Positions 1-64,000 of a stretch of DNA of 64,000 nucleotides are shown here, one piece after another. The position numbers and the translations under genes are program-made. The notes beneath the pieces were generated by a model, which ran no database searches, was not told where the DNA came from, and saw only the letters and a list, made by a program, of their open reading frames with translations. Location: NCBI GenBank assembly GCA_963665275.2, contig CAXXIN010000016.1, positions 128,001 through 192,000 of the forward strand, in the 5' to 3' direction. Positions within the stretch are counted from its first letter, which is position 1. Each line of letters begins with the position of its first letter. The DNA comes from Negativicutes bacterium (GTDB lineage: Bacteria > Bacillota > Negativicutes > UBA1444).

Positions 1-909
1 CTTCGCATGATTGCGGGGTTTGAGAAAGCAACCGAAGGTGAAATTTCGATTGGCGACCAGATCGTGAGCCAGGCAGGAAGCGGTATATTTGTACCGCCAG
101 AAAAACGGCATATCGGAATGGTGTTCCAATCTTACGCGGTATGGCCGCACATGAACGTATTTGACAATGTGGCATACCCCCTGAAAATCCAAAAAGTTCC
201 GGCAGAGAAGCTGAAAGAGCGTACCCTTAAGGCGCTGGAACTAGTGCACCTAGAGGAATATGCGGCGCGCTTTCCGAACCAACTATCCGGCGGACAGCAA
301 CAGCGTGTGGCGTTGGCACGGGCGCTCGTCGCAGAGCCGGGTTTGCTGCTGCTGGATGAACCGCTATCGAATCTGGACGCCAAACTGCGTGAAAGTATGC
401 GGTTTGAAATTAAAGAACTTCAGAAGAAACTGGGCATCACCGTCATCTATGTAACTCACGACCAGGCAGAGGCGATGGCGATGTCAGATCGAATCATCGT
501 AATGTACAAGGGTGTCATCCAGCAGGTAGATGTACCCATGCGTATTTACGAACATCCTGCTAATCCAACCGTGGCAGACTTTATCGGGCTGGTCAATTTC
601 CTGGAAGGCGATGCGGAACCCGGGTTTGTTCATTTTAAGACACTGGACTGCTCCTTGCCTGCTGATGTTTCATTCACCGGTCCGGCTCGTGTGGCTGTCC
701 GACCGGAGCATATCACAATGTCGAAAACCCAGGGCGCATTGCGCGGGAAATTACTGCACAAAATATATCTAGGAGACTCGACCGATTGGCGGGTAGCGGT
801 CGGAGAAAACGTACTGCGGGTCATTGACCGGGGTTCGAGTTTCGTCGAATATGCTGCCGGTGATGATGTTTTGCTGAGCTTCGATCATGTGATGATTTTT
901 CCCAAATGA
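1..909 (+). CDS. ABC transporter ATP-binding subunit (PotA/FbpC/UgpC family), 5'-truncated by window edge
   Basis: Q-loop VFQSYA, signature LSGGQQQRVALARA, Walker B LLLLDEP, H-loop VTHD and C-terminal TOBE-like region; Walker A lies upstream of the window. Confidence 0.9.
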   Translation, partial: LRMIAGFEKATEGEISIGDQIVSQAGSGIFVPPEKRHIGMVFQSYAVWPHMNVFDNVAYPLKIQKVPAEKLKERTLKALELVHLEEYAARFPNQLSGGQQQRVALARALVAEPGLLLLDEPLSNLDAKLRESMRFEIKELQKKLGITVIYVTHDQAEAMAMSDRIIVMYKGVIQQVDVPMRIYEHPANPTVADFIGLVNFLEGDAEPGFVHFKTLDCSLPADVSFTGPARVAVRPEHITMSKTQGALRGKLLHKIYLGDSTDWRVAVGENVLRVIDRGSSFVEYAAGDDVLLSFDHVMIFPK

Positions 910-1715
910 GTGCATTAGCTGATATCCAACTGTTTCTTTTGGACATGGATGGGACTGTTTATTTGGGGAATCGGCTATTGCCCGGTTCCCTTGATTTTTT
1001 GAACTACCTCGGCGAGACCGGTCGCGATCATCTGTTTTTGACTAACAATTCTTCGCGCAATGCCGGCCACTATGCGCAAAAATTGACGAAACTCGGGTGG
1101 TCGGCCCAGCCGGGAGAAATTCTTACTTCCGGAGAGGCGACTGCACTTTATTTAGGTGGAGAAAAACCGGCTTCCCGTATCTATCTTTTGGGAACTCCCG
1201 ATTTAGAGGCGGAGTTCGCTTCGCACGGATTTGTGCTGACAGATGAAAACCCGGACTATGTTGTTTTGGGGTTTGACATGACTTTGACCTATGCAAAGCT
1301 GGTGCGCGCCTGCGATTTGATCCGGGCCGGCGTACCGTTTGTTGCGACTCACCCGGATATTAACTGCCCGACAGAGACCGGCTATATACCGGATTGTGGC
1401 GCGATGACCGCACTCATTACCGCTTCGACCGGTGTGGCGCCGAAAGTAATCGGCAAACCAAACAGGGAAATTATCGATGCAATGTTTCGCAAAAAGCCAG
1501 TGCGACGTGAACAAGTTGCCATGGTCGGTGATCGGCTTTACACGGATATTGTCATGGGACATAATGCCGGAGTAACATCCGTGTTGGTTCTATCTGGGGA
1601 AGCGAAGGAAACGGATATTGCTTCGGCGCCAGCAAAACCTGATTATGTTGTAGCAGGGCTGGGAGAACTGCATGCCGCTCTGAAAAAGGCTGATGCATCG
1701 ATGCATAAGTATTGA
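906..1715 (+). CDS. HAD-superfamily IIA hydrolase (NagD-like sugar/nucleotide phosphatase)
   Basis: Motifs DMDGT, LTNNS, GKP, VGDRLYTDI; ATGA overlap with upstream gene. Confidence 0.9.
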   Translation: MSALADIQLFLLDMDGTVYLGNRLLPGSLDFLNYLGETGRDHLFLTNNSSRNAGHYAQKLTKLGWSAQPGEILTSGEATALYLGGEKPASRIYLLGTPDLEAEFASHGFVLTDENPDYVVLGFDMTLTYAKLVRACDLIRAGVPFVATHPDINCPTETGYIPDCGAMTALITASTGVAPKVIGKPNREIIDAMFRKKPVRREQVAMVGDRLYTDIVMGHNAGVTSVLVLSGEAKETDIASAPAKPDYVVAGLGELHAALKKADASMHKY

Positions 1716-1767
1716 ATGGCACGGGTTCTCTTTTTCCAGGGATGGTGCGGGAAACATACGGTCCAAC

Positions 1768-1807
1768 AATAAACGCTCTGCGTCAGTATGACAGCAGAGC
1801 GTTTATT
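1768..1807. terminator. Bidirectional intrinsic terminator between convergent operons
   Basis: AATAAACGCTCTGC...GCAGAGCGTTTATT inverted repeat. Confidence 0.8.
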
Positions 1808-1847
1808 ATATTCCAACATTTAAGCATTATCCAGGTCAGTTAATGTA

Positions 1848-3125
1848 CTACTGCAAGAATTTTGGCAGCCAGGTAGCCAGCTCGGGGATCCAGGCTACAA
1901 CAGCGATGGTGAGAATCATCAGGAGCCCGAAAGGTAATACACCTTTGATAATTTCTGACATGCGTGTCCCCGGCGAAATTCCCTGTATGACGAACAGGTT
2001 CATGCCGACCGGCGGCGTAATCAGAGCCAGCTCCATGTTGATGACCATGATGACGGCAAACCAGATGGGATCAAATCCGAGTTTGAGAATCAGCGGATAC
2101 AGGATAGGAACGGTGATCAGGATAATCGAAACGGTTTCCAGAATGCAGCCGAGGAACAGCAACAGAATGTTGATGGCTACGAAAACGATCCAGCGGTTGA
2201 CCTCCATGGCGGTAACCAGCTCCGTCAGCTGTTGGGGAATTTGCATAACAGTCAGAACAAAACCGTACAACATAGCACCGATTATGATCGCCAATACCAT
2301 GGCGCTGGTTTTGGTTGTGTCGAGCATGATACCGGGCATATCACGCAGAGAAAGGGTTTTGTAAACGAAGAAGGTTATGAATAGGCTGTAGACAGTCCCG
2401 ACCGCCGCCGCTTCGGTGGGGGTGAACAACCCAGTGTAGATGCCGCCAATGATGAGGACCGGCAGAAACAGGCCCCAGGAAGAGTGACGGAGAACCGCAA
2501 ATCGCTCGTTCCAGCTAGCCGGTGGTTGAGCAGGAACTTTTTTGGCGGCAAACAGCACGACATAGAGGATGAAAAGGGCAGTAAGCAATATGCCCGGCAA
2601 TACACCGGCGATGAACAGAGCGCCTACCGATTCCCCTGTAATGGCGCCAAATAGGATCATCGGAATACTTGGAGGAATCAGGATGCCAAGAGTGCCGCCG
2701 CCGGCTACCAGGCCCAATACCAACTCCTTCGGGTAACCGCGGGAAATCATTTCGGGAATGGCGACCATGCCGATGGTGACTGCAGTGGCGACGCTGGACC
2801 CCGAAATAGCTGCAAAAGCAGCGCAAGCCAAAATGGTGGCGACGCCGAGCCCGGCCGGCAAGTGGCGGACCCATTTGCTGGCGACATCGTACAGGTCATT
2901 GCCGACTTTGCCGGCGAGGAGGATCTGACTGAGCAGAATATACAGTGGAATGGAAGACAGGACGAAATCATCCAGTGATTTGTAGGCGATGATCGGGGCC
3001 TGAGCCAGGGACTGAGAGCCCATCATCAGCCAGAAACCGACCATACTGGTGATGCCGAGGCTGAATGCTACAGGGAGTCCGATCAGTAGCAGAATAACTA
3101 ATGAGCCGACAAAGGTGGTAATCAT
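1848..3125 (-). CDS. dctM: TRAP transporter large permease DctM
   Basis: ~12 TM helices; motifs AAISGSSVATA, GILIPPSI, FTPTEAAA, ITPPVGMNLFV. Confidence 0.93.
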   Translation of the reverse strand: MITTFVGSLVILLLIGLPVAFSLGITSMVGFWLMMGSQSLAQAPIIAYKSLDDFVLSSIPLYILLSQILLAGKVGNDLYDVASKWVRHLPAGLGVATILACAAFAAISGSSVATAVTIGMVAIPEMISRGYPKELVLGLVAGGGTLGILIPPSIPMILFGAITGESVGALFIAGVLPGILLTALFILYVVLFAAKKVPAQPPASWNERFAVLRHSSWGLFLPVLIIGGIYTGLFTPTEAAAVGTVYSLFITFFVYKTLSLRDMPGIMLDTTKTSAMVLAIIIGAMLYGFVLTVMQIPQQLTELVTAMEVNRWIVFVAINILLLFLGCILETVSIILITVPILYPLILKLGFDPIWFAVIMVINMELALITPPVGMNLFVIQGISPGTRMSEIIKGVLPFGLLMILTIAVVAWIPELATWLPKFLQ

Positions 3126-3637
3126 TGGTGCCCCTCCTTTTCCTGGACTGTGCTGTCAGGATCGATCAAATTAGCCAGGAATTGGAGGGTCAGGATGGCA
3201 AAGCCTATCGGAAGGGAAGCTTGTGGGATATAGAGCGGAATGCGGAGTGTACTGGTTGAGAGCATATTCAACTGATACGAATTCAAGGCCATCTCGGCGC
3301 TGGTTACCAGAAAGACCAGGCTGAAAACCATCCCCAAGATGGAAATGATGATTCCGAGAACCTTGTTGGTCTGTTTGGAAAGCTTACTGGTCACGAGATC
3401 CACACAGATATGCTTTCCGGCAGCAAGGGCAGGGGAAAGTCCAAGAAAAGCACTGATTAATATAAGATAGACGGAGACCTCGTTGACCCATTCTGTAGGA
3501 GCGTCAAACAATGCGCGCAAAACAACCTCATACGTAACGAAAAAGGCGGTCGCGAGGATGCAAATCCCCGCGATAAAACCGCCGATACGGTTGGCTATCG
3601 CAGCCAACCGGAATATGGCGTTTCGAATCAAAATCAC
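3122..3637 (-). CDS. dctQ: TRAP transporter small permease DctQ
   Basis: 4 TM helices, W-x-x-E and HI-x-VD motifs, located between dctP and dctM. Confidence 0.9.
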   Translation of the reverse strand: MILIRNAIFRLAAIANRIGGFIAGICILATAFFVTYEVVLRALFDAPTEWVNEVSVYLILISAFLGLSPALAAGKHICVDLVTSKLSKQTNKVLGIIISILGMVFSLVFLVTSAEMALNSYQLNMLSTSTLRIPLYIPQASLPIGFAILTLQFLANLIDPDSTVQEKEGHQ

Positions 3638-3640
3638 CGC

Positions 3641-4684
3641 CTACTTCAAATTTTTACAGAAGTCCACCATTTTTTGCCCGACTTCCCCGGTTCGTTTGAT
3701 GAAAAGAGCCTGGACCGACTCGGTGGCTTTTTGCCAGGCGGCGATTTCCGAATCAGGAATGGTATGTACCTGCATGCCTTTTTCTTTTAACAGGGTAAGG
3801 GCTTTGTCCTCTTCATTTTTAACTTCCGATCTAATTGCAGTCTGAACTTCTTTGGCCGATTCCTCAAGAATTTTCTTTTGATCGGCTGAAAGACTGTTCC
3901 AGAACTTGAGGTTGATGGAGGTAACGAATTCGGGGAACGCATGATTGGTCATTGTAAGATATTTGGTTACTTCATACATTTTTCGGTCATACATGGCGGT
4001 TGTGCCTGAGGTCTGGCCGTCGATGGTACCGCGTTGAAGCGCCATGTAGACTTCACCAGCGCCCATGGTTACAGGAGCTGCTCCCAGTGCTTTGATAGTT
4101 TCCGACGGCAGCTCACCGTAGCCGCGCAACTTTAATCCTTTAAAATCTTCAGGCTTTGTGAGAGGGCGCTTACTATTACCGAACTGAACAAAGCCATAGT
4201 CTACCCAGATCAGGGGCTTGACTCCCTTCTTTTCCATTTCAGCCCCGAGCTGTGCCCCAACACCGCCGTCGAGAGCCTGGGCGACTTTGGCATAGCTGGG
4301 GAACAGGAACGGTACGTCGAAAATTTCCATGACAGGGATGATCGATGCCCACATGGCGGTGGAGTTCAGACCAATTTCGATACCGCCGGCCATTAAAGCA
4401 TCGTTCATGCTTTTATCGTTGTACAGCTGGCCTGAAGGATAAATTTGCACAGTCATGGCGCCTTTGGATTTTTCACTTACTTTCTTTGCGAATGAATCCA
4501 TTCCACGGGCCATGTGATTCGTAATAGGCAGGTTGTGTGCGAGTTTGATGGTTATTTTATCCGCAGCTTTTGCCGGAGTCGGAGAAGTTGGCTGTGAAGA
4601 GCCGCCGCAACCTATCGCGACAACCGTGAATACGGCCAGGGCGAGAAGTGCGATTAGACGAAGGGTGAAATAGCCTTTTTTCAT
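3641..4684 (-). CDS. dctP: TRAP substrate-binding lipoprotein DctP
   Basis: Lipobox AIGC; motifs IYPSGQL, PEDFKGLKLR, EVYMALQRGTIDG. Confidence 0.92.
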   Translation of the reverse strand: MKKGYFTLRLIALLALAVFTVVAIGCGGSSQPTSPTPAKAADKITIKLAHNLPITNHMARGMDSFAKKVSEKSKGAMTVQIYPSGQLYNDKSMNDALMAGGIEIGLNSTAMWASIIPVMEIFDVPFLFPSYAKVAQALDGGVGAQLGAEMEKKGVKPLIWVDYGFVQFGNSKRPLTKPEDFKGLKLRGYGELPSETIKALGAAPVTMGAGEVYMALQRGTIDGQTSGTTAMYDRKMYEVTKYLTMTNHAFPEFVTSINLKFWNSLSADQKKILEESAKEVQTAIRSEVKNEEDKALTLLKEKGMQVHTIPDSEIAAWQKATESVQALFIKRTGEVGQKMVDFCKNLK

Positions 4685-4697
4685 GGGATGAACCTCC

Positions 4698-5585
4698 TCA
4701 TTCTTTATTGCAGTATTGTTTTTCTAATGCGGCATATTCCGGCAAGCCGACCAGGTCGTTGAATTGCTGGAAGCTGTGCATTTTGGCTGCTACACCGGCA
4801 GTGGTTCCCGTATTGTTCAATTCAGCAAAAACTTCTTCCAAAGATTTAAAGACTGTATATAGTGCAGTGCAAGGCCAAAAAACAATTCGGAATCCAATTT
4901 CTTGCAATTGAGCAGCATTCAAAATCGGCGTTTTTCCACCTTCCAACATATTGGCAAGCAGTATTTTGCCGGGGAAGGCTTGGGCGATAGCTCGCAGTTC
5001 TGCTTCATCCTGCGGCGCTTCAATGAACAGTGCGTCAGCGCCTGCGTCGAAATACGCATGACCTCGTTTGATTGCTTCCGGCATATCATAGACTGCCCGG
5101 GAATCAGTGCGGGCAATGATGAGTGTATCTGGATTGGTGCGGGCTTCAACGGCAGCGCGAATTTTCGCAGCATGTTCCTCGGTTGGGATCACTTCTTTTC
5201 CCTGCATATGACCGCATCGTTTTGGCCAGACCTGGTCTTCAAAGAGCATGGCTGCAGCCCCGGCGCGTTCATATTCCACCACTGTGCGACGAACGCTGAG
5301 CGCGTTGCCGTAACCGGTGTCTCCGTCGGCGACGATAGGCAGGTCGACGGCGTCACAGATGTTTTTCAACGCCTGCGTCATTTCCGTCATGGTCAGGTAT
5401 CCCACATCCGGTTGACCCAGGCGGGAAGCGGCGATGCTATACCCGCCCATGACTAGGCATTTGAAACCGACTTTGGCGGCTATTTTCGCGGTCAGGGCAT
5501 CATAGACGCCAGGAAGGGTGAGAAATTCTGAACCGGCTAATAAACGGCGCAATACGCCTGCTTGTGGATTATGAATAACAATCAC
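4698..5585 (-). CDS. Isocitrate lyase/PEP mutase family lyase (PrpB / 2,3-dimethylmalate lyase-like)
   Basis: PGVYDALTA, ADGDTGYG, EDQVWPKRCGH, IIARTD; GTG start overlaps the leuB stop (GTGA). Confidence 0.85.
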   Translation of the reverse strand: MIVIHNPQAGVLRRLLAGSEFLTLPGVYDALTAKIAAKVGFKCLVMGGYSIAASRLGQPDVGYLTMTEMTQALKNICDAVDLPIVADGDTGYGNALSVRRTVVEYERAGAAAMLFEDQVWPKRCGHMQGKEVIPTEEHAAKIRAAVEARTNPDTLIIARTDSRAVYDMPEAIKRGHAYFDAGADALFIEAPQDEAELRAIAQAFPGKILLANMLEGGKTPILNAAQLQEIGFRIVFWPCTALYTVFKSLEEVFAELNNTGTTAGVAAKMHSFQQFNDLVGLPEYAALEKQYCNKE

Positions 5586-6670
5586 GCTCCCTTGAGAATT
5601 TCTAGTTCAACATAACGTCCCATTTCAGTAGTGGAGGCGCGTGTCAGGCCTTCTTGCATCATGTCGGCTGTACGGTATCCTGCCGATAACACTTTTTCCA
5701 CGGCAGCTTCAACCATTCGGGCTGCAGGCTCATTGGCAAGAGAATGTCGGAACATCAGGGCAACAGAGAGGATTGTGCCAAGCGGGTTGGCGATTCCTTT
5801 GCCTGTAATATCCGGCGCGGAGCCGTGGATCGGCTCGTAAAGGCCTGTACCTGCCCCGAGACTGGCAGAAGGCAGCATGCCGATGGAACCGGTGATGACG
5901 GCCGCTTCGTCGGTCAGGATGTCGCCGAACAGGTTGCCTGTAACAACAACGTCGAGGGCTTTGGGGGCCATGACCAACTGCATCGCGCAGTTGTCGACAT
6001 ACATGTGATCAAGTTGGACTGTAGGATATTCTTTTGCGATGCTGTTTGCGGTCCGACGCCACAAGCGGGACGAAGCCAGAACATTTGCTTTGTCGACGGA
6101 GGTGACTTTGCCGCTACGACCTTGTGCGGCCTGGAAGGCCATGCGTACGATACGGTCCACTTCCGGCACGCTATAAAGTTCGGTATCCCAGGCTTGCTCC
6201 ACCCCGTTCACCTGTTCCGATTCGCAGCGGGTTCCATAGTAGATGCCACCATTGAGTTCCCGCAGGATGAGGATGTCGACGCCGGTGACCCGCTCCGGTT
6301 TCAATGGGGAATAGGGCGCCATCGCGGCAGTGACTTTGACCGGACGCATATTGGCGAACAGGCCCAACGTTTTTCGCAGGCCGAGAATGGCTTTTTCCGG
6401 CCTGATTTCCGGCGCAACATTATCCCATTTCGGACCGCCGACGGCGCCCAGCAGTACCGCGTCGGCACTACGTGCGGCAGCGATGGTCTCTTCCGGCAAG
6501 GGGAGCCCGTGCGCATCGATGGCGGCGCCGCCGGCCAGATGGGTTGAGCAGATGCATTTCATGCCGGTAAGCGAAGCGGCTGCATGCATTACTGCAATTG
6601 CGGCAGTTGTGACTTCCGGTCCGATCCCGTCGCCGGGGATCACCGTGATTTTCTTCTCAATTATGTTCAT
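5582..6670 (-). CDS. leuB: 3-isopropylmalate dehydrogenase
   Basis: [35 protein letters not shown]. Confidence 0.96.
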
Positions 6671-7158
6671 TGCGCCGATCCTTTCACATAGTTGATCAAG
6701 CCACCGGCACGGGCGATATCCTGGATGAACCCAGGTAACGGCTGGCCCTGAATTTTTTCGCCTGTTGTGGTATTCACGATTTCGCCGGTTTCCAGATCGA
6801 CCGACAGAGTATCGCCGGCTTTGATCTTCGCTACATCTTCGCCGACCTCCAGCAACGGTAAGCCGATATTGATCGCGTTGCGATAGAAGATGCGGGCGAA
6901 ATTGGCGGCTATGACGCAGGTGATGCCGCTGGCCTTAATGGCGACTGGCGCATGCTCACGGGAAGACCCGCACCCGAAGTTGTTGTCGGCGACCATGATG
7001 TCGCCTTCCTTCACGCCGGTAACGAAAGTTTTGTCGATGTCTTCCATACAGTGTTTGGCAAGTTCCTGGGGGTTGGATGTGTTCAGATAGCGCGCCGGAA
7101 TGATGACGTCAGTATCGATATTGTCACCATAGCGCCAGACTTTCCCGGTTAATTTCAT
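6667..7158 (-). CDS. leuD: 3-isopropylmalate dehydratase small subunit (short type)
   Basis: [34 protein letters not shown]. Confidence 0.93.
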
Positions 7159-8417
7159 GCGAGCACCTCCTTCGGTTCGGCAATGCGGCCCATGACCGCA
7201 CTGGCGGCTGCGACTGCCGGGCTGGCCAGATATACTTCGCTGTCAACATGTCCCATGCGGCCGCGGAAATTGCGATTGGTGGTGGAAACACAACGTTCAC
7301 CGGCGGCCAGAATTCCCATGTACCCTCCCAGGCAAGGCCCGCAGGTCGGTGTGCTGACAACGGCGCCTGCTTCAATGAACTGGGCAATGTAGCCGCGTTT
7401 CATAGCTTCCATATATACTTCCTGCGTGCCGGGAATAATAATGGCCCGGATATTTGGATGGATTTTGCGGCCGGCAATGATTTTCGCGGCCTGTTCCAGA
7501 TCATCGATGCGGCCATTGGTGCAGGATCCGATGACTACTTGGTCGATAATTATTTCAGGCAGTTCCGCAACCGGCTTTACATTTTCCGGCAGATGCGGTA
7601 ATGCGACGACCGGACGGAGAGCAGAGAGATCGATTTGGATTTCGCGCGCATACACCGCATCCGGATCGGAAGTATAAACTTGATATGGATGAGTTGTGCG
7701 TGCCCTCAGATACTCGACGGTTTTTTCATCTACAGGGAAAATTCCGTTTTTACCGCCGGCTTCAATGGCCATATTGGAAATGGTGAACCTGTCGGCCATC
7801 GACAGATTGGCAACGCCGGGACCGCTGAACTCGAGAGCCTGGTAACGGGCGCCGTCGACACCGATGCGACCGATGAGCGTCAGAATGACATCCTTGCCGC
7901 TCACCCATTCCGGCAGCGTGCCAAAGAGCTCGACTTTAATCGTCGAAGGAACCTTGAACCAGGTATCGCCGGTAGCCATTGCCGCGCCGAGATCTGTTCC
8001 GCCAACACCGGTCGCGAAAGCGCCGATCGCGCCGTAGGTGCAAGTGTGTGAGTCGGCTCCGATGATGACTTCGCCAGGACGGACCCAGCCCATTTCCGGC
8101 AACAGAACATGCTCGATGCCCATGCGGCCAACTTCAACATAATGGCTGATTTTATGCTTGCGGGCGAAATCGCGCATGACTTTGGCCTGTTCAGCAGATT
8201 TGATGTCTTTGTTCGGGATGAAGTGGTCTGGAATCAGAGCTATTTTGTCCGGATCGAACACCGCTCGCCCGATCTTGTCGAATTCAGGAATGGCCTGCGG
8301 CCCAGTGATGTCGTTTGCAAGCAAAAAATCGACCTTAGCGCGGATCAGTTGACCCGGCTCGACTTTTTCGCATCCGGCGTGCGCCGCCAGAATTTTTTCT
8401 GTCATCGTCATTCCCAT
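7155..8417 (-). CDS. leuC: 3-isopropylmalate dehydratase large subunit (420-aa homoaconitase/type-2 family)
   Basis: [36 protein letters not shown]. Confidence 0.93.
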
Positions 8418-8424
8418 ACTATTT

Positions 8425-9981
8425 TCATTCCTCCTGCTGCTGCGTTTTGGTTTCGGCAGGTCGCCCGCAGGCGGCCACCATTTTGTTGATTGCGTTCAGA
8501 TAAGCGCGGGCGCTGGCTTCCACTACGTCAGTGCTTAACCCGCGGCCGACGAAAACTTGATTTTCACACTCTACCCAGGCAGTTGCTTCGCCGAGTGCAT
8601 CCTGACCGGAAGTGACTGCTTTCAATTGATAGTCCTTCAAATTTACGGCAAATCCGACAGCCGCATCGATCGCGTTAAAAACGGCGTCCACAGGACCATC
8701 CCCGACTGCCGCCTGCGAAATGGGTGGCTTTCCATCGATGGTGGTAAGTTTGACAAGGGCCATGGCAGGTCCCTGCGATCCACTGGTGACATGATGCCCG
8801 CTGAGCTGATAATATTCGAAGACAGCGATGGGCTTGTGTCCCACCAACGCTTCGATGTCCCGGTCGAAGACGGTTTTCTTGCGATCAGCCAGTTCCTTGA
8901 AGCGAACGAACAGCTCGTTGATCGTTTCGGCTGACAACTCATGACCCAGGGAGACCAAGCGCTCTTCGAAAGCGTGTCGACCGGAATGTTTGCCGAGGAC
9001 CAGAGCGTTCCGTTGCATGCCGACACTTTCCGGACTCATGATTTCATAGGTCAGGGAATTACTGAGGATGCCGTGCTGATGAATGCCTGACTCGTGCGCG
9101 AAGGCGTTGTCGCCGATTATCGCTTTGTTGGGAGGCGGTGTGAAGCCGGTGAGGTTTTGCACAATGCGGGAGGTCCGATAAATTTGCCGGGTATCCAGTC
9201 CTATTTCCACGCCGAAGTGTTCCTTGCGGGTGGCGAGCGCCATCGCGATTTCTTCGAGCGCCGCATTGCCTGCTCGTTCTCCCAGTCCATTGATCGTGCA
9301 TTCAACTTGGTCTGCTCCTGCCATGACTGCGGCGATAGAATTGGCGGCAGCCATGCCGAGATCATCATGGCAATGTACACTGATGACGGCTTTTTCGATG
9401 TCCGGAGTATTTTGCCGCAAATACGTGATGAGGCGGGCGAATTCGTCAGGCATGGCATAGCCGACGGTGTCGGGGACATTAATGACGGTAGCTCCTTCAC
9501 GGATTGCAACACCTAAAATTTCTGCCAAAAACGCCCAGTCGCTGCGTGAAGCGTCTTCGGCTGAGAATTCGACATCCGGCGTGAGTGTTCGTGCATAACG
9601 GACGGCCGTGGCAGCCGCATCCAGGACTTGTGCCCGGGACATTTTCAACTTGTGTTCCAGATGAATGTCGCTAGTAGCGATGAAAGTGTGAATTCGTGGA
9701 CGTTCCGCCTTGCGAATCCCCTCCCATGCCAGGTCGATATCCTTTTTGTTGGCTCTGGCCAGGCCCGCGATGGCGGGTCCTTTCACTCTGGCTGCGACTG
9801 CCTGGACGGCGGCGAGATCGCCGGGAGAAGCGGCGGGGAAGCCGGCTTCGATTACGTCAACTTTTAGACGGGCTAGGGCTAGGCCGATCTCGACCTTCTC
9901 TTCAACGCCCAGGCAAATGCCGGGACTTTGTTCTCCATCGCGCAGGGTTGTGTCAAAAAACTGAATTCGCCGAGTTCCCAT
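8425..9981 (-). CDS. leuA: 2-isopropylmalate synthase (start moved to ATG 9981 after AAGGAGG RBS)
   Basis: [32 protein letters not shown] and C-terminal regulatory domain. Confidence 0.95.
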
Positions 9982-10009
9982 GCTGTGTTCCTCCTTATGT
10001 TTTAATATA

Positions 10010-10260
10010 GAAAATCCGCCCCTACCTGTCATATTACTGACAAGTAGGGGCGGATTGAATCGCGGTACCACCCTACATTATAACTTGGCCGGTTAACGCC
10101 CGGATACGCCGCATCCTACACATGTGTGCAACTAGCATTTGCGCATGTTTCGGATGAAGAGCTCATGGGTGAGTTTTCGCCCGGGGAGGGCACACCGGCT
10201 CGCAGCAACACCGGCTCTCTGAAGTGCCTGAATCCTAGGCTTTAGTCCCAATCATCGCTA
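10010..10260 (-). ncRNA. Leucine T-box riboswitch (leader of the leu operon)
   Basis: Minus strand: stem I with AGAGA and GCTG motifs, specifier CTC (Leu) at 10173-10171, T-box AGGGTGGTACCGCG (10074-10061), then terminator hairpin 10056-10013 with U-tract. Confidence 0.92.
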
Positions 10261-10306
10261 AAATTATTGGATATACCCTTGTGTCTTCTTTAAGGATTTT
10301 GTATAC

Positions 10307-10335
10307 ATTATCGCAGCGATTGCGGGCTAAGTCAA
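10307..10335 (-). promoter_or_regulatory. sigma-A promoter of the T-box/leu operon
   Basis: TTGACT-N17-GATAAT with TG extension on the minus strand. Confidence 0.7.
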
Positions 10336-10447
10336 GCATAAGTGTAAAATTGGCATAAGGCCATATGTCGGTCTTGTCTAATGCAATGAAAAACGATACT
10401 ATCGGGGCATGGTATCATAGAAGAATGAAAAAACGTTTGAGCGTTGA

Positions 10448-10473
10448 CAGGAATTTTATGTTTGATGGCAAAT
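10448..10473 (+). promoter_or_regulatory. sigma-H-like promoter of the FHA/kinase operon
   Basis: CAGGA-N12-ATGGCAAAT; the same motif lies upstream of the convergent kinase (22946-22971); resembles the B. subtilis sigH consensus AGGA-N17/18-GAAT. Confidence 0.55.
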
Positions 10474-10544
10474 TTAAACTAAGTACGGAAAATCCATGAT
10501 CTTATTAAACTTGAAGCTGGATGGTGTGGAGGGATTTTCAGACT

Positions 10545-12065
10545 ATGCATGATGGACGCCTTTTGACCTGGCGGGCGGCAGCTCTGGCAATTGTACTGAT
10601 AGTGGGCCAATGTTTTCCGTTGTTTGCGGCTTCGCCTACCGTATATGATTTTCGGCTGACGCAAGGAGTTGCGAAACTTTCTGCGATCAAAGCGTACGTT
10701 GATATAATAGGCGCGGGGGATGTGCCGGTAAAAGGCTTGCAAATGGAAGGGTTGAAGGCTCAAATCGGAGCAATGCCGGTAAAGGTGACCAACATTGTTC
10801 CGTTTGAGGATGCTAAAGAAGGAATCGGTTATGTTTTACTGGTCGATGTCTCCAAATCCCTGTCAGCGGCGCAGTTTTCCCTGATGCAAGAAACCCTCGC
10901 CGCATTTGTTGATGCGATGTCGGATCTTGACCAGGCGGCGCTGGTTACCTTCGGCAGCGAAGTGAAGCTTATTCAGGATTTTTCGCCGAACCGTGGAAAA
11001 ATCAAGGAAAAAATTGCTTCAATTGCCCCATCCGAAGACGAAACCGCTTTTTATGGAGGTCTGGACAAGGCGATTACGGTGGCTAGGGCCGGTAGTGCGG
11101 AAGTCCCGGCTCGCCGGGTTGTGATCACGCTTACTGATGGGGTCAACGATTTAACAGGGGGTGTTACTAAAGGAGATATTTCGGCCAAGTTATCGACTGA
11201 CCCGGTTCCCTTGTATTTGGTCGGATACGTGCAGGGAAAACCAACACCGGAGGAAGAAAGCGCCATTGGCATTATGAAGGGTTTTGCCAGTCAATCGGGT
11301 GGACGTTTCTATGATGGTCGTGGTGGAGCCTGGCGCGGAATTTATTTCGCCGTTACGCGTTCCATTCGCAGCTCTTTTGTGGTTGAATTGGATGCAACAG
11401 GATTTCGTTCGGAAGGGGCAGTGTATCCTTTAGAACTGTCTCTGTTGGCAGCCAACCGGACTTGGACGTCAAAACTGCAACTGACGGTGCCCGCAGGGGG
11501 TACTCCTGCTGCACCGCATGGAGAATCCACCCCGGCAGCGCAACAGAAGACGGGACAGAATAACCCGGATGCAAATGTGTGGCTGTATGTAGGAATCGTT
11601 GTTGCGTTAACTGGAATCGGATGGTTTTGGACCCGGCGACGTTCCGCAGTGAAGAGCTTCGGCAGGGACGCCGATGTTGCTTCGCCGATGCAGCGAGTTC
11701 AATCTTTCGCCGATGCGAGGAATCCGCTTCCCGTGGGCGAGACCCCGGAACTCCCGGGAGTGCTTACGCGTTTGACGCGCATTCACGAAGGTCCGCCGCC
11801 GCATCAATTTGAGCTGGAAATTGTCGATCGGGTTATCCTCGGCCGTGATCCAGCGGTGAGCCAGCTGGTCTTTGAACATGATGAAACCATATCGCCATCG
11901 CATTGTGAAATTCTTTTTGAAAATGGATTCCTGTATGTGCAAGATTTGGAATCGGCACAGGGCACTTTTCTTAACGGGATGCCTCTGACAACCCGCCGGC
12001 GGATTGAAGAAGCTGATGTGTTGAGGATCGGTCAAATAGAGATGAGAATTACTTTTCCGAGCTGA
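10545..12065 (+). CDS. Signal peptide-vWA-TM-FHA membrane protein
   Basis: MIDAS DVSKS...T..LTDG; TM VWLYVGIVVALTGIGWFW followed by RRR; C-terminal FHA (LGRD...ISPSHC...SAQGTFLNG). Confidence 0.85.
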   Translation: MHDGRLLTWRAAALAIVLIVGQCFPLFAASPTVYDFRLTQGVAKLSAIKAYVDIIGAGDVPVKGLQMEGLKAQIGAMPVKVTNIVPFEDAKEGIGYVLLVDVSKSLSAAQFSLMQETLAAFVDAMSDLDQAALVTFGSEVKLIQDFSPNRGKIKEKIASIAPSEDETAFYGGLDKAITVARAGSAEVPARRVVITLTDGVNDLTGGVTKGDISAKLSTDPVPLYLVGYVQGKPTPEEESAIGIMKGFASQSGGRFYDGRGGAWRGIYFAVTRSIRSSFVVELDATGFRSEGAVYPLELSLLAANRTWTSKLQLTVPAGGTPAAPHGESTPAAQQKTGQNNPDANVWLYVGIVVALTGIGWFWTRRRSAVKSFGRDADVASPMQRVQSFADARNPLPVGETPELPGVLTRLTRIHEGPPPHQFELEIVDRVILGRDPAVSQLVFEHDETISPSHCEILFENGFLYVQDLESAQGTFLNGMPLTTRRRIEEADVLRIGQIEMRITFPS

Positions 12066-12138
12066 TGGTGAAAGGGTGTTGCTTCAGTGAATCAGGGAAG
12101 GTTAACCCGAACGGACTAAAAATTGGAAGGTGGTAAAA

Positions 12139-13478
12139 ATGTTGAAACAAAGAAAGGGAACACTGCATAAACCATGGTGTAAGTTCCTGGCATTGGCGTT
12201 GGCAATGGTTGTTATAGCGGTTACTGCAGTGCTACCGGTTGTTTCGGCGGCAGCCGAGGCCGATATCGAAACCATGAAAAATAGTTCCGTCCGGGTTCTG
12301 ATTACACAGGGTGGCAAACTACTGGGCAAAGGAAGCGGGTTTGTCATCGATGATGGAAAACACATCGTGACCAATTATCATGTTGTCGAAGCTGTTGAAA
12401 AAGAAGGGGCACAGGCGTGGGTAGCTCTCGGTCGGGGGCGTGATATGCTGCGGGCTCTGGAAATTCGGGCTACCTCTCAAGCCAACGATATTGCGGTGTT
12501 ATCAGTCGATCAGAAACTGGCCAAACCCAGCGTGAAGCTGGTTCGGCGCGATGACATAAAAGCCGCCGAGAGTGTTATTGCGGTTGGCTTTCCAGGCACC
12601 AGCGACCGAGTCGATGAAGATTGGCCGAATGCGCCGGCTACGCCTACTCCCGGTCAGGTCGTTCAGAAGCTGCGGCTCGGTGGGGGCGCACATATGATCC
12701 AAATAACTGCGGATATTAATCCTGGGGAATTCCGGAGGTCCAGTGTTCAATAGTCGCGGCTATGTCATCGGCATGTCCACATTGAAAGGCAGATCCTCTT
12801 CCCTGAACTATGCGGTTGATGCTGATGAAATCATGGAAGTTGTCAAACGGACGAATGCGGTAGCGGAATTAGCGCCCGCTGCCGGGGCGATAGCTGGCAG
12901 CAAAGATGCACCGGTGGCGCCGGTAGCCACTGAAACCAAGCCTGTACAGCAGCCCGCGCCTGAGCCTTTCTATCAGAATCCGATGTTTATCGGCGGGGCC
13001 GTAGTCGTTATCATTTTGATCGGCATTGCCGGATTCATGATGTCACGGAAAAAGAACTCGCCACAGCAAATGCAGATGCCTATGCAGCACCAGATGCCGC
13101 AGCAACAAATTCCACAGGGAATGCCGAGTGCGCCAAAGCCCACGGTAGCAGCTGCTGTTCACCACTCCACGGTCACCGGCGTCAGCGGTTTTTTTGCCGG
13201 CAAGACCATTTGAAATCCCCAGTGGACGGCCTATGCTTATCGGTAGGGATCCGCAACAGGCTCAACTGGTGTTTCCTGCCGACATGAGCGAAATCAGTCG
13301 GGTGCACTGCATTGTGACATTTGATGCTGCTACTCAGTCTTTCACGGTTGAAGACCGATCCACGAACGGAACCTTCTTCGTTAATGGGCAAAAGATCAAT
13401 GGGCAGGCGCGGTTGCGTTCCGGTGAGCGGTTCTATCTCAGTGAACCTACCCATCTGTTCGAGCTGCGCGCCGATTGA
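12139..13478 (+). pseudogene. Trypsin-like serine protease-TM-FHA protein, split by two +1 frameshifts (or sequencing errors)
   Basis: His VTNYHVV and Asp NDIAVL; removing one G at 12724-12727 restores INPGNSGGPVFN; removing one base near 13206-13208 joins GFFAGKT to FEIP...IGRD...ISRVHC...STNGTF (FHA). Confidence 0.85.
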
Positions 13479-14225
13479 AGATGCGAATGGATTCAGCCTG
13501 TCTGTCGAAGGGTTGGCGGGCGCAAGTCGAATCAGGATGCATATGGGGCTGAGAGCAACGAGGCCGGCGGGTGCTGGCTCGTTGCTGATGGCCTTGGCGG
13601 TCATGCGGGAGGGGAAGTTGCTTCACACATTGCTGTCGATCTTGTGCGGGCTCGTTTCCGCGAAGATTCGGCAGTATCGATGCAATTCGTTTCCGACTGC
13701 TTCCAAATAGTTCAGAGTGCGATTCGAGAAAAAGCTGCGGAAGATTTCAGCCTTTCGGGGATGCGGACAACGATGGTTTTGTTGGCCTGTAACCAAGCGA
13801 ACGCCGTATGGGGCCATGTTGGCGATTCACGGCTCTATTGGTTTCGCCAGGGGGCTCTCCTGCAACAGACCCGTGACCATAGTGTGCCGCAAATGCTTGT
13901 AGATGCAGGGAAAATCAGCCTACAGCAGATTCGGGGGCATGAGGATCAGAATCGCTTGACCCGTGCCTTGGGACAGGAAGGCGAGCTTCGTCCAACCCTT
14001 CTGGCGGAAAGCTTCCCAATTCAGGATGGAGACGCTGCCTTGCTTTGTAGTGATGGTGTCTGGACTTATGTGCTGGAGCCGGAAATGGAGGCTGATCTTT
14101 CGCTGTCACGTTCGGCAGAGGAGTGGCTGGAGCGATTGGAAGAGCGAATATTGCAGCGGGCAACGGGGCCCTATGACAACTACACCGCCATTGCGGTTTT
14201 GTTTCAAGGAGCAATCAAAACATGA
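13475..14225 (+). pseudogene. PP2C/PPM Ser/Thr phosphatase 1 with a +1 frameshift near the N-terminus
   Basis: Removing one G at 13510-13512 gives MRMDSACLSKVGGRKSNQD...VADGLGGHAGGEVAS...HVGDSRLY...LCSDG...DNYT. Confidence 0.85.
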
Positions 14226-15332
14226 CTGACAGGACAAACGCACCCTGCGGGGTGGTTCCCGGCAATGCGCAGCATATTGGCGCGCGTAGCGAACAGCAGG
14301 ATTCTTTCGGTTTTTCGGATTTTGACAATGCAGATTTCATCAAGCATGCCGGTATCCTGTCCGTAGTGGCTGATGGGATGGGCGGACTTGCCCTGGGCAA
14401 GGACTCCAGCGCGATCGCCGTGCAAACCTTTCTGGCAACTTATGCGGAAAAAGAGCCTGACGAGAAGATCACCGCAGTTCTTGACAAGAGTCTGCATAGC
14501 GCAAATCGGGCCGTCAACCGAAGGGCGGCGGAGGCAGGAGTAGAGGGAGAAGCCGGAACTACGCTGGTGGCAGTGGTGATCCACGAGGGGAAACTTTATT
14601 GGATCAGCGCTGGCGACAGCCGAATCTATTTGTTCCGGCAGGGACTCTTGCGTCAGCTTACGACCGACTACAACTACGGCCGAGTTCTTGATCGCATGGC
14701 GGAAAAAGGGGAAATCAGCCTCGGCGAGGCGGCGTCTCACCCGTCGCGTGCTGCCCTTACCAGTTATCTGGGCAAAGCGGAAGTGGATGAATATGATCGA
14801 CCGTCAGATTCCACGCTGGAGTTGTTGTCAGGTGATAAAGTGCTACTGGCCAGTGATGGGCTGTTCGGTTTTTTGCCGGAAGAAGATATTATCAGGTTGA
14901 TGGCATCCGAACCGCAGCATGCGGCTGAAGCGTTAGTTCAGGGAACGGTTGCCAGACAACTTCCCTATCAAGATAACGTAACGGTCGCTGTTTTGGGGGT
15001 ATGATCTACCGCTAGTACAAAATTTGGACCAGACGCAGACACGTAGGCAGGAACCGCAAAAAACAGCTGCAGCCAAGCCAACGCGAAAAGAACTCGTTGG
15101 CCGTGGCAAATGGATTAAGGCCGTTGGTCTCATCCTGGCCTTGGCGATAGCCGGTTTTTTCGGTGGACGTTATTTCGGCGCGCAAGGTCTGGCGCCGACA
15201 TCGTCCAAGCCTGTGGAAAATCCGACCGTCGAGGTTAGTCCGAAGAAGCCTGCCGAAAAGTCGGCAAATACGTCCGAGGACCCCCCGAAAAACGAGCCTT
15301 CAAAAGAATCTGGCAGTTCAGTGCCCCGGTGA
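14222..15332 (+). pseudogene. PP2C phosphatase 2 with TM and extracytoplasmic tail; catalytic domain intact (14222-15004), +1 frameshift before the tail
   Basis: R-x-x-QQD, VADGMGG, AGDSRIY, LASDG, DNVT; removing one G of G5 (14995-14999) reads VLGYDLPLVQNLDQ into ORF 15024-15332, which carries TM VGLILALAIAGFFGG. Confidence 0.8.
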
Positions 15333-15383
15333 TGGGGAAAAATTGAGGATGCTTTTATGCATACAGGAAAGGGGAATGAAAAC

Positions 15384-16049
15384 ATGGCCTTGATTCGTTG
15401 CCAACAGGGGCATTTCTATGATCCATCCCGACACAATGCGTGCCCATACTGCGGCAGTATGCCCGCTGGAGGAACCGGCGCCACAGAAGCTCAGCAGCAG
15501 CCGCCGATGCCGCCGCCTTTGGGCGGAGCTCCGTCTCCGGTAGGCGCAACGCGGCCGTTGCGTGATGTGCCGCAGCCAGTTATCGGGCCCACTGTGCCGC
15601 TTCGTCCGGCAGGCGTCCACCTGGGAGGCTCTCTCAAAGGGCCTGAGGAAGGCCGTACAGTGGCTGTTGACATGAAGAAAGTCGGGATTGATCCGGTGGT
15701 CGGCTGGCTGGTTTGTATCAAAGGACCTTCCCGAGGACGCGATTATCGCATTCGCAGTGGGCGGAACGGGATCGGACGGTCGGAAGCCATGGATGTTCAA
15801 ATCGCTGGAGATAATACAGTTTCCAGAGAGAATCACGCGTTCCTAGTCTACGAGCCTCGTAAACGCAGTTTCAGTATCCGCCCCGGCGATGGGAGGGGAC
15901 TGGTATATTTGAATGGGGATGAAGTCGTTCAGGCTTCCGACATCAAAGGGTATGACATTATAGAAATCGGAGAAACCCAACTGATGTTTGTACCGCTTTG
16001 TGGCGAAAAGTTTAACTGGGACCAGGGGAAAGAAGACGCGGCGGAATAA
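15384..16049 (+). CDS. Zn-ribbon plus FHA domain protein
   Basis: N-terminal CxxxH...CPYC, Pro-rich linker, PVVGWLVCIKGP..G, IGRS...VSRENH FHA; AAAGGGG RBS. Confidence 0.85.
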   Translation: MALIRCQQGHFYDPSRHNACPYCGSMPAGGTGATEAQQQPPMPPPLGGAPSPVGATRPLRDVPQPVIGPTVPLRPAGVHLGGSLKGPEEGRTVAVDMKKVGIDPVVGWLVCIKGPSRGRDYRIRSGRNGIGRSEAMDVQIAGDNTVSRENHAFLVYEPRKRSFSIRPGDGRGLVYLNGDEVVQASDIKGYDIIEIGETQLMFVPLCGEKFNWDQGKEDAAE

Positions 16050-16087
16050 TAGGACGCTGTTTGGAAAAACCAAGAGGAGTGTAGAGA

Positions 16088-17698
16088 TTGGGAACATGGG
16101 ATGCGCTATGTCCCGGGTGCTTTGCTGATAAAGGGAATGAGTCCGTCTGTCCATACTGCGGCTATGATGAGTCTGAACGACGCACCCCTTTGGTGTTGTC
16201 CTATCGCAGTGTTCTGAACGGACAATTTATCGTGGGCAAGGTGCTGGGGAAACCCGGTGGATTTGGCATTACATATCTCGGATGGGATATTAACCTTGCT
16301 ACGCTTGTCGCAGTCAAGGAGTATTTGCCGCGCGATTATGCCGGCCGAGATTCGGACCATGCCTCTGTTATGGCACATTCGCGCGAAGATGCGAGTTTGT
16401 TCCGCTTCGGTCTGGAGCAGTTCCTACAGGAAGCCCGTACATTGGCACGTTTCGATCATCCCAATGTTGTCAGGGTCCGCAGCTTTTTTGAACAGCACGG
16501 AACAGCCTACTTAGTCATGGACTATCTGCAAGGAGTGAATTTGGCGGAATATCTTCTTGCCATGGGCGGTCGCCTGACAGAACAGCAGGCTTGTGAGATT
16601 ATGATGCCGATCCTTGGCGGGTTGCAGGAAGTCCATGCAAAGGGATTCCTGCACCGAGATATCAAGCCGCAGAACATCTATGTTACGTCGTCCGGTAGAC
16701 CGATTTTGCTGGATTTTGGGGCAGCGCGCCAAGCAATGGGAGAACGCAGCCGCAGTCTCTCCGTCGTTCTAACCCCCGGTTTTTCACCGTATGAGCAATA
16801 TCACCGACGCGGTGAGCAAGGCCCTTGGACTGATATTTATGCGCTCGCGGCCACTTATTACTATCTGCTGACCGGGCATGCGCCGCCGGATGCGCCGGAA
16901 CGCGTTGCCATTGATGAGTTGGCGCCGCTAAATTCTTTGGTTCCTGGCATCTCGCCCGGTTTGAACGCGGCGATTATGCAGTCTCTTTCACTGGAGGCTG
17001 GCGCACGGCCGCAAGATGTTTTCATATTTCGCGGTCTAGTTAATGGGCAAATCGCACCAGCCATCCCCGCAGCTCCCTCTATTCCAAGCACGCCGCCGCC
17101 CCTGCCGCAGGCTATTACAACGGGGTTTTCTGCTCCTGGTTCACCCATCCTGGCAACTCCTCCTCTATCGGTGCAACCTTCTGTCGCGAAGGCTGCATCA
17201 ACGCCGCAACCCAATGTTTATTCGCCTCCGTCGCCAGTTCCTAACCGCGCCTATTCTCCACCGCCGCCCCCCCCTATGCCGGCGGACAGCAAACGACAGT
17301 CTTCGTCCGGGATAGGGCTTGTTGTGGGAGGCCTTGTTTTAGCCTTAGCAGTGGCAGGATGGTATTTCTTTGGAGGAACGAGTAAAGATAAACAGGCTTC
17401 GCCAGCTCCTGCATCAAAGCAAACTACCGCTCCCGCTTCGAACGTAGCCCCGCTTCCGTCAGAACAACCTACAAAGACTCAGCCTATAGCGCCGGCTCAA
17501 CCGGTTACGACAGATAAACCGGCGGTAGCTGTTCCTTCAAAGCCTGGCGAAGTAGATAAAACTCCATCAGAAGTATCTCCCGCTCCATCGGAGACGCCGG
17601 CTGCTCCGAGGCAGCAACCGGCAGTACGCACTCAGCCTCCCGCTGACAAACCGGCCACCCCCACTCCACCCAAAAGAGATAAAGGGTCGCTATGGTAA
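16088..17698 (+). CDS. Hanks-type Ser/Thr protein kinase: Zn ribbon-kinase-Pro-rich-TM-Pro-rich tail
   Basis: CPGC/CPYC, GGFGITY, AVKE, HRDIKPQN, DFG, SPYEQ, TDIY; TM IGLVVGGLVLALAVAGWYFF; TTG start after GAGGAG. Confidence 0.92.
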   Translation: MGTWDALCPGCFADKGNESVCPYCGYDESERRTPLVLSYRSVLNGQFIVGKVLGKPGGFGITYLGWDINLATLVAVKEYLPRDYAGRDSDHASVMAHSREDASLFRFGLEQFLQEARTLARFDHPNVVRVRSFFEQHGTAYLVMDYLQGVNLAEYLLAMGGRLTEQQACEIMMPILGGLQEVHAKGFLHRDIKPQNIYVTSSGRPILLDFGAARQAMGERSRSLSVVLTPGFSPYEQYHRRGEQGPWTDIYALAATYYYLLTGHAPPDAPERVAIDELAPLNSLVPGISPGLNAAIMQSLSLEAGARPQDVFIFRGLVNGQIAPAIPAAPSIPSTPPPLPQAITTGFSAPGSPILATPPLSVQPSVAKAASTPQPNVYSPPSPVPNRAYSPPPPPPMPADSKRQSSSGIGLVVGGLVLALAVAGWYFFGGTSKDKQASPAPASKQTTAPASNVAPLPSEQPTKTQPIAPAQPVTTDKPAVAVPSKPGEVDKTPSEVSPAPSETPAAPRQQPAVRTQPPADKPATPTPPKRDKGSLW

Positions 17699-17739
17699 TT
17701 GAAATCGACAGGAGCAGCAATGAAAGGAGAGGTACGGGA

Positions 17740-18156
17740 ATGAAGTGGACAAGAAAGTTCGGGACAAAAGTGTTTTTGGCGTGCATGATTGGAATTTTTG
17801 CGATCAGCGGAACCGCTGCGGCTGACCCAGTGGTGTGGATGGGACCATCAGGAACTGGAGGTTGGAATGGATTCATGCAAGTGATCATGCAGCAGGATTA
17901 TCGTCTCCAGATGTCCAATGGGAATCCTTACTGGAATACGCTGATGCTGCCTGTAGGGGAGTCTTCACTATCAAGCGGCACATCTTCCTATATGGGAATG
18001 CCAGCCTTTGGATTTTGCGCCGCTCCCGGCCAGTGCTATATGGTGCTGGTACAGCGGCCTTTATCATACAGTTCCATGGCGTGTCCTCCGGTTCCACCGG
18101 CGGCTCCGGGGCCCAATACCCCCAACCAGTCAGGCAAACCCACTTCACTCTGGTAG
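17740..18156 (+). CDS. Small secreted hypothetical protein (Met/Pro/Gly-rich, three Cys after the signal peptide)
   Basis: AGGAGAGG RBS, signal peptide ending TAAA-DP, operonic position. Confidence 0.65.
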   Translation: MKWTRKFGTKVFLACMIGIFAISGTAAADPVVWMGPSGTGGWNGFMQVIMQQDYRLQMSNGNPYWNTLMLPVGESSLSSGTSSYMGMPAFGFCAAPGQCYMVLVQRPLSYSSMACPPVPPAAPGPNTPNQSGKPTSLW

Positions 18157-18193
18157 ATCAAAGAACCCATATGAGAAAGGAAGGATTTTAAGG

Positions 18194-19141
18194 ATGAAAC
18201 GAGGCATGGCGGCAGTTCTCTTCGTATGCATGGTTGCATTGGTATCCCTGATTCCGATTACAGCGCTGGCTGCGCCAGATATGCAGGCTGGGAACGCAAC
18301 AGGTGGACTTCGTTACACCGTTTCTGTGGCTAAGTTTGAAAATCGGGCTGGCTACCATGGCCAATGGGATATCGGCGACGGCTGGGGTATCGTCATGACT
18401 GACATTCTCAACCAGACTGGCAAATTCATCGTGCTAGGTGAGACCGATATGCGCAAGGAAGCAATGGCTGAGCAGGATATTGCGGCGGCCGGCCGCACGG
18501 CCCAGGGGGCGATTACTCCCGGTATGGGCAATATGACGCCAGCGCAGATCTTGGTTAAAGGCGCCATTACCCACGTTGCAAACAATACGAGCGGCGGTGG
18601 CGGCGGGGTCTCTTTCGGCGGAGTTTCACTAGGTGGCGCAAGTGCCAATTCCCAGGTTAATGTCACCATGTATATGGTTCACACTTCAACCGGCCAGATC
18701 TTGGCTTCAAAAAGCGTCGTAGGCAAGTCCAACAAGTCCGGCGGATTCGTCGGATATTCCGGTAACGGTTGGGGCGCAGGCGCTGGCGGCTTCAAAAGCG
18801 ACAACGTTGGCAAGGCCGTCGAAAATGCCGTCCAGCAGGGCGTTCAATGGATGATCGAGCAGTTGCCGAAGATCACCTGGCGGGGCAATGTTGTCATGGT
18901 CAGAGACGGTAATGTCTATATTAACCGTGGCACCCGCGAAGGCGTCAGTGAAGGCATGAGTTTCGTGGTGGGAACGGCTGAAGCACTTCGGGATCCCAGC
19001 ACAGGCGAAGTACTGGATGTTAGCTTCAACACGCTGGCGAACCTCACCGTCACTTCGGTGAAGGAGAAGATCTCTATCGCCACGGTGAATAACGGCAACG
19101 TTGATCAGATCGAAAAAGGAATGTTCGTGCAACTGCCCTAA
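18194..19141 (+). CDS. CsgG/HfaB-family protein with FlgT-like C-terminal domain
   Basis: Signal peptide; VSVAKFEN, TGKFIVL, AQILVKGAIT, TGQILAS; C-terminal VYINRG..EGV..G...DPSTGEVL. Confidence 0.8.
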   Translation: MKRGMAAVLFVCMVALVSLIPITALAAPDMQAGNATGGLRYTVSVAKFENRAGYHGQWDIGDGWGIVMTDILNQTGKFIVLGETDMRKEAMAEQDIAAAGRTAQGAITPGMGNMTPAQILVKGAITHVANNTSGGGGGVSFGGVSLGGASANSQVNVTMYMVHTSTGQILASKSVVGKSNKSGGFVGYSGNGWGAGAGGFKSDNVGKAVENAVQQGVQWMIEQLPKITWRGNVVMVRDGNVYINRGTREGVSEGMSFVVGTAEALRDPSTGEVLDVSFNTLANLTVTSVKEKISIATVNNGNVDQIEKGMFVQLP

Positions 19142-19243
19142 GGGCGATCAAAAAAGAAGCTCCCGGCATTGGTGATGTGATATGCTCCCCTAAAGGTAGA
19201 CAGGTTAAATAATAAAACCTACTACCGAAGGGGGAGCTTTTTC

Positions 19244-19921
19244 GTGCCCAAAATACGCCAATACAGTGCTGCTGAAAAACTTTCCATATTGAAAGAACTT
19301 GATACGAGTTCGACTATAAATATTGCTAACAAGTACGATCTTAACCAATCCACCATAACCGATTGGCTTCATCGGTATGAAGTGTATGGATATAAGGGTT
19401 TAGAAATTCGGGCCCATAATAAAAGCTATTCTGCCGATCTTAAAATTCAAGCGGTTCAGGACTATCTTTCCGGAAATGGCTCATTACGTCAAATCATTGA
19501 TAAGTATAAAATAACCAACAAGAAACAGCTCAGGAACTGGATCAAAAAGTATAATAGTCATAGCAGCATTAAATCCAACGAAGGTGGAGGAACGTACGCT
19601 ATGACTAAGGGCCGGGTTACAACTTGGCAAGAGCGAATTGACACTGTTCTATACTGTCTTGCTCACAACTACGATTACTTAAACACCGCCAAAAACTTTC
19701 AGGTTTCCTACCCGCAGGTTTACCAATGGGTAAAGAAGTATGAAGAAGGTGGAGAAGATGCATTAAAAGATGGCCGAGGGCGAAAACGAACAGTAGAAGA
19801 ATTAAGTGATACGGATAGGCAAAAGCTTGCGGTAAAGAAACTTGAGTCTGAAAATGAGCGCCTCAGAGCGGAGAACGCTCTATTAAAAAAGTTACAGGAA
19901 CTCGAAGGGAGGCGATTTTAA
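19244..19921 (+). CDS. IS3 transposase OrfA (multiple HTH, C-terminal leucine zipper)
   Basis: Repeated HTH (W..KY) motifs, LESENERLRAENALLKK; A-AAA-AAG -1 slip site at 19885-19891. Confidence 0.9.
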   Translation: MPKIRQYSAAEKLSILKELDTSSTINIANKYDLNQSTITDWLHRYEVYGYKGLEIRAHNKSYSADLKIQAVQDYLSGNGSLRQIIDKYKITNKKQLRNWIKKYNSHSSIKSNEGGGTYAMTKGRVTTWQERIDTVLYCLAHNYDYLNTAKNFQVSYPQVYQWVKKYEEGGEDALKDGRGRKRTVEELSDTDRQKLAVKKLESENERLRAENALLKKLQELEGRRF

Positions 19922-20799
19922 GTCAAGTCCGGCAAGAAAAAATCTACCTGGCAATCCAGGCAGTGCAACAAGAACACCATTTTAGTATCAATTTGCTTTG
20001 TCAAATTGCAGAGATTCCTCGTTCGAGCTATTACAAATGGTTAAACCGCCCCGTGAGTCCCCGTGAGCAGGAGAACGGCCAGCTCATGAAAGAGATGATC
20101 TTTCTCTACGAGAAAATTGAGGGCATTTATGGGTACCGCCAATTAACCATCCATCTGCGGCGACGAAACGATCAGCGAATTAACCATAAGCGGATCTATC
20201 GTCTGATGAGGGTGGCAGGAATCCAATCCGTTATTCGGCGGAAGAAAAAGAAATATGTGAAGTCAACGCCACAGCAAATTGCTGAAAATCTCTTGAATCG
20301 CAAGTTCATCGCAGCACAGTCCAATGAAAAATGGTTGACCGACGTGACAGAGTTTAAATATGGAGACGGCCACAAAGCCTATCTTAGCGCTATTTTGGAC
20401 TTACATGACAAATCCATTGTTGCCTATGCGTTAAGCCATTCCAATAATAATAACCTTGTTTTCAACACATTGGATTTAGCATTTAAAGCTGCCCCGGGCA
20501 GTTCGCCGATGATTCACAGCGACCGAGGTTTTCAATATACCTCGTGGGAGTTTAAGAAACGATTAGATGCTCATGGTTTGACACAGAGTATGTCGCGAGT
20601 CGGGAAGTGCATTGACAATGGCCCTATGGAAGGATTCTGGGGAACACTCAAGTGTGAAAAATATTACCTGCACAAATACCAAACCTATGAAGCCCTTGAG
20701 AAAGACATTGATCACTACATTTATTTTTACAATTATGAACGATTGCAGGCAAAATTAAACAGCCTCAGTCCGATGGAAGTCCGGACCAAGGCTGCCTAA
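19891..20799 (+). CDS. IS3 transposase OrfB (rve DDE integrase core), expressed by -1 frameshift
   Basis: WLTDVT, IHSDRGFQY, SRVGKCIDNGPMEGFWGTLK; frame is open back to the A6G motif. Confidence 0.92.
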   Translation, partial: VTGTRREAILSQVRQEKIYLAIQAVQQEHHFSINLLCQIAEIPRSSYYKWLNRPVSPREQENGQLMKEMIFLYEKIEGIYGYRQLTIHLRRRNDQRINHKRIYRLMRVAGIQSVIRRKKKKYVKSTPQQIAENLLNRKFIAAQSNEKWLTDVTEFKYGDGHKAYLSAILDLHDKSIVAYALSHSNNNNLVFNTLDLAFKAAPGSSPMIHSDRGFQYTSWEFKKRLDAHGLTQSMSRVGKCIDNGPMEGFWGTLKCEKYYLHKYQTYEALEKDIDHYIYFYNYERLQAKLNSLSPMEVRTKAA

Positions 20800-20899
20800 A
20801 TAGATTTACTTTTTTATGGTGTCTACTTGACGGGGGGGCAGTTCAATGATTTCGATGTCTGGAGCTTCTTTTGCATGTGTCAAGCAAGGCGTGGAAGTT

Positions 20900-22894
20900 T
20901 TACCAGTAGAAAGATCCGTCCCGGTAGGAGGCGACAACGGCTCTGCCATCTTTTTTCAGCACAACCCGGTATTGGCCGTTCGGGCTGTAGGGAACGTCAT
21001 CGCGATATTCTCCCACATATTCGGCAACGATAACGCCGCTGTTCGTCAAAGCCTGAGTGCCATTGCCATGGCGCTTATCGTCCTTCCATTCGCCGACATA
21101 GGAGCTGCCTGAGGACCACTTCATGGTTCCCTGACCATTGCGCTTGTCATTGCTGTAGCTGCCTTTGTAAACGCGCCCGTCGACGTAGGTATAGGTTCCC
21201 TGGCCGCTTTTATTCCCCTGGTCGAATCCACCGACATACTGGTCTCCACGCGAGGTCATTAGCGTGCCCTCCCCGTGAGGAAGGTCATCCTTGAAGGGGC
21301 CGGTGTATTTCGTGCCGTCCTTCGTTGTCATAATTCCTGCGCCATTGGCTTTGTCATTGACCCAGGCTCCCGTATAATTCCGGCCATCCGGTTGGGTTTG
21401 CGATCCGGTGCCGTTTCGTTTTCCATCTTTAAAGGAGCCCTCATAGTGAAGGCCGCTTTTCAAGGTCAACTTTCCCAATCCATCGAATTTGTCGTTGCTC
21501 CAGTCACCCTCGTAGGAGTCGCCGGATTTTGCAGCAAGGATACCCTTACCTTGGCGTTGTCCGCCGGCAAAATAACCGGTATATACAGACCCGTCGGCAT
21601 AGGTTAACTTACCCTTTCCAGCCGGAGTTCCCCAGCTGACATTTCCTTCGTAGGCGCCGTTGCGGTAGGAGATAGTATGGTAGCCGTTCATGCTGTTATA
21701 GGACATCGCTACCCCGACGAGCACCAAGATCAGAAGTGCTGCGGACCAGAGGAGGATTTTGCGGCTGCGCTTTTGAGGCGGCGTTGGTGGCGCGATGATG
21801 CCTGGGGGAGGTTCCATAGGTGGCGGAGGCGGTGGCAACCATTGCGAGGCGGGGCCGGACGGAGGCGGGGGCGGAACGGGCGCAGACCAAATCGGTGGTG
21901 GCATGGGCGGTGCATAGACGATGGGCTGCGGCTCGGTACCGACTGAACCCTTCAGGGCGGCCTGAAACGTCGCCACGTCTTGCGGGCGATTGGCCGGATC
22001 AATGGATAAAGCCTGCAAAAGAGCATAGTTGAAATGCGGCGAAAGAGCTGGTATGACTTGCAGCGGTGGGATCAGAGACTCCTGCGCGACCCGTTCCGCA
22101 GCCTCCGGCGGTACGAAGCCTGTTACTAGATGATAGAGGGTCGCTGCGCAAGCATAGATATCGGTCCAAGCGCCTTGCTTGCCGTGTCGATGATATTGTT
22201 CCCAGGGCGCATAACCGGGGGTGATAATGGTTGTCATGCCTCGGTTAAGCTCCCCAAGGGACTGCCGGGCGGTTCCAAAGTCCAGCAGAATTGGGCGGCC
22301 GGTTGAGGTAATATAAATGTTCTGCGGCTTGATATCACGGTGCAGAAACCCTTTGGCATGCACTTCACGCAATCCAGCCAGAACAGGCAGCATCGTGTCG
22401 AGGGCTGCTTGTTCAGATATCCTGCCACCCAAATTGAGCAGGTGATCCTGCAGACTGTTGCCCTGAAGGTAATCCATCACCAGATAGGCGGTACCATTCT
22501 CCTGAAAAAAGGAACGAACCCGGACCACGTTGGGGTGGTCGAATTGTGCGAGAGTACGGGCTTCATGCAAAAATTGCTCCAGCCCATACCGGAAATGCTC
22601 CGCGTCATCATTGGTGTGGGCACTGACCGTCAAGCGGTCGAAGTGCCGTCCGGCGACCTCGCGCGGCAAATACTCCTTAATGGCGACGAAGGTTGCCAAT
22701 TGGCTGTCCCATCCCAGGTAAGTGATCCCAAAACCGCCAGGCTTACCAAGAAGTTTTCCCACCAGATACTGCCCATTCATCAAGGGGGTTCCCGGCGGGA
22801 GCAATAATGGACTTAGCGGCGCGTTTTCGTCAAAGCCGCACGACGCGCAAACACCATTGTTGAAAGTTTCTAGGAAACAAGCGGGGCAAATCAT
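20900..22894 (-). CDS. Hanks-type Ser/Thr kinase: Zn ribbon-kinase-Pro-rich-TM-MORN repeats
   Basis: CPAC/CASC, GGFGITY, HRDIKPQN, DFG; TM ILLWSAALLILVLVGVAM; ~10 23-aa Y-x-G-x-W/F...G-x-G repeats; GGAGG RBS before ATG 22894. Confidence 0.92.
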   Translation of the reverse strand: MICPACFLETFNNGVCASCGFDENAPLSPLLLPPGTPLMNGQYLVGKLLGKPGGFGITYLGWDSQLATFVAIKEYLPREVAGRHFDRLTVSAHTNDDAEHFRYGLEQFLHEARTLAQFDHPNVVRVRSFFQENGTAYLVMDYLQGNSLQDHLLNLGGRISEQAALDTMLPVLAGLREVHAKGFLHRDIKPQNIYITSTGRPILLDFGTARQSLGELNRGMTTIITPGYAPWEQYHRHGKQGAWTDIYACAATLYHLVTGFVPPEAAERVAQESLIPPLQVIPALSPHFNYALLQALSIDPANRPQDVATFQAALKGSVGTEPQPIVYAPPMPPPIWSAPVPPPPPSGPASQWLPPPPPPMEPPPGIIAPPTPPQKRSRKILLWSAALLILVLVGVAMSYNSMNGYHTISYRNGAYEGNVSWGTPAGKGKLTYADGSVYTGYFAGGQRQGKGILAAKSGDSYEGDWSNDKFDGLGKLTLKSGLHYEGSFKDGKRNGTGSQTQPDGRNYTGAWVNDKANGAGIMTTKDGTKYTGPFKDDLPHGEGTLMTSRGDQYVGGFDQGNKSGQGTYTYVDGRVYKGSYSNDKRNGQGTMKWSSGSSYVGEWKDDKRHGNGTQALTNSGVIVAEYVGEYRDDVPYSPNGQYRVVLKKDGRAVVASYRDGSFYW
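20960..21652 (-). repeat. ~10 tandem MORN repeats (23 aa / 69 bp) in the kinase ectodomain
   Basis: e.g. YEGDWSNDKFDGLGKLTLKSGLH, YEGSFKDGKRNGTGSQTQPDGRN. Confidence 0.85.
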
Positions 22895-22945
22895 GATAGG
22901 GCCTCCTTCAAATAACACGACAGAAAAATTTGCGATTATATTATT

Positions 22946-22971
22946 ATTTGCCATGAATTGAATTAATCCTG
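22946..22971 (-). promoter_or_regulatory. sigma-H-like promoter of the MORN kinase
   Basis: Minus strand CAGGA-N12-ATGGCAAAT, identical in motif and spacing to 10448-10473. Confidence 0.55.
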
Positions 22972-23094
22972 CACGGGTTAGTAGTGGCTTTTATTTGGGC
23001 AGGGAATCAGCGAAAAATGGAGAAGTCTTCTGTACGATAAAGCTGTTGTATCGTAACGCGGAACGGTATTCGGATTTTAAAGGGGGCGAAAGCT

Positions 23095-24516
23095 ATCGAA
23101 AAGGCGAAACGGATTTTGCATGCGCTGCGGCAGGCAGGTCAGGAGGCCTATATTGTTGGGGGCGCGGTTCGTGATCACTTATTGGGGGTAGCTCCTCAGG
23201 ATATTGACATTGCCACTTCCGCCCATACGCAGGAGATTATAACCGCGGCGCAAAAGGAAGGCTGGCGCACCGTTGAAACTGGTGTTTTTTTCGGCGTGGT
23301 GGTTGTTGTAGTGGCGGGGGATCCTTACGATGTAGCGACGTTTCGCACCGAGACCTATGGCGAGGACTGCCACAGACCGGAAACGGTCTCGTTTGCGGTG
23401 TCGCTGCGTGATGATCTTTCCCGCCGTGATTTTACAATCAATGCAATGGCGATGGACGAAGCCGGCAACATCATAGACTACTTCAATGGCAGGGAAGATC
23501 TGCGATGCGGAGTGATTCGCACGGTCGGCGATCCATTACTCCGTTTTCAGGAAGACTCACTGCGTATGTTCCGTGCGGCGCGTTTTGCCGCTGTGTTTGA
23601 TTTCACTATCGACCCTAGGACCTTGGCGGCGATTCCGCCAAACTTGTATCGTGTGCGCGGCTTGTCTGTGGAAAGGGTGCGGAACGAGATCGACAAAACC
23701 CTGACAGGAACCTTTGCTCCCAAAGGGTTGAGGGTTCTAATGGAACAGGGCCTTTTGAACGAGACCTGCCGCGCCCGCGATGAGTCAGGCGAAGAAAATG
23801 TGCTGATTTTACCAGAATTGTCGCATCTCAGTGGTTTGGCGCAGAATGCCAGATATCACCGTCTGGACGTGTGGGAGCATACGCTGGCTATGGTGGGAGA
23901 AATCATGCCGCATCCGGTGCTGCGTTGGGCAGCACTATTGCACGACGTTGCTAAGGGATTGCCGGAAGTGAGGCTTTACAATGCGCAGGGAGATTTGGTC
24001 GAGCACCGGCATGAAGTTGCCGGTGCCCAAATTGCGATGAACGTGGCAAAACGACTGCGTTTTCCTGCTTATTGGAGTCGTAGCGTACCCTGGCTGGTTC
24101 GGCATCACCTGCGCTTGCCCCCGGCGGAGACGGAGGCTTGCATTCGGTGGCTGAGAAGAAGGTCCCGTGAATTCAAACGGTCTGGCGACCTCCGGGAAGG
24201 CATTGAGGCGTTGCTGGAAATACATCGTGCCGACCGACTGGCAGGACATCGGGACCCCGGCATGCCGGGATGGGAAAAAATTGCAGGCGTTCTGCGGCAA
24301 ATCTTAGATTCAGTACCGTTTTACCCTGACCAATTGGCCCTCTCCGGCGAAGAAATCGCCGAGTGCCTGGGGCGAAATCCAGCCGTAGGACAGTTTCAAC
24401 GAACACTGTTGTCCCGGATCCAAACCGGCGAATTGCTCAACACGCCAGAGGACCAGCTCGATGCTTTGATTAAAAAATCAGAGCGAGAAAAACAAAAGAA
24501 TCATGTATACAATTGA
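23095..24516 (+). CDS. cca: CCA tRNA nucleotidyltransferase / poly(A) polymerase family protein with HD domain (start uncertain: ATC 23095 or TTG 23116)
   Basis: VGGAVRD, DIDIAT, RRDFTINAMA, EDSLRMFRAARF, ERVRNE, LLHDVAK. Confidence 0.85.
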   Translation: MEKAKRILHALRQAGQEAYIVGGAVRDHLLGVAPQDIDIATSAHTQEIITAAQKEGWRTVETGVFFGVVVVVVAGDPYDVATFRTETYGEDCHRPETVSFAVSLRDDLSRRDFTINAMAMDEAGNIIDYFNGREDLRCGVIRTVGDPLLRFQEDSLRMFRAARFAAVFDFTIDPRTLAAIPPNLYRVRGLSVERVRNEIDKTLTGTFAPKGLRVLMEQGLLNETCRARDESGEENVLILPELSHLSGLAQNARYHRLDVWEHTLAMVGEIMPHPVLRWAALLHDVAKGLPEVRLYNAQGDLVEHRHEVAGAQIAMNVAKRLRFPAYWSRSVPWLVRHHLRLPPAETEACIRWLRRRSREFKRSGDLREGIEALLEIHRADRLAGHRDPGMPGWEKIAGVLRQILDSVPFYPDQLALSGEEIAECLGRNPAVGQFQRTLLSRIQTGELLNTPEDQLDALIKKSEREKQKNHVYN

Positions 24517-24524
24517 TGGTTGCA

Positions 24525-24554
24525 TTGACATGTTTTTTGACAATAGTGTATAGT
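24525..24554 (+). promoter_or_regulatory. sigma-A-like promoter
   Basis: TTGACA-N18-TATAGT. Confidence 0.55.
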
Positions 24555-24593
24555 TAACTCAAGGACAAACCAATGCGTTGAGGAGTCAAAGGC

Positions 24594-24629
24594 GACTTCT
24601 TCGCACTAAAGCGGAGGAGTCTGTTTTTT
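24594..24629 (+). terminator. Intrinsic terminator / possible attenuator
   Basis: GACTTCTTCGC-ACTAAA-GCGGAGGAGTC followed by TGTTTTTT. Confidence 0.7.
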
Positions 24630-24660
24630 ACCCTGAATGCAATATTGAAAGGAGGCCCTT

Positions 24661-24786
24661 GTGATGATGGAACACCTGAAACCTGAAGAAATCGTAAAAA
24701 TGCCTTTGCACATGCAGATCCTGTACTATTTCGAGAAGTGGGGGACATTGGCGCAGGGCGCAGACCTTTTGAAAAAAGCCGGGTAA
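24661..24786 (+). CDS. Small hypothetical protein, ~41 aa (not in the ORF track)
   Basis: Strong AAAGGAGG RBS, then (M)MMEHLKPEEIVKMPLHMQILYYFEKWGTLAQGADLLKKAG*. Confidence 0.6.
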   Translation: MMMEHLKPEEIVKMPLHMQILYYFEKWGTLAQGADLLKKAG

Positions 24787-24928
24787 GCGAACTTGCCGGA
24801 TAAGTGAAATTACGCCGATTTTCTGGGGAGACGGTATTAACCGTCTCTTTTTCTTAGGGAAAAGTTGATCTCGGGTCTCGAAAGGTATAGAATTGTAATT
24901 GTATTTTGTGCAATTCAAGAGGTGAACC

Positions 24929-25693
24929 ATGCTTACCCGAAGATGTTTTATCAAGAATTGTGTTGCAACGGTCGCGGCGCTGGGGATAAGCGAAGCTTTT
25001 TCGCCGCCTCAGGTTGTTACAGCTACCGAAAATGTTGATATTCCAGTACTGCTTTATCATCGTATCGGCGATACGGCGGGCCACTTGACGATATCACCGG
25101 ATAAGTTTGCGCAAGATTTGTCGCGATTACGCGAAATGGGTTATGAAACGATCTCGCTGGAGCTTTTTCGCCGCTATAAAGCTGATCCGGAGACTCCATT
25201 GCCAGAAAAACCGATCATGATTTCTTTTGATGACGGATATTTGGATAATTATCTGAATGCGTATCTGATTTTGCGACAATATGGCATGTCTGCCGCCTTT
25301 TACATCATCACGAGCCTTGTTGGGGAAGAAGATCGCCTAGCGGCGGGACATATCCGTGAAATGGCGAACAACGGCATGTCTATTGGTTCACATACAGTGA
25401 GCCATCGGCAATTGGGTGATCTGGGGGTTGAGGAGGCAATGAACGAAATGTCTTTGTCGCGGCTTTACCTCGAAGGGCTGCTGCAAAAACCAGTTCAGTA
25501 TATTGCTTACCCTAAGGGCAGCTACAACGATTTTACCGGTAAGGAAGCAAATGAAGCCGGCTATTGGGGCGGATTCTCGATTTTGCCAGGAACCTGTTCG
25601 CTCGCGACCAATCCCTATGTATTGAGGCGAATCCCGGTTTTCAGCTTCGATGGCGACATCGGCCGAACGATGGCGAAACGCGGTCGTGTGTAG
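24929..25693 (+). CDS. Polysaccharide deacetylase (CE4) with Tat signal
   Basis: TRRCFIK Tat motif; VLLYHRI, SFDDGY, GSHTVSH, AYPKG. Confidence 0.88.
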   Translation: MLTRRCFIKNCVATVAALGISEAFSPPQVVTATENVDIPVLLYHRIGDTAGHLTISPDKFAQDLSRLREMGYETISLELFRRYKADPETPLPEKPIMISFDDGYLDNYLNAYLILRQYGMSAAFYIITSLVGEEDRLAAGHIREMANNGMSIGSHTVSHRQLGDLGVEEAMNEMSLSRLYLEGLLQKPVQYIAYPKGSYNDFTGKEANEAGYWGGFSILPGTCSLATNPYVLRRIPVFSFDGDIGRTMAKRGRV

Positions 25694-25699
25694 AGTTGA

Positions 25700-25729
25700 T
25701 TGACAAAGGCGCGGGGCCCCTGTTATAAT
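25700..25729 (+). promoter_or_regulatory. Consensus sigma-A promoter of the tRNA-Ser pair
   Basis: TTGACA-N18-TATAAT with TG extension. Confidence 0.8.
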
Positions 25730-25746
25730 ACTTGCGTGCCGGACAC

Positions 25747-25835
25747 GGAGGGGTGTCCGAGTGGTTTATGGAGCTGGTCTTGAAAACCAGTGATCCCGCA
25801 AGGGACCGCGGGTTCGAATCCCGCCCCCTCCGCCA
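25747..25835 (+). tRNA. tRNA-Ser(TGA)
   Basis: Cloverleaf with long variable arm, anticodon arm CTGGT-CT-TGA-AA-ACCAG, GGTTCGAATCC, encoded CCA. Confidence 0.96.
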
Positions 25836-25879
25836 TTTCCTTGCGGCATGAACTGAATTTTCACTATCCATCGGATCGC

Positions 25880-25970
25880 GGAGTGGTACTCAAGTGGCCG
25901 AAGAGGTCGGTTTGCTAAACCGATAGGGGGGGAAACTCCCGCGAGGGTTCAAATCCCTCCCACTCCGCCA
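25880..25970 (+). tRNA. tRNA-Ser(GCT)
   Basis: Anticodon arm TCGGT-TT-GCT-AA-ACCGA, long variable arm, encoded CCA. Confidence 0.96.
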
Positions 25971-25984
25971 GTATTAAAAACCTT

Positions 25985-26024
25985 ATAGGCACCGCCCAAC
26001 AAATGGGTCGTGTCTGTTTTTTTT
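25985..26024 (+). terminator. Terminator after the tRNA-Ser pair
   Basis: Imperfect hairpin ATAGGCAC..CCCA/TGGG..GTGTCTGT plus T-tract. Confidence 0.6.
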
Positions 26025-26589
26025 GCAGCTGGAAACTAGCTACGTTCAAAAAATAATGTAAAACAAGGCATTACAGGATCGGTTTTCACTATTGGATCAT
26101 CATTTAGGACTTTTGGCCCATAACAATAGGACCTTAGTAGGGAGAAACCCGCGTTTTATAGAGGTACAATATATTTAAGAGTTAAATATTGGGATAATTT
26201 TCGAGGCGTTTTGATCATTGGCAAAGGCTAAAGTCTTCAGCACGGAATTCGTCTGGGTGTCTGCATCATGAGTATCCCTTTCCAATAAAAGTAGTATAGG
26301 TTGATTTTATGATGTATTCAACAAGTCATCGTTCGGGCTCGCAGAGGTGCGGGTTTTTTATTTTGAATTGCTAGCACGCCATTAATTATTGCTGAAGTTA
26401 AACTCTTTACTGCGAAAATTCCGTCTGCTAACGGAACCACTGCTGCCGATGCGCGCAAGGGTTTAAAAAACGCAGTCTTTGATTTAGAAAAAGTTGTGGT
26501 AAATGCATCGCATCATTGTAAAATCGACCCCGCTTATATCAAATTCCTTATTCCTATTTGAAATTCTTTTGGGATGGAGAGGTACGCGC

Positions 26590-27702
26590 ATGCAACGACT
26601 ACCTGTAGGAAAGCTGCAACCGGGGATGGTAACTGCCCGAAACGTTTATAATGATGATGGGCAAAAGCTTCTTTCCGCCAACATGATTATTACATGGTCA
26701 TTTATTCACCGATTGAACGAGATGAAAATACCGGCTGTCTATATCACCAATTCCTACATGACCGGGATTGAGGTAGATCCGATTGTTAACGAAGACGTTC
26801 GGATTAAAACAATACAAACCATAAAGAGTGTTTTCAGTTTGATGGACTCACATCGGCCGGATATCAACTACCGAGAAATTCAGGGGCTAGGGAAAAGCAT
26901 AGTGACCGAAGTACTGCGGAACAAGGATGCGCTGCTTCATCTCAATGAAATACGAACCTACGACAACTACACATTCGCTCATTCCGTCAACGTTTGCATC
27001 ATGGCCGTCCTGATCGCGGTGGGGATGAACTATAGCGAGAAACGTCTGCACGATCTAGCGATGGGTTCACTTCTGCACGATGCGGGAAAAATGCTGATTG
27101 ACTCAGCCATCCTGAACAAGCCGGGGCTTCTTACGGAAGAAGAAATGATAACGATGCAAGGACACCCGCAATTAGGTTTTGATTATTTACGGCAGTCAGG
27201 AAAAAGAATATCGGCGCCCGCCCTGCATGTTGCGTATCAGCACCATGAAAAATTTGACGGCAGTGGGTACCCTCGGGGTTTGAAAAAAGCCGAAATTCAT
27301 GAATATGCCCGTATTGTTGCGATAGCGGATGTCTACGATGCACTTATTTCCGACCGATCCTACAGATCTGCCATGCTGCCTCATGAAGCATACGAGATTC
27401 TTCTGGCATCGAGCAGTTTCCACTTCGATCCCGATATCTTGCCGCATTTTCTAGCCAAAATCGCCATATATCCCATCGGAACGCTAGTAAAACTGAATAA
27501 TGGAGATGTCGGTCTCGTTATCGACGTGCAACCGGGAATGACGAACCGTCCAACGGTGCGTTTAGTTATGGATAAGCATGCCAAACTGTATCCGAGTCAC
27601 ACTGATCTGGATTTGCGGGAACGTTTGACCATCTTCATCGAGCAGGTGATTCGTGACAAGACTGTATTTGACTTGACAGGGGGCAAAAGTATTTCACCCT
27701 GA
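26590..27702 (+). CDS. HD-GYP domain c-di-GMP phosphodiesterase
   Basis: HSVNV, LLHDAGK, HHEKFDGSGYP, VAIADVYDAL; GGAGAGG RBS before ATG 26590. Confidence 0.9.
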   Translation: MQRLPVGKLQPGMVTARNVYNDDGQKLLSANMIITWSFIHRLNEMKIPAVYITNSYMTGIEVDPIVNEDVRIKTIQTIKSVFSLMDSHRPDINYREIQGLGKSIVTEVLRNKDALLHLNEIRTYDNYTFAHSVNVCIMAVLIAVGMNYSEKRLHDLAMGSLLHDAGKMLIDSAILNKPGLLTEEEMITMQGHPQLGFDYLRQSGKRISAPALHVAYQHHEKFDGSGYPRGLKKAEIHEYARIVAIADVYDALISDRSYRSAMLPHEAYEILLASSSFHFDPDILPHFLAKIAIYPIGTLVKLNNGDVGLVIDVQPGMTNRPTVRLVMDKHAKLYPSHTDLDLRERLTIFIEQVIRDKTVFDLTGGKSISP

Positions 27703-27747
27703 AGAATTTCACGGTGAAAATAGGCAATAATCAAACTGATGAAAAAA

Positions 27748-27790
27748 CGGAGATCTGCCGCGATTTTTCGGTGGCAGGTCTCCGCCTTTT
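27748..27790 (+). terminator. Intrinsic terminator
   Basis: CGGAGATCTGCCGCGA/TCGGTGGCAGGTCTCCG hairpin plus T-run. Confidence 0.7.
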
Positions 27791-27957
27791 ATGGGTAAGG
27801 ATCTTTCCAACAGGAAATTGAACCCGTTATGCCGAAGAAATCAGTTATGCATTTCGTTGCCTGTTGTTGAATGGCAGAATGCTGACGGGCCATCCTGTGG
27901 AGGCCAATGCTTTGCATCAAATGCGGAAACCTGAAACGGAAGAGGTAAGGGAAATGA

Positions 27958-29196
27958 ATGGATAAATTAAATGGGATCGGGCCGCGAGCCCGCGAAATAT
28001 TAAAGTATATCGGGCCGGGAATTTTGGTTACCGTGGGGTTCATTGATCCAGGCAACTGGGCTTCCAATGTTGCCGCCGGCGCTTCCTATGGCTATTCGCT
28101 GTTGTGGATGGTGACGTTATCTACGCTGATGCTGATCATTCTGCAACATAACGCGGCGCATCTCGGCATTGTCAGCGGTCTTTGCATATCCGAAGCCGCA
28201 GAAAAATATCTTCCAGCCTGGTTTGCCAAACCGATTCTGCTCTCCGCCGTCGCCGCTGCTGTTGCCACTGCGCTGGCCGAGCTTCTTGGCGCAGCTATCG
28301 CTCTGAAAATGCTGTTCAATCTACCCATCAAAATCGGCACGCTGCTTACGGTGGCATTCGTCGGCTGGATGCTGTACAGCAACTCTTACCGGAGGCTGGA
28401 AAAATGGATCATTGGCTTCGTATCGCTGATCGGACTATCCTTTCTGTTTGAACTGAGCCTGGTGGATATTGCCTGGCCGCAGGCAGTCAGAGGTTGGCTT
28501 GTTCCCGTGATTCCGGAGGGTTCTCTGCCGATCGTCATGAGCGTGCTTGGGGCCGTGGTCATGCCGCACAATCTATTCCTTCACTCCGAAGTGATTCAAA
28601 GCCGGCACTGGAATCTGTCGGATGACAAAGTAATCCAGCGACAGCTGCGGTTTGAGTTTATGGATACACTTTTCTCCATGCTGATCGGGTGGGGGATTAA
28701 CAGCGCAATGATCCTGATCGCAGCCGCCACTTTCTTTAATGCCGGGTTGGAAGTGAGTGAGCTGGAGCAGGCTGCGCAGATGCTAGACCCTTTGCTGGGC
28801 AAAGCCGCGGCAGCCGTTTTTGCGCTGGCGCTGCTTTTTTCAGGACTGGCCTCGAGTGTTACAGCGGGGATGGCTGGTGGGTCGATTTTTGCCGGTGGAT
28901 TTGGCGAAGCCTATGATATCGATCGCGGGCATACTCGGCGAGGCGTTTTGCTGACTTTATGCGTGGCTGCCCTGCTGATCTTTTTCATTACAGATCCGTT
29001 CAAAGGCCTCGTATATTCACAGATGCTGCTCAGCATCCAGTTGCCGTGGACGATTTTTCTGCAAATCCGGCTGACCTCATCGACTGCGGTGATGGGAAAA
29101 TATGCGAATCGTACGAAAACGGCGATAACCCTATGGGCCATCGGCGCAATCGTTACTGGATTAAATGTGATGCTTCTGATCGAACTGTTGTCATGA
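27958..29196 (+). CDS. mntH: Nramp-family divalent metal transporter
   Basis: FIDPGNW and VMPHNLFLHS motifs, ~11 TM helices. Confidence 0.88.
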   Translation: MDKLNGIGPRAREILKYIGPGILVTVGFIDPGNWASNVAAGASYGYSLLWMVTLSTLMLIILQHNAAHLGIVSGLCISEAAEKYLPAWFAKPILLSAVAAAVATALAELLGAAIALKMLFNLPIKIGTLLTVAFVGWMLYSNSYRRLEKWIIGFVSLIGLSFLFELSLVDIAWPQAVRGWLVPVIPEGSLPIVMSVLGAVVMPHNLFLHSEVIQSRHWNLSDDKVIQRQLRFEFMDTLFSMLIGWGINSAMILIAAATFFNAGLEVSELEQAAQMLDPLLGKAAAAVFALALLFSGLASSVTAGMAGGSIFAGGFGEAYDIDRGHTRRGVLLTLCVAALLIFFITDPFKGLVYSQMLLSIQLPWTIFLQIRLTSSTAVMGKYANRTKTAITLWAIGAIVTGLNVMLLIELLS

Positions 29197-29251
29197 GCAA
29201 GCTGCGTTGGAAAGACTGGAAACAACCCGTCGGGGTGAGGTGAAGTTGAGC

Positions 29252-30442
29252 GTGCTGCGCTGGATTATCCACGTTGATATGGATGCCTTTTTTGCGGCGG
29301 TGGAACAGCGGGACCACCCCGAATACCAGGGGAAGCCCGTTATTGTTGGCGGACTTGGCAATCGGGGCGTGGTTTCGACTGCCTCCTATGAAGCTCGCCG
29401 TTTCGGCGTACATTCAGCTTTGCCGATGATTACGGCCCGACGGCTCTGTCCGCAGGGCATTTTTGTCGCCGGCGATCATCATAAATATGCGAGTATATCG
29501 CAGCAGATCATGGCGATCCTGAATGAATATTCCCCTCTGTTGGAGCAAGTTTCAGTAGATGAAGCTTTTTTGGATGTTACGGGCATGGAACTGCTGTATG
29601 CATCCCCGGTGGATATTGCCCGGGAAATCAAGCGCAGGGTAAAGGCTGAATTGGCCTTGACGATTTCGGCGGGTGTAGCTCCCAACAAATTCCTGGCTAA
29701 GATGGCGTCTGATCTGCAGAAACCAGACGGTTTGGTGGTAGTGGAACACGGACGAGAAAAGGAGTTTTTGCATAAGTTGCCGGTGGAAAAACTCTGGGGT
29801 GTCGGAGACGTAACTGCGAATTCTCTTCAAGCCAAGGGGATCAAGACGATTGGGCAATTGGCGCAGTTACAGGAAACGCAGTTGAAGAGCTTTTTTGGCC
29901 AAAATGCAGCCGTGATCCACGCACTCGCCCGGGGCTTTGATGACCGACCGTTGGTGCAGGAACGGGAAGCGAAATCTGTGGGGGCGGAAGAAACGTTCGA
30001 GACAGACCTGCGGGACGTTGACGCCATGCGGACTGTGCTGATGGGCCTCGCGGAGCGAGTGGGATGGCGGCTGCGACAAGAGCGGGTTGCGGGGCGCACC
30101 ATCACTCTCAAGCTGCGCTACGGCTCATTTCAGACGTTGACCCGTCGTCGCACACTGGCAGATCCGGTTCAGTCAGATGAAACGATTTACAGGGTTGCTG
30201 TCGAGCTATTGGAACAACAGAAGGAAATTGGATCTGGTGTGCGGCTGCTCGGAATCACCGTTTCGCAGCTGGCGCCGGAAGGCCCATTAGAAGTTTCTTT
30301 GTTTGAAAATGGAGAAGAAAAGGGACGGTTGTTGTCATCGGCCATGGACCGGATGCGTTTGAAGTTTGGTCCAACGGCTTTGATGCACGGACGGCTGGCA
30401 CTCCGAAAAGAAGGGAAGGATAAGAAACATGATCAATCGTGA
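29252..30442 (+). CDS. dinB: DNA polymerase IV (exact start uncertain)
   Basis: HVDMDAFFAAVE, ASYEARRFGV, SVDEAFLD, KMASDLQKPDG. Confidence 0.95.
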   Translation: MLRWIIHVDMDAFFAAVEQRDHPEYQGKPVIVGGLGNRGVVSTASYEARRFGVHSALPMITARRLCPQGIFVAGDHHKYASISQQIMAILNEYSPLLEQVSVDEAFLDVTGMELLYASPVDIAREIKRRVKAELALTISAGVAPNKFLAKMASDLQKPDGLVVVEHGREKEFLHKLPVEKLWGVGDVTANSLQAKGIKTIGQLAQLQETQLKSFFGQNAAVIHALARGFDDRPLVQEREAKSVGAEETFETDLRDVDAMRTVLMGLAERVGWRLRQERVAGRTITLKLRYGSFQTLTRRRTLADPVQSDETIYRVAVELLEQQKEIGSGVRLLGITVSQLAPEGPLEVSLFENGEEKGRLLSSAMDRMRLKFGPTALMHGRLALRKEGKDKKHDQS

Positions 30443-31550
30443 ACGAACACTGAAAGAATTCATGGAACTAGTGGCGATCACTTCGCCCAGCCGCGGTGAA
30501 AGAGAAATCGCCGATGTGTTGAAACAGAAGCTCGAGGCGGCAGGGATGCAGGTCGAAGAGGATGGCGTCGGAGAAAAAATCGGCGGCAATGCCGGCAATC
30601 TGATCGCGAAACTGCCCGGAAACGTAAAAGGCGCTCCCTGCATCATGTTGAGTGCGCACATGGATTCGGTGGAACCCTGCGCAGGGATTCGCCCTCAGCT
30701 GAAAGAGGGCGTCATTACTTCGTCCGGAGACACGATCCTTGGTTCTGACTGCAAGTCCGGCATCGTGCCGATTTTGGAGGCTTTGCGCCGGATACAGGAG
30801 GAGAAGCTGCCGCATGGTGAAGTGGTAGTCGTATTGACTGTTGCCGAAGAAGCCGGTCTGCACGGCGCCAAAAACATTGACCCGACAAAAATCCGGGCCG
30901 ACTTCGGATATGCGTTGGATGGCGGCGGAGCGCCAGGAGTGGTCACGACCATGGCGCCAGGGCAGAATCGCATTGAGATCGTCGTGCATGGTAAAACTGC
31001 GCATGCCGGACTGGCGCCTGAGGAAGGAATCAATGCCATTATCTTGGCCGGCAAATCGTTGGCGGTGATCCCGCAGGGTCGTATGGATTTTGAAACGACC
31101 TGCAATGTGGGGATTATCAAAGGCGGGGTTGCGACCAATATCGTACCGGACAAGGTGGAAATAACAGCAGAAGTCCGCAGCAGGAACATGGATAAATTGG
31201 AAAAGTTGACTCGCGAAATCACCGACGCATTTTCCCGCATTGTAGAGGGAGGCGGTGGAAAAACCGAGATTTCCGTGAAGAAAACATACGAGCCGTTTGT
31301 TTTGACAGAAGATTCGGCCGTCGTTGCCACGGCGGTTCGTGCAGCACGAACTTTGGGCCTGGAAACCCGGATCGAAGCAACGGGCGGAGGAAGTGACGTC
31401 AATTTTTTCAACCGCTACGGGATTCCCTCGGCGATTTTGGGAACGGGAATGTCCAAAGTTCATACCAAGGATGAATATATTTTGGAAGAACATTTGTATC
31501 TGACGGCAGAATGGACGCTGGCCCTGCTCGGAGAGGTTATTGAGAATTGA
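30429..31550 (+). CDS. M20 family peptidase (peptidase T-like)
   Basis: SAHMDSV, LGSD, VAEEAG, HAGLAPEEG, GGGSDVN, VHTKDE. Confidence 0.88.
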   Translation: MINRERTLKEFMELVAITSPSRGEREIADVLKQKLEAAGMQVEEDGVGEKIGGNAGNLIAKLPGNVKGAPCIMLSAHMDSVEPCAGIRPQLKEGVITSSGDTILGSDCKSGIVPILEALRRIQEEKLPHGEVVVVLTVAEEAGLHGAKNIDPTKIRADFGYALDGGGAPGVVTTMAPGQNRIEIVVHGKTAHAGLAPEEGINAIILAGKSLAVIPQGRMDFETTCNVGIIKGGVATNIVPDKVEITAEVRSRNMDKLEKLTREITDAFSRIVEGGGGKTEISVKKTYEPFVLTEDSAVVATAVRAARTLGLETRIEATGGGSDVNFFNRYGIPSAILGTGMSKVHTKDEYILEEHLYLTAEWTLALLGEVIEN

Positions 31551-31623
31551 CAAAATAGTATGACAAATATAAAGCCTGGAGGTATAATATAAGTATAAGA
31601 AACATGGAAGGAGGTGCTAACTC

Positions 31624-32070
31624 ATGGCAATGGCTACCCTGTTGGATGTAGGCCAATTTGTGACTCCCGGGATGAGTGAGATTGTTCAAAAAACCGTCGA
31701 AAAGAAACATACAGGTTACAGTTACGGCGGTGGTGCGATGGAAGATTTGTTGGCGACGCCGGCTTATGTCGATTTGATGATGCGCGCAGCGATTCAGACC
31801 GTCGACCCTAAATTGCCCAAAGGGTATATCACGGTGGGCCGATCGATGGAGTTTACCCACGAAGCCCCCACAGGCACGGGCATGTCGGTCAGTATTCAGG
31901 CGAAGGTGACAGAAGTCAATGGAAATCGGATCATGTTTGAAATAATCGCAAGCGATGAACTCGGCGAGATTGGCAGTGGACGACATGAACGGGTGGTAGT
32001 CTTCCGGGATGAATGGGCAAAAAAAGTTCAGGAGCGGCTAAAACCGATCCAGAGAATTGACATTAAGTAA
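31624..32070 (+). CDS. Hot-dog thioesterase (FlK-like)
   Basis: LATP, TVG...HEAPT, G-x-HERVVV; AGGAGG RBS. Confidence 0.8.
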   Translation: MAMATLLDVGQFVTPGMSEIVQKTVEKKHTGYSYGGGAMEDLLATPAYVDLMMRAAIQTVDPKLPKGYITVGRSMEFTHEAPTGTGMSVSIQAKVTEVNGNRIMFEIIASDELGEIGSGRHERVVVFRDEWAKKVQERLKPIQRIDIK

Positions 32071-32074
32071 ATTT

Positions 32075-32109
32075 AAACCGCCGGCGCATCTCGTGCATCG
32101 GCGGTTTTT
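32075..32109. terminator. Bidirectional terminator
   Basis: AAACCGCCG...CGGCGGTTTTT. Confidence 0.75.
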
Positions 32110-32129
32110 CTTGCGGATAGGTGGGAAGT

Positions 32130-33650
32130 TTAGTTGAAAAGAATCTTTAATTCGGCGCCCAATTCTCGTTGAAAGGCCTTGCGCTGTTTTTCCACCGACT
32201 GCATTTCGAGGCTGCAGTCCCCTTCGGTACTGACGGAAACGTTGGCTGTTCCTTTGGCGAAGGCGACGAGCGGGTTGGTGATCAGTTGGCGCTGTGTGGA
32301 ATCCAGGCTATTGGCAACAGAGAGAATCACCGCCATTTTTCTAGCCTTCGACCAGTCCGCCTCGTCCAGAAATTCGCTGTAAAGACGGTTTCGCAGCATT
32401 TTGGCCGAGATATTGCCGTGCCAACCCGCAACGACGGCGGTCAAAATCTGCTCCCTGTGGGTGAGGCCGAACAGTCTGGCGTTTTCAACCAGGTATGCGC
32501 TGTGTCGCGCGTGATCGTAATAATTGATACTAATGCCGATGTCATGCAACAAGGCCGCACATTTCAGCAGCATGCGGTCCCGGCTGTCCAGCTGGTGCAA
32601 GGCGGACCAACCGTCAAACAATTGCAGGGTCAAGTCGGTGACATGCAGAGCATGTTGTTCGTTAACCTTATAGAAGCGCAGCATATTCATCGTGCTGTGT
32701 CCCAGAATATCAGAAATGACATCAGGGAAATATTCATCTCGCAGATAATGGCTGAAGAATAGGCCTTCACGGACACCGCAGCCACTGATGATCAAATTGC
32801 TGGCGCGGACCCGGTCGAAGAGCCTTTTTACGACCGCAATGCCGGCCACGATGATGTCGCTCCGCTCACTGCTCAGGCCGCTCATTCGTCGCCGTTGTAC
32901 TAAGTTGGCGCTGGTGATGAGGCGAAACAAGTCTTCGAGTGCGATTGGTCCCATCCGATAATTGTGAATCTTGGAAAATGGATAATTTTTGCGTGACTGG
33001 TCCATTTTGGCGATGTTACGGGCGGTACCCCCGATGCCGACCAACGGGAGTGACATGGCTTCCAACCAGGGCGCTTTGTTTAACTGCCGATCGATGAAAC
33101 CGCTTAAATGGGCCAGATTACTTTTTGTGACCTTGTCATGAGTTTTGAATTCGTCGCTGAGGTTTACAGCGCCGATAGGCAGGCTGATGCTTTCGACCAT
33201 TCGTCGGTTTTTGACCAGCGAAATCTCGGTGCTGCCGCCACCGAGGTCAAAAAGGACCGCATCTTTCATGTCAATAGTGTTAATGGCTCCGAGATAACCT
33301 AGCTGTGCCTCGGATTCTCCGCTGATTGCCTGAAGGGGAAGACCGGTTTCCTTTTCCACCAATTCCAGAAACTCAGGGCCATTACGGGCATTACGAACCG
33401 CAGCCGTTGCTACGGCCAGAATTGTGTCGACTTTCATGATACTGCACATCTGGGCGCAGTTGCGCAAAGCAGACAGCGAGCGGGTAATCGCCGCCGGTTG
33501 GAGCATTTGGTCCCGCCCCATGCCTTCGCCAAGCCGCAGGCTCTCTTTCTGATGATACACGAGGTTATAGGCGCCATTGGCGTAGATATGCATGATGATC
33601 AATCGGGCAGAATTGGACCCGAGGTCGATAACGGCAACTCGCTCAGACAT
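32130..33650 (-). CDS. ppx: Exopolyphosphatase Ppx/GppA with HD domain
   Basis: IDLGSNS, ATAAVRNA, DLGGGSTE, GVREG, LLHDIG; GGAGG RBS. Confidence 0.92.
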   Translation of the reverse strand: MSERVAVIDLGSNSARLIIMHIYANGAYNLVYHQKESLRLGEGMGRDQMLQPAAITRSLSALRNCAQMCSIMKVDTILAVATAAVRNARNGPEFLELVEKETGLPLQAISGESEAQLGYLGAINTIDMKDAVLFDLGGGSTEISLVKNRRMVESISLPIGAVNLSDEFKTHDKVTKSNLAHLSGFIDRQLNKAPWLEAMSLPLVGIGGTARNIAKMDQSRKNYPFSKIHNYRMGPIALEDLFRLITSANLVQRRRMSGLSSERSDIIVAGIAVVKRLFDRVRASNLIISGCGVREGLFFSHYLRDEYFPDVISDILGHSTMNMLRFYKVNEQHALHVTDLTLQLFDGWSALHQLDSRDRMLLKCAALLHDIGISINYYDHARHSAYLVENARLFGLTHREQILTAVVAGWHGNISAKMLRNRLYSEFLDEADWSKARKMAVILSVANSLDSTQRQLITNPLVAFAKGTANVSVSTEGDCSLEMQSVEKQRKAFQRELGAELKILFN

Positions 33651-33705
33651 TGATTCACTCCTCCGAAGATTATTGCAGCTATGAAAAATTGTTGTCATTC
33701 AATCA

Positions 33706-33732
33706 ATTCTGCTTGACTCGCCCTTCTCCTGC
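33706..33732 (-). promoter_or_regulatory. sigma-H-like promoter of ppx
   Basis: GCAGGA-N17-GAAT on the minus strand. Confidence 0.55.
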
Positions 33733-33809
33733 TTGTTACAATGAAGCGCGTAGTAAATTCTTCGGTAGTTGGGAAATAGTGCAGGGTAGAGTCGGGGTGG
33801 AGTGAGAAA

Positions 33810-34106
33810 ATGAGTGATCGTATGTACAAAGTTGTGGTTCATTTTGCTGCTGAATATGGGCAAGTGGAGTATGACATTCTTGAAAAAATCATTCGCGTCG
33901 TTCTTGCCGATACAGATAAGCGGACGGCAGTGGAGAAATACCTGTCTGAATCGCATGTGATTGAAAATGCGGATGGTACTGATCTACGCACTTTTCATCC
34001 CAAAAAGCTGCTACCGTCAGAAAGCCTCGAAAGTTTCAAGTTGGCGATGACCCGTCTCTGGCATCATACAGGGGTGTATGTGGACTGGAGCCGACCGACG
34101 GTTTAA
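33810..34106 (+). CDS. Hypothetical protein (98 aa)
   Basis: Clean ORF with GGAG RBS, divergent from ppx. Confidence 0.6.
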   Translation: MSDRMYKVVVHFAAEYGQVEYDILEKIIRVVLADTDKRTAVEKYLSESHVIENADGTDLRTFHPKKLLPSESLESFKLAMTRLWHHTGVYVDWSRPTV

Positions 34107-34249
34107 AATGTTTTGCAGCATGATTTAACTTTTAGAGCAGTATATGATGTGACTGTTTATTTCGAGCTATCAGCCTCCGGTTCAACTGAATAGAGCTCTT
34201 GATCACGCATCAAGGAGGGCTCTGATCTTTAGTACATACTTTCCAAATC

Positions 34250-34289
34250 TAACAAGAAGGCTTCCCGTAAATGGGGAGCCTTCTTGTTA
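34250..34289. terminator. Bidirectional terminator
   Basis: TAACAAGAAGGCTTCCC/GGGGAGCCTTCTTGTTA. Confidence 0.75.
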
Positions 34290-34400
34290 TGCCTGTAGGC
34301 CGGGAAAATAGCTCAACAAATCCAAAGCGGATCAGCTTGGAACAAAGTGAAATGAGGTGGGGGGTTATGAATATTAGGATCGCAGGAGGCCAGTTTTCGA

Positions 34401-35282
34401 CTAATGAATCAATGCTTGAAAGTATTGATTAAAAATTTCTAAGGAATTCTGTGTGAGTCGAGTGGGATTCTTATGGGTAAGTTTAAAACAGGTGTAATTT
34501 GGCGGAGGGTTGGTGAGGTAATCGATAGAATAGTTGCCGCGTTGGGATACGGCGGCGGCTACAATCTTGGGAACAATCGCCCATTGCTCCGGGTCTTGCA
34601 GCAGACTAACCAGGAGATTGGAGCTGTCAAGCTTAGTGCGGGAGGGGTTGAAGGGATTCCACCAATACTCATGCCAAGATATGTAATCGTGTCCTCCCCA
34701 GGGCATAAACAATTCGTGCTTTGGATTCAATTCCTCCGGATGGACGGGTGATTTTCGCTGGCTGGTCGGGCTTGCTAGGCGAAGGAGAACCATCGGTGAG
34801 CTGAAACATTTTTCTACTGTCACATTGGGATGAACAAGCTCCCGTAACACAAAAGCAATATCCACTTGCCGTCTTTCGATTTCTTCGTATAAATCGGCTG
34901 AGTGCGAAGTGTGTATTTTCAGCAAGGGCGGATTGGGATGATTGTTCAAAGCGCGGTAAACTGACGGTAGCACAAATGTGTTGATGCTGTCCACGGAGCC
35001 GACGCCAAGGGAAAGACTGGGGCCATGCGCTTGCAGGAGCTTAGCTTGTTTCCAGATGAAACTCCATTGTTCTGCCAGAGTAAAGAAAGCTTCACCGGAT
35101 GGAGTGAGACGGATCTGCTTAATCCCTTTACCCCGTTCGACGAGAACAAGATCTAGCTCTTGTTCCAATACTTTTAAGCGTTGACTGACGGTGGTCTGGG
35201 CTAAGTGCAAAGCTTCAGCTGCTCCACTGAGGCTTTGAGCGCGCACGACGGCCAAGAAAGTTTCGATTCCTAACGTGTACAT
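34401..35282 (-). CDS. LysR-family transcriptional regulator
   Basis: HTH SLSGAAEALHLAQTTVSQRLKVLE, LTPSG; divergent from the aldolase operon. Confidence 0.92.
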   Translation of the reverse strand: MYTLGIETFLAVVRAQSLSGAAEALHLAQTTVSQRLKVLEQELDLVLVERGKGIKQIRLTPSGEAFFTLAEQWSFIWKQAKLLQAHGPSLSLGVGSVDSINTFVLPSVYRALNNHPNPPLLKIHTSHSADLYEEIERRQVDIAFVLRELVHPNVTVEKCFSSPMVLLRLASPTSQRKSPVHPEELNPKHELFMPWGGHDYISWHEYWWNPFNPSRTKLDSSNLLVSLLQDPEQWAIVPKIVAAAVSQRGNYSIDYLTNPPPNYTCFKLTHKNPTRLTQNSLEIFNQYFQALIH

Positions 35283-35494
35283 AACTCCCCCTTTAAATAG
35301 CATGAAAATTGTTATTCTATACTAATTATATTCGTTTTACTCGCTCACGTATTCTATTTACAATTAAATCAACCCGATAATTCTGTTAATTCACATGGAA
35401 ACAGAACAACGGGAAGTAAGAAACTAGGAAAGGATAGGCGGACGAATAGTAATCCAACAAGTTGATTTCAATGAATAACAGGAGGTAGAGCGAT

Positions 35495-36493
35495 ATGGAA
35501 ATTATGGATTGTACTTTACGGGACGGCGCAAATGTGGTTGGTGCAGGGTTTACTGGTGAATTAACTACCTTAATGATCGAGGGGTTGATTGCCAGCAATG
35601 TAAAAACAATAGAATTTGGTCATGCAACGGGATTGGGTGCTGCTGATAACGGAGGAAAAAAAGCACCCTTATCAGATGAAGAATATTTTGAGGTAGTATC
35701 GCCCTATACAAGCCAAGCAAATCTTGGGATGTTCATGTTGGCGAAAAATGCATCACCAAAACACATAAATATGGCTGCAGATAAAAAAATGAATTTTCTA
35801 CGCATCGGAGCCAATGCTGGGGATGCAGATCAATCGGAAGCAGCAATAAAAATGGTTAGAGATGCTGGGTTATTTGCTAAGTATAGCATGATGAAAGCTT
35901 ATGTTTTATCTCCGGCAGAATTAGCTGCAGAAGCTGTTAGGCTGGAAAAATTTGGCGTCCAAGCGATTACTATCATGGATTCTGCTGGGTATATGCTTCC
36001 CAAACAAGTTTTTGAGTATACCAAAAAACTTGTTGACGCGGTAAAAGTACCTATAGGATTTCATGGCCATAACAACTTGGGATTTGCATCTGCCAATGCT
36101 ATTGTTGCTGAAGAAGCAGGTGCTGAGTTTGTCGATTGTGGTTTGATGGGAATGGCGCGAAGCGCGGGAAATATTTCAACAGAAATTATTATTGCTGCAT
36201 TTCAAAGACTGGGAAAAGCCAAAGAATATGCACTGTATGATTTACTGTCATTTATAGAAAATGAATTGAGACCCAAAATGAATGAATATGGATACCATGA
36301 TCCTATTCCACCGTTAGATTTAGTTCTCGGCTACTCAGGGTGCCATTCGAATTTCGTTCCACAATTTACGGAAATTGCTACTGCTAAAAGTGTAAATCTT
36401 TACAAGTTAATCATAGAAACTTCGAATATGGATATGAAAAATCCAAGCAAAGAGCTGATGGAAAGCATCGCAGATAGGTTGCTTGCACAGTAA
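35495..36493 (+). CDS. 4-hydroxy-2-oxovalerate aldolase-like DRE-TIM metallolyase
   Basis: DCTLRDG, DSAGYMLP, GFHGHNNLG, AGN..TE, GYSGCHS. Confidence 0.82.
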   Translation: MEIMDCTLRDGANVVGAGFTGELTTLMIEGLIASNVKTIEFGHATGLGAADNGGKKAPLSDEEYFEVVSPYTSQANLGMFMLAKNASPKHINMAADKKMNFLRIGANAGDADQSEAAIKMVRDAGLFAKYSMMKAYVLSPAELAAEAVRLEKFGVQAITIMDSAGYMLPKQVFEYTKKLVDAVKVPIGFHGHNNLGFASANAIVAEEAGAEFVDCGLMGMARSAGNISTEIIIAAFQRLGKAKEYALYDLLSFIENELRPKMNEYGYHDPIPPLDLVLGYSGCHSNFVPQFTEIATAKSVNLYKLIIETSNMDMKNPSKELMESIADRLLAQ

Positions 36494-36519
36494 GCGCAGT
36501 AAAATTAAGGAGGAAAGGC

Positions 36520-37884
36520 ATGGAAAACTCAAACATTTTTTTACCAAATACCAGCCCAAAGAAAACGGGTTTTCGATGGGTTGTGTTGGCGCTGATATTC
36601 TTGGTTTATATGATCGCTGGCGCCGACCGTTCCAACATTGGAATGGTTGTGCCCTTTGTTAAGAAAAGTTTTAACTTATCTAATACAGATATCGGGGCCA
36701 TGGCAAGCTTCTTCTATCTTACATATGCCCTTGTACAAATACCTTCCGGCCTCTTTTTCGGCAAGAAAGGAGTCCGTGAATTTTTCACTCTTTCCATCAT
36801 ACTGACATCTGTGGCAACGTTTGTCATGGGCTTGGCAAATTCAGGATTGCACTTAAAGGTGGCAAGGGCTTTGCTCGGTTTTGCCGAAGGACCGATAAAT
36901 ATTGGTTGTATTACAACGATTAACCGATGGTTTCCAGATCGCGAAAAAGGTATAGCTACAGGCGTTTTCATGTCATCTATCAAATTTGCACCAGCTGTTG
37001 TTCCGCCGCTTTGCGCTTGGATTATTGTATCTTTTGGGTGGAGAGCGGTTTTTTATGCTTTTGCGGTACCTGGTTTTTTTAGCGCTGTATTATGGTGGAT
37101 ATTTGTAAAAGATAAACCTGAAGACAGCAAATTTTGCAATCAGGCCGAAATTGATTATATTAAATCCGCCACAGTAGAGGTTCCCCAAAAAGATGTATCC
37201 CATGATAAAATTAAGACCATAAAATCGCGTGACGGAATGCTCGATAAATTGATTCGCACTAAAATTATAAAACCGCTTGCAACGAATAGCGAAATATTAC
37301 GTTCTTGGAATGTCTGGGCATGTTCCTTGGGTTACTTCTTTCTGGTAGGTATTACTTACGCGATCATGACGTGGATTCCTACGTATCTTATTACGGTTAA
37401 ACATTTTTCTATTCTAAAAATGGGATTTGTTGCTTCGGCCCCTTGGGTTGGCGCGGTATTAGGAAATGTTTTTGGCGGGATTATTTCTGACAAGGTATTT
37501 TCCAGCAGACGGAAGCCAAACATGATTATCACAGCAGCGAGTACGGTGGTATTGATGTACTCTCTTTTATATGCGCCCAATGATCCCACGATTTTAGGGA
37601 TTTTGCTTCTAACGGCGGGGATTTTCTTAAACTTAGGCTATTCGACATTTTTAGCCTATCCGATGGGGATTGCTTCTCAAGAAAAGTATCCATTTGCTGC
37701 TTCTATTGTTAATACCGCCGGCTCGCTTGGCGGAGCCTTTGCTCCATTTTTAGTTGGCGTAATCCTTGACGCTTTTAGCTGGGATATGGTATTCGAGTTC
37801 TTAGCGGGAATTTCCTTGCTTACCCTTCTTTTATTATTGACAATGATTGAACCAATCCCGGATCGTAGCGAAGAAAAAGCTTGA
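36520..37884 (+). CDS. MFS transporter (anion:cation symporter, sugar-acid type)
   Basis: DRSNIG, RWFPDREKG, GWRAVF; 12 TM helices. Confidence 0.88.
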   Translation: MENSNIFLPNTSPKKTGFRWVVLALIFLVYMIAGADRSNIGMVVPFVKKSFNLSNTDIGAMASFFYLTYALVQIPSGLFFGKKGVREFFTLSIILTSVATFVMGLANSGLHLKVARALLGFAEGPINIGCITTINRWFPDREKGIATGVFMSSIKFAPAVVPPLCAWIIVSFGWRAVFYAFAVPGFFSAVLWWIFVKDKPEDSKFCNQAEIDYIKSATVEVPQKDVSHDKIKTIKSRDGMLDKLIRTKIIKPLATNSEILRSWNVWACSLGYFFLVGITYAIMTWIPTYLITVKHFSILKMGFVASAPWVGAVLGNVFGGIISDKVFSSRRKPNMIITAASTVVLMYSLLYAPNDPTILGILLLTAGIFLNLGYSTFLAYPMGIASQEKYPFAASIVNTAGSLGGAFAPFLVGVILDAFSWDMVFEFLAGISLLTLLLLLTMIEPIPDRSEEKA

Positions 37885-37912
37885 TGAATAAAATCTGCAA
37901 GGGGGATAGATC

Positions 37913-38842
37913 GTGAAAACCTATATTTTTGATCCTATATCGAATGAGGCTTTAGCCTATGCACAATCTCACCTGGACGTAGTGTGTTGGGATAATCCGA
38001 AAATTAATGATTATGCGGCAGCAGAAGCTGTTATTGTGCGGACTTTCAAAATGACACCTGAAATTATCAATCAGATGCCAAAACTAAAGATAATTGCCAA
38101 ACATGGCGTAGGAATAGATAATATTGACATTTCCTATGCCAAAAGTAAAGGGATTCGAGTTACCAATACACCCACTGCGAACATGAACTCCGTAGCTGAG
38201 TTAATTATCGGGTTCGCATTTAATTGTGTGCGAAGAATTACACAAAGTCAATTTGCCGTTTTGCAGGGGCTTGAAAAAAACTCGCCACTGTATTTAAGCG
38301 GATATGAATTATCAGGAAAAACGCTCGGGCTGATTGGATTGGGAAAAATCGGCATGTCGGTTGGACAGAAATTGCGCAACGCGTTTGACATGAATGTTAT
38401 TGTCTATGATCCGTTTGCCACGGCCGAGCACTGCAATTCCTTGGGTTTTGCTAAAACAGACAACCTCGATGAATTATGCAGCAAGGGCGACATTATTTCT
38501 ATCTCTGTCCCACTCACGGAAAAAACAAAAAACATGATTGATAGCCATGAAATTAATTTAATGAAGGAAACTGCTGTTCTAATCAATACATCTAGAGGTG
38601 GTATTGTAAACGAAGATGCTTTATATGAAGCATTGAATAATCACAAAATATTTGGCGCGGCATTCGATGTGTTTGTAGAAGAGCCTGTGCCAAAGAATCA
38701 TCCATTATTGGACTGTGGCAATTTTATTGCAGCGCCACACAATGGTGCAAATACGACTGATGCGCTAATTCGCATGGGCGTCGGAGCGGTTGATGAAATC
38801 ATAAGGCTTAATAACGGCGAAGATTCGCTGTCCAAACTTTAA
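37913..38842 (+). CDS. D-isomer-specific 2-hydroxyacid dehydrogenase (SerA/GhrB-like)
   Basis: GVGIDNID, GLIGLGKIG, INTSRGG, DVFVEEP, PHNG. Confidence 0.88.
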   Translation: MKTYIFDPISNEALAYAQSHLDVVCWDNPKINDYAAAEAVIVRTFKMTPEIINQMPKLKIIAKHGVGIDNIDISYAKSKGIRVTNTPTANMNSVAELIIGFAFNCVRRITQSQFAVLQGLEKNSPLYLSGYELSGKTLGLIGLGKIGMSVGQKLRNAFDMNVIVYDPFATAEHCNSLGFAKTDNLDELCSKGDIISISVPLTEKTKNMIDSHEINLMKETAVLINTSRGGIVNEDALYEALNNHKIFGAAFDVFVEEPVPKNHPLLDCGNFIAAPHNGANTTDALIRMGVGAVDEIIRLNNGEDSLSKL

Positions 38843-39135
38843 TGATAGGCGTCACGTTGATAAGTAAATTGTAGATTAGAAGGCACAGCTAAATGGAGTA
38901 TAAAACTTGTGAAGCACGGGTACAACCCGGATTTTTGTTCGACTGAAAGAGAAATAACTGACTTTCGGATAAAGAAATGGCAAATCTAGGGCAACGCATT
39001 CTCATGGAATTTTAGAAGCGTCATAGCGCTGTACGGCTGAAAAAAGATTTGAAGTCAAGGGTTGAACTTACAATATAATTATTCTCCAGTCCTTGACTAC
39101 TGCATTTTAGTGTGATATTATTCCATGTGTACTCT

Positions 39136-39212
39136 CTGCCCGTAGCTCAGCTGGATAGAGCGCTTGACTACGAATCAAGAGGTCGCAAGTTCGAATCTTG
39201 CCGGGCAGGCCA
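39136..39212 (+). tRNA. tRNA-Arg(ACG)
   Basis: CTGCCCG/CGGGCAG acceptor stem, anticodon arm CTTGA-CT-ACG-AA-TCAAG, CCA. Confidence 0.96.
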
Positions 39213-39380
39213 TTTCAAATCAAGGCTTCAGACCATTACGGTTTGGAGCTTTTTTTCGTCTATACCCATACAAACACCCAGATACTCCTGGTCGCACTTT
39301 GTGTTCTCGACACAGAAAACAAAGAAAATGATATGAAATTGTGCTATAATCAAAAATGATTATTGCGAAAGGGGCAATGA

Positions 39381-40457
39381 ATGTTGCGATTTCGAAAGTG
39401 GGCAGCAATGCTGCTTTTGGTGTGGATAAGCTCTTTCACAGTGCTAGCTTCTGCGGCGCCTGCCGAAACTGAGGTCAAGATTGGCGGCGTTCGTTGGAGC
39501 CGTACGACGGATGCGATAACCGGTTTGATCAATGTCCGTCTGATCATCGAGACCAGTGGGCCGGTAGAAGTGGATCCGTTCATTACAAGAGTTCCGAATT
39601 GGAGGCTTGTTCTGACGCTTGGCGGAGTGAAGGCTGACAACCTTGCGATTCCTCCATCACCGGATATCTCCGTTGTGTCGAAAGCGAGCGTGGTCAAGTC
39701 GGCGACGAATAGTACGCACGTTATCATTGATTTCCCTGGGGAGTTAAAAAAAGATCAATATAAGATCAGCACGGTTCCGGCTGATTCGAAAAATAAGAAG
39801 CCATTCCAGATTATCATTGACATGCAGAAAATTGTGAAGCCTGGTGAACTGAATTTTCTTCCTGGATTGAAGGGCAAGGTTGTTGTAGTTGATCCTGGGC
39901 ACGGTGGCTCGGATCCCGGGGCTATCGGCCCGAGGGGCACCCGTGAAAAACAGTTGAATCTGAGTTTGGCGATGCAGGTCAAAGCGGATCTGGAAAAAGC
40001 CGGCGCCAAGGTTTTGATGACACGCGAGACCGATATTGATGTGTTTGGCCCAAAGGCAACCGATCGTGAGGAACTGTGGGCACGGGTGAAAGTTGCCAAT
40101 TTCAATCAAGCTGATCTTTTCATCAGTATCCACCACAATTCATCCGCCAATCGCGATGCTCGAGGAACTTCGACCTATTATTACCAGAAAACAACCTATG
40201 ACGCGATGTTGGCCCAGGATATCCAAAAAGAGATGCTGCAGGCAGGCGGATTGCCTAATGTCGGGGTGCGGCCAGCCAATTTCTTCGTGGTGAAAAATGC
40301 AACGATGCCAGCGGCTCTGCTGGAAGTCGGCTTCATATCCAACCCGCAGGAAGAACAAGTTCTGGGGAACGGTACTTTTCAGCAAAAAATGTCGCAAGCT
40401 ATCGTAGTTGGAATCAACCAGTTTTTTGGCCAAGTGGGGAAGACAATGGGCGAATAA
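39381..40457 (+). CDS. N-acetylmuramoyl-L-alanine amidase (AMIN-like plus Amidase_3)
   Basis: Signal peptide; DPGHGG, E, SIHHN, LLEVGFISN. Confidence 0.9.
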   Translation: MLRFRKWAAMLLLVWISSFTVLASAAPAETEVKIGGVRWSRTTDAITGLINVRLIIETSGPVEVDPFITRVPNWRLVLTLGGVKADNLAIPPSPDISVVSKASVVKSATNSTHVIIDFPGELKKDQYKISTVPADSKNKKPFQIIIDMQKIVKPGELNFLPGLKGKVVVVDPGHGGSDPGAIGPRGTREKQLNLSLAMQVKADLEKAGAKVLMTRETDIDVFGPKATDREELWARVKVANFNQADLFISIHHNSSANRDARGTSTYYYQKTTYDAMLAQDIQKEMLQAGGLPNVGVRPANFFVVKNATMPAALLEVGFISNPQEEQVLGNGTFQQKMSQAIVVGINQFFGQVGKTMGE

Positions 40458-40669
40458 TTGGGCATGCCTCATTACTAATGAGACATGTATGAAGAAGGCC
40501 GAAAGGACAGCACTCTGTAGCGTTTGCAGTAAAGAATGGCTCCGAGAGGTCCGGGCGCGGCATAAACCGAAAGTATTGCATATATTTTTTTTGATGATAT
40601 AATAAATAACGCTGGCGAATAAAATGATGTTTTGTTTTATGCCCAGACAAGCTTGCTTTTAGCCATAGC

Positions 40670-40746
40670 GCGCCCGTAGCTCAGGTGGATAGAGCAGCGG
40701 TTTCCTAAACCGCGTGCCGGTGGTTCGAGTCCTCCCGGGCGCACCA
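40670..40746 (+). tRNA. tRNA-Arg(CCT)
   Basis: GCGCCCG/CGGGCGC stem, anticodon arm GCGGT-TT-CCT-AA-ACCGC, CCA. Confidence 0.95.
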
Positions 40747-40774
40747 GAAATTTTGCTAAAGTGGTGGCCGGGCC

Positions 40775-41245
40775 GTGAACGATTTTGATTTTATGGGATT
40801 GGCATTGGATCAAGCCCGACAGGCTGCTGCGGCGGGAGAAGTTCCCATCGGAGCTGTTTTGGTTCTTGATGGTGAAGTCATTGCTCAAGCCTACAATCTT
40901 CGTGAAACTGACCAAGATGCTACTGCGCACGCCGAGATGCTCGTGATCCGGGACGCTTGCCGGAAATTGGGCCGATGGCGCTTATCTGGCGCCACGATTT
41001 TTGTAACGATTGAGCCATGTCCCATGTGCGCGGGAGCCTTGGTAATGAGCCGGGTTAAACGTTTGGTTTACGGAAGTCCCGATTTTCGCGCTGGCGCCGT
41101 TGAGTCTATATTTAATATTGTTCAGCATCCTGCGTTGAACCATCGACTATTGGTAACTGCGGGAGTACGGCAGGAAGAGTGCGCTGCAGTAATGCAGGCT
41201 TTTTTTCGCGAAAGACGCCGTTCTGCGGCAGCAGACAATGCTTGA
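40775..41245 (+). CDS. tadA: tRNA adenosine(34) deaminase
   Basis: EVPIGAV, HAEM, EPCPMCAGA. Confidence 0.95.
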   Translation: MNDFDFMGLALDQARQAAAAGEVPIGAVLVLDGEVIAQAYNLRETDQDATAHAEMLVIRDACRKLGRWRLSGATIFVTIEPCPMCAGALVMSRVKRLVYGSPDFRAGAVESIFNIVQHPALNHRLLVTAGVRQEECAAVMQAFFRERRRSAAADNA

Positions 41246-41256
41246 CAGGAATCAGT

Positions 41257-41344
<88 letters not shown>

Positions 41345-41389
41345 ATTAACTTGAATTAATTTCATAACCGTTTTTGTAGGTTTCAACAC

Positions 41390-41479
41390 GGAGAGTTGTC
41401 CGAGCGGCCGAAGGAGCACGACTGGAAATCGTGTAGGCGTGAAAGCGTCTCGAGGGTTCAAATCCCTCACTCTCCGCCA
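41390..41479 (+). tRNA. tRNA-Ser(GGA)
   Basis: Anticodon arm CACGA-CT-GGA-AA-TCGTG, long variable arm, CCA. Confidence 0.96.
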
Positions 41480-41713
41480 TATATTTAGGTAATCAAGGGG
41501 TTTTGCCAGAAATGGCGAGGCCTCTTGTCTTTTATCAGGGATGAATGGCATCCTACGATAAGATATTGATATATTTTGATGCGGTTCAACCTGTCATCGA
41601 CCTTCAACTCTGATCTATGGAATGGGGCAGGCGTGAAAGGCGGCAGGAGATGTTATGTGTAGCGTAGAAACAATTCAATTATTACAAGGATTAAACTAAA
41701 TGAGGGTGATAGT

Positions 41714-43048
41714 GTGAAGTCCATTGTTAAGTTTCTGGTTTTTGGGATGATACTGTTGATTCCGCTGAGTGTTTCAGCTGGGGTAAAGGAAGATTACGAG
41801 TACTCGCAGAAGATGCGTTTGGCGGCAGCCGCCTGTCTCGGCTCTTACAGCAACCCGAATGGCCAACTGATTACTGAGCTTGCCAAACGGGAGGGCTGGA
41901 AGGTTGAAAAGTTCGAAAAAGTCGAGGACCATGCAGATGTTCAATATATGCTGTTGAATAATGAACAATTCGCTGCGGGACGTCATGTTTATTTGTTGGC
42001 TGTGGCCGGCACCGAAACCAATCAGGATCTCAAAGTCGACCTTCGGGTTAAAAAGGTCTATTTTGACGGGGCTACACGGGAAGAATTCGCCGCAAATGCT
42101 GAGCGGCAGGATGTTCCGCCTAACGCGCCCAGAGTGCACGAGGGGTTCAACCAGGTGACGCAGATACTCCTATCTGTGGAACTGGAACAGGCTCAAGGTG
42201 AGGACGCTGGCCAAAAGAAGCTGCTGACGACGCTTTTGCTGGAAAATCCGGACGCCAAGGTCTTTCTCACAGGACACAGCCTGGGCGGCGCCGCAGTGAC
42301 TTTGCTTGCGGCTCGTATGTTGGAAATGGGCGTGCGCCCAGAACAGATTGAAGTCGTTACCTTTGGAGCTCCTACGGCAGGTAACGAAGCCTTTGTGAAA
42401 AAATATACCGGCAAATTCGCACTGACCCCGGTTGTTGTGGAAGGCGATCCTATTCCCGTAGCGCTACGCAGGGTTTACGGCGGCTATCGCGAGCTTGGGC
42501 AAAAGGTCGTTTGGAATGTCCCGGCTGCCTTAATGGTTTACTCGCGGCACGATATGACGGTATATCTGGATCTGGCGATCAAAAAATATCTGACAGCCAT
42601 GCGCCAGGCGGAATTCGCCGGAGTGCTACCGATTGCCGAACCGATCCAAGGGCAACCGCGTCTGTATGTGGCGCCGATCCTCGATAGCCTCCCCAATGAA
42701 CTGCAAGGGGAATGGACCTATATGCGGAATGTGCTGCTGCAACGGTATGAGCATATCTCGCCCGGGTTCGTCCTTGACCCCGGAGCTGCCTTCGACAAGA
42801 CTACCAGGGACAAAGCTTTGGCAGCTGGATGTGAGTTGATGGTAGTGCCGGAAATCAAGGCGACGAAATACCAAAACGACTTTTATACGATTACCCTGCA
42901 ACAGAAGGTTTACAGAGTTAAAGACGGCGAACTTGTCAGTGAAGGAACTTACAGCAGCAACACGTTGGAGCTTACGCCGATGGAGGCGATGATCTTCCAA
43001 GCCAGGGCCATGGATAACGAAAGCGGGGCCTGGATAAATCCGAAATAA
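41714..43048 (+). CDS. Secreted class-3 lipase-family alpha/beta hydrolase with extra C-terminal domain
   Basis: Signal peptide; VHEGF, TGHSLGG, TFGAP, DPIP. Confidence 0.82.
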   Translation: MKSIVKFLVFGMILLIPLSVSAGVKEDYEYSQKMRLAAAACLGSYSNPNGQLITELAKREGWKVEKFEKVEDHADVQYMLLNNEQFAAGRHVYLLAVAGTETNQDLKVDLRVKKVYFDGATREEFAANAERQDVPPNAPRVHEGFNQVTQILLSVELEQAQGEDAGQKKLLTTLLLENPDAKVFLTGHSLGGAAVTLLAARMLEMGVRPEQIEVVTFGAPTAGNEAFVKKYTGKFALTPVVVEGDPIPVALRRVYGGYRELGQKVVWNVPAALMVYSRHDMTVYLDLAIKKYLTAMRQAEFAGVLPIAEPIQGQPRLYVAPILDSLPNELQGEWTYMRNVLLQRYEHISPGFVLDPGAAFDKTTRDKALAAGCELMVVPEIKATKYQNDFYTITLQQKVYRVKDGELVSEGTYSSNTLELTPMEAMIFQARAMDNESGAWINPK

Positions 43049-43107
43049 AAGTAAACTCCTTCAAGTTTGCGAAGCCGAATCTATGAAGCCGGCATAAATA
43101 TAACCAG

Positions 43108-43151
43108 TCAACAAAAGGCTTCCGACGAAATTGTCGGAAGCCTTTTGTTGA
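43108..43151 (+). terminator. Intrinsic terminator
   Basis: Perfect 19-bp inverted repeat TCAACAAAAGGCTTCCGAC/GTCGGAAGCCTTTTGTTGA. Confidence 0.8.
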
Positions 43152-43342
43152 TTTGGGAAGCAAAAAAATAATGTGCTTGCTTAATTGGTGCGGCGATACT
43201 TCGGTGCAATCCACGATTGCCAACTACCACCGAAATAAAGGAAATAAGCCGAGCGGTGTCTAATCAGTTTTATTAGAGTCATTGTCCGGCACACGGCGCG
43301 TTTGTTCGCATGGCGCCAACGACGACAGAGGAGGAACCTGAC

Positions 43343-44944
43343 ATGCCAGCCTTGCTGCGTCACCCTGTAACCATATTGTTATTGGCACTCTGCATTTTAG
43401 GATTTTCGGGGAGCCCCGTTGGCGCGGAGGACTTTTTGCCAGCCAGAGGACCGGCTACAGTCAGTTTTAACAATCAGGCCCTTTTTATACTGACTCCGGT
43501 TACCGAAAACTACACTGCGGAAGAAAGGGCCCGCATCATTGAGGACAGAATTCGGGATATTATCGAGGAACTGCATGATTCAAAACCCGACTACCAGTTG
43601 GTTGATATTCCGGGTGCAACCAGGGTTCTGATTGGTGACAAACTGCTCATGGTTGTCAACGACGAAGATGCCCAGACCGAAAAAATGCCCCGACGTATGT
43701 TGGCGGAAAAACGTGCGCAGCTGGTAGAAAAGGCAATTCGGCGGTATCAGGACGAATATCAGCAAAAAAGTGTTTTGTTCCGCGTGGGCATTGCCGTTGT
43801 TACAACCGTAATTTTCGTTTTCCTGTGGCGGTTCTTAGGATGGCTGTTTCACCGCTTGGATGGGGTCCTGCAGTCCCGGCAAGCCCGAGCACTCCCTGTA
43901 TTAAAGATTCTCCTGCTTTCGGAACAGCTTGCGAAGTCATTCTTGAAAAATGTTCCCCGGGTTTCCCTGTGGTTCATCCGGATGTTGCTCTTGTACAGTT
44001 ATACCTTTGTGCTATTAAAAATTTCTCCCAGAACACGGGAATATTCTGACCAAATTTTGTCTTACTTCTGGCGCCCCCTCACCGATGTTGCGGCTTTCCT
44101 GTTCGAAATTCTGCCGGATCTGGCCACCATCCTGGTTATCTTGGTCATTTTTTGGTATATATTAGGATTTATACGGTTTATCTGCAAGGAAATTGAAAAA
44201 GGCAAACTCACATTGGGTAGCTTTCATCCGGAGTGGGTTGCCCCAACCTATGCATTGATCCGAATTCTGGTCATTGCGCTCGCCGTCATTGCCATATTCC
44301 CCTATATACCCGGTTCCCACTCACCCGTATTCCAGGGAATGTCCGTTTTTTTAGGACTGTTGTTTTCTGTTTCCTCTTCCTCCGCGCTTTCAAACATTGT
44401 GGCAGGCTACGTGCTTATCTATACCCGGGCCTTTAAAGAGGGGGATGTCATCCGCGTCGGTGAGTACAGCGGAATCGTTGAACACCAGGCACTGCTGGCC
44501 ACTCGCGTCCTGACCTTCAAGAACGAGTCGGTAACTGTGCCCAACTCTTTGATTCTGAGCGGTTCCATCATGAACTTCAGCGCGCATATTCATGGCCAGG
44601 AAAAAGGTCTTACACTTCATACCACTGTCACCATTGGTTATGACGCGCCCTGGCGCAAGGTTCACGAACTGTTGAAACTTGCTGCAGACCGCACTGAAAA
44701 CGTTCTGAAGGATCCGCCTCCTTTTGTGCTGCAGACCGCACTGAATGATTTTTACGTTGCCTACGAATTGAACGCTTTCACTCGCGTGCCGGAGAAAATA
44801 CCTGCCCTCTATTCGGATCTGCACCGTAACATTCAGGATTGTTTCAACGAAGGCGGCGTTGAAATCATGTCGCCGCATTATACCGCCTTCCGCAACGGCA
44901 ACCAAACCACCATTCCGGAGAGTTATCATCCGGGCGAACATTGA
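43343..44944 (+). CDS. MscS-family mechanosensitive channel with periplasmic N-terminal domain
   Basis: SNIVAG, FKEGDVI, VPNS, IGYDAPW, EIMSPHY; GAGGAGG RBS. Confidence 0.88.
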   Translation: MPALLRHPVTILLLALCILGFSGSPVGAEDFLPARGPATVSFNNQALFILTPVTENYTAEERARIIEDRIRDIIEELHDSKPDYQLVDIPGATRVLIGDKLLMVVNDEDAQTEKMPRRMLAEKRAQLVEKAIRRYQDEYQQKSVLFRVGIAVVTTVIFVFLWRFLGWLFHRLDGVLQSRQARALPVLKILLLSEQLAKSFLKNVPRVSLWFIRMLLLYSYTFVLLKISPRTREYSDQILSYFWRPLTDVAAFLFEILPDLATILVILVIFWYILGFIRFICKEIEKGKLTLGSFHPEWVAPTYALIRILVIALAVIAIFPYIPGSHSPVFQGMSVFLGLLFSVSSSSALSNIVAGYVLIYTRAFKEGDVIRVGEYSGIVEHQALLATRVLTFKNESVTVPNSLILSGSIMNFSAHIHGQEKGLTLHTTVTIGYDAPWRKVHELLKLAADRTENVLKDPPPFVLQTALNDFYVAYELNAFTRVPEKIPALYSDLHRNIQDCFNEGGVEIMSPHYTAFRNGNQTTIPESYHPGEH

Positions 44945-44978
44945 CTTTGTTTGCGGCGAGGGAAATCTGCGCCCATCA

Positions 44979-46712
44979 CTATTCAAGGGGTTTCTTGGTG
45001 CTATGGAGGGAATCTGACCATTCATTCAAGTGACGATGCGCTACCTCGCGTCCGCCCAGGCCGAAAGCCAAGGCTGCCGCAACCGCGACCGCTCCAAGCA
45101 GCAGCCCGAATGCCAGGTTGATGATATCGTTGGCGATTCCCATTTCACGCAGCGCCATGGCCGCAGACAAGACAAGAATGGCTGCGCGTGCAGAGTTCGC
45201 CAGTAAAGGCGCATTGGGCATTCCCCCGCTGAGGATGGCGCGGTTGGCCCAGTTGGCCAGATAGAGGCCCAATGCGAAAATGACGACGCCGAGGAGGACT
45301 TGCGCCGCAAAGACGGTGAATTTGGCCGATAAATCGGCTAGCAGTGAAAACCCCAGTACATGGGCGGTTTCCATAATCGCCAACAGCATGATCCCGAAAA
45401 GAACCAGCATCCCGACTACACGAGATGGGGGATAATCTTTGGACGCCGTCGACATGTTACCCTGTTTTTGCCAAAACTCATCAAGGCCGAACCCGGCTAG
45501 GAGTCCTGACACCAGCTGCGCCAAAAACCGGCCGCATAGGTAGGATATAACGATGAGGAGCGACGCTGCGAAAAGGTTGGGCAAGAACTCCAGCATCTTT
45601 CCGATCATCGCATTGACAGGGGTCAGCAGGCCCTGCAGGGAAAGCGTTTCCAATATTGCAGGCAGGAAGAGAAGCCAAGTCAGGGCATATAAGATGTCGC
45701 TTGCGGTTTTGGCCATGGACAGTTGATTTGTGTAGGCGGATACCTTGTCGTCCAGTCCGGAGGCACGAAGCAAACTGAAACTGAGAGACCGGACGAGGCG
45801 GGCGACTAGGCAGGCGACCAGCAGAATCAGAATGGCTCCAGCCAAATTCGGCAGGAATGACAGCAGTTTTCCGACCATTCCGTTTACCGGCGCCAAAAGA
45901 CCGCCCAGGGATAGCGCGTCGAGAATACCAGGCAGGAAGAAAAGAAATACCAAACCAAAAACAATGTTGCCGATCGTGTGACTGATGGACGTTGTCAATT
46001 CGCCCAAGCCCAGTCGCTGATTGAGATCAATGGCATCGAGTCCCGTAATCGTCAATTTGCGGAGCACCTCGGCCACAATCCAGGCAATGATGACCAAGAG
46101 GACAACGCCGACAAGGTTCGGCAGAAAAGCAAGTAGCTTGGTTATCAAGGCGTTTACAGGGTTGAGAAGTCCCTGAAGTGCCAACGCATCAAGAATAGCC
46201 GGCAAGAAAAAGAGAAAGACCAGCCCGAATACTATATCACTCAAAGATTTGGACAGAGAGATGTTGGGGATGTGCTGTGCAGCCTTCTGATCAATTTGCA
46301 GAGAAGTGAGCAATCCGTAAGTTCCCATTCTCAGCATTTTGGCAACGAGCCAGGCGACAAGAATTAACACTACGGCGCCCAGAAAGCGCGTTGAATAGAC
46401 AAGGATGCTTCCAAGCAAAAGTTTGATGGGCTCAACCAAAAGGGTCAGGTGGAACAACTCCAACAGGGCCATCAGGACAAACAAAAGAATCAGATAATAC
46501 ACAATACTGGCGATAAAATCAGTAACCCGTAGTGGCTGACTTTCGGAACACCCACCTATTTTTCCCAGGTATTCATTTAGTTTGATCCGGGATAGCAGAG
46601 TACGAGTGAGGTTTTTTAATACGCCGGCAATGAAGATACCAACGATAATGATCACGAGGGCCCCTAAAACGGTTGGAAGAAGTTCTCCCCACGGCTTGAG
46701 CAACTCGGACAT
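44979..46712 (-). CDS. Multi-pass membrane protein with repeated TM-helix (CmpX-like) units
   Basis: Three ~90-aa repeats (FLPAILDALxLxGLLxPVN..KLLxFLPNL); C-terminal ALAFGLGGRE. Confidence 0.82.
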   Translation of the reverse strand: MSELLKPWGELLPTVLGALVIIIVGIFIAGVLKNLTRTLLSRIKLNEYLGKIGGCSESQPLRVTDFIASIVYYLILLFVLMALLELFHLTLLVEPIKLLLGSILVYSTRFLGAVVLILVAWLVAKMLRMGTYGLLTSLQIDQKAAQHIPNISLSKSLSDIVFGLVFLFFLPAILDALALQGLLNPVNALITKLLAFLPNLVGVVLLVIIAWIVAEVLRKLTITGLDAIDLNQRLGLGELTTSISHTIGNIVFGLVFLFFLPGILDALSLGGLLAPVNGMVGKLLSFLPNLAGAILILLVACLVARLVRSLSFSLLRASGLDDKVSAYTNQLSMAKTASDILYALTWLLFLPAILETLSLQGLLTPVNAMIGKMLEFLPNLFAASLLIVISYLCGRFLAQLVSGLLAGFGLDEFWQKQGNMSTASKDYPPSRVVGMLVLFGIMLLAIMETAHVLGFSLLADLSAKFTVFAAQVLLGVVIFALGLYLANWANRAILSGGMPNAPLLANSARAAILVLSAAMALREMGIANDIINLAFGLLLGAVAVAAALAFGLGGREVAHRHLNEWSDSLHSTKKPLE

Positions 46713-46990
46713 GCAAAAACACCTCCCTAATATGATGTGGCGAGGTTTCCGGGTAAAGGGTGAAAATGGGGGCTGTTACTAATATTGTATGCCCATATTT
46801 TGCTCATTACAACGATGGGCAGGCGCTGGGAAGTAACGCCAGAATGACAGGAAAAACAAGGGATGGAGCCTTTCCGGGGATGGCTGCATTACTGTGAATA
46901 AAAAAAATCGGCTAAGTTTATCCGATGATGATAATACATAATATATGGGCTGCGGAACAATAGTGGCTAAGCTAAGCCGATGAGCGTGCC

Positions 46991-47019
46991 TTGACTCCGT
47001 TGCAGATAGCTGTTAAAAT
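46991..47019 (+). promoter_or_regulatory. sigma-A promoter of SRP RNA
   Basis: TTGACT-N17-TAAAAT with TG extension. Confidence 0.7.
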
Positions 47020-47043
47020 TTATTGCAATCACTATTTGGTGAA

Positions 47044-47203
47044 GTTTGCAGGGTCGGACCACGGTATGCCGTGGGTCGGGTCTTACGCAATGAAGACTTG
47101 TGAACCCCGCCAGGTCCGGAAGGAAGCAACGGTAAACGAGCCCCTTCATGTGCCGTAAGGGTGCCGGATTCCGCCGGCATACCGTGGTCCGACCCTTGTA
47201 AAC
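47044..47203 (+). ncRNA. ffs: Signal recognition particle RNA
   Basis: Domain IV GAACCCCGCCAGGTCCGGAAGGAAGCAACGG inside a long hairpin; canonical position upstream of dnaX. Confidence 0.92.
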
Positions 47204-47206
47204 GTC

Positions 47207-47234
47207 AAAAGACAGCAACAGCTGTCTTTTTTTT
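47207..47234 (+). terminator. Terminator of SRP RNA
   Basis: AAAAGACAGC-AACA-GCTGTCTTTTTTTT. Confidence 0.8.
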
Positions 47235-47300
47235 GATCCCGCGCAGGGAATTTCTATTGATGTGTAGAAACCTATCAGGTGCGGAAAGGGGGTGGATGTC

Positions 47301-48962
47301 ATGGCGTATAAAGCACTTTATCGGCAGTGGCGGCCACAGGACTTCGAAGGACTGATCGGTCAGGAACATGTTAGCGTTACCTTAAAGAATGCGATTCTTT
47401 CGGGCCGCATTTCACACGCATATTTGTTCACAGGCCCGCGGGGCACCGGCAAGACCAGCACTGCTAAAGTGCTGGCGAAGGCGCTGAACTGCGAAACAGG
47501 GCCGACGGCAACTCCCTGCAATCACTGTCGCTCCTGCGACCTCGTTAATGATGGGACAGCGATGGATGTCTATGAGATCGATGCCGCCTCCAATCGAGGT
47601 ATTGACGAAATCCGCGACCTGCGTGAAAACGTCAAGTTTTCTCCCGCACAGTCCCGGTACAAGATTTATATTATTGATGAAGTTCACATGCTGACGAACG
47701 AAGCGTTCAATGCTTTGCTGAAAACACTGGAAGAACCGCCCGCGCATGTCGTATTCGTGTTGGCGACCACAGAACCGCATCGGATTCCGGCGACCATTCT
47801 GTCACGGTGCCAGCGTTACGATTTCCGACGGGTCGGCCTTCGCGATCTGACAGACCATCTTGCGCACATTGCCCGCGAGTCCGGCATTGCTGCCACGCAG
47901 GAAGCGCTCCGGCTCATCGCGCTGCAATCCGACGGCGGCGTGCGGGATGCAGTAAGTATCTTGGATCAGTGCAGCGTTCTGGGCAATGACGGAGTAACGG
48001 AGACAGAAGTCCGTGAATTGCTCGGGCTGGTGGGTAGGGAAGCTGTGTATGCCTTGTTCGGCGCCGTGGCGGAACAGGACGGCGCGAAAGCTCTGGCCGT
48101 ACTGGAAGAGCAGATGGTCCTGGGGAAGGATGCACGGCAACTATTGATCGAATTGGCGGGCTATTGCCGCAGCTTGATGCTGTACCGCGCCGCGCCCAAC
48201 CTCGACAGTCCGGTTCTGGCCGCTTTCAGCCAGGAACGGCTGGCCGCGGACAGCGGCCGGTTGGAGCATCCCCAGCTGGTGCGGCTGGTGGAGCTGTTTT
48301 ATGAATCGGCCAACGATGCCCGATGGTCGATAGATCCCCGGATTACAGCCGAGATGGCGCTGTTGACGGCGTGCACGCGTGTAAAGGAAGCCCCGGCGGT
48401 GCAGGTGATAACGCCGACATTTCAAACCGCGCCCAAGGCTGAATCCAAAGTGGAGTTCAGAAACGAACCGAAAGAACCGTTCAAGCCAGTCGCGTCGCGC
48501 GTAGTTTCCGCCGCAATTCCGGTGCAGAATACACAGCCGACTCCAGCTGTGATTTCGGGTGATTCCGGTACTGCCAGTTCTTTGAGCGACCAGGATCTCG
48601 ATCGGGCGATGGAAGAGATGTTGAAGCGGGTGGAGCAGGCCGGTAAGCGATCTGTCAAGGCGTTGCTGGAGGATGCAAAAGTCGCAGGACATGCAGGCGG
48701 GGTCGTGACCTTGCTTTTCCAACGTGAGACGATCAGGGAACGAGTGGAAAAGGATGATATACGCAAGTGGCTGGAGGAATTGATGAGTCAGGCGCTGAAC
48801 ACCTCCATCCGGCTTCATTGCACCACGGTGCGTCCGGCAGGTCGGGTTAAAGGCAACACGCCGCCGACGAAACCGGACAAAGAGGAAATCCCCGCGGCAG
48901 TGCTGAAAATGCAGCAGATGTTTGGCGGGAAGATCACCAAGATAGAGGAGGAAGAACAATAA
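47301..48962 (+). CDS. dnaX: DNA polymerase III subunit gamma/tau
   Basis: YRQWRPQ, GPRGTGKT, EIDAASN, IIDEVHML, SRCQ. Confidence 0.97.
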   Translation: MAYKALYRQWRPQDFEGLIGQEHVSVTLKNAILSGRISHAYLFTGPRGTGKTSTAKVLAKALNCETGPTATPCNHCRSCDLVNDGTAMDVYEIDAASNRGIDEIRDLRENVKFSPAQSRYKIYIIDEVHMLTNEAFNALLKTLEEPPAHVVFVLATTEPHRIPATILSRCQRYDFRRVGLRDLTDHLAHIARESGIAATQEALRLIALQSDGGVRDAVSILDQCSVLGNDGVTETEVRELLGLVGREAVYALFGAVAEQDGAKALAVLEEQMVLGKDARQLLIELAGYCRSLMLYRAAPNLDSPVLAAFSQERLAADSGRLEHPQLVRLVELFYESANDARWSIDPRITAEMALLTACTRVKEAPAVQVITPTFQTAPKAESKVEFRNEPKEPFKPVASRVVSAAIPVQNTQPTPAVISGDSGTASSLSDQDLDRAMEEMLKRVEQAGKRSVKALLEDAKVAGHAGGVVTLLFQRETIRERVEKDDIRKWLEELMSQALNTSIRLHCTTVRPAGRVKGNTPPTKPDKEEIPAAVLKMQQMFGGKITKIEEEEQ

Positions 48963-49291
48963 TGTTTGGTGGAAACGCGGGGAATATGGCCGGGATGATG
49001 AAGAAAGTCCAGAAGATGCAGGCCGATATGGAAAAGATGCAGGAAGAACTGAAGCAGAGAACCCTGGAAGTTACCGCTGGCGGCGGCGCAATCAAAGTGG
49101 TGATTTCAGGCGCCAAGGAAATTCGTTCGCTGAAGATCAACCCGGAAGCGATCGACCCAGAGGATGTCGAGATGTTGGAAGACATGCTGATCGCTGTTTT
49201 CAATGAAGCGGTCAAGAAAGTCGATGAGATGACGTCGACCGAGATGGGTAAAATAACGGGCGGCATGAACTTGCCCAAAGGCATGTTCTAG
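48962..49291 (+). CDS. ybaB: YbaB/EbfC nucleoid-associated protein
   Basis: [19 protein letters not shown]; dnaX-recR synteny. Confidence 0.93.
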
Positions 49292-49295
49292 CCTA

Positions 49296-49907
49296 ATGAT
49301 GCCCCTTCCTTTGGCACAACTCATGGAGCATTTTCGCCGGTTGCCGGGAATCGGACCCAAAACCGCAGCGCGGTTGGCTTACCACGTGCTCGGTATGGAG
49401 CGGGAACGCGCGCTGGCATTGGCCCATTCAATCATTGAAGCCAAAGACAAAATTTCCTATTGCTCAGTGTGCTTCAGTCTTACAGATACGGATCCCTGTT
49501 CCATCTGCCGTTCTGAAACTCGTGATCATAGCGTGATTTGCGTGGTCGAAGAGCCCCGAGACGTCGCAGCGATGGAACGGACGCGCGGTCATGAACGAAA
49601 CCGCGGCTATCAGGGAACTTATCATGTTTTGCAGGGGGTTTTGTCACCGCTTGACGGAATCGGTCCGGAAAATATTCGGATCAGGGAGCTGGTTGAGCGC
49701 ATCCAGTCCAACGTTGTGAGGGAGGTCATCATGGCGACGAATCCCAATCTGGAAGGCGAAGTCACTGCGACCTATGTAGCCCGTCTTCTCAAGCCGCTTG
49801 GGATTCAGGTCACCCGTATTGCTCGCGGATTGCCGACAGGCGGGGACTTGGAATATGCTGACGAAGAGACTTTGGCCAGAGCCTTGGAGAATCGACGAGA
49901 AATCTAG
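49296..49907 (+). CDS. recR: Recombination mediator RecR
   Basis: [10 protein letters not shown]4 Zn finger, Toprim domain, GGDLEYAD. Confidence 0.96.
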
Positions 49908-49923
49908 AGAGAAGGGATAGCAA

Positions 49924-50199
49924 TTGACGATGTCTATTATTGCCGCCTATGCGATTGGGATTTTGCTGATATTGCTCTTTGGCCGCCTTCTCGTCATTCC
50001 GATTACAATCGTTTTAAAATTGGTCTATAATGGCCTGATCGGCGGCCTGGTGCTATGGCTGGTGAATCTAGTCGGCGCCCAAATGGGGTTTGCGCTTCCC
50101 ATTACCGTGTGGACGGCTTTAGTGGTTGGCTTTTTGGGATTGCCCGGCGTTGGGCTGCTAATCGTGTATTACTTTTTTCTTGTTGGGAAAATAATTTAA
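49924..50199 (+). CDS. bofA: Pro-sigmaK processing inhibitor BofA family
   Basis: Hydrophobic ~90 aa with N...G..L..N and GFLGLPG; follows recR as in spore-forming Firmicutes. Confidence 0.8.
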   Translation: MTMSIIAAYAIGILLILLFGRLLVIPITIVLKLVYNGLIGGLVLWLVNLVGAQMGFALPITVWTALVVGFLGLPGVGLLIVYYFFLVGKII

Positions 50200-50301
50200 A
50201 GCCTACTTAAGTTAAACGCAAGGAGGGATCGGCTGGAAAATAAGAACGGCAGGAACCCAAAAAAGACCGAGGCTCGGAAACATAATGAAGGGGGAGAGGT
50301 A

Positions 50302-51498
50302 ATGCAGTTATCCTACAAGATTCTCATCGGCATGGTGCTGGGGGTTATCGCCGGGCTTGCCGCCGGGCCGTCCAGTGCTCCTTTGTTGAAAGTCTGGGTT
50401 GCTCCAGTAGGGACTTTATTCATCAACCTTATTAAAATGATCATTGTGCCGGTCGTTTTGGCATCACTGGTCGTCGGCGCGGCGGCGCTGGGCGACATCA
50501 AAAAGCTTGGGCGGGTTGGCGGAAAAATCATGACGTTTTACTTGCTGACAACTGCTTTTGCCGTTTCTTTCGGCCTGTTTCTAGGTGCGATCATGCAACC
50601 AGGCAAGGGTCTGGTTGTCCCAGCCGGCGCGAAGGTGGCGCCGAAAGCGGCGCCTGCCATTTCAGACGTCCTGGTCAATCTGGTGCCGACCAATGCGTTC
50701 CAGGCCATGGCGAACGCCGATATGCTCCAGGTGATCGTGTTTGCTCTTTTTATCGGGGTTGGCATTACCATGGTTGGGGAAAAGGCCAAACCGGTCGAGG
50801 CTTTCTTTGACGGGCTGGCAGAAGTGACCTACAAAATTATCGATGTGATCATGAGTCTGGCGCCGATTGGCGTCTTTGCCCTGATCATGCCGGTGGTCGC
50901 GGTCAACGGGCCCAAGGTGTTGTTGCCGTTGGCGACGGTTATTGCTGCGGTCTATCTCGGCTGTATCCTGCATATGGTTGTCGTTTATAGCGGGTCGGTA
51001 TCTTTGCTAGGCGGGATGAGTCCGGTCCGTTTTTTCAAGGGGATTTTCCCGGCGATGCTGGTGGCTTTCTCAACCTGCAGCAGCAACGCGACCCTTCCTG
51101 TAAACATGAAATGCACCCAGGAGAACTTGGGCGTGAATAAGGATATCGCGAGTTTTTGCCTGCCGCTTGGTGCAACTGTCAACATGGATGGAACCGCCAT
51201 TTATCAGGGTGTGTGCGCCTTGTTTGTTGCCCAGGTCTATGGCATTGATCTCAATATGGGCCAATATATCACGATTGTTCTGACCGGCACACTTGCGTCC
51301 ATCGGCACCGCCGGCGTTCCCGGCGCGGGGCTGATCATGCTCACGATGGTGCTGCAATCGGTTGGGTTGCCGCTTGAAGGCATCGCGCTGGTTGCCGGCA
51401 TTGACAGAGTATTGGACATGATCCGGACGACAGTCAACATCACTGGCGACGCCGCTGGCTGCGTCGTGGTCAACAAGAGCGAATCCGGGTATAACTGA
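50302..51498 (+). CDS. Dicarboxylate/amino acid:cation symporter (GltP/DAACS)
   Basis: AFSTCSSNATLP, GATVNMDGT, IDRVLDMIRTTVN. Confidence 0.93.
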   Translation: MQLSYKILIGMVLGVIAGLAAGPSSAPLLKVWVAPVGTLFINLIKMIIVPVVLASLVVGAAALGDIKKLGRVGGKIMTFYLLTTAFAVSFGLFLGAIMQPGKGLVVPAGAKVAPKAAPAISDVLVNLVPTNAFQAMANADMLQVIVFALFIGVGITMVGEKAKPVEAFFDGLAEVTYKIIDVIMSLAPIGVFALIMPVVAVNGPKVLLPLATVIAAVYLGCILHMVVVYSGSVSLLGGMSPVRFFKGIFPAMLVAFSTCSSNATLPVNMKCTQENLGVNKDIASFCLPLGATVNMDGTAIYQGVCALFVAQVYGIDLNMGQYITIVLTGTLASIGTAGVPGAGLIMLTMVLQSVGLPLEGIALVAGIDRVLDMIRTTVNITGDAAGCVVVNKSESGYN

Positions 51499-51574
51499 TC
51501 AGAATTTGGGATAGCGACTGCGAGGGAGCTCTGTGGCCTGATTTTGTCAGGGCACGGGGCTCCTTAATATGATT

Positions 51575-51601
51575 GCAGGAATTTAGGCGGATAGCGGGAA
51601 T
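51575..51601 (+). promoter_or_regulatory. sigma-H-like promoter
   Basis: GCAGGAATT...GGGAAT, i.e. AGGA-N17-GAAT. Confidence 0.55.
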
Positions 51602-51639
51602 TTATACAGCGATGGATTTCGTGCATTTGTACAGGAGGA

Positions 51640-52389
51640 GTGACATTGGGGAACGCAAAAATGGTGTTTGACCTTAAACATGTCAGCTTTCGCTATCGGC
51701 CGCATGAGCCGGCTTTACTCGATATCAACCTGGCCGTTACTGAAGGGGAGAAGATTGTCATCCTGGGACCTAATGGCGCAGGAAAGACAACCCTGGAAAA
51801 GATTTTGGGCGGAATTTTGGCAGCCGAAGGTCGGTTTACGGCTTTTGGCAAGCAACTGACGCTGCAGGATCTTCACAACAGGACTGAGAACGCAGCTTAT
51901 CGACGACGTGTAGGAGCAGTTTTCCAGAATATCGAGTTTCGGGTCGTTTGCGCTACCGTATTCGATGAGATTATGTTTGGCCCCCAACGACTTGGGTTGC
52001 CACGCGAAGAAGCACAGGCCCGGGTAGAGCAGGTGCTCGATTTTTGCAACATCAGACGGCTCGTCAATCGTTTGCCACAGAACATGAGCGGCGGCGAAAA
52101 AAAGATGGTGGCGATTGCTTCGATGCTGGCGGAAAATCCCGATGTCATGATTTTTGACGAACCCACTAATGACCTGGACCTCGAAAGCCAAAACTGGTTG
52201 GTCTCGGCTCTGAATCAACTCAATGCCGCAGGAAAAACGGTAATCACTGCGACACACAGCCTGGAAACGGCTCGGGAACTAGCGGACAGGGTCTGGATTA
52301 TCGGCGGTAACCACCGTTTGGTTGCCGATGGAGGTATCGAAGTGTTAAAAGACGCGGATATCTTGAATGAAGCTGGGATTTTGAGGTGA
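51640..52389 (+). CDS. ECF/CbiO-type ABC ATPase
   Basis: GPNGAGKTT, MSGGEKK, IFDEPT, ATH. Confidence 0.85.
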   Translation: MTLGNAKMVFDLKHVSFRYRPHEPALLDINLAVTEGEKIVILGPNGAGKTTLEKILGGILAAEGRFTAFGKQLTLQDLHNRTENAAYRRRVGAVFQNIEFRVVCATVFDEIMFGPQRLGLPREEAQARVEQVLDFCNIRRLVNRLPQNMSGGEKKMVAIASMLAENPDVMIFDEPTNDLDLESQNWLVSALNQLNAAGKTVITATHSLETARELADRVWIIGGNHRLVADGGIEVLKDADILNEAGILR

Positions 52390-52393
52390 AGTT

Positions 52394-53032
52394 GTGACAG
52401 ATTTTTGTGACCGACTGGCAGCGGCTCTGCGGTCGCAGGGCTGTATGATTGAGAATGAGAGTGATTATTTATCTTCGGCGGTGCTGGTTCCGTTGGTTCG
52501 GCATAATGGGAGGCTGGGAGTGCTGTTCGAGATCCGCTCGGCGTTGCTGAATTGGCAACCGGGAGATATCTGCTTTCCCGGAGGCAGGATTGAACTTGAC
52601 GACGCCGGGCCAGAGGCAGCTGCGCTCCGAGAGACACAAGAGGAACTGGGGCTGCCGGAAGAAGAAATTGACGTGCTTGGGCCGTTGAATTATATGGTGA
52701 GTCCCATAGGGGTTGCGGTGCATCCTTTCGCAGCCTATATCAAAGATTATGAACGGATCCGGCCGAATCATGGTGAGGTGGCGGAAGTCTTTGTGGCGCC
52801 GCTTGATTATCTATTGGCGACAGAACCCTTAACGGCCCATATGGAATTGGCGACCCGACCACTGCCGGATTTTCCGCTGAACTTGTTGGGAGACTCTTAT
52901 TCACGGGACTGGAAGCGCCGCACAACCTATCCGGTTTTGTTTTACCAGTACGATGGTCATGTAATTTGGGGATTGACTGCCCGCGTATTATGCGGATTTT
53001 TGAATGTTTGCCAAGCCCTGACTTTACGATAA
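52394..53032 (+). CDS. Nudix hydrolase, CoA pyrophosphatase-like
   Basis: PGDICFPGG...ALRETQEELG Nudix box; IWGLTA. Confidence 0.88.
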   Translation: MTDFCDRLAAALRSQGCMIENESDYLSSAVLVPLVRHNGRLGVLFEIRSALLNWQPGDICFPGGRIELDDAGPEAAALRETQEELGLPEEEIDVLGPLNYMVSPIGVAVHPFAAYIKDYERIRPNHGEVAEVFVAPLDYLLATEPLTAHMELATRPLPDFPLNLLGDSYSRDWKRRTTYPVLFYQYDGHVIWGLTARVLCGFLNVCQALTLR

Positions 53033-53070
53033 TTAAAGCGTGAGATAGTACGACGGAAGGAGCGAATGAA

Positions 53071-53283
53071 ATGGCGATGAAAAATGAATCTTATACAGTT
53101 GAAGGGATGAGTTGCAACCACTGTAAAATGGCTGTGGAAAATGAAGTGAAGGCTTTGCCGGGAATGTCCTCAGCCACGGTTGATCTTGCGGCGAAAACCT
53201 TGAAGGTCGAGTATGACGGCGACAAAACCACGCCTGCAGCGATTAAAGCCGCAGTGGAGGAAGCCGGGTTTACGGTCGTTTGA
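53071..53283 (+). CDS. copZ: Copper chaperone (HMA domain)
   Basis: GMSCNHC motif, EEAGF. Confidence 0.88.
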   Translation: MAMKNESYTVEGMSCNHCKMAVENEVKALPGMSSATVDLAAKTLKVEYDGDKTTPAAIKAAVEEAGFTVV

Positions 53284-53387
53284 TTCCTTGACGCTACAGG
53301 GTGGCTTTGTTATACTAAATCAATGCTTCCCGGGTGAGGGGGCTTGTTTGTGTATGTCTGACGAATTTTTAGAAATGAAGGTGCCCG

Positions 53388-54863
53388 ATGGCTGCGAAAC
53401 TTGAAGAAAAACTGATCGTACAGAGAAAGCGCCGCCGACGGAACACAATGATTGTTATTGGCGTGCTGACCCTTTTGGCCGTGGTTGCGGCCGCTGTTTC
53501 ATACCTTTGGTTCGGTGGGAAAATCGGCGCGCGCCGAGCGGTAGTGAATAAAAGTCCGGACACAGAACATTATATTGTGCCGCCCAATAAATTGAATATC
53601 ATGATCATGGGGGTTGATGAACGTCCGAGGGAAGATGATCCGGGCCGCTCGGACACACTGTTGGTCATGACGATCGATACGGAGAGCCGCGAAGCTTCCA
53701 TCGTTTCTGTGCCGCGTGATACACGGGTTCGCGTTAAAGGACTTGGGTGGGATAAGGTCAACCATGCGTTTTCGGTGGGCGGCGTTGCCTTGACGCGCCA
53801 GACGACTGAGAACTTCCTTGGTATCCCGATGGATTACTATGCCAAGATAAATTTGGAGAGCTTCGGCCGTATCGTCGATGCGATCGGCGGCGTGACTATC
53901 GACGTTGAAAAACGTATGAAGTATGAAGATACGTGGGATCATTATGTCATTGACCTGAACCCCGGGGTGCAGCGACTGGACGGCCGCACCGCGTTGCAGT
54001 ATGTTCGTTACCGGGATGAAGAGGGCGACATCGGCCGAATATCGCGGCAACAGAAGTTTATTAAAGCGGTCTTGGCGGAAGTAAGTTCGCCGGCCATCAT
54101 CTTAAAAGCACCCAGTATTATCCGTGAGGTTTTTGCCTCGTTGGACACGGATATGCCGATTGGGTTGATGATGGGATTGGCCCGCAAACTGAAGGATGGA
54201 CTCAGCGGCGGCTTCAAGCCTCACATGGTGGAAGGGTTGCCTTACTATATCGATGATATCAGCTACTGGGTGCCGGATATCATGAAAACCCGTCAAATGG
54301 TGGCGGAAATGCAAGGGGTTCCCTTCGACGGAAAGGTCAGGGCCGCAGCACAGAGAGCGGCGGATGAATACCGTCAGGGATTCCCGGCGAATGCTCATCT
54401 GGACGATGGGACTTATTATTCGGGGATGGATCAGGCCGGGAAAAAACCGGGGCCCAAAACACCTGTTGCCCCCACAACGAAACCTGTTGTCCCGGCAGCG
54501 AAAACCCAACCGCCGACGACTCCGGTCAAACCAGCGGTTACGCCGCCGGCTAAACCGACAGCTCCGACCAAGCCTACCAGTTCCTTGCCCTCGCGCATGG
54601 CTGCGGAGCTCGTTAACGCCAGCGGACAGGCGGAAGCCGGCAATATAATCGCCGGGATCATGCAAAGTCGCGGGTTTGAGGTGGTGGGGCTGGAAACGGC
54701 CGGAACCGCTGTCAGGACGACAGTGGTGACGTCTTATACCCAACATCCCTCGGTCATTTCCAAGTTGACGAATTTGCCTTTCCGTTATGTGTTGAATATT
54801 TCGGAAGATCCCTCACGTGAAATTCCTGTGCGGGTTCTGATTGGGCAAGATAATGGCGCCTGA
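53388..54863 (+). CDS. LCP (LytR-CpsA-Psr) family protein with Pro/Thr/Lys linker and LytR_C domain
   Basis: N-terminal TM; GRSDT, SVPRDT, RYR..GDIGRISRQ. Confidence 0.9.
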   Translation: MAAKLEEKLIVQRKRRRRNTMIVIGVLTLLAVVAAAVSYLWFGGKIGARRAVVNKSPDTEHYIVPPNKLNIMIMGVDERPREDDPGRSDTLLVMTIDTESREASIVSVPRDTRVRVKGLGWDKVNHAFSVGGVALTRQTTENFLGIPMDYYAKINLESFGRIVDAIGGVTIDVEKRMKYEDTWDHYVIDLNPGVQRLDGRTALQYVRYRDEEGDIGRISRQQKFIKAVLAEVSSPAIILKAPSIIREVFASLDTDMPIGLMMGLARKLKDGLSGGFKPHMVEGLPYYIDDISYWVPDIMKTRQMVAEMQGVPFDGKVRAAAQRAADEYRQGFPANAHLDDGTYYSGMDQAGKKPGPKTPVAPTTKPVVPAAKTQPPTTPVKPAVTPPAKPTAPTKPTSSLPSRMAAELVNASGQAEAGNIIAGIMQSRGFEVVGLETAGTAVRTTVVTSYTQHPSVISKLTNLPFRYVLNISEDPSREIPVRVLIGQDNGA

Positions 54864-54879
54864 CATTCAGAGTGGCGGC

Positions 54880-55524
54880 ATGCCCGACTACCCGGTGAAT
54901 CTAATCCTTGCTGGACGCCGCTGTTTGGTTGTCGGTGGCGGGAACGTAGCCGAACGCAAGGTTTTCACGTTATTGGAGTCGGGGGCAGCGGTGACGGTGA
55001 TCAGTCCTGAGTTATCACCTAACCTTGCAGTGTGGGCTTCGAATGGAAAATTGCTCCACTGCCCCAAGTCTTTTGAAAAAGGCGACGCTACTGGGTATAT
55101 GTTGGTGATGTGTGCGACGGATTCGCCCGCTGCCAATGAGCAAGCGGCTGCAGAAGCGAAACAGGCTGGTGCGTTGGTCAATGTTGCCGATACTCCGGCC
55201 CTGTGTGATTTTACATTGCCGGCCAGACTGCAACGGGGAAGTCTTTCGATCGCTGTTTCCACTGGTGGCCGGAGCCCAGCGCTGGCGAGAGAGCTGCGTA
55301 ATGAACTGGCCGAAAAATACGGACTGGAATATGGCGATTATTTGGAGCTGGCCGGCCGACTGCGCCGCGAATGGCAGGAAAGCTGCGCTTCCAGCGAAGA
55401 ACGTTGTCAGCGTTGGAACGAGGTAAAAGGGTTCGATCCGGAAGTGTTGGAATTGTTGCGACAAGGTCGGATGGAAGAAGCGGAGGTCAGATTCAGGCAT
55501 GGTATTGGCTGTTCTGGGACTTAA
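54880..55524 (+). CDS. sirC: Precorrin-2 dehydrogenase/sirohydrochlorin ferrochelatase (SirC/Met8-like); start uncertain (54853 or 54880)
   Basis: VVGGGNVAERK, VNVAD..LCDF..P, ST.GRSPALA. Confidence 0.85.
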   Translation: MPDYPVNLILAGRRCLVVGGGNVAERKVFTLLESGAAVTVISPELSPNLAVWASNGKLLHCPKSFEKGDATGYMLVMCATDSPAANEQAAAEAKQAGALVNVADTPALCDFTLPARLQRGSLSIAVSTGGRSPALARELRNELAEKYGLEYGDYLELAGRLRREWQESCASSEERCQRWNEVKGFDPEVLELLRQGRMEEAEVRFRHGIGCSGT

Positions 55525-56821
55525 TCATAAAACGGCTCCTGTTGAAGTTCGCGAATGTCTCGCCTGTCCCGAAGAATCGGTGAAGCAGGGCCTGCGGCGA
55601 CTGGAGGAGCACGAAGACATTTTGGAGTGCGTGGTTCTATCCACCTGCAACCGCACGGAGGTCTATGCGGTGTTGGAGGATGTGGACGACCCTTCTGCAG
55701 TTATGCTCGAATTTCTGGAGCGATTGGCGGGGCAGGTTCCTCAGGACATCTCACCCGAGCATCTGTTTTATTACAGCGGGGATGATTGTATCCAACATCT
55801 CTTTCGGGTGGCGGGAAGCATCGATTCCCTGATCATCGGCGAGGGCCAGATTCTCAGTCAGGTTAAAAAAGCCTATTCGGTCGCCAAGGATTGTGGCACT
55901 ACATCGACAGTTCTCAACACCCTATTTCATCGTGCAATTGCCGCCGGTAAAAAGATCCGCACGGAAACGCGCATTGCTTATAGCGCAGTATCAGTAAGTT
56001 ACGCCGCTGTTGAACTGGCCAAAAAACTGCTGGGCGATTTGTCGAATGCGAACGTGATGATCCTCGGAGCTGGTGAAATGAGCGAGTTAACCGCGCGTCA
56101 TCTAGTGGAGAACGGTGTCAAGACCGTCTTTGTTTCCAACAGGAACCATAGCCGGGCAGAAGATCTGGCCCAGAAGTTCCACGGTCAAGCTGTTCCATTC
56201 GAAAAGTTTATGAAATGGGCGGTGGATACCGACATCATCATCACCTCCACCGGCGCCCCCCATTATATCGTCCGATCCTGGGATGTGGCGCACATCATGC
56301 CGCAGCGGGCAGGGCGTCCGCTGATTTTCATCGATATTGCCGTGCCTCGCGATGTGGAGCCCGAAGTGGCGGCGATCGCCGGTGTGAGCCTCTACAATAT
56401 CGATAATCTTAACGCCGTCGTGGATTCCAACAAGCGAGAGCGACAGCGCGAGGCCCGCAAGGCGGAACGGATTCTGGAAGCTGAGGCCAAGGAGCTTACC
56501 GACCGCTTCCGTTATCTGTCCTATCAACCGGTTCTCAGCCAGATCAAGGACAAGGCCGAAACGATCAGGCAGCGGGAAATGAAGCGGGCGTTGGCGAAAT
56601 TGCCGGATTTGAGCCCGGAAGATCGACGGATCATGGAAAACATGTCCCGCATGCTGGTGAGGAAACTGCTGCGTGATCCGGTGCTTTGCACCAATGAGGC
56701 GGCAGCGCGCGGGGAAGAAGATTTCTGCGTCGCAGCACTGACGCAACTGTTTAAACTTAATGAACTGGGAGAATCAACACGCTGTGAAACAAAAAATCAT
56801 CATAGGTACGCGCGGCAGTAA
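55499..56821 (+). CDS. hemA: Glutamyl-tRNA reductase
   Basis: GLNHKTAPVEVRE, STCNRTE, GEGQILSQVK, GAGEM, DIAVPRD. Confidence 0.96.
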   Translation: MVLAVLGLNHKTAPVEVRECLACPEESVKQGLRRLEEHEDILECVVLSTCNRTEVYAVLEDVDDPSAVMLEFLERLAGQVPQDISPEHLFYYSGDDCIQHLFRVAGSIDSLIIGEGQILSQVKKAYSVAKDCGTTSTVLNTLFHRAIAAGKKIRTETRIAYSAVSVSYAAVELAKKLLGDLSNANVMILGAGEMSELTARHLVENGVKTVFVSNRNHSRAEDLAQKFHGQAVPFEKFMKWAVDTDIIITSTGAPHYIVRSWDVAHIMPQRAGRPLIFIDIAVPRDVEPEVAAIAGVSLYNIDNLNAVVDSNKRERQREARKAERILEAEAKELTDRFRYLSYQPVLSQIKDKAETIRQREMKRALAKLPDLSPEDRRIMENMSRMLVRKLLRDPVLCTNEAAARGEEDFCVAALTQLFKLNELGESTRCETKNHHRYARQ

Positions 56822-57704
56822 GCTGGCCCTTTGGCAGGCGGAACATGTAGCAGATATCCTCAGGACAATGAACCCTGACCTAGCTGTCGAACTCCAGCAT
56901 ATTGTCACCATTGGCGATAAGATTCTGGATGTACCGCTTGCTAAAATCGGCGGCAAAGGCTTGTTCACCAAAGAGTTGGAAACGGCAATGCTATCTGGAG
57001 AGATCGACCTGGCAGTTCACAGTCTCAAGGATATGCCGACGGAGCTGCCCCCGGGACTGATTTTGGCGGCGACCACTGTCCGAATGGACCCCCATGACGC
57101 TTTTGTCAGCCATAATTACTCCTGTCTGGCGGAATTGCCTCAGGGTGCGGTTGTTGGCACATCAAGTTTGCGGCGTGGGGCACAGCTGCTTCGGTTGCGA
57201 CCCGATCTGCAAATTGTCAGTTTGCGGGGAAATCTCAACACCCGTCTGCGCAAGCTGGACGAGGGCCAGTTCGATGCCATTGTGCTGGCGGCAGCCGGTC
57301 TGCATCGCCTCGGTATGGGAGACCGTATCGCCGCGGTGTTCTCGTCGGCTGAATGTCTGCCTGCCGTGGGACAAGGTGTTCTGGCAATCGAAACACGCGC
57401 AGATGATGTTGAAGTACGGTCGATGGTTGCTCGTCTGGACGATGCGGAAACTCGCACATGCGTCACTGCTGAGCGAAAGTTTCTGGCCGTGGTACAGGGC
57501 GGTTGTCAGGTGCCTGTTGGCGTATTCGGGCAGATGGAAAGTGGGCAACTGGTGTTGAGTGCAAGAATATTATCCTTGGATGGCGTGCGCTGTATCGAGG
57601 GAAAGATCGCTGGTATGCCGACAGAGGCAGCAGAATTGGGCGAAGCGCTCGCCGGGCAATTACTTGCTGCTGGTGGCAGGGAAATTCTGGCGGAGCTTGA
57701 ATAA
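56784..57704 (+). CDS. hemC: Hydroxymethylbilane synthase
   Basis: GTRGSKLALWQ, GGKGLFTKE, HSLKD, GTSSLRR, GGCQVPVG. Confidence 0.96.
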   Translation: MKQKIIIGTRGSKLALWQAEHVADILRTMNPDLAVELQHIVTIGDKILDVPLAKIGGKGLFTKELETAMLSGEIDLAVHSLKDMPTELPPGLILAATTVRMDPHDAFVSHNYSCLAELPQGAVVGTSSLRRGAQLLRLRPDLQIVSLRGNLNTRLRKLDEGQFDAIVLAAAGLHRLGMGDRIAAVFSSAECLPAVGQGVLAIETRADDVEVRSMVARLDDAETRTCVTAERKFLAVVQGGCQVPVGVFGQMESGQLVLSARILSLDGVRCIEGKIAGMPTEAAELGEALAGQLLAAGGREILAELE

Positions 57705-57717
57705 GGGAGCGAATACA

Positions 57718-59247
57718 TTGAAAAAAGGTACCGTTTGTTTGGCCGGAGCAGGGCCGGGAGATCCAGGGCTGGCCAGCGGCCGGGTTTTGGAATGTATCAG
57801 GCAGGCTGATACGATTGTCTACGATCGGTTGGTGTCGCCGCGCCTGATTGAAATGGCGCGACCTGATGCTGAGCTGATTTATGTCGGCAAGGCTTCCAGC
57901 CAGCATACTATGCGGCAGGAAGAAATCAATGCGCTGCTGGTGAAACTGGCCAAAGAAAATAAAGCTGTACTGCGCCTCAAGGGGGGCGATCCCTTCGTTT
58001 TTGGCCGGGGCGGCGAAGAGGCCATCGTTCTGAGAGAGAACGGAGTTGTTTTTGAAATTGCGCCGGGGATCACCTCGGCGATTGCTGTTGCCGCTTATGC
58101 GGGGATTCCGGTGACTCATCGGAGGATCGCAACCTCGTTTGCCGTGTTTACCGGGCATGAAGATCCGGAAAAAACAGAGTCAGGCCTGCAGTGGGATAAA
58201 CTTTCTCTGGCGACCGACACGCTGGTTTTTTTGATGGGCGTGGAGAATCTTTCTTATATCACGTCGCAGTTGATTGCCAACGGACGTTCCGCCGACACGC
58301 CCGCCGCCGTTATTCGCTGGGGGACGACACCGCAGCAGAAGACACTGGTTACAACTGTCGGTAGGGCTGTGGCTGACGTAGCGGCTCATAAATTCACACC
58401 CCCGGCGATTTTCATCGTGGGTGACGTTGTGAAGCTGCGTGAGGAATTGCGCTGGTTCGATACCCGTCCGCTGTTTGGCCGTAGAATTTTGGTGACCCGT
58501 GCACGTGAGCAGGCCAGTCGCCTGAGTGCAGGCCTGGAAGCGGCCGGTGCAGAGTGCGTCGAAGCGCCTGCCATCCGGATTGCCCCGCCGGAGAGTTACG
58601 CGCCGATAGATCAAGCAATCGCCGAAATGGCGCAGTATACTTGGATCGCGTTTACCAGCCCGAACGGCGTGGACGCTTTTTTCACCCGGTTGAATCTGGC
58701 AGGCAAAGACGCCCGCTATCTTTCCACGGTCAAAGTAGCTGCGATAGGTTCGGAAACTGCAGCAGCTCTGCTCCGCAGAGGAGTCGTTGCAGACGTTGTA
58801 CCGGCGGAGTTTCGGGCGGAAGCGGTCGTGGCGGCGCTGACTGGTCGCATCGGCCCACAGGACAGAATCCTGATTCCCCGGGCGGAACAGGCAAGGGAAG
58901 TGCTGCCGGAGGAATTAACCCGAATGGGTGCTGCCGTGGATGTGGTAACGGCTTATAGGACTGTTGCTGGCGGAGCCGACGGCGAGGCTGTCGCCAAAAT
59001 GATTGCCGATGGCGAGATTGATGTAGTGACCTTCACCAGTTCTTCGACCGTGACCAATTTGCTGAAGTTGCTTGGCGATGCGGGCCACGGCTTACTCTCT
59101 GGCGTAAAAATCGCATGTATCGGTCCGGTTACTGCCGATACCTGCCGCGAGCAGGGTCTGAAACCGGATATCATCGCATCTGAATATACGATCCAGGGTT
59201 TGACTGAAAGCATCATCAGCGAGTTGGGAGGGAACCTTCATGAGTGA
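57718..59247 (+). CDS. cobA: Uroporphyrinogen-III C-methyltransferase / uroporphyrinogen-III synthase fusion
   Basis: [25 protein letters not shown], then HemD motifs VTRA, FTSPNG, FTSSSTV. Confidence 0.93.
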
Positions 59248-60208
59248 TATCGTCTACCGACCGCGCCGCCTGCGGGCATCTTCCGGCATCCGAAATATGG
59301 TGCGGGAAACGCAGTTGTCGGTCAATGATTTCGTATATCCAGTATTTGTAGTTCCGGGAATCAATATTCGTAAAGAGATTCCGACTCTGCCCGGTCAATA
59401 TCATCTGTCGGCGGACCAGGCGGTGGAGGCGGCGAAAGAAGCTGCGGCTCTCGGCATTCCAGCCGTACTGCTGTTCGGGCTGCCTGAGTACAAAGATGCC
59501 AAGGGGTCCAGCGCCTGGGACATGAAAAGCCCGGTGCAGCGGGCGATGACGTTGATCAAAAAAGCGTTGCCGGACCTGATCGTTATAGGGGATGTATGCC
59601 TGTGTGAATATACGGATCACGGACACTGCGGTCTGCTCAAAGGGCAGGAGGTCGACAACGATTCCACGCTGGATTTGTTGGCCCGCGTAGCTGTCAGCCA
59701 GGCGAAGGCCGGCGCCGATATGATCGCACCGTCGGACATGATGGACGGCCGGGTGGCCGCCATCCGTGAGGCCCTCGATTTAGCGGGTTTCGCAAACCAC
59801 TCAATCATGGCCTATTCGGCTAAATATGCTTCGGCATTTTACGGGCCGTTTCGGGAAGCGGCGGACTCGGCGCCGAAGTTCGGTGACCGCCGGGCCTATC
59901 AGATGGATCCGGCCAATGTGCGGGAAGCGCTGAAAGAAGTGGATTTGGACGTGTCGGAAGGCGCAGACATCATCATGGTCAAGCCCGCGCTGTCCTATCT
60001 GGACGTGATCAGCAAGGTTCGGGAGAACTTCGACCTGCCGGTCGCCGCCTACAATGTCAGTGGTGAGTACTCGATGGTCAAGGCTGCGGCTGCCAATGGC
60101 TGGATGGAAGAAAAACGGACGACACTTGAGATTCTCACCAGCATCAAACGAGCAGGCGCCGATATTATCATCACCTATCATGCGTTGGACGCAGCAAAAT
60201 GGTTATAA
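59240..60208 (+). CDS. hemB: Porphobilinogen synthase
   Basis: [33 protein letters not shown]. Confidence 0.97.
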
Positions 60209-60224
60209 GCGGGAGGCGACAGAC

Positions 60225-61538
60225 TTGGCGCTGAATCAGGAAAAATCGGCGGCGGCATTTGCCGAAGCGAAACAGTTCATGCCCGGTGGCGTTAATAGTC
60301 CGGTCCGTTCCTTTCGAAGTGTCGGGGGCACGCCGCCCTTCATCGCCAGCGCGAAAGGCAGCCGGATCGTAGATATTGACGGCAATGAGTACATAGATTA
60401 TGTGGGCTCCTGGGGGCCTATGATTTTGGGACATGCGCATCCAAATGTTCTTGCAGCTCTGCACGATGCGTTGGAACGCGGAACGAGTTATGGTGCGCCA
60501 ACACTGCAGGAAACCGAACTGGCGAAGCTTGTCCGCCAGGCTGTGCCGGCTATGGAGCTCGTGCGAATGGTGAATTCCGGTACAGAGGCGACCATGAGCG
60601 CATTGCGCCTGGCCCGCGCCTTCACGAAACGCGATCGGATCGTTAAATTTGACGGCTGCTACCACGGCCATCACGATAGTCTGCTGGTCAAAGCCGGTTC
60701 GGGGGCAGCAACATTCGGCGTACCTGACAGCCCCGGAGTGCCGACGTCTGTGGCGCATACTACCTTGACGCTGCCGTTCAACGATGCTGCAGCGATGGAA
60801 AAACTTTTTGCCGAACAGGGAGATCTCATCGCAGCGGTCATCATCGAGCCTGTTCCCGGTAATATGGGGATGGTGCTGCCGCAGGCAGGCTATCTGGATA
60901 AAGTCCGGGAATTGACGGCCCATTACGGCATCCTGTTGATTTTTGATGAAGTGATGTCAGGCTTCCGCGTAGCGCTTGGCGGTGCACAGGAACGCTTTGG
61001 CATCAAGCCCGATCTGGTCTGCCTTGGCAAAATAATCGGCGGCGGGCTGCCGGTCGGCGCCTATGGCGGACGTCATGACATCATGAGCTGCATCTCGCCG
61101 GCGGGGCCGGTCTATCAGGCGGGGACCTTGTCAGGAAATCCACTGGCCATGACTGCGGGCATAGCAACGCTGACGGAAATTCTTCGTGATCAAAATTTCT
61201 ATGCGGCAATTGAAGCAAAAACAAACGCATTGTGCGACGGAATCGGCGAGGCGGCCAAAGCAGCTGGCGTCGCTATACAATCTCACCGCCTGGGAAGCAT
61301 GTTTGGAATGTTCTTCAATGACCGGCCGGTGACGGACTATGCCAGTGCGGCGACCTCGGATCAGGACGCGTTTCGGATCTGGTTTCATGCCATGCTGGAG
61401 CAGGGTGTATATCTGGCCCCCTCTCAGTTTGAGGCCGGATTCATGTCCGCTGCCCATAGCGAAGCCGATATCGCCCAAACGGTTGCGGCAGCCAAAGTGG
61501 CTTTCGCCGCCGTTGCAGCTGCGAGGGGCCAGAAATAG
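60225..61538 (+). CDS. hemL: Glutamate-1-semialdehyde 2,1-aminomutase
   Basis: [31 protein letters not shown]; TTG start after GGGAGG. Confidence 0.96.
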
Positions 61539-61601
61539 ACGATACCTTGTGATGCCGGGCCTGGACTCGGAACGCGGCGCAGGGGCGCTTATTGGTGTTG
61601 A

Positions 61602-61651
61602 AAGAACGAAGACCTCGGATCGTTTGCGAATGATCCGAAGTCTTCGTTCTT
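61602..61651. terminator. Hairpin between convergent hemL and desulfurase genes
   Basis: AAGAACGAAGAC.TCGGATC/GATCCGA.GTCTTCGTTCTT. Confidence 0.7.
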
Positions 61652-61677
61652 GTTTGGAGGCGAAAATATAAAGGCGA

Positions 61678-62829
61678 CTAACGCCGGGCGATTTTGGCCA
61701 AGGCGTCCAGTGCAGCCGATATGTCCGCTTCGGTAGTGAAGCGGCTAACGCTGAAGCGGACCGTACCCCGGCCAAAGGTGCCGAGAGTATGGTGAGCGGC
61801 CGGCGCGCAGTGCAGTCCGGTGCGGGTCAGGATGTCATAGTCGCGCTCCAACTGCACGCCGACTTCCTCACAGGGAAGATCGCCAACATTGAGCGACAGA
61901 ACACCGACCGCGTTTTCCGGGTTGTCGGAACCGTAGAGGATCACTTGGGGCAGATCGAGTAGCCCGTCCCGGAAGGCGTACATTAACTTTCGCTCGTGTT
62001 TCGCAACATTTTCCACGCCAAAGTTTAGCAGAGAAGATACCGCGGCGCCCAATCCGGCGACGCCAACTGCGTTCAGCGTGCCGCTCTCCAGTTTGTCCGG
62101 CAGAAATTCGGGCTGAAATTCGGACTCGGAGGCACTACCGGTTCCGCCGAACAGCAGCGGGCGCAGATCTACATCGGGGCCGAGCACGAGGCCGCCTGTC
62201 CCTTGGGGACCACCCAGGCTCTTGTGGCCAGTGAAAGTCAAGAAATCGATACCAACAGACTGGACATCGATCGGACATACCCCCGCCGTTTGAGCGGCAT
62301 CAACGGCGAAGCGGATACCAGCTGCGCGGGCTATGGCGGCGACGTCGGCAATCGGCAGCAGTGCACCGGTCACATTGGAGGCGTGAGTGAGAAAAATCAA
62401 ACGAGTGCGGGGTGTCAAGGCCGCCTTAACAGCCATCGGATCGAGAACGCCACGGGAGTTGCATTGTGCGACGGATATGGACAGTCCCCGTTTTTCCAGC
62501 TCTCGGAGCGGCCGCATGACCGCGTTATGTTCCATCGCACTGACCACGACATGGTCGCCGGGATTCAAAAATCCAAACAATACCAAGTTGATCGCTTCAG
62601 TGGCGTTTTTCGTAAAAATAACCCGATCAGGTGAAGGGGCATTGAACAGAGTGGACAGTGAGTCGCGGACATCATAGACCAGGCGTGAAGCTGCCAAAGC
62701 TTTGCCATGAGCGGCCCGTCCCGGGCTGCCGCCGCAATTCTCCAGGTAGTTCTTCATCGCAACGATCATCTCAGGGGCTTTGGGCCAGGATGTGGCGGCG
62801 TTATCAAGATAAACAGGCAGAGTAGACAC
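61678..62829 (-). CDS. Cysteine desulfurase-family aminotransferase class V
   Basis: YLDNAATSWPK, EHNAV, DAAQTAG, TGHK, RTGLHCAP. Confidence 0.9.
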   Translation of the reverse strand: MSTLPVYLDNAATSWPKAPEMIVAMKNYLENCGGSPGRAAHGKALAASRLVYDVRDSLSTLFNAPSPDRVIFTKNATEAINLVLFGFLNPGDHVVVSAMEHNAVMRPLRELEKRGLSISVAQCNSRGVLDPMAVKAALTPRTRLIFLTHASNVTGALLPIADVAAIARAAGIRFAVDAAQTAGVCPIDVQSVGIDFLTFTGHKSLGGPQGTGGLVLGPDVDLRPLLFGGTGSASESEFQPEFLPDKLESGTLNAVGVAGLGAAVSSLLNFGVENVAKHERKLMYAFRDGLLDLPQVILYGSDNPENAVGVLSLNVGDLPCEEVGVQLERDYDILTRTGLHCAPAAHHTLGTFGRGTVRFSVSRFTTEADISAALDALAKIARR

Positions 62830-62849
62830 CTCCTATCAAACGAATTATA

Positions 62850-63587
62850 TCACAGGCTCATCGGGAAGACTTCGTAGCGTACCCAGTTTGCAACCGCCGG
62901 TACGAAACGCTCTGATTGGCAGCTGAAACTGTGGCCATGGTCCGGCAGCAGCAGCAATCGCTTGGGCTCTTTCGCCGCGGCAAAAAGAGTCCGCCCGTGT
63001 TCCACAGGGACCGTCGTGTCGTCCAGACCGTGCACGATCAGTAGTGGTATCCCGGCCAAGTTGTGGGCCGTAGCCGGGAGGTTGTAGGCATCAAAGTCCT
63101 GGATGAATTCAGGAGTCAGATAGACCGGTTCTCCCTCGTGAAAAACGGTGACGGATTGTCCCTGCTCCAGCCGGGTATAGTCGTCGCCCAGAATGCCGCG
63201 AAAAGTTGCCGGGAGGTCAGCCGGTGAAGCCATCAGGCAAAGACCGGAGAGGCCTGGGTGAACCGCGGCAAAGGCAAGAGCCGCCGCCGCTCCCATGCTG
63301 CGGCCAAGGAGGGCGATTTCATCGCCCAATTGCTTCTGGCAATAATCCACTACGGCGCCGATTTCCTTAATCTGCCGGGAAAGACAGCGTTGCGGCGTAA
63401 AACTGAAACGAAGCACGGCTATCTCCAGATCATTCAGGCGGTCCGCCAACTCCAGCGAACTGCCTCCTGCGGCGGAGCCGCAGAAACCATGGCACACGAT
63501 CAAAACCGGACGGTTCTGACCTGATGGTGCGGGATGAAAATAGGCTGCCAGAGCCGAGTCTTCAAAAGGGATAGAAAAATTTCGCAC
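62850..63587 (-). CDS. Alpha/beta hydrolase
   Basis: CHGF, GRSMG nucleophile elbow, HGLDDTTV, GHSF. Confidence 0.85.
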   Translation of the reverse strand: MRNFSIPFEDSALAAYFHPAPSGQNRPVLIVCHGFCGSAAGGSSLELADRLNDLEIAVLRFSFTPQRCLSRQIKEIGAVVDYCQKQLGDEIALLGRSMGAAAALAFAAVHPGLSGLCLMASPADLPATFRGILGDDYTRLEQGQSVTVFHEGEPVYLTPEFIQDFDAYNLPATAHNLAGIPLLIVHGLDDTTVPVEHGRTLFAAAKEPKRLLLLPDHGHSFSCQSERFVPAVANWVRYEVFPMSL

Positions 63588-63617
63588 AGGGAAACCTCCT
63601 GCAAATAACTTGCTAAT

Positions 63618-63651
63618 AAAAAACAGGCCGCCCCGATTGGGACGGCCTGTT
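63618..63651 (-). terminator. Terminator of the zinc-ribbon gene
   Basis: Minus strand AACAGGCCGTCCC-AATC-GGGGCGGCCTGTTTTTT. Confidence 0.75.
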
Positions 63652-63711
63652 GCTTTTCAGCGGATGGACTAACGGAGCCTGCGTCCGCGACGTGCCTCGC
63701 TGGGTTAAGAC

Positions 63712-63999
63712 TTATCGACCGAAGCCGCGAGTCTTTTGGAAGCAGTCCCGGCAATAAACCGGACGGTCGCTACGCGGGGCAAAAGGAACTTGGGTTTCTA
63801 CGCCGCACTCGGCGCAAACTGCCGGATACATCTGACGCTCGCCGCCTTGACCTTGGTTGCTTCCGCCACCAAAGTTGCCGCGTTGTTTACGAGCGGAGCG
63901 GCAGGTAGGGCAACGGCCCGGCTCGTTTTGGAATCCTTTTTCAGCGTAGAATTCTTGCTCACGCGCGGTGAACTCGAAATCAACTCCGCAATCTCTGCA
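63712..63999 (-). CDS. Zinc-ribbon plus CxxC-x17-CxxC protein, 5'-truncated by window edge (missed by the ORF track)
   Basis: Reads CRDCGVDFEFTAREQEFYAEKGFQNEPGRCPTCR...VCAECGVETQVPFAPRSDRPVYCRDCFQKTRGFGR*. Confidence 0.88.
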   Translation of the reverse strand, partial: CRDCGVDFEFTAREQEFYAEKGFQNEPGRCPTCRSARKQRGNFGGGSNQGQGGERQMYPAVCAECGVETQVPFAPRSDRPVYCRDCFQKTRGFGR

Positions 64000-64000
64000 T

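Follow-up and report, generated by a model that had tools for sequence, protein, structure and literature searches.

The question raised by this locus is whether the kinase, PP2C phosphatase and FHA genes that lie together in the genome of an uncultured Negativicutes bacterium form, with the genes for a small secreted protein and a CsgG-family protein, a single self-contained transmembrane Ser/Thr signalling system, as proposed in a first-pass annotation of the 64,000-nucleotide stretch of DNA that was analysed (the window). The nine genes and the domains claimed for them in that annotation were all present between positions 10521 and 22954, as judged by the listing of open reading frames and Pfam searches, and the proposed logic of writers (kinases), erasers (PP2C) and readers (FHA) holds. 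The inventory needed correcting in two respects: three of the genes, real as they are, are out of frame as assembled (those for the trypsin-TM-FHA protein, PP2C#1 and PP2C#2), and an IS3-family element had been overlooked. Our reading, to which we assign a probability of about 0.6, is that two conserved units together form a composite transmembrane phosphothreonine signalling system at this locus. The first (part A) consists of vWA-TM-FHA, trypsin-TM-FHA, the two PP2C, the zinc ribbon-FHA protein ZnFHA and a receptor kinase, and the second (part B) of a kinase ending in GSLW, a small secreted PxSLW protein and the CsgG-family protein.

The working domains of part A are predicted to face outward: one is a trypsin-like serine protease, predicted to be active, and the other a vWA domain with a competent MIDAS. 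The 514-residue vWA-TM-FHA protein (10521-12065, plus strand; Pfam VWA, E 1e-12, and FHA, E 1e-12) has a signal peptide, an extracytoplasmic vWA domain with an intact DxSxS MIDAS, one TM helix with RRR directly after it, and a cytoplasmic FHA domain. Its orthologues were found in 12 of the 12 family genomes at 57-67% identity, and among 50 relatives the MIDAS residues were conserved in 48 (D), 48 (S), 47 (S), 45 (T) and 50 (D). In the trypsin_2-TM-FHA gene (12130-13478, plus strand), Trypsin_2 was matched in 12130-12753 (E 3e-14) and FHA in 13194-13478 (E 2e-14), and the catalytic triad is nearly invariant across relatives (H in 48 of 49, D and S in 49 of 49 each). The out-in topology claimed for these proteins stands, each running from a signal peptide through an ectodomain and a single TM helix to an FHA domain in the cytoplasm. 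The FHA domain of the vWA protein is partly degenerate: in the related locus L011 it reads GS, AAAH and SATGT vs. the canonical GR, SxxH and S-x-N-G-T, the window's copy retains GR and SxxH with Q in place of N, and across relatives R is found in 39, S in 40 and N in 38 of 50. Because of this degeneracy, classical phosphothreonine binding by the tail of the vWA protein is uncertain.

The two phosphatases, both on the plus strand, differ in location. PP2C#1 (13481-14225; ~250 residues if intact; Pfam PP2C_2 in 13644-14225) is cytoplasmic and PP2C#2 (14222-15332; ~365 residues if intact; PP2C_2, E 3e-15, in 14222-15004) is anchored in the membrane by a C-terminal TM helix and carries an extracytoplasmic tail rich in Lys and Pro. 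They are followed by the ZnFHA adaptor (15384-16049 within an ORF at 15357-16049, plus strand; ~221 residues; Pfam FHA, E 2e-4, and Yop-YscD_cpl, E 4e-6), in which a zinc ribbon is joined by a linker to an FHA domain. By alignment this FHA is divergent, keeping GR and SxxH and having lost the Asn of the usual Ser-x-Asn-Gly-Thr loop, and an invariant Thr lies N-terminal to the FHA core in the motif EG-x-T-V-A. ZnFHA had 1361 homologues, and its best solved relative was GarA (E 2e-4).

Two receptor Hanks kinases are encoded. STK1 (16088-17698, plus strand; Pfam Pkinase, E 3e-31) has a zinc ribbon, the kinase domain, a Pro-rich linker, a TM helix and a disordered extracytoplasmic tail of ~110 residues that ends in GSLW-COOH, a motif seen in all nine family loci where the kinase C-terminus is visible; the SLW ending was in no kinase of the other clades examined. 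The convergent kinase STK2 (20900-22954, minus strand; Pkinase, E 9e-32, MORN, E 3e-39) has a zinc ribbon, a kinase domain 62% identical to that of its paralogue STK1, a TM helix and extracytoplasmic MORN repeats ending in FYW-COOH, and its position is conserved among the family loci. Directly downstream of STK1 is the gene for the small secreted protein (17740-18156 within a 154-residue ORF at 17692-18156, plus strand; ~138 residues), a member of an orphan family whose core bears Cys and whose disordered tail ends in P-x-S-L-W-COOH, the P, S, L and W being invariant in the family alignment. No Pfam family matched it, only eight cluster representatives among 1.84 billion belonged to its family at E<=1e-3, and its AF2 model was of low confidence (pLDDT 55.6). 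Among the 11,344 ORFs of at least 80 residues in the genome, an SLW ending is confined to two, the adjacent genes for STK1 and the small protein.

The broken frames trace to four extra single bases, at 12724 (in GGGG), 13209 (TTT), 13510 (GGG) and 14995 (GGGGG), all within 2.3 kb. The first two spread the trypsin-TM-FHA gene over three frames (its likely start is the ATG at 12139, and the intact protein would have ~447-451 residues), the third costs PP2C#1 its start, and the fourth severs PP2C#2 from its membrane tail, leaving ORFs of 260 and 102 residues. Exactly these four bases are missing from the Logan contigs of three runs, X20 (depth 43), X21 and X22 (depth 5-9), whose long contigs have no other difference across 12000-21000. 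(The three letters listed for X20 and X21 at 16678-16687 are due to short fragments of the paralogous kinase that cross-match there.) No relative examined had a broken copy, and the orthologues are single intact ORFs in five relatives; those of L011 have 451 (trypsin-FHA), 250 (PP2C#1) and 371 (PP2C#2) residues. On the strength of the runs that lack the four bases and of the intact orthologues, we read the insertions as assembly indels, the alternative being very recent strain-specific lesions; if they were real in the sequenced strain, the three genes would be inactive there.

The IS3 element (19178-20845, plus strand; orfA 19244-19921 and orfB 19963-20799; Pfam HTH_28 and rve) is bounded by terminal inverted repeats and flanked by a 3-bp target duplication (ATG). 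Its insertion point is the loop of an intergenic terminator hairpin (19152-19169/20855-20872) that separates the CsgG-like gene from STK2. There is one full copy in the assembly and the element is also in the X20 contig; it was absent from the corresponding site in L011-L013, L015, L018, L019-L021 and L023-L025. Together with the crowding of frame-breaking insertions, an IS element adjoining the cluster might be taken to mean that this strain is losing the system. We consider such decay very improbable: the four bases are missing in three runs that are otherwise identical across 9 kb, each is a +1 in a short homopolymer of the kind typical of sequencing error, the element sits in an intergenic hairpin and disrupts no gene, and the remaining cluster genes are all intact.

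The co-occurrence of the genes in other genomes, which the first-pass annotation had named as a check, was found, and part A recurs in many phyla. Of 185,579 species genomes, at least 535 contain a ZnFHA relative, and the relative or module is in 39 of 401 Negativicutes genomes. Neighbourhoods were counted around 72 ZnFHA loci outside the window's own clade (L019-L026): 65 had a kinase nearby and 68 a PP2C, trypsin-TM-FHA and vWA-TM-FHA were each present in 41, either FHA-tailed arm in 60 and all six parts in 18. For the 40 of them that extend 8 kb or more in each direction the corresponding counts were 39, 40, 24, 25, 36 and 11. Gene order is also partly kept, PP2C#1 directly following the trypsin-FHA gene in 40 of 47 cases and the vWA gene directly following ZnFHA in 29 of 68 cases at related loci. 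Part B is far narrower in range, the trio having been found in two Negativicutes families (2 of 36 sampled). Six family loci show the order kinase, small protein, CsgG-like gene, and one more locus ends after the small protein; in ten metagenome loci the CsgG-like gene is present in nine and the kinase in seven, with the order contradicted by none as far as the contigs reach. In G032 the order of part B is kept on a different contig from part A. The claim of a self-contained single combination was thus not upheld, the locus being a widespread core with a separable add-on of kinase, small protein and CsgG-like protein.

What, then, might the add-on do? Its last gene (18194-19141 within an ORF at 18008-19141, plus strand; 315 residues) encodes a CsgG/HfaB-family protein with a FlgT_C-like beta domain (CsgG, E 1e-25; FlgT_C, E 2e-4), a Sec signal peptide and two Gly-rich loops, and had led to the suggestion that phosphorylation controls whether the small secreted protein, or another substrate, is exported or assembled through a CsgG-type outer-membrane channel. 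Besides the Pfam match, the gene for the small protein is always immediately upstream, the invariant motif at its C-terminus could serve as a signal for export, and the Gly-rich, low-confidence loops (136-153 and 185-202) fall roughly where CsgG has its membrane hairpins. However, the best Foldseek matches of the AF2 model (pLDDT 72) were to the flagellar H-ring protein FlgT, a periplasmic ring protein, over ~290 columns (8z5n, 2e-17; 3w1e, 3e-16), vs. 1e-9 over ~205 columns for CsgG, and a conserved lipobox cysteine is absent. A CsgG-type export gate is therefore not indicated. Moreover, none of the window ORFs scanned was csgA/B/E/F-like, close homologues (52-64% identity) stand alone in three other Negativicutes genomes with neither kinase nor SLW protein, and the same SLW terminus is found on the kinase, which as a membrane protein cannot be exported. 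We believe export gating to be improbable. From the shared SLW C-terminus and its constant linkage to a ring-type protein of CsgG/FlgT fold we infer instead a common docking site.

The arms of part A appear to be interchangeable, as the FHA tail is elsewhere fused to a PrsW protease, an M48 peptidase, DUF5684, Big_2/PKD ectodomains or a two-FHA ABC transporter, the last lying within the cluster of five related loci. Such swappable effector arms, the patchy multi-phylum distribution and the highly variable kinase ectodomains (Sel1, FGE-sulfatase, MORN, Ig-like) would also suit a biological-conflict system, directed at phages or competitors, in which diversifying kinase ectodomains sense an invader at the cell surface and FHA-tailed proteases, vWA proteins, transporters and motors remodel or sacrifice the envelope. 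Defence-type genes are found in L084 (AAA_21/FRG/PD-(D/E)XK) and L064 (STAND-like ATPase), and in Actinobacteria defence against epibionts employs a related combination of vWA, kinase and phosphatase with an FHA output (PMC13622651). We nevertheless regard this function as unlikely. PADLOC returned no system-level match, only generic kinase, trypsin and PP2C matches; MoxR, NTPase, nuclease and toxin domains were not found in the window cluster; and, unlike defence islands, the cluster holds one chromosomal position between housekeeping genes in every family locus that reaches its flanks (in L011-L013 and L015 the neighbours are a leuA-like gene and that for the CCA-adding enzyme; L014 reaches one flank).

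The same parts list of Hanks kinases, PP2C and membrane FHA proteins occurs in regulators of envelope growth and division of the PknB/FhaA/FhaB/PstP type, and the locus could control peptidoglycan or outer-membrane biogenesis rather than deploy an ecto-protease and adhesin. The FhaB/FipA model gave a weak match to the FHA of the vWA protein (E 2e-6, below the model cut-off), some related loci have beta-lactamase-like, M15 D-Ala-D-Ala carboxypeptidase, polysaccharide deacetylase or sortase genes, and two of the three Hanks kinases detected in the genome with the queries used belong to the cluster. Yet rodA, pbpA, PASTA and MviN were not found in the cluster, and a module restricted to so few Negativicutes genomes is not expected to serve a core growth function, leading us to think this role improbable too.

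In the composite phosphothreonine signalling system that we favour, a signal at the kinase ectodomain would lead to phosphorylation of Thr in juxtamembrane or linker segments and in the ZnFHA adaptor, which may act as a GarA-like phospho-switch or bridge. The cytoplasmic FHA tails could then dock on these sites, so that the protease and the vWA protein are gathered or released at the kinase, and docking would set where and when periplasmic proteolysis and ligand capture occur; the two PP2Cs would reset the phosphorylation state. We think it reasonable to infer such phosphorylation-driven clustering of FHA tails by analogy with PknF/Rv1747. Part B would be the input side, specific to the two families: gene linkage and the shared motif suggest that the STK1 tail and the small periplasmic protein may compete through SLW-COOH to dock at a single outer-envelope site, a competition by which the kinase would be coupled to the state of the envelope, and STK2, with its MORN ectodomain, might provide a second input.

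The first-pass annotation knew of no description of this combination, and in the literature searched we likewise found none of this architecture. Several known systems share some of its features. In the T6SS pathway of Pseudomonas and relatives, docking of phosphothreonine on an FHA domain switches on an envelope machine through the kinase PpkA, which carries a periplasmic vWA domain, the PP2C PppA, and Fha1/TagH. Here, too, genes for a membrane Hanks kinase, a PP2C and an FHA protein lie together and a periplasmic vWA is involved, but the vWA is on a separate FHA-tailed protein, and an FHA-tailed protease, a second PP2C and the zinc ribbon-FHA adaptor are present in addition. As the annotation had noted, T6SS, T7SS and Ter genes were not among the window ORFs scanned, and searches of the genome (92.6% complete) yielded neither VipB/TssC nor TerD. 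The TerY-P triad and E. coli YegI-YegK-YegL also have adjacent vWA, PP2C and Hanks kinase genes; however, the TerY-type vWA is soluble and cytoplasmic, has neither TM helix nor FHA, and the triad has no FHA readers, which are present here. FlgT and CsgG both form rings in the outer envelope, and the last operon gene shares the CsgG-family N-domain and the full-length two-domain architecture of FlgT, but it lacks a lipobox, has no flagellar or curli genes nearby and is linked to a kinase and a small protein with a common SLW C-terminus.

The Arn system of Sulfolobus is cytoplasmic, uses PP2A and controls archaellum expression. Its zinc-finger-FHA protein ArnA is paired with the vWA protein ArnB, under regulation by the Ser/Thr kinases ArnC/ArnD and a phosphatase (PMC6509490), a pairing that resembles the ZnFHA-vWA gene order described above; however, Arn is archaeal, the vWA here is extracytoplasmic with its own FHA, and ArnA was not returned at E<=0.01 in a ZnFHA profile search of the PDB. 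In Mycobacterium tuberculosis, PknF adjoins and phosphorylates Rv1747, a membrane protein with cytoplasmic FHA domains, at Thr in the linker between them (PMC8339232), and a two-FHA ABC transporter is likewise found in the five related loci mentioned above. PknF/Rv1747 differs in that, as described, it has only one effector and lacks a protease, a vWA domain, a zinc-ribbon adaptor and a pair of PP2Cs, whereas the window's cluster has no ABC transporter. The Deinococcus radiodurans operon DRA0331-DRA0334, an arrangement that its authors call previously unreported, is alike by gene types (vWA, transmembrane Hanks kinase, stand-alone FHA protein and PP2C), but its FHA is fused to the PP2C and it is described with neither an FHA-tailed protease nor a second kinase (bioRxiv 10.64898/2026.01.23.701218). 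Set beside these systems, the locus is a variant of kinase/PP2C/FHA signalling in which a widespread core, probably acting by the mechanism proposed above, is joined to a lineage-specific trio.

The cluster consists of eight genes in one direction and a ninth convergent with them, as defined by open reading frames (ORFs) and Pfam domains, and the inventory of the first-pass annotation was right in that all nine genes and their domains are present in the window. On the plus strand are genes for a vWA-TM-FHA protein (10521-12065), a Trypsin_2-TM-FHA protein (12130-13478), a PP2C phosphatase (PP2C#1, 13481-14225), a second PP2C with a membrane anchor (PP2C#2, 14222-15332), a zinc-ribbon-FHA protein (ZnFHA, 15384-16049), a Hanks kinase with a zinc ribbon, a TM helix and a long tail (STK1, 16088-17698), a small secreted protein that belongs to no family (17740-18156) and a CsgG-family protein (18194-19141). 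The minus strand encodes another zinc-ribbon Hanks kinase (STK2, 20900-22954), whose MORN repeats are extracytoplasmic. By predicted topology, the vWA domain is preceded by a signal peptide and followed by a TM helix, with the FHA domain in the same protein, and the kinase ectodomains are either a disordered tail (STK1) or the MORN repeats (STK2). We consider the eight genes to be an operon because the junctions between them are short or overlapping; a promoter and terminator scan spoke neither for nor against this, with 15 terminator-like sites found inside the operon versus 15.3 expected from shuffles, i.e., no excess. The cluster is flanked on one side by a minus-strand block of leuA-like, aconitase and isocitrate dehydrogenase genes and on the other by a gene for a CCA-adding enzyme (Pfam), and the remaining genes of the window are housekeeping genes. 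One of them, at 40775-41245 beside dnaX and recR, matches MafB19-like/tadA-type deaminases (Pfam, 4e-42) and is most simply a tRNA adenosine deaminase, judging by its size and context.

Three genes of the cluster are out of frame as assembled: the protease-FHA gene is spread over three frames, the start of PP2C#1 is not in frame, and the membrane tail of PP2C#2 is severed. Each of the four breaks is a single extra base in a short run of G or T (12724, 13209, 13510, and 14995), all within 2.3 kb. We compared contigs from public sequencing runs with the window over 12000-21000 (run X20, depth 43; runs X21 and X22, from one sample, depth 5-9) and found that all four extra bases were missing from all three runs, the long contigs being otherwise identical over 9 kb. 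In relatives the orthologs of the broken genes are single intact ORFs (451, 250, and 371 residues). The four breaks are probably assembly indels and, if real, very recent; that the three genes are pseudogenes was rejected on the basis of the contigs of the three runs. The window assembly is 92.6% complete in only 20 contigs, relatives with 60-70 contigs score 100%, and the window assembly may contain further local indel errors. The homopolymer indels of the deposited assembly would lead annotators to class the three genes as pseudogenes.

Between the convergent genes is an IS3-family element (19178-20845; HTH and rve domains by Pfam) with terminal inverted repeats and a 3-bp ATG target duplication, whose insertion point is the loop of a bidirectional terminator hairpin, so that no gene is broken. 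The window assembly has no other full copy of it, only an 81-bp fragment on contig C3. The element is present in run X20 and the same site in relatives is empty. The contigs of X21 and X22 end within the right end of the element and the loose end carries a different flank, and there are therefore more copies of the element in that sample.

The nine-gene order and the flanking genes are unchanged in the relatives examined, and the vWA-FHA protein had full-length matches (57-67% identity) in all 12 other genomes of the window's family. A genome of a second Negativicutes family (G032, family f21) has a match with 29% identity, and the other matches among the 41 genomes searched were to the FHA domain only. 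The cluster is single-copy in its genome, where one further Hanks kinase was found with the queries used. Within the genus, the vWA-TM-FHA protein (L011:2373-3902 compared with window 10521-12065) diverges faster than its neighbors, at 57-67% identity: the protease pieces, PP2C#2, ZnFHA and the CsgG-like protein have 77-89% identity to those of the family relatives L011-L015, and PP2C#1 and the small secreted protein (55-67%) have a divergence similar to that of the vWA protein.

The window cluster fits a module centered on ZnFHA, in which ZnFHA, a zinc-ribbon kinase, PP2Cs and an ectodomain-TM-FHA arm are encoded together. ZnFHA had 1361 homologs at E ≤ 1e-3, with ~48% full-length identity in Bacilli, Methylomonas, and Desulfamplus; at least 535 relatives were found in a scan in which each species was represented by a single genome, and ZnFHA is present in 39 of 401 Negativicutes genomes. 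The best 80 of these at least 535 loci were analyzed with an ORF and HMM script, and the counts that follow leave out the window's clade (L019-L026), which gives 72 loci, 40 of which have at least 8 kb on both sides. A kinase is encoded in the surroundings of ZnFHA at 65 of the 72 loci (39 of the 40 with long flanks) and a PP2C of any type at 68 (40 of 40), while the trypsin-TM-FHA and vWA-TM-FHA genes are each found at 41 loci (24 and 25 of the 40, respectively). The first-pass annotation had made its proposal of a system depend on these genes co-occurring elsewhere, and this was borne out, as at least one of the two arms is present at 60 of the 72 loci (36 of 40) and all six parts are present at 18 (11 of 40). 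Among the best 80 of the at least 535 loci, PP2C#1 comes immediately after the trypsin-FHA gene in 40 of 47 cases, and a vWA gene immediately after ZnFHA in 29 of 68; in the window ZnFHA and the vWA gene are four genes apart.

The hosts of ZnFHA among the matches listed include Bacilli, Clostridia, Syntrophomonadaceae, Synergistota, Methylococcaceae, Chromatiaceae, Desulfobacterota, Acidobacteriota, Ignavibacteria, and Bdellovibrionales, and one short ZnFHA-bearing contig was binned as an archaeon. The module itself spans Bacillota, Synergistota, Pseudomonadota, Desulfobacterota, and Acidobacteriota, and cultured strains that have it include Priestia abyssalis, Cohnella yongneupensis, Brevibacillus dissolubilis, Oscillibacter valericigenes, and Methylomonas lenta. 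The FHA tail is modular. Elsewhere among the best 80 of the at least 535 loci it is carried by a PrsW protease, a Peptidase_M48, a DUF5684 protein, Big_2/PKD-TM proteins and a two-FHA ABC-2 transporter (loci L061, L071, L043, L042, and L073; L031, L039, L044, L086, and L090), which suggests that the tail is a portable tag and that there is a general principle of FHA-tagged membrane effectors. Kinase ectodomains also vary widely (Sel1, FGE-sulfatase, MORN, and Ig-like). Five ZnFHA clusters (L064, L066, L079, L084, and L097) contain a gene for a MotA/ExbB-like proton channel, often with a coiled-coil protein; the window has no such gene, and the TM helix of its vWA protein lacks an Asp.

The residues expected of working domains are for the most part conserved. 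The trypsin triad is retained in nearly all of 49 proteases (H 48, D 49, S 49), the counts for the FHA domains of these 49 proteases are G 49, R 49, S 44, H 49, and N 35, and the MIDAS motif of the vWA domain is kept in 50 proteins at D 48, S 48, S 47, T 45, and D 50. The FHA domain of the same 50 vWA proteins (R 39, S 40, H 44, N 38) is, judging from these residues, the weakest, and is partly degenerate in the window's family. Some vWA-TM-FHA proteins have lost the canonical pThr-binding residues of the FHA domain. In the ZnFHA alignment (A1) the GR and SxxH residues are kept, the canonical Asn is absent, and there is an invariant Thr in an EG-x-T-V-A-hydrophobic motif directly before the FHA core; the closest solved structure is GarA (E 2e-4).

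The last three genes of the operon, encoding STK1, the small secreted protein and the CsgG-like protein, are a unit separable from the core. In G032 the core cluster, with its own kinase, is on contig C3 and a kinase, a 91-residue secreted protein and a CsgG-like gene are together on contig C16; the kinase domains of STK1, STK2 and the core and trio kinases of G032 are 56-66% identical. The small protein is an orphan with eight cluster representatives at E ≤ 1e-3 among 1.84 billion, and it was found in 13 of 401 Negativicutes genomes, i.e., in 11 of the 12 others in the window's family and in the single genome of f21, and in no further family among the 401. Ten metagenome loci were found via the small protein. 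The CsgG-like gene comes after it in nine (the tenth contig ends there) and a kinase is upstream in seven (the other three contigs begin at the small gene). Wherever the C-termini were seen, that of the kinase is GSLW and that of the small protein is PxSLW. The SLW pair is strictly linked to the CsgG-like gene. The small-protein alignment (A2) shows no variation at P, S, L, and W, even at 21% identity, and no kinase of other clades carries an SLW terminus. Genome-wide, 11,344 ORFs reach 80 residues or more, and only two of them end in SLW, the neighbors STK1 and the small protein. STK2 (20900-22954, minus strand) has a conserved aromatic end of its own, (S/V)FYW-COOH, in all family loci.

The small protein had no usable match in the protein atlas, and its AF2 model is of low confidence (pLDDT 55.6, pTM 0.33). 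Its marginal matches P0247 and P0248 (E 3e-4 and 1e-3) are AIR9-type Ig repeat proteins, only a hint that its core may be Ig-like. A complex prediction for residues 27-318 of the CsgG-like protein (alignment A3) and residues 31-142 of the small protein (A2), run without controls, scored 0.00 against a mark of 0.32 and carries no weight either way.

The CsgG-like protein has a clear match to the CsgG domain (PF03783, E 1.4e-25, 90 bits vs. a cut-off of 20.8), a weak match to FlgT_C, and only 19 bits against the cut-off of 505 for the NCBIfam CsgG equivalog. The protein had 2023 homologs at E ≤ 1e-3 among 8000 candidates scored, with ~60% identity in Methylomusa and a Thermoanaerobaculaceae MAG, and three other Negativicutes genomes have homologs (52-64% identity) with neither a kinase nor an SLW protein nearby. 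The AF2 monomer model is of moderate confidence (pLDDT 72, pTM 0.66), and its best Foldseek matches were to FlgT (8z5n, E 2e-17, TMq 0.59, 289 columns; 3w1e, 3e-16, 293 columns), the match to CsgG being limited to the N-domain (1e-9, ~205 columns). In CsgG, every subunit contributes two membrane hairpins to an oligomeric outer-membrane beta-barrel; two Gly-rich loops of the model (136-153 and 185-202), of low confidence, may or may not be hairpins of this kind. The first-pass annotation had suggested that export or assembly is possibly gated through this protein. This found no support: the full-length fold is nearest to FlgT, the lipobox is not conserved (the L011 signal peptide has no Cys and the LFVC of the window is non-canonical), and there are no csgA/B/E/F Pfam families among the window ORFs scanned. 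Flagellar families were also absent from these ORFs. The protein is likely a ring-type envelope protein, and a curli-type export gate is not indicated.

How might these parts work together? In the core, both the juxtamembrane regions of the kinases themselves and the linkers of the tailed proteins would be phosphorylated on Thr by the kinases, as would the adaptor ZnFHA; the FHA tails would dock on these sites, by which the protease and vWA domains would be gathered at or released from the kinase, and the soluble and membrane PP2Cs would reset the system. PpkA, PppA, and Fha1 form a phosphorylation switch of the T6SS. By analogy, the docking scheme that we infer is modeled on that switch and on PknF/Rv1747, in which PknF phosphorylates linker Thr residues between the two FHA domains of the ABC transporter Rv1747 (as presented in the available portion of PMC8339232). 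In the SLW unit, the STK1 tail and the small protein would compete, via their common C-terminus, for one site, probably on the CsgG/FlgT-like ring, and this competition is the least supported step. On a further reading, the ~110-residue disordered tail of STK1 would cross the periplasm and its SLW-COOH would plug into a ring of the CsgG/FlgT fold under or in the outer membrane, with the small periplasmic protein competing by the same terminus. The state of the outer envelope would then be read as kinase activity, and pThr-FHA docking would move the ecto-protease and the MIDAS vWA domain in or out of action. We give this further reading, in which the unit is a trans-envelope tether for integrin-like inside-out/outside-in signaling in a diderm Firmicute, a probability of roughly 15%.

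To our knowledge, Hanks kinase/PP2C/FHA circuits have been well studied only in mycobacterial growth, T6SS activation and the archaellum. In the window, the module welds phosphothreonine readers to two outward-facing partners, a trypsin-like protease and a vWA domain; at other loci the partner is PrsW, M48 or an ABC transporter. If the proposed logic is true, bacteria would have a general means of controlling extracytoplasmic proteolysis and ligand capture from the cell interior, and the SLW terminus offers a short mutable motif for probing the connection of such a kinase to the outer envelope.

Several known systems resemble the cluster in part. As in the T6SS PpkA/PppA/Fha1 set, a Hanks kinase, a PP2C and an FHA protein are encoded together (Pfam), and as in TerY-P/YegIKL, vWA, PP2C, and Hanks kinase genes are neighbors. 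The absence of T6SS and Ter genes noted in the first-pass annotation holds, however, as neither VipB/TssC (PF05943; also not found among the window ORFs scanned) nor TerD (PF02342) was found in the 92.6%-complete genome. PpkA has a periplasmic vWA domain on the kinase itself, whereas in the window an FHA-tailed protein distinct from the kinases carries it; the TerY-type vWA protein is soluble, without a membrane anchor, and is linked to Ter genes, whereas that of the window is membrane-anchored and FHA-fused. The curli channel CsgG shares its family domain with the window protein but not its lipobox or csgA/B/E/F context, and the FlgT H-ring shares the two-domain fold of the model but not, among the window ORFs, a flagellar context. 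A zinc-ribbon-FHA protein and a vWA protein, both present in the cluster, recall ArnA and ArnB as they appear in the available text of PMC6509490. In sequence searches of the PDB, the A1 profile returned GarA, Mb1858 and an adenylate-cyclase-like FHA domain at E ≤ 0.01 and not ArnA, and the vWA-FHA protein did not return ArnB.

Related themes have been described. In the portions of these sources available, the Deinococcus DRA0331-0334 operon is called previously unreported (January 2026 preprint, bioRxiv 10.64898/2026.01.23.701218), the actinobacterial Esr pathway comprises MoxR, vWA, kinase, phosphatase and an FHA output (PMC13622651), and the sole related theme in PMC7159879 is an actinobacterial one of kinase-zinc-ribbon, PP2C, and vWA proteins, tied to GAP1-N2 GTPases. 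TMH-tethered vWA proteins with TolQ-like motors have been described with no kinase or PP2C named, the sole match to "FHA" being FhaC (PMC12204202). Searches with PADLOC and NCBIfam matched no named system, the only hits being generic ones to kinases, trypsin and PP2C, and we did not find the architecture described in the literature outside subscription journals and supplements (the neighborhood lists of PMC7159879 and PMC13622651 may include the cluster). As far as the accessible parts of these sources extend, FHA-tailed ecto-proteases and the ZnFHA adaptor are in none of the nearest described systems. Set beside them, the cluster is a real, conserved and apparently undescribed variant of Hanks-kinase/PP2C/FHA signaling of predicted function, and the window brings out a separable SLW trio, a "CsgG" protein that is FlgT-like and apparent pseudogenes that are probably assembly errors.
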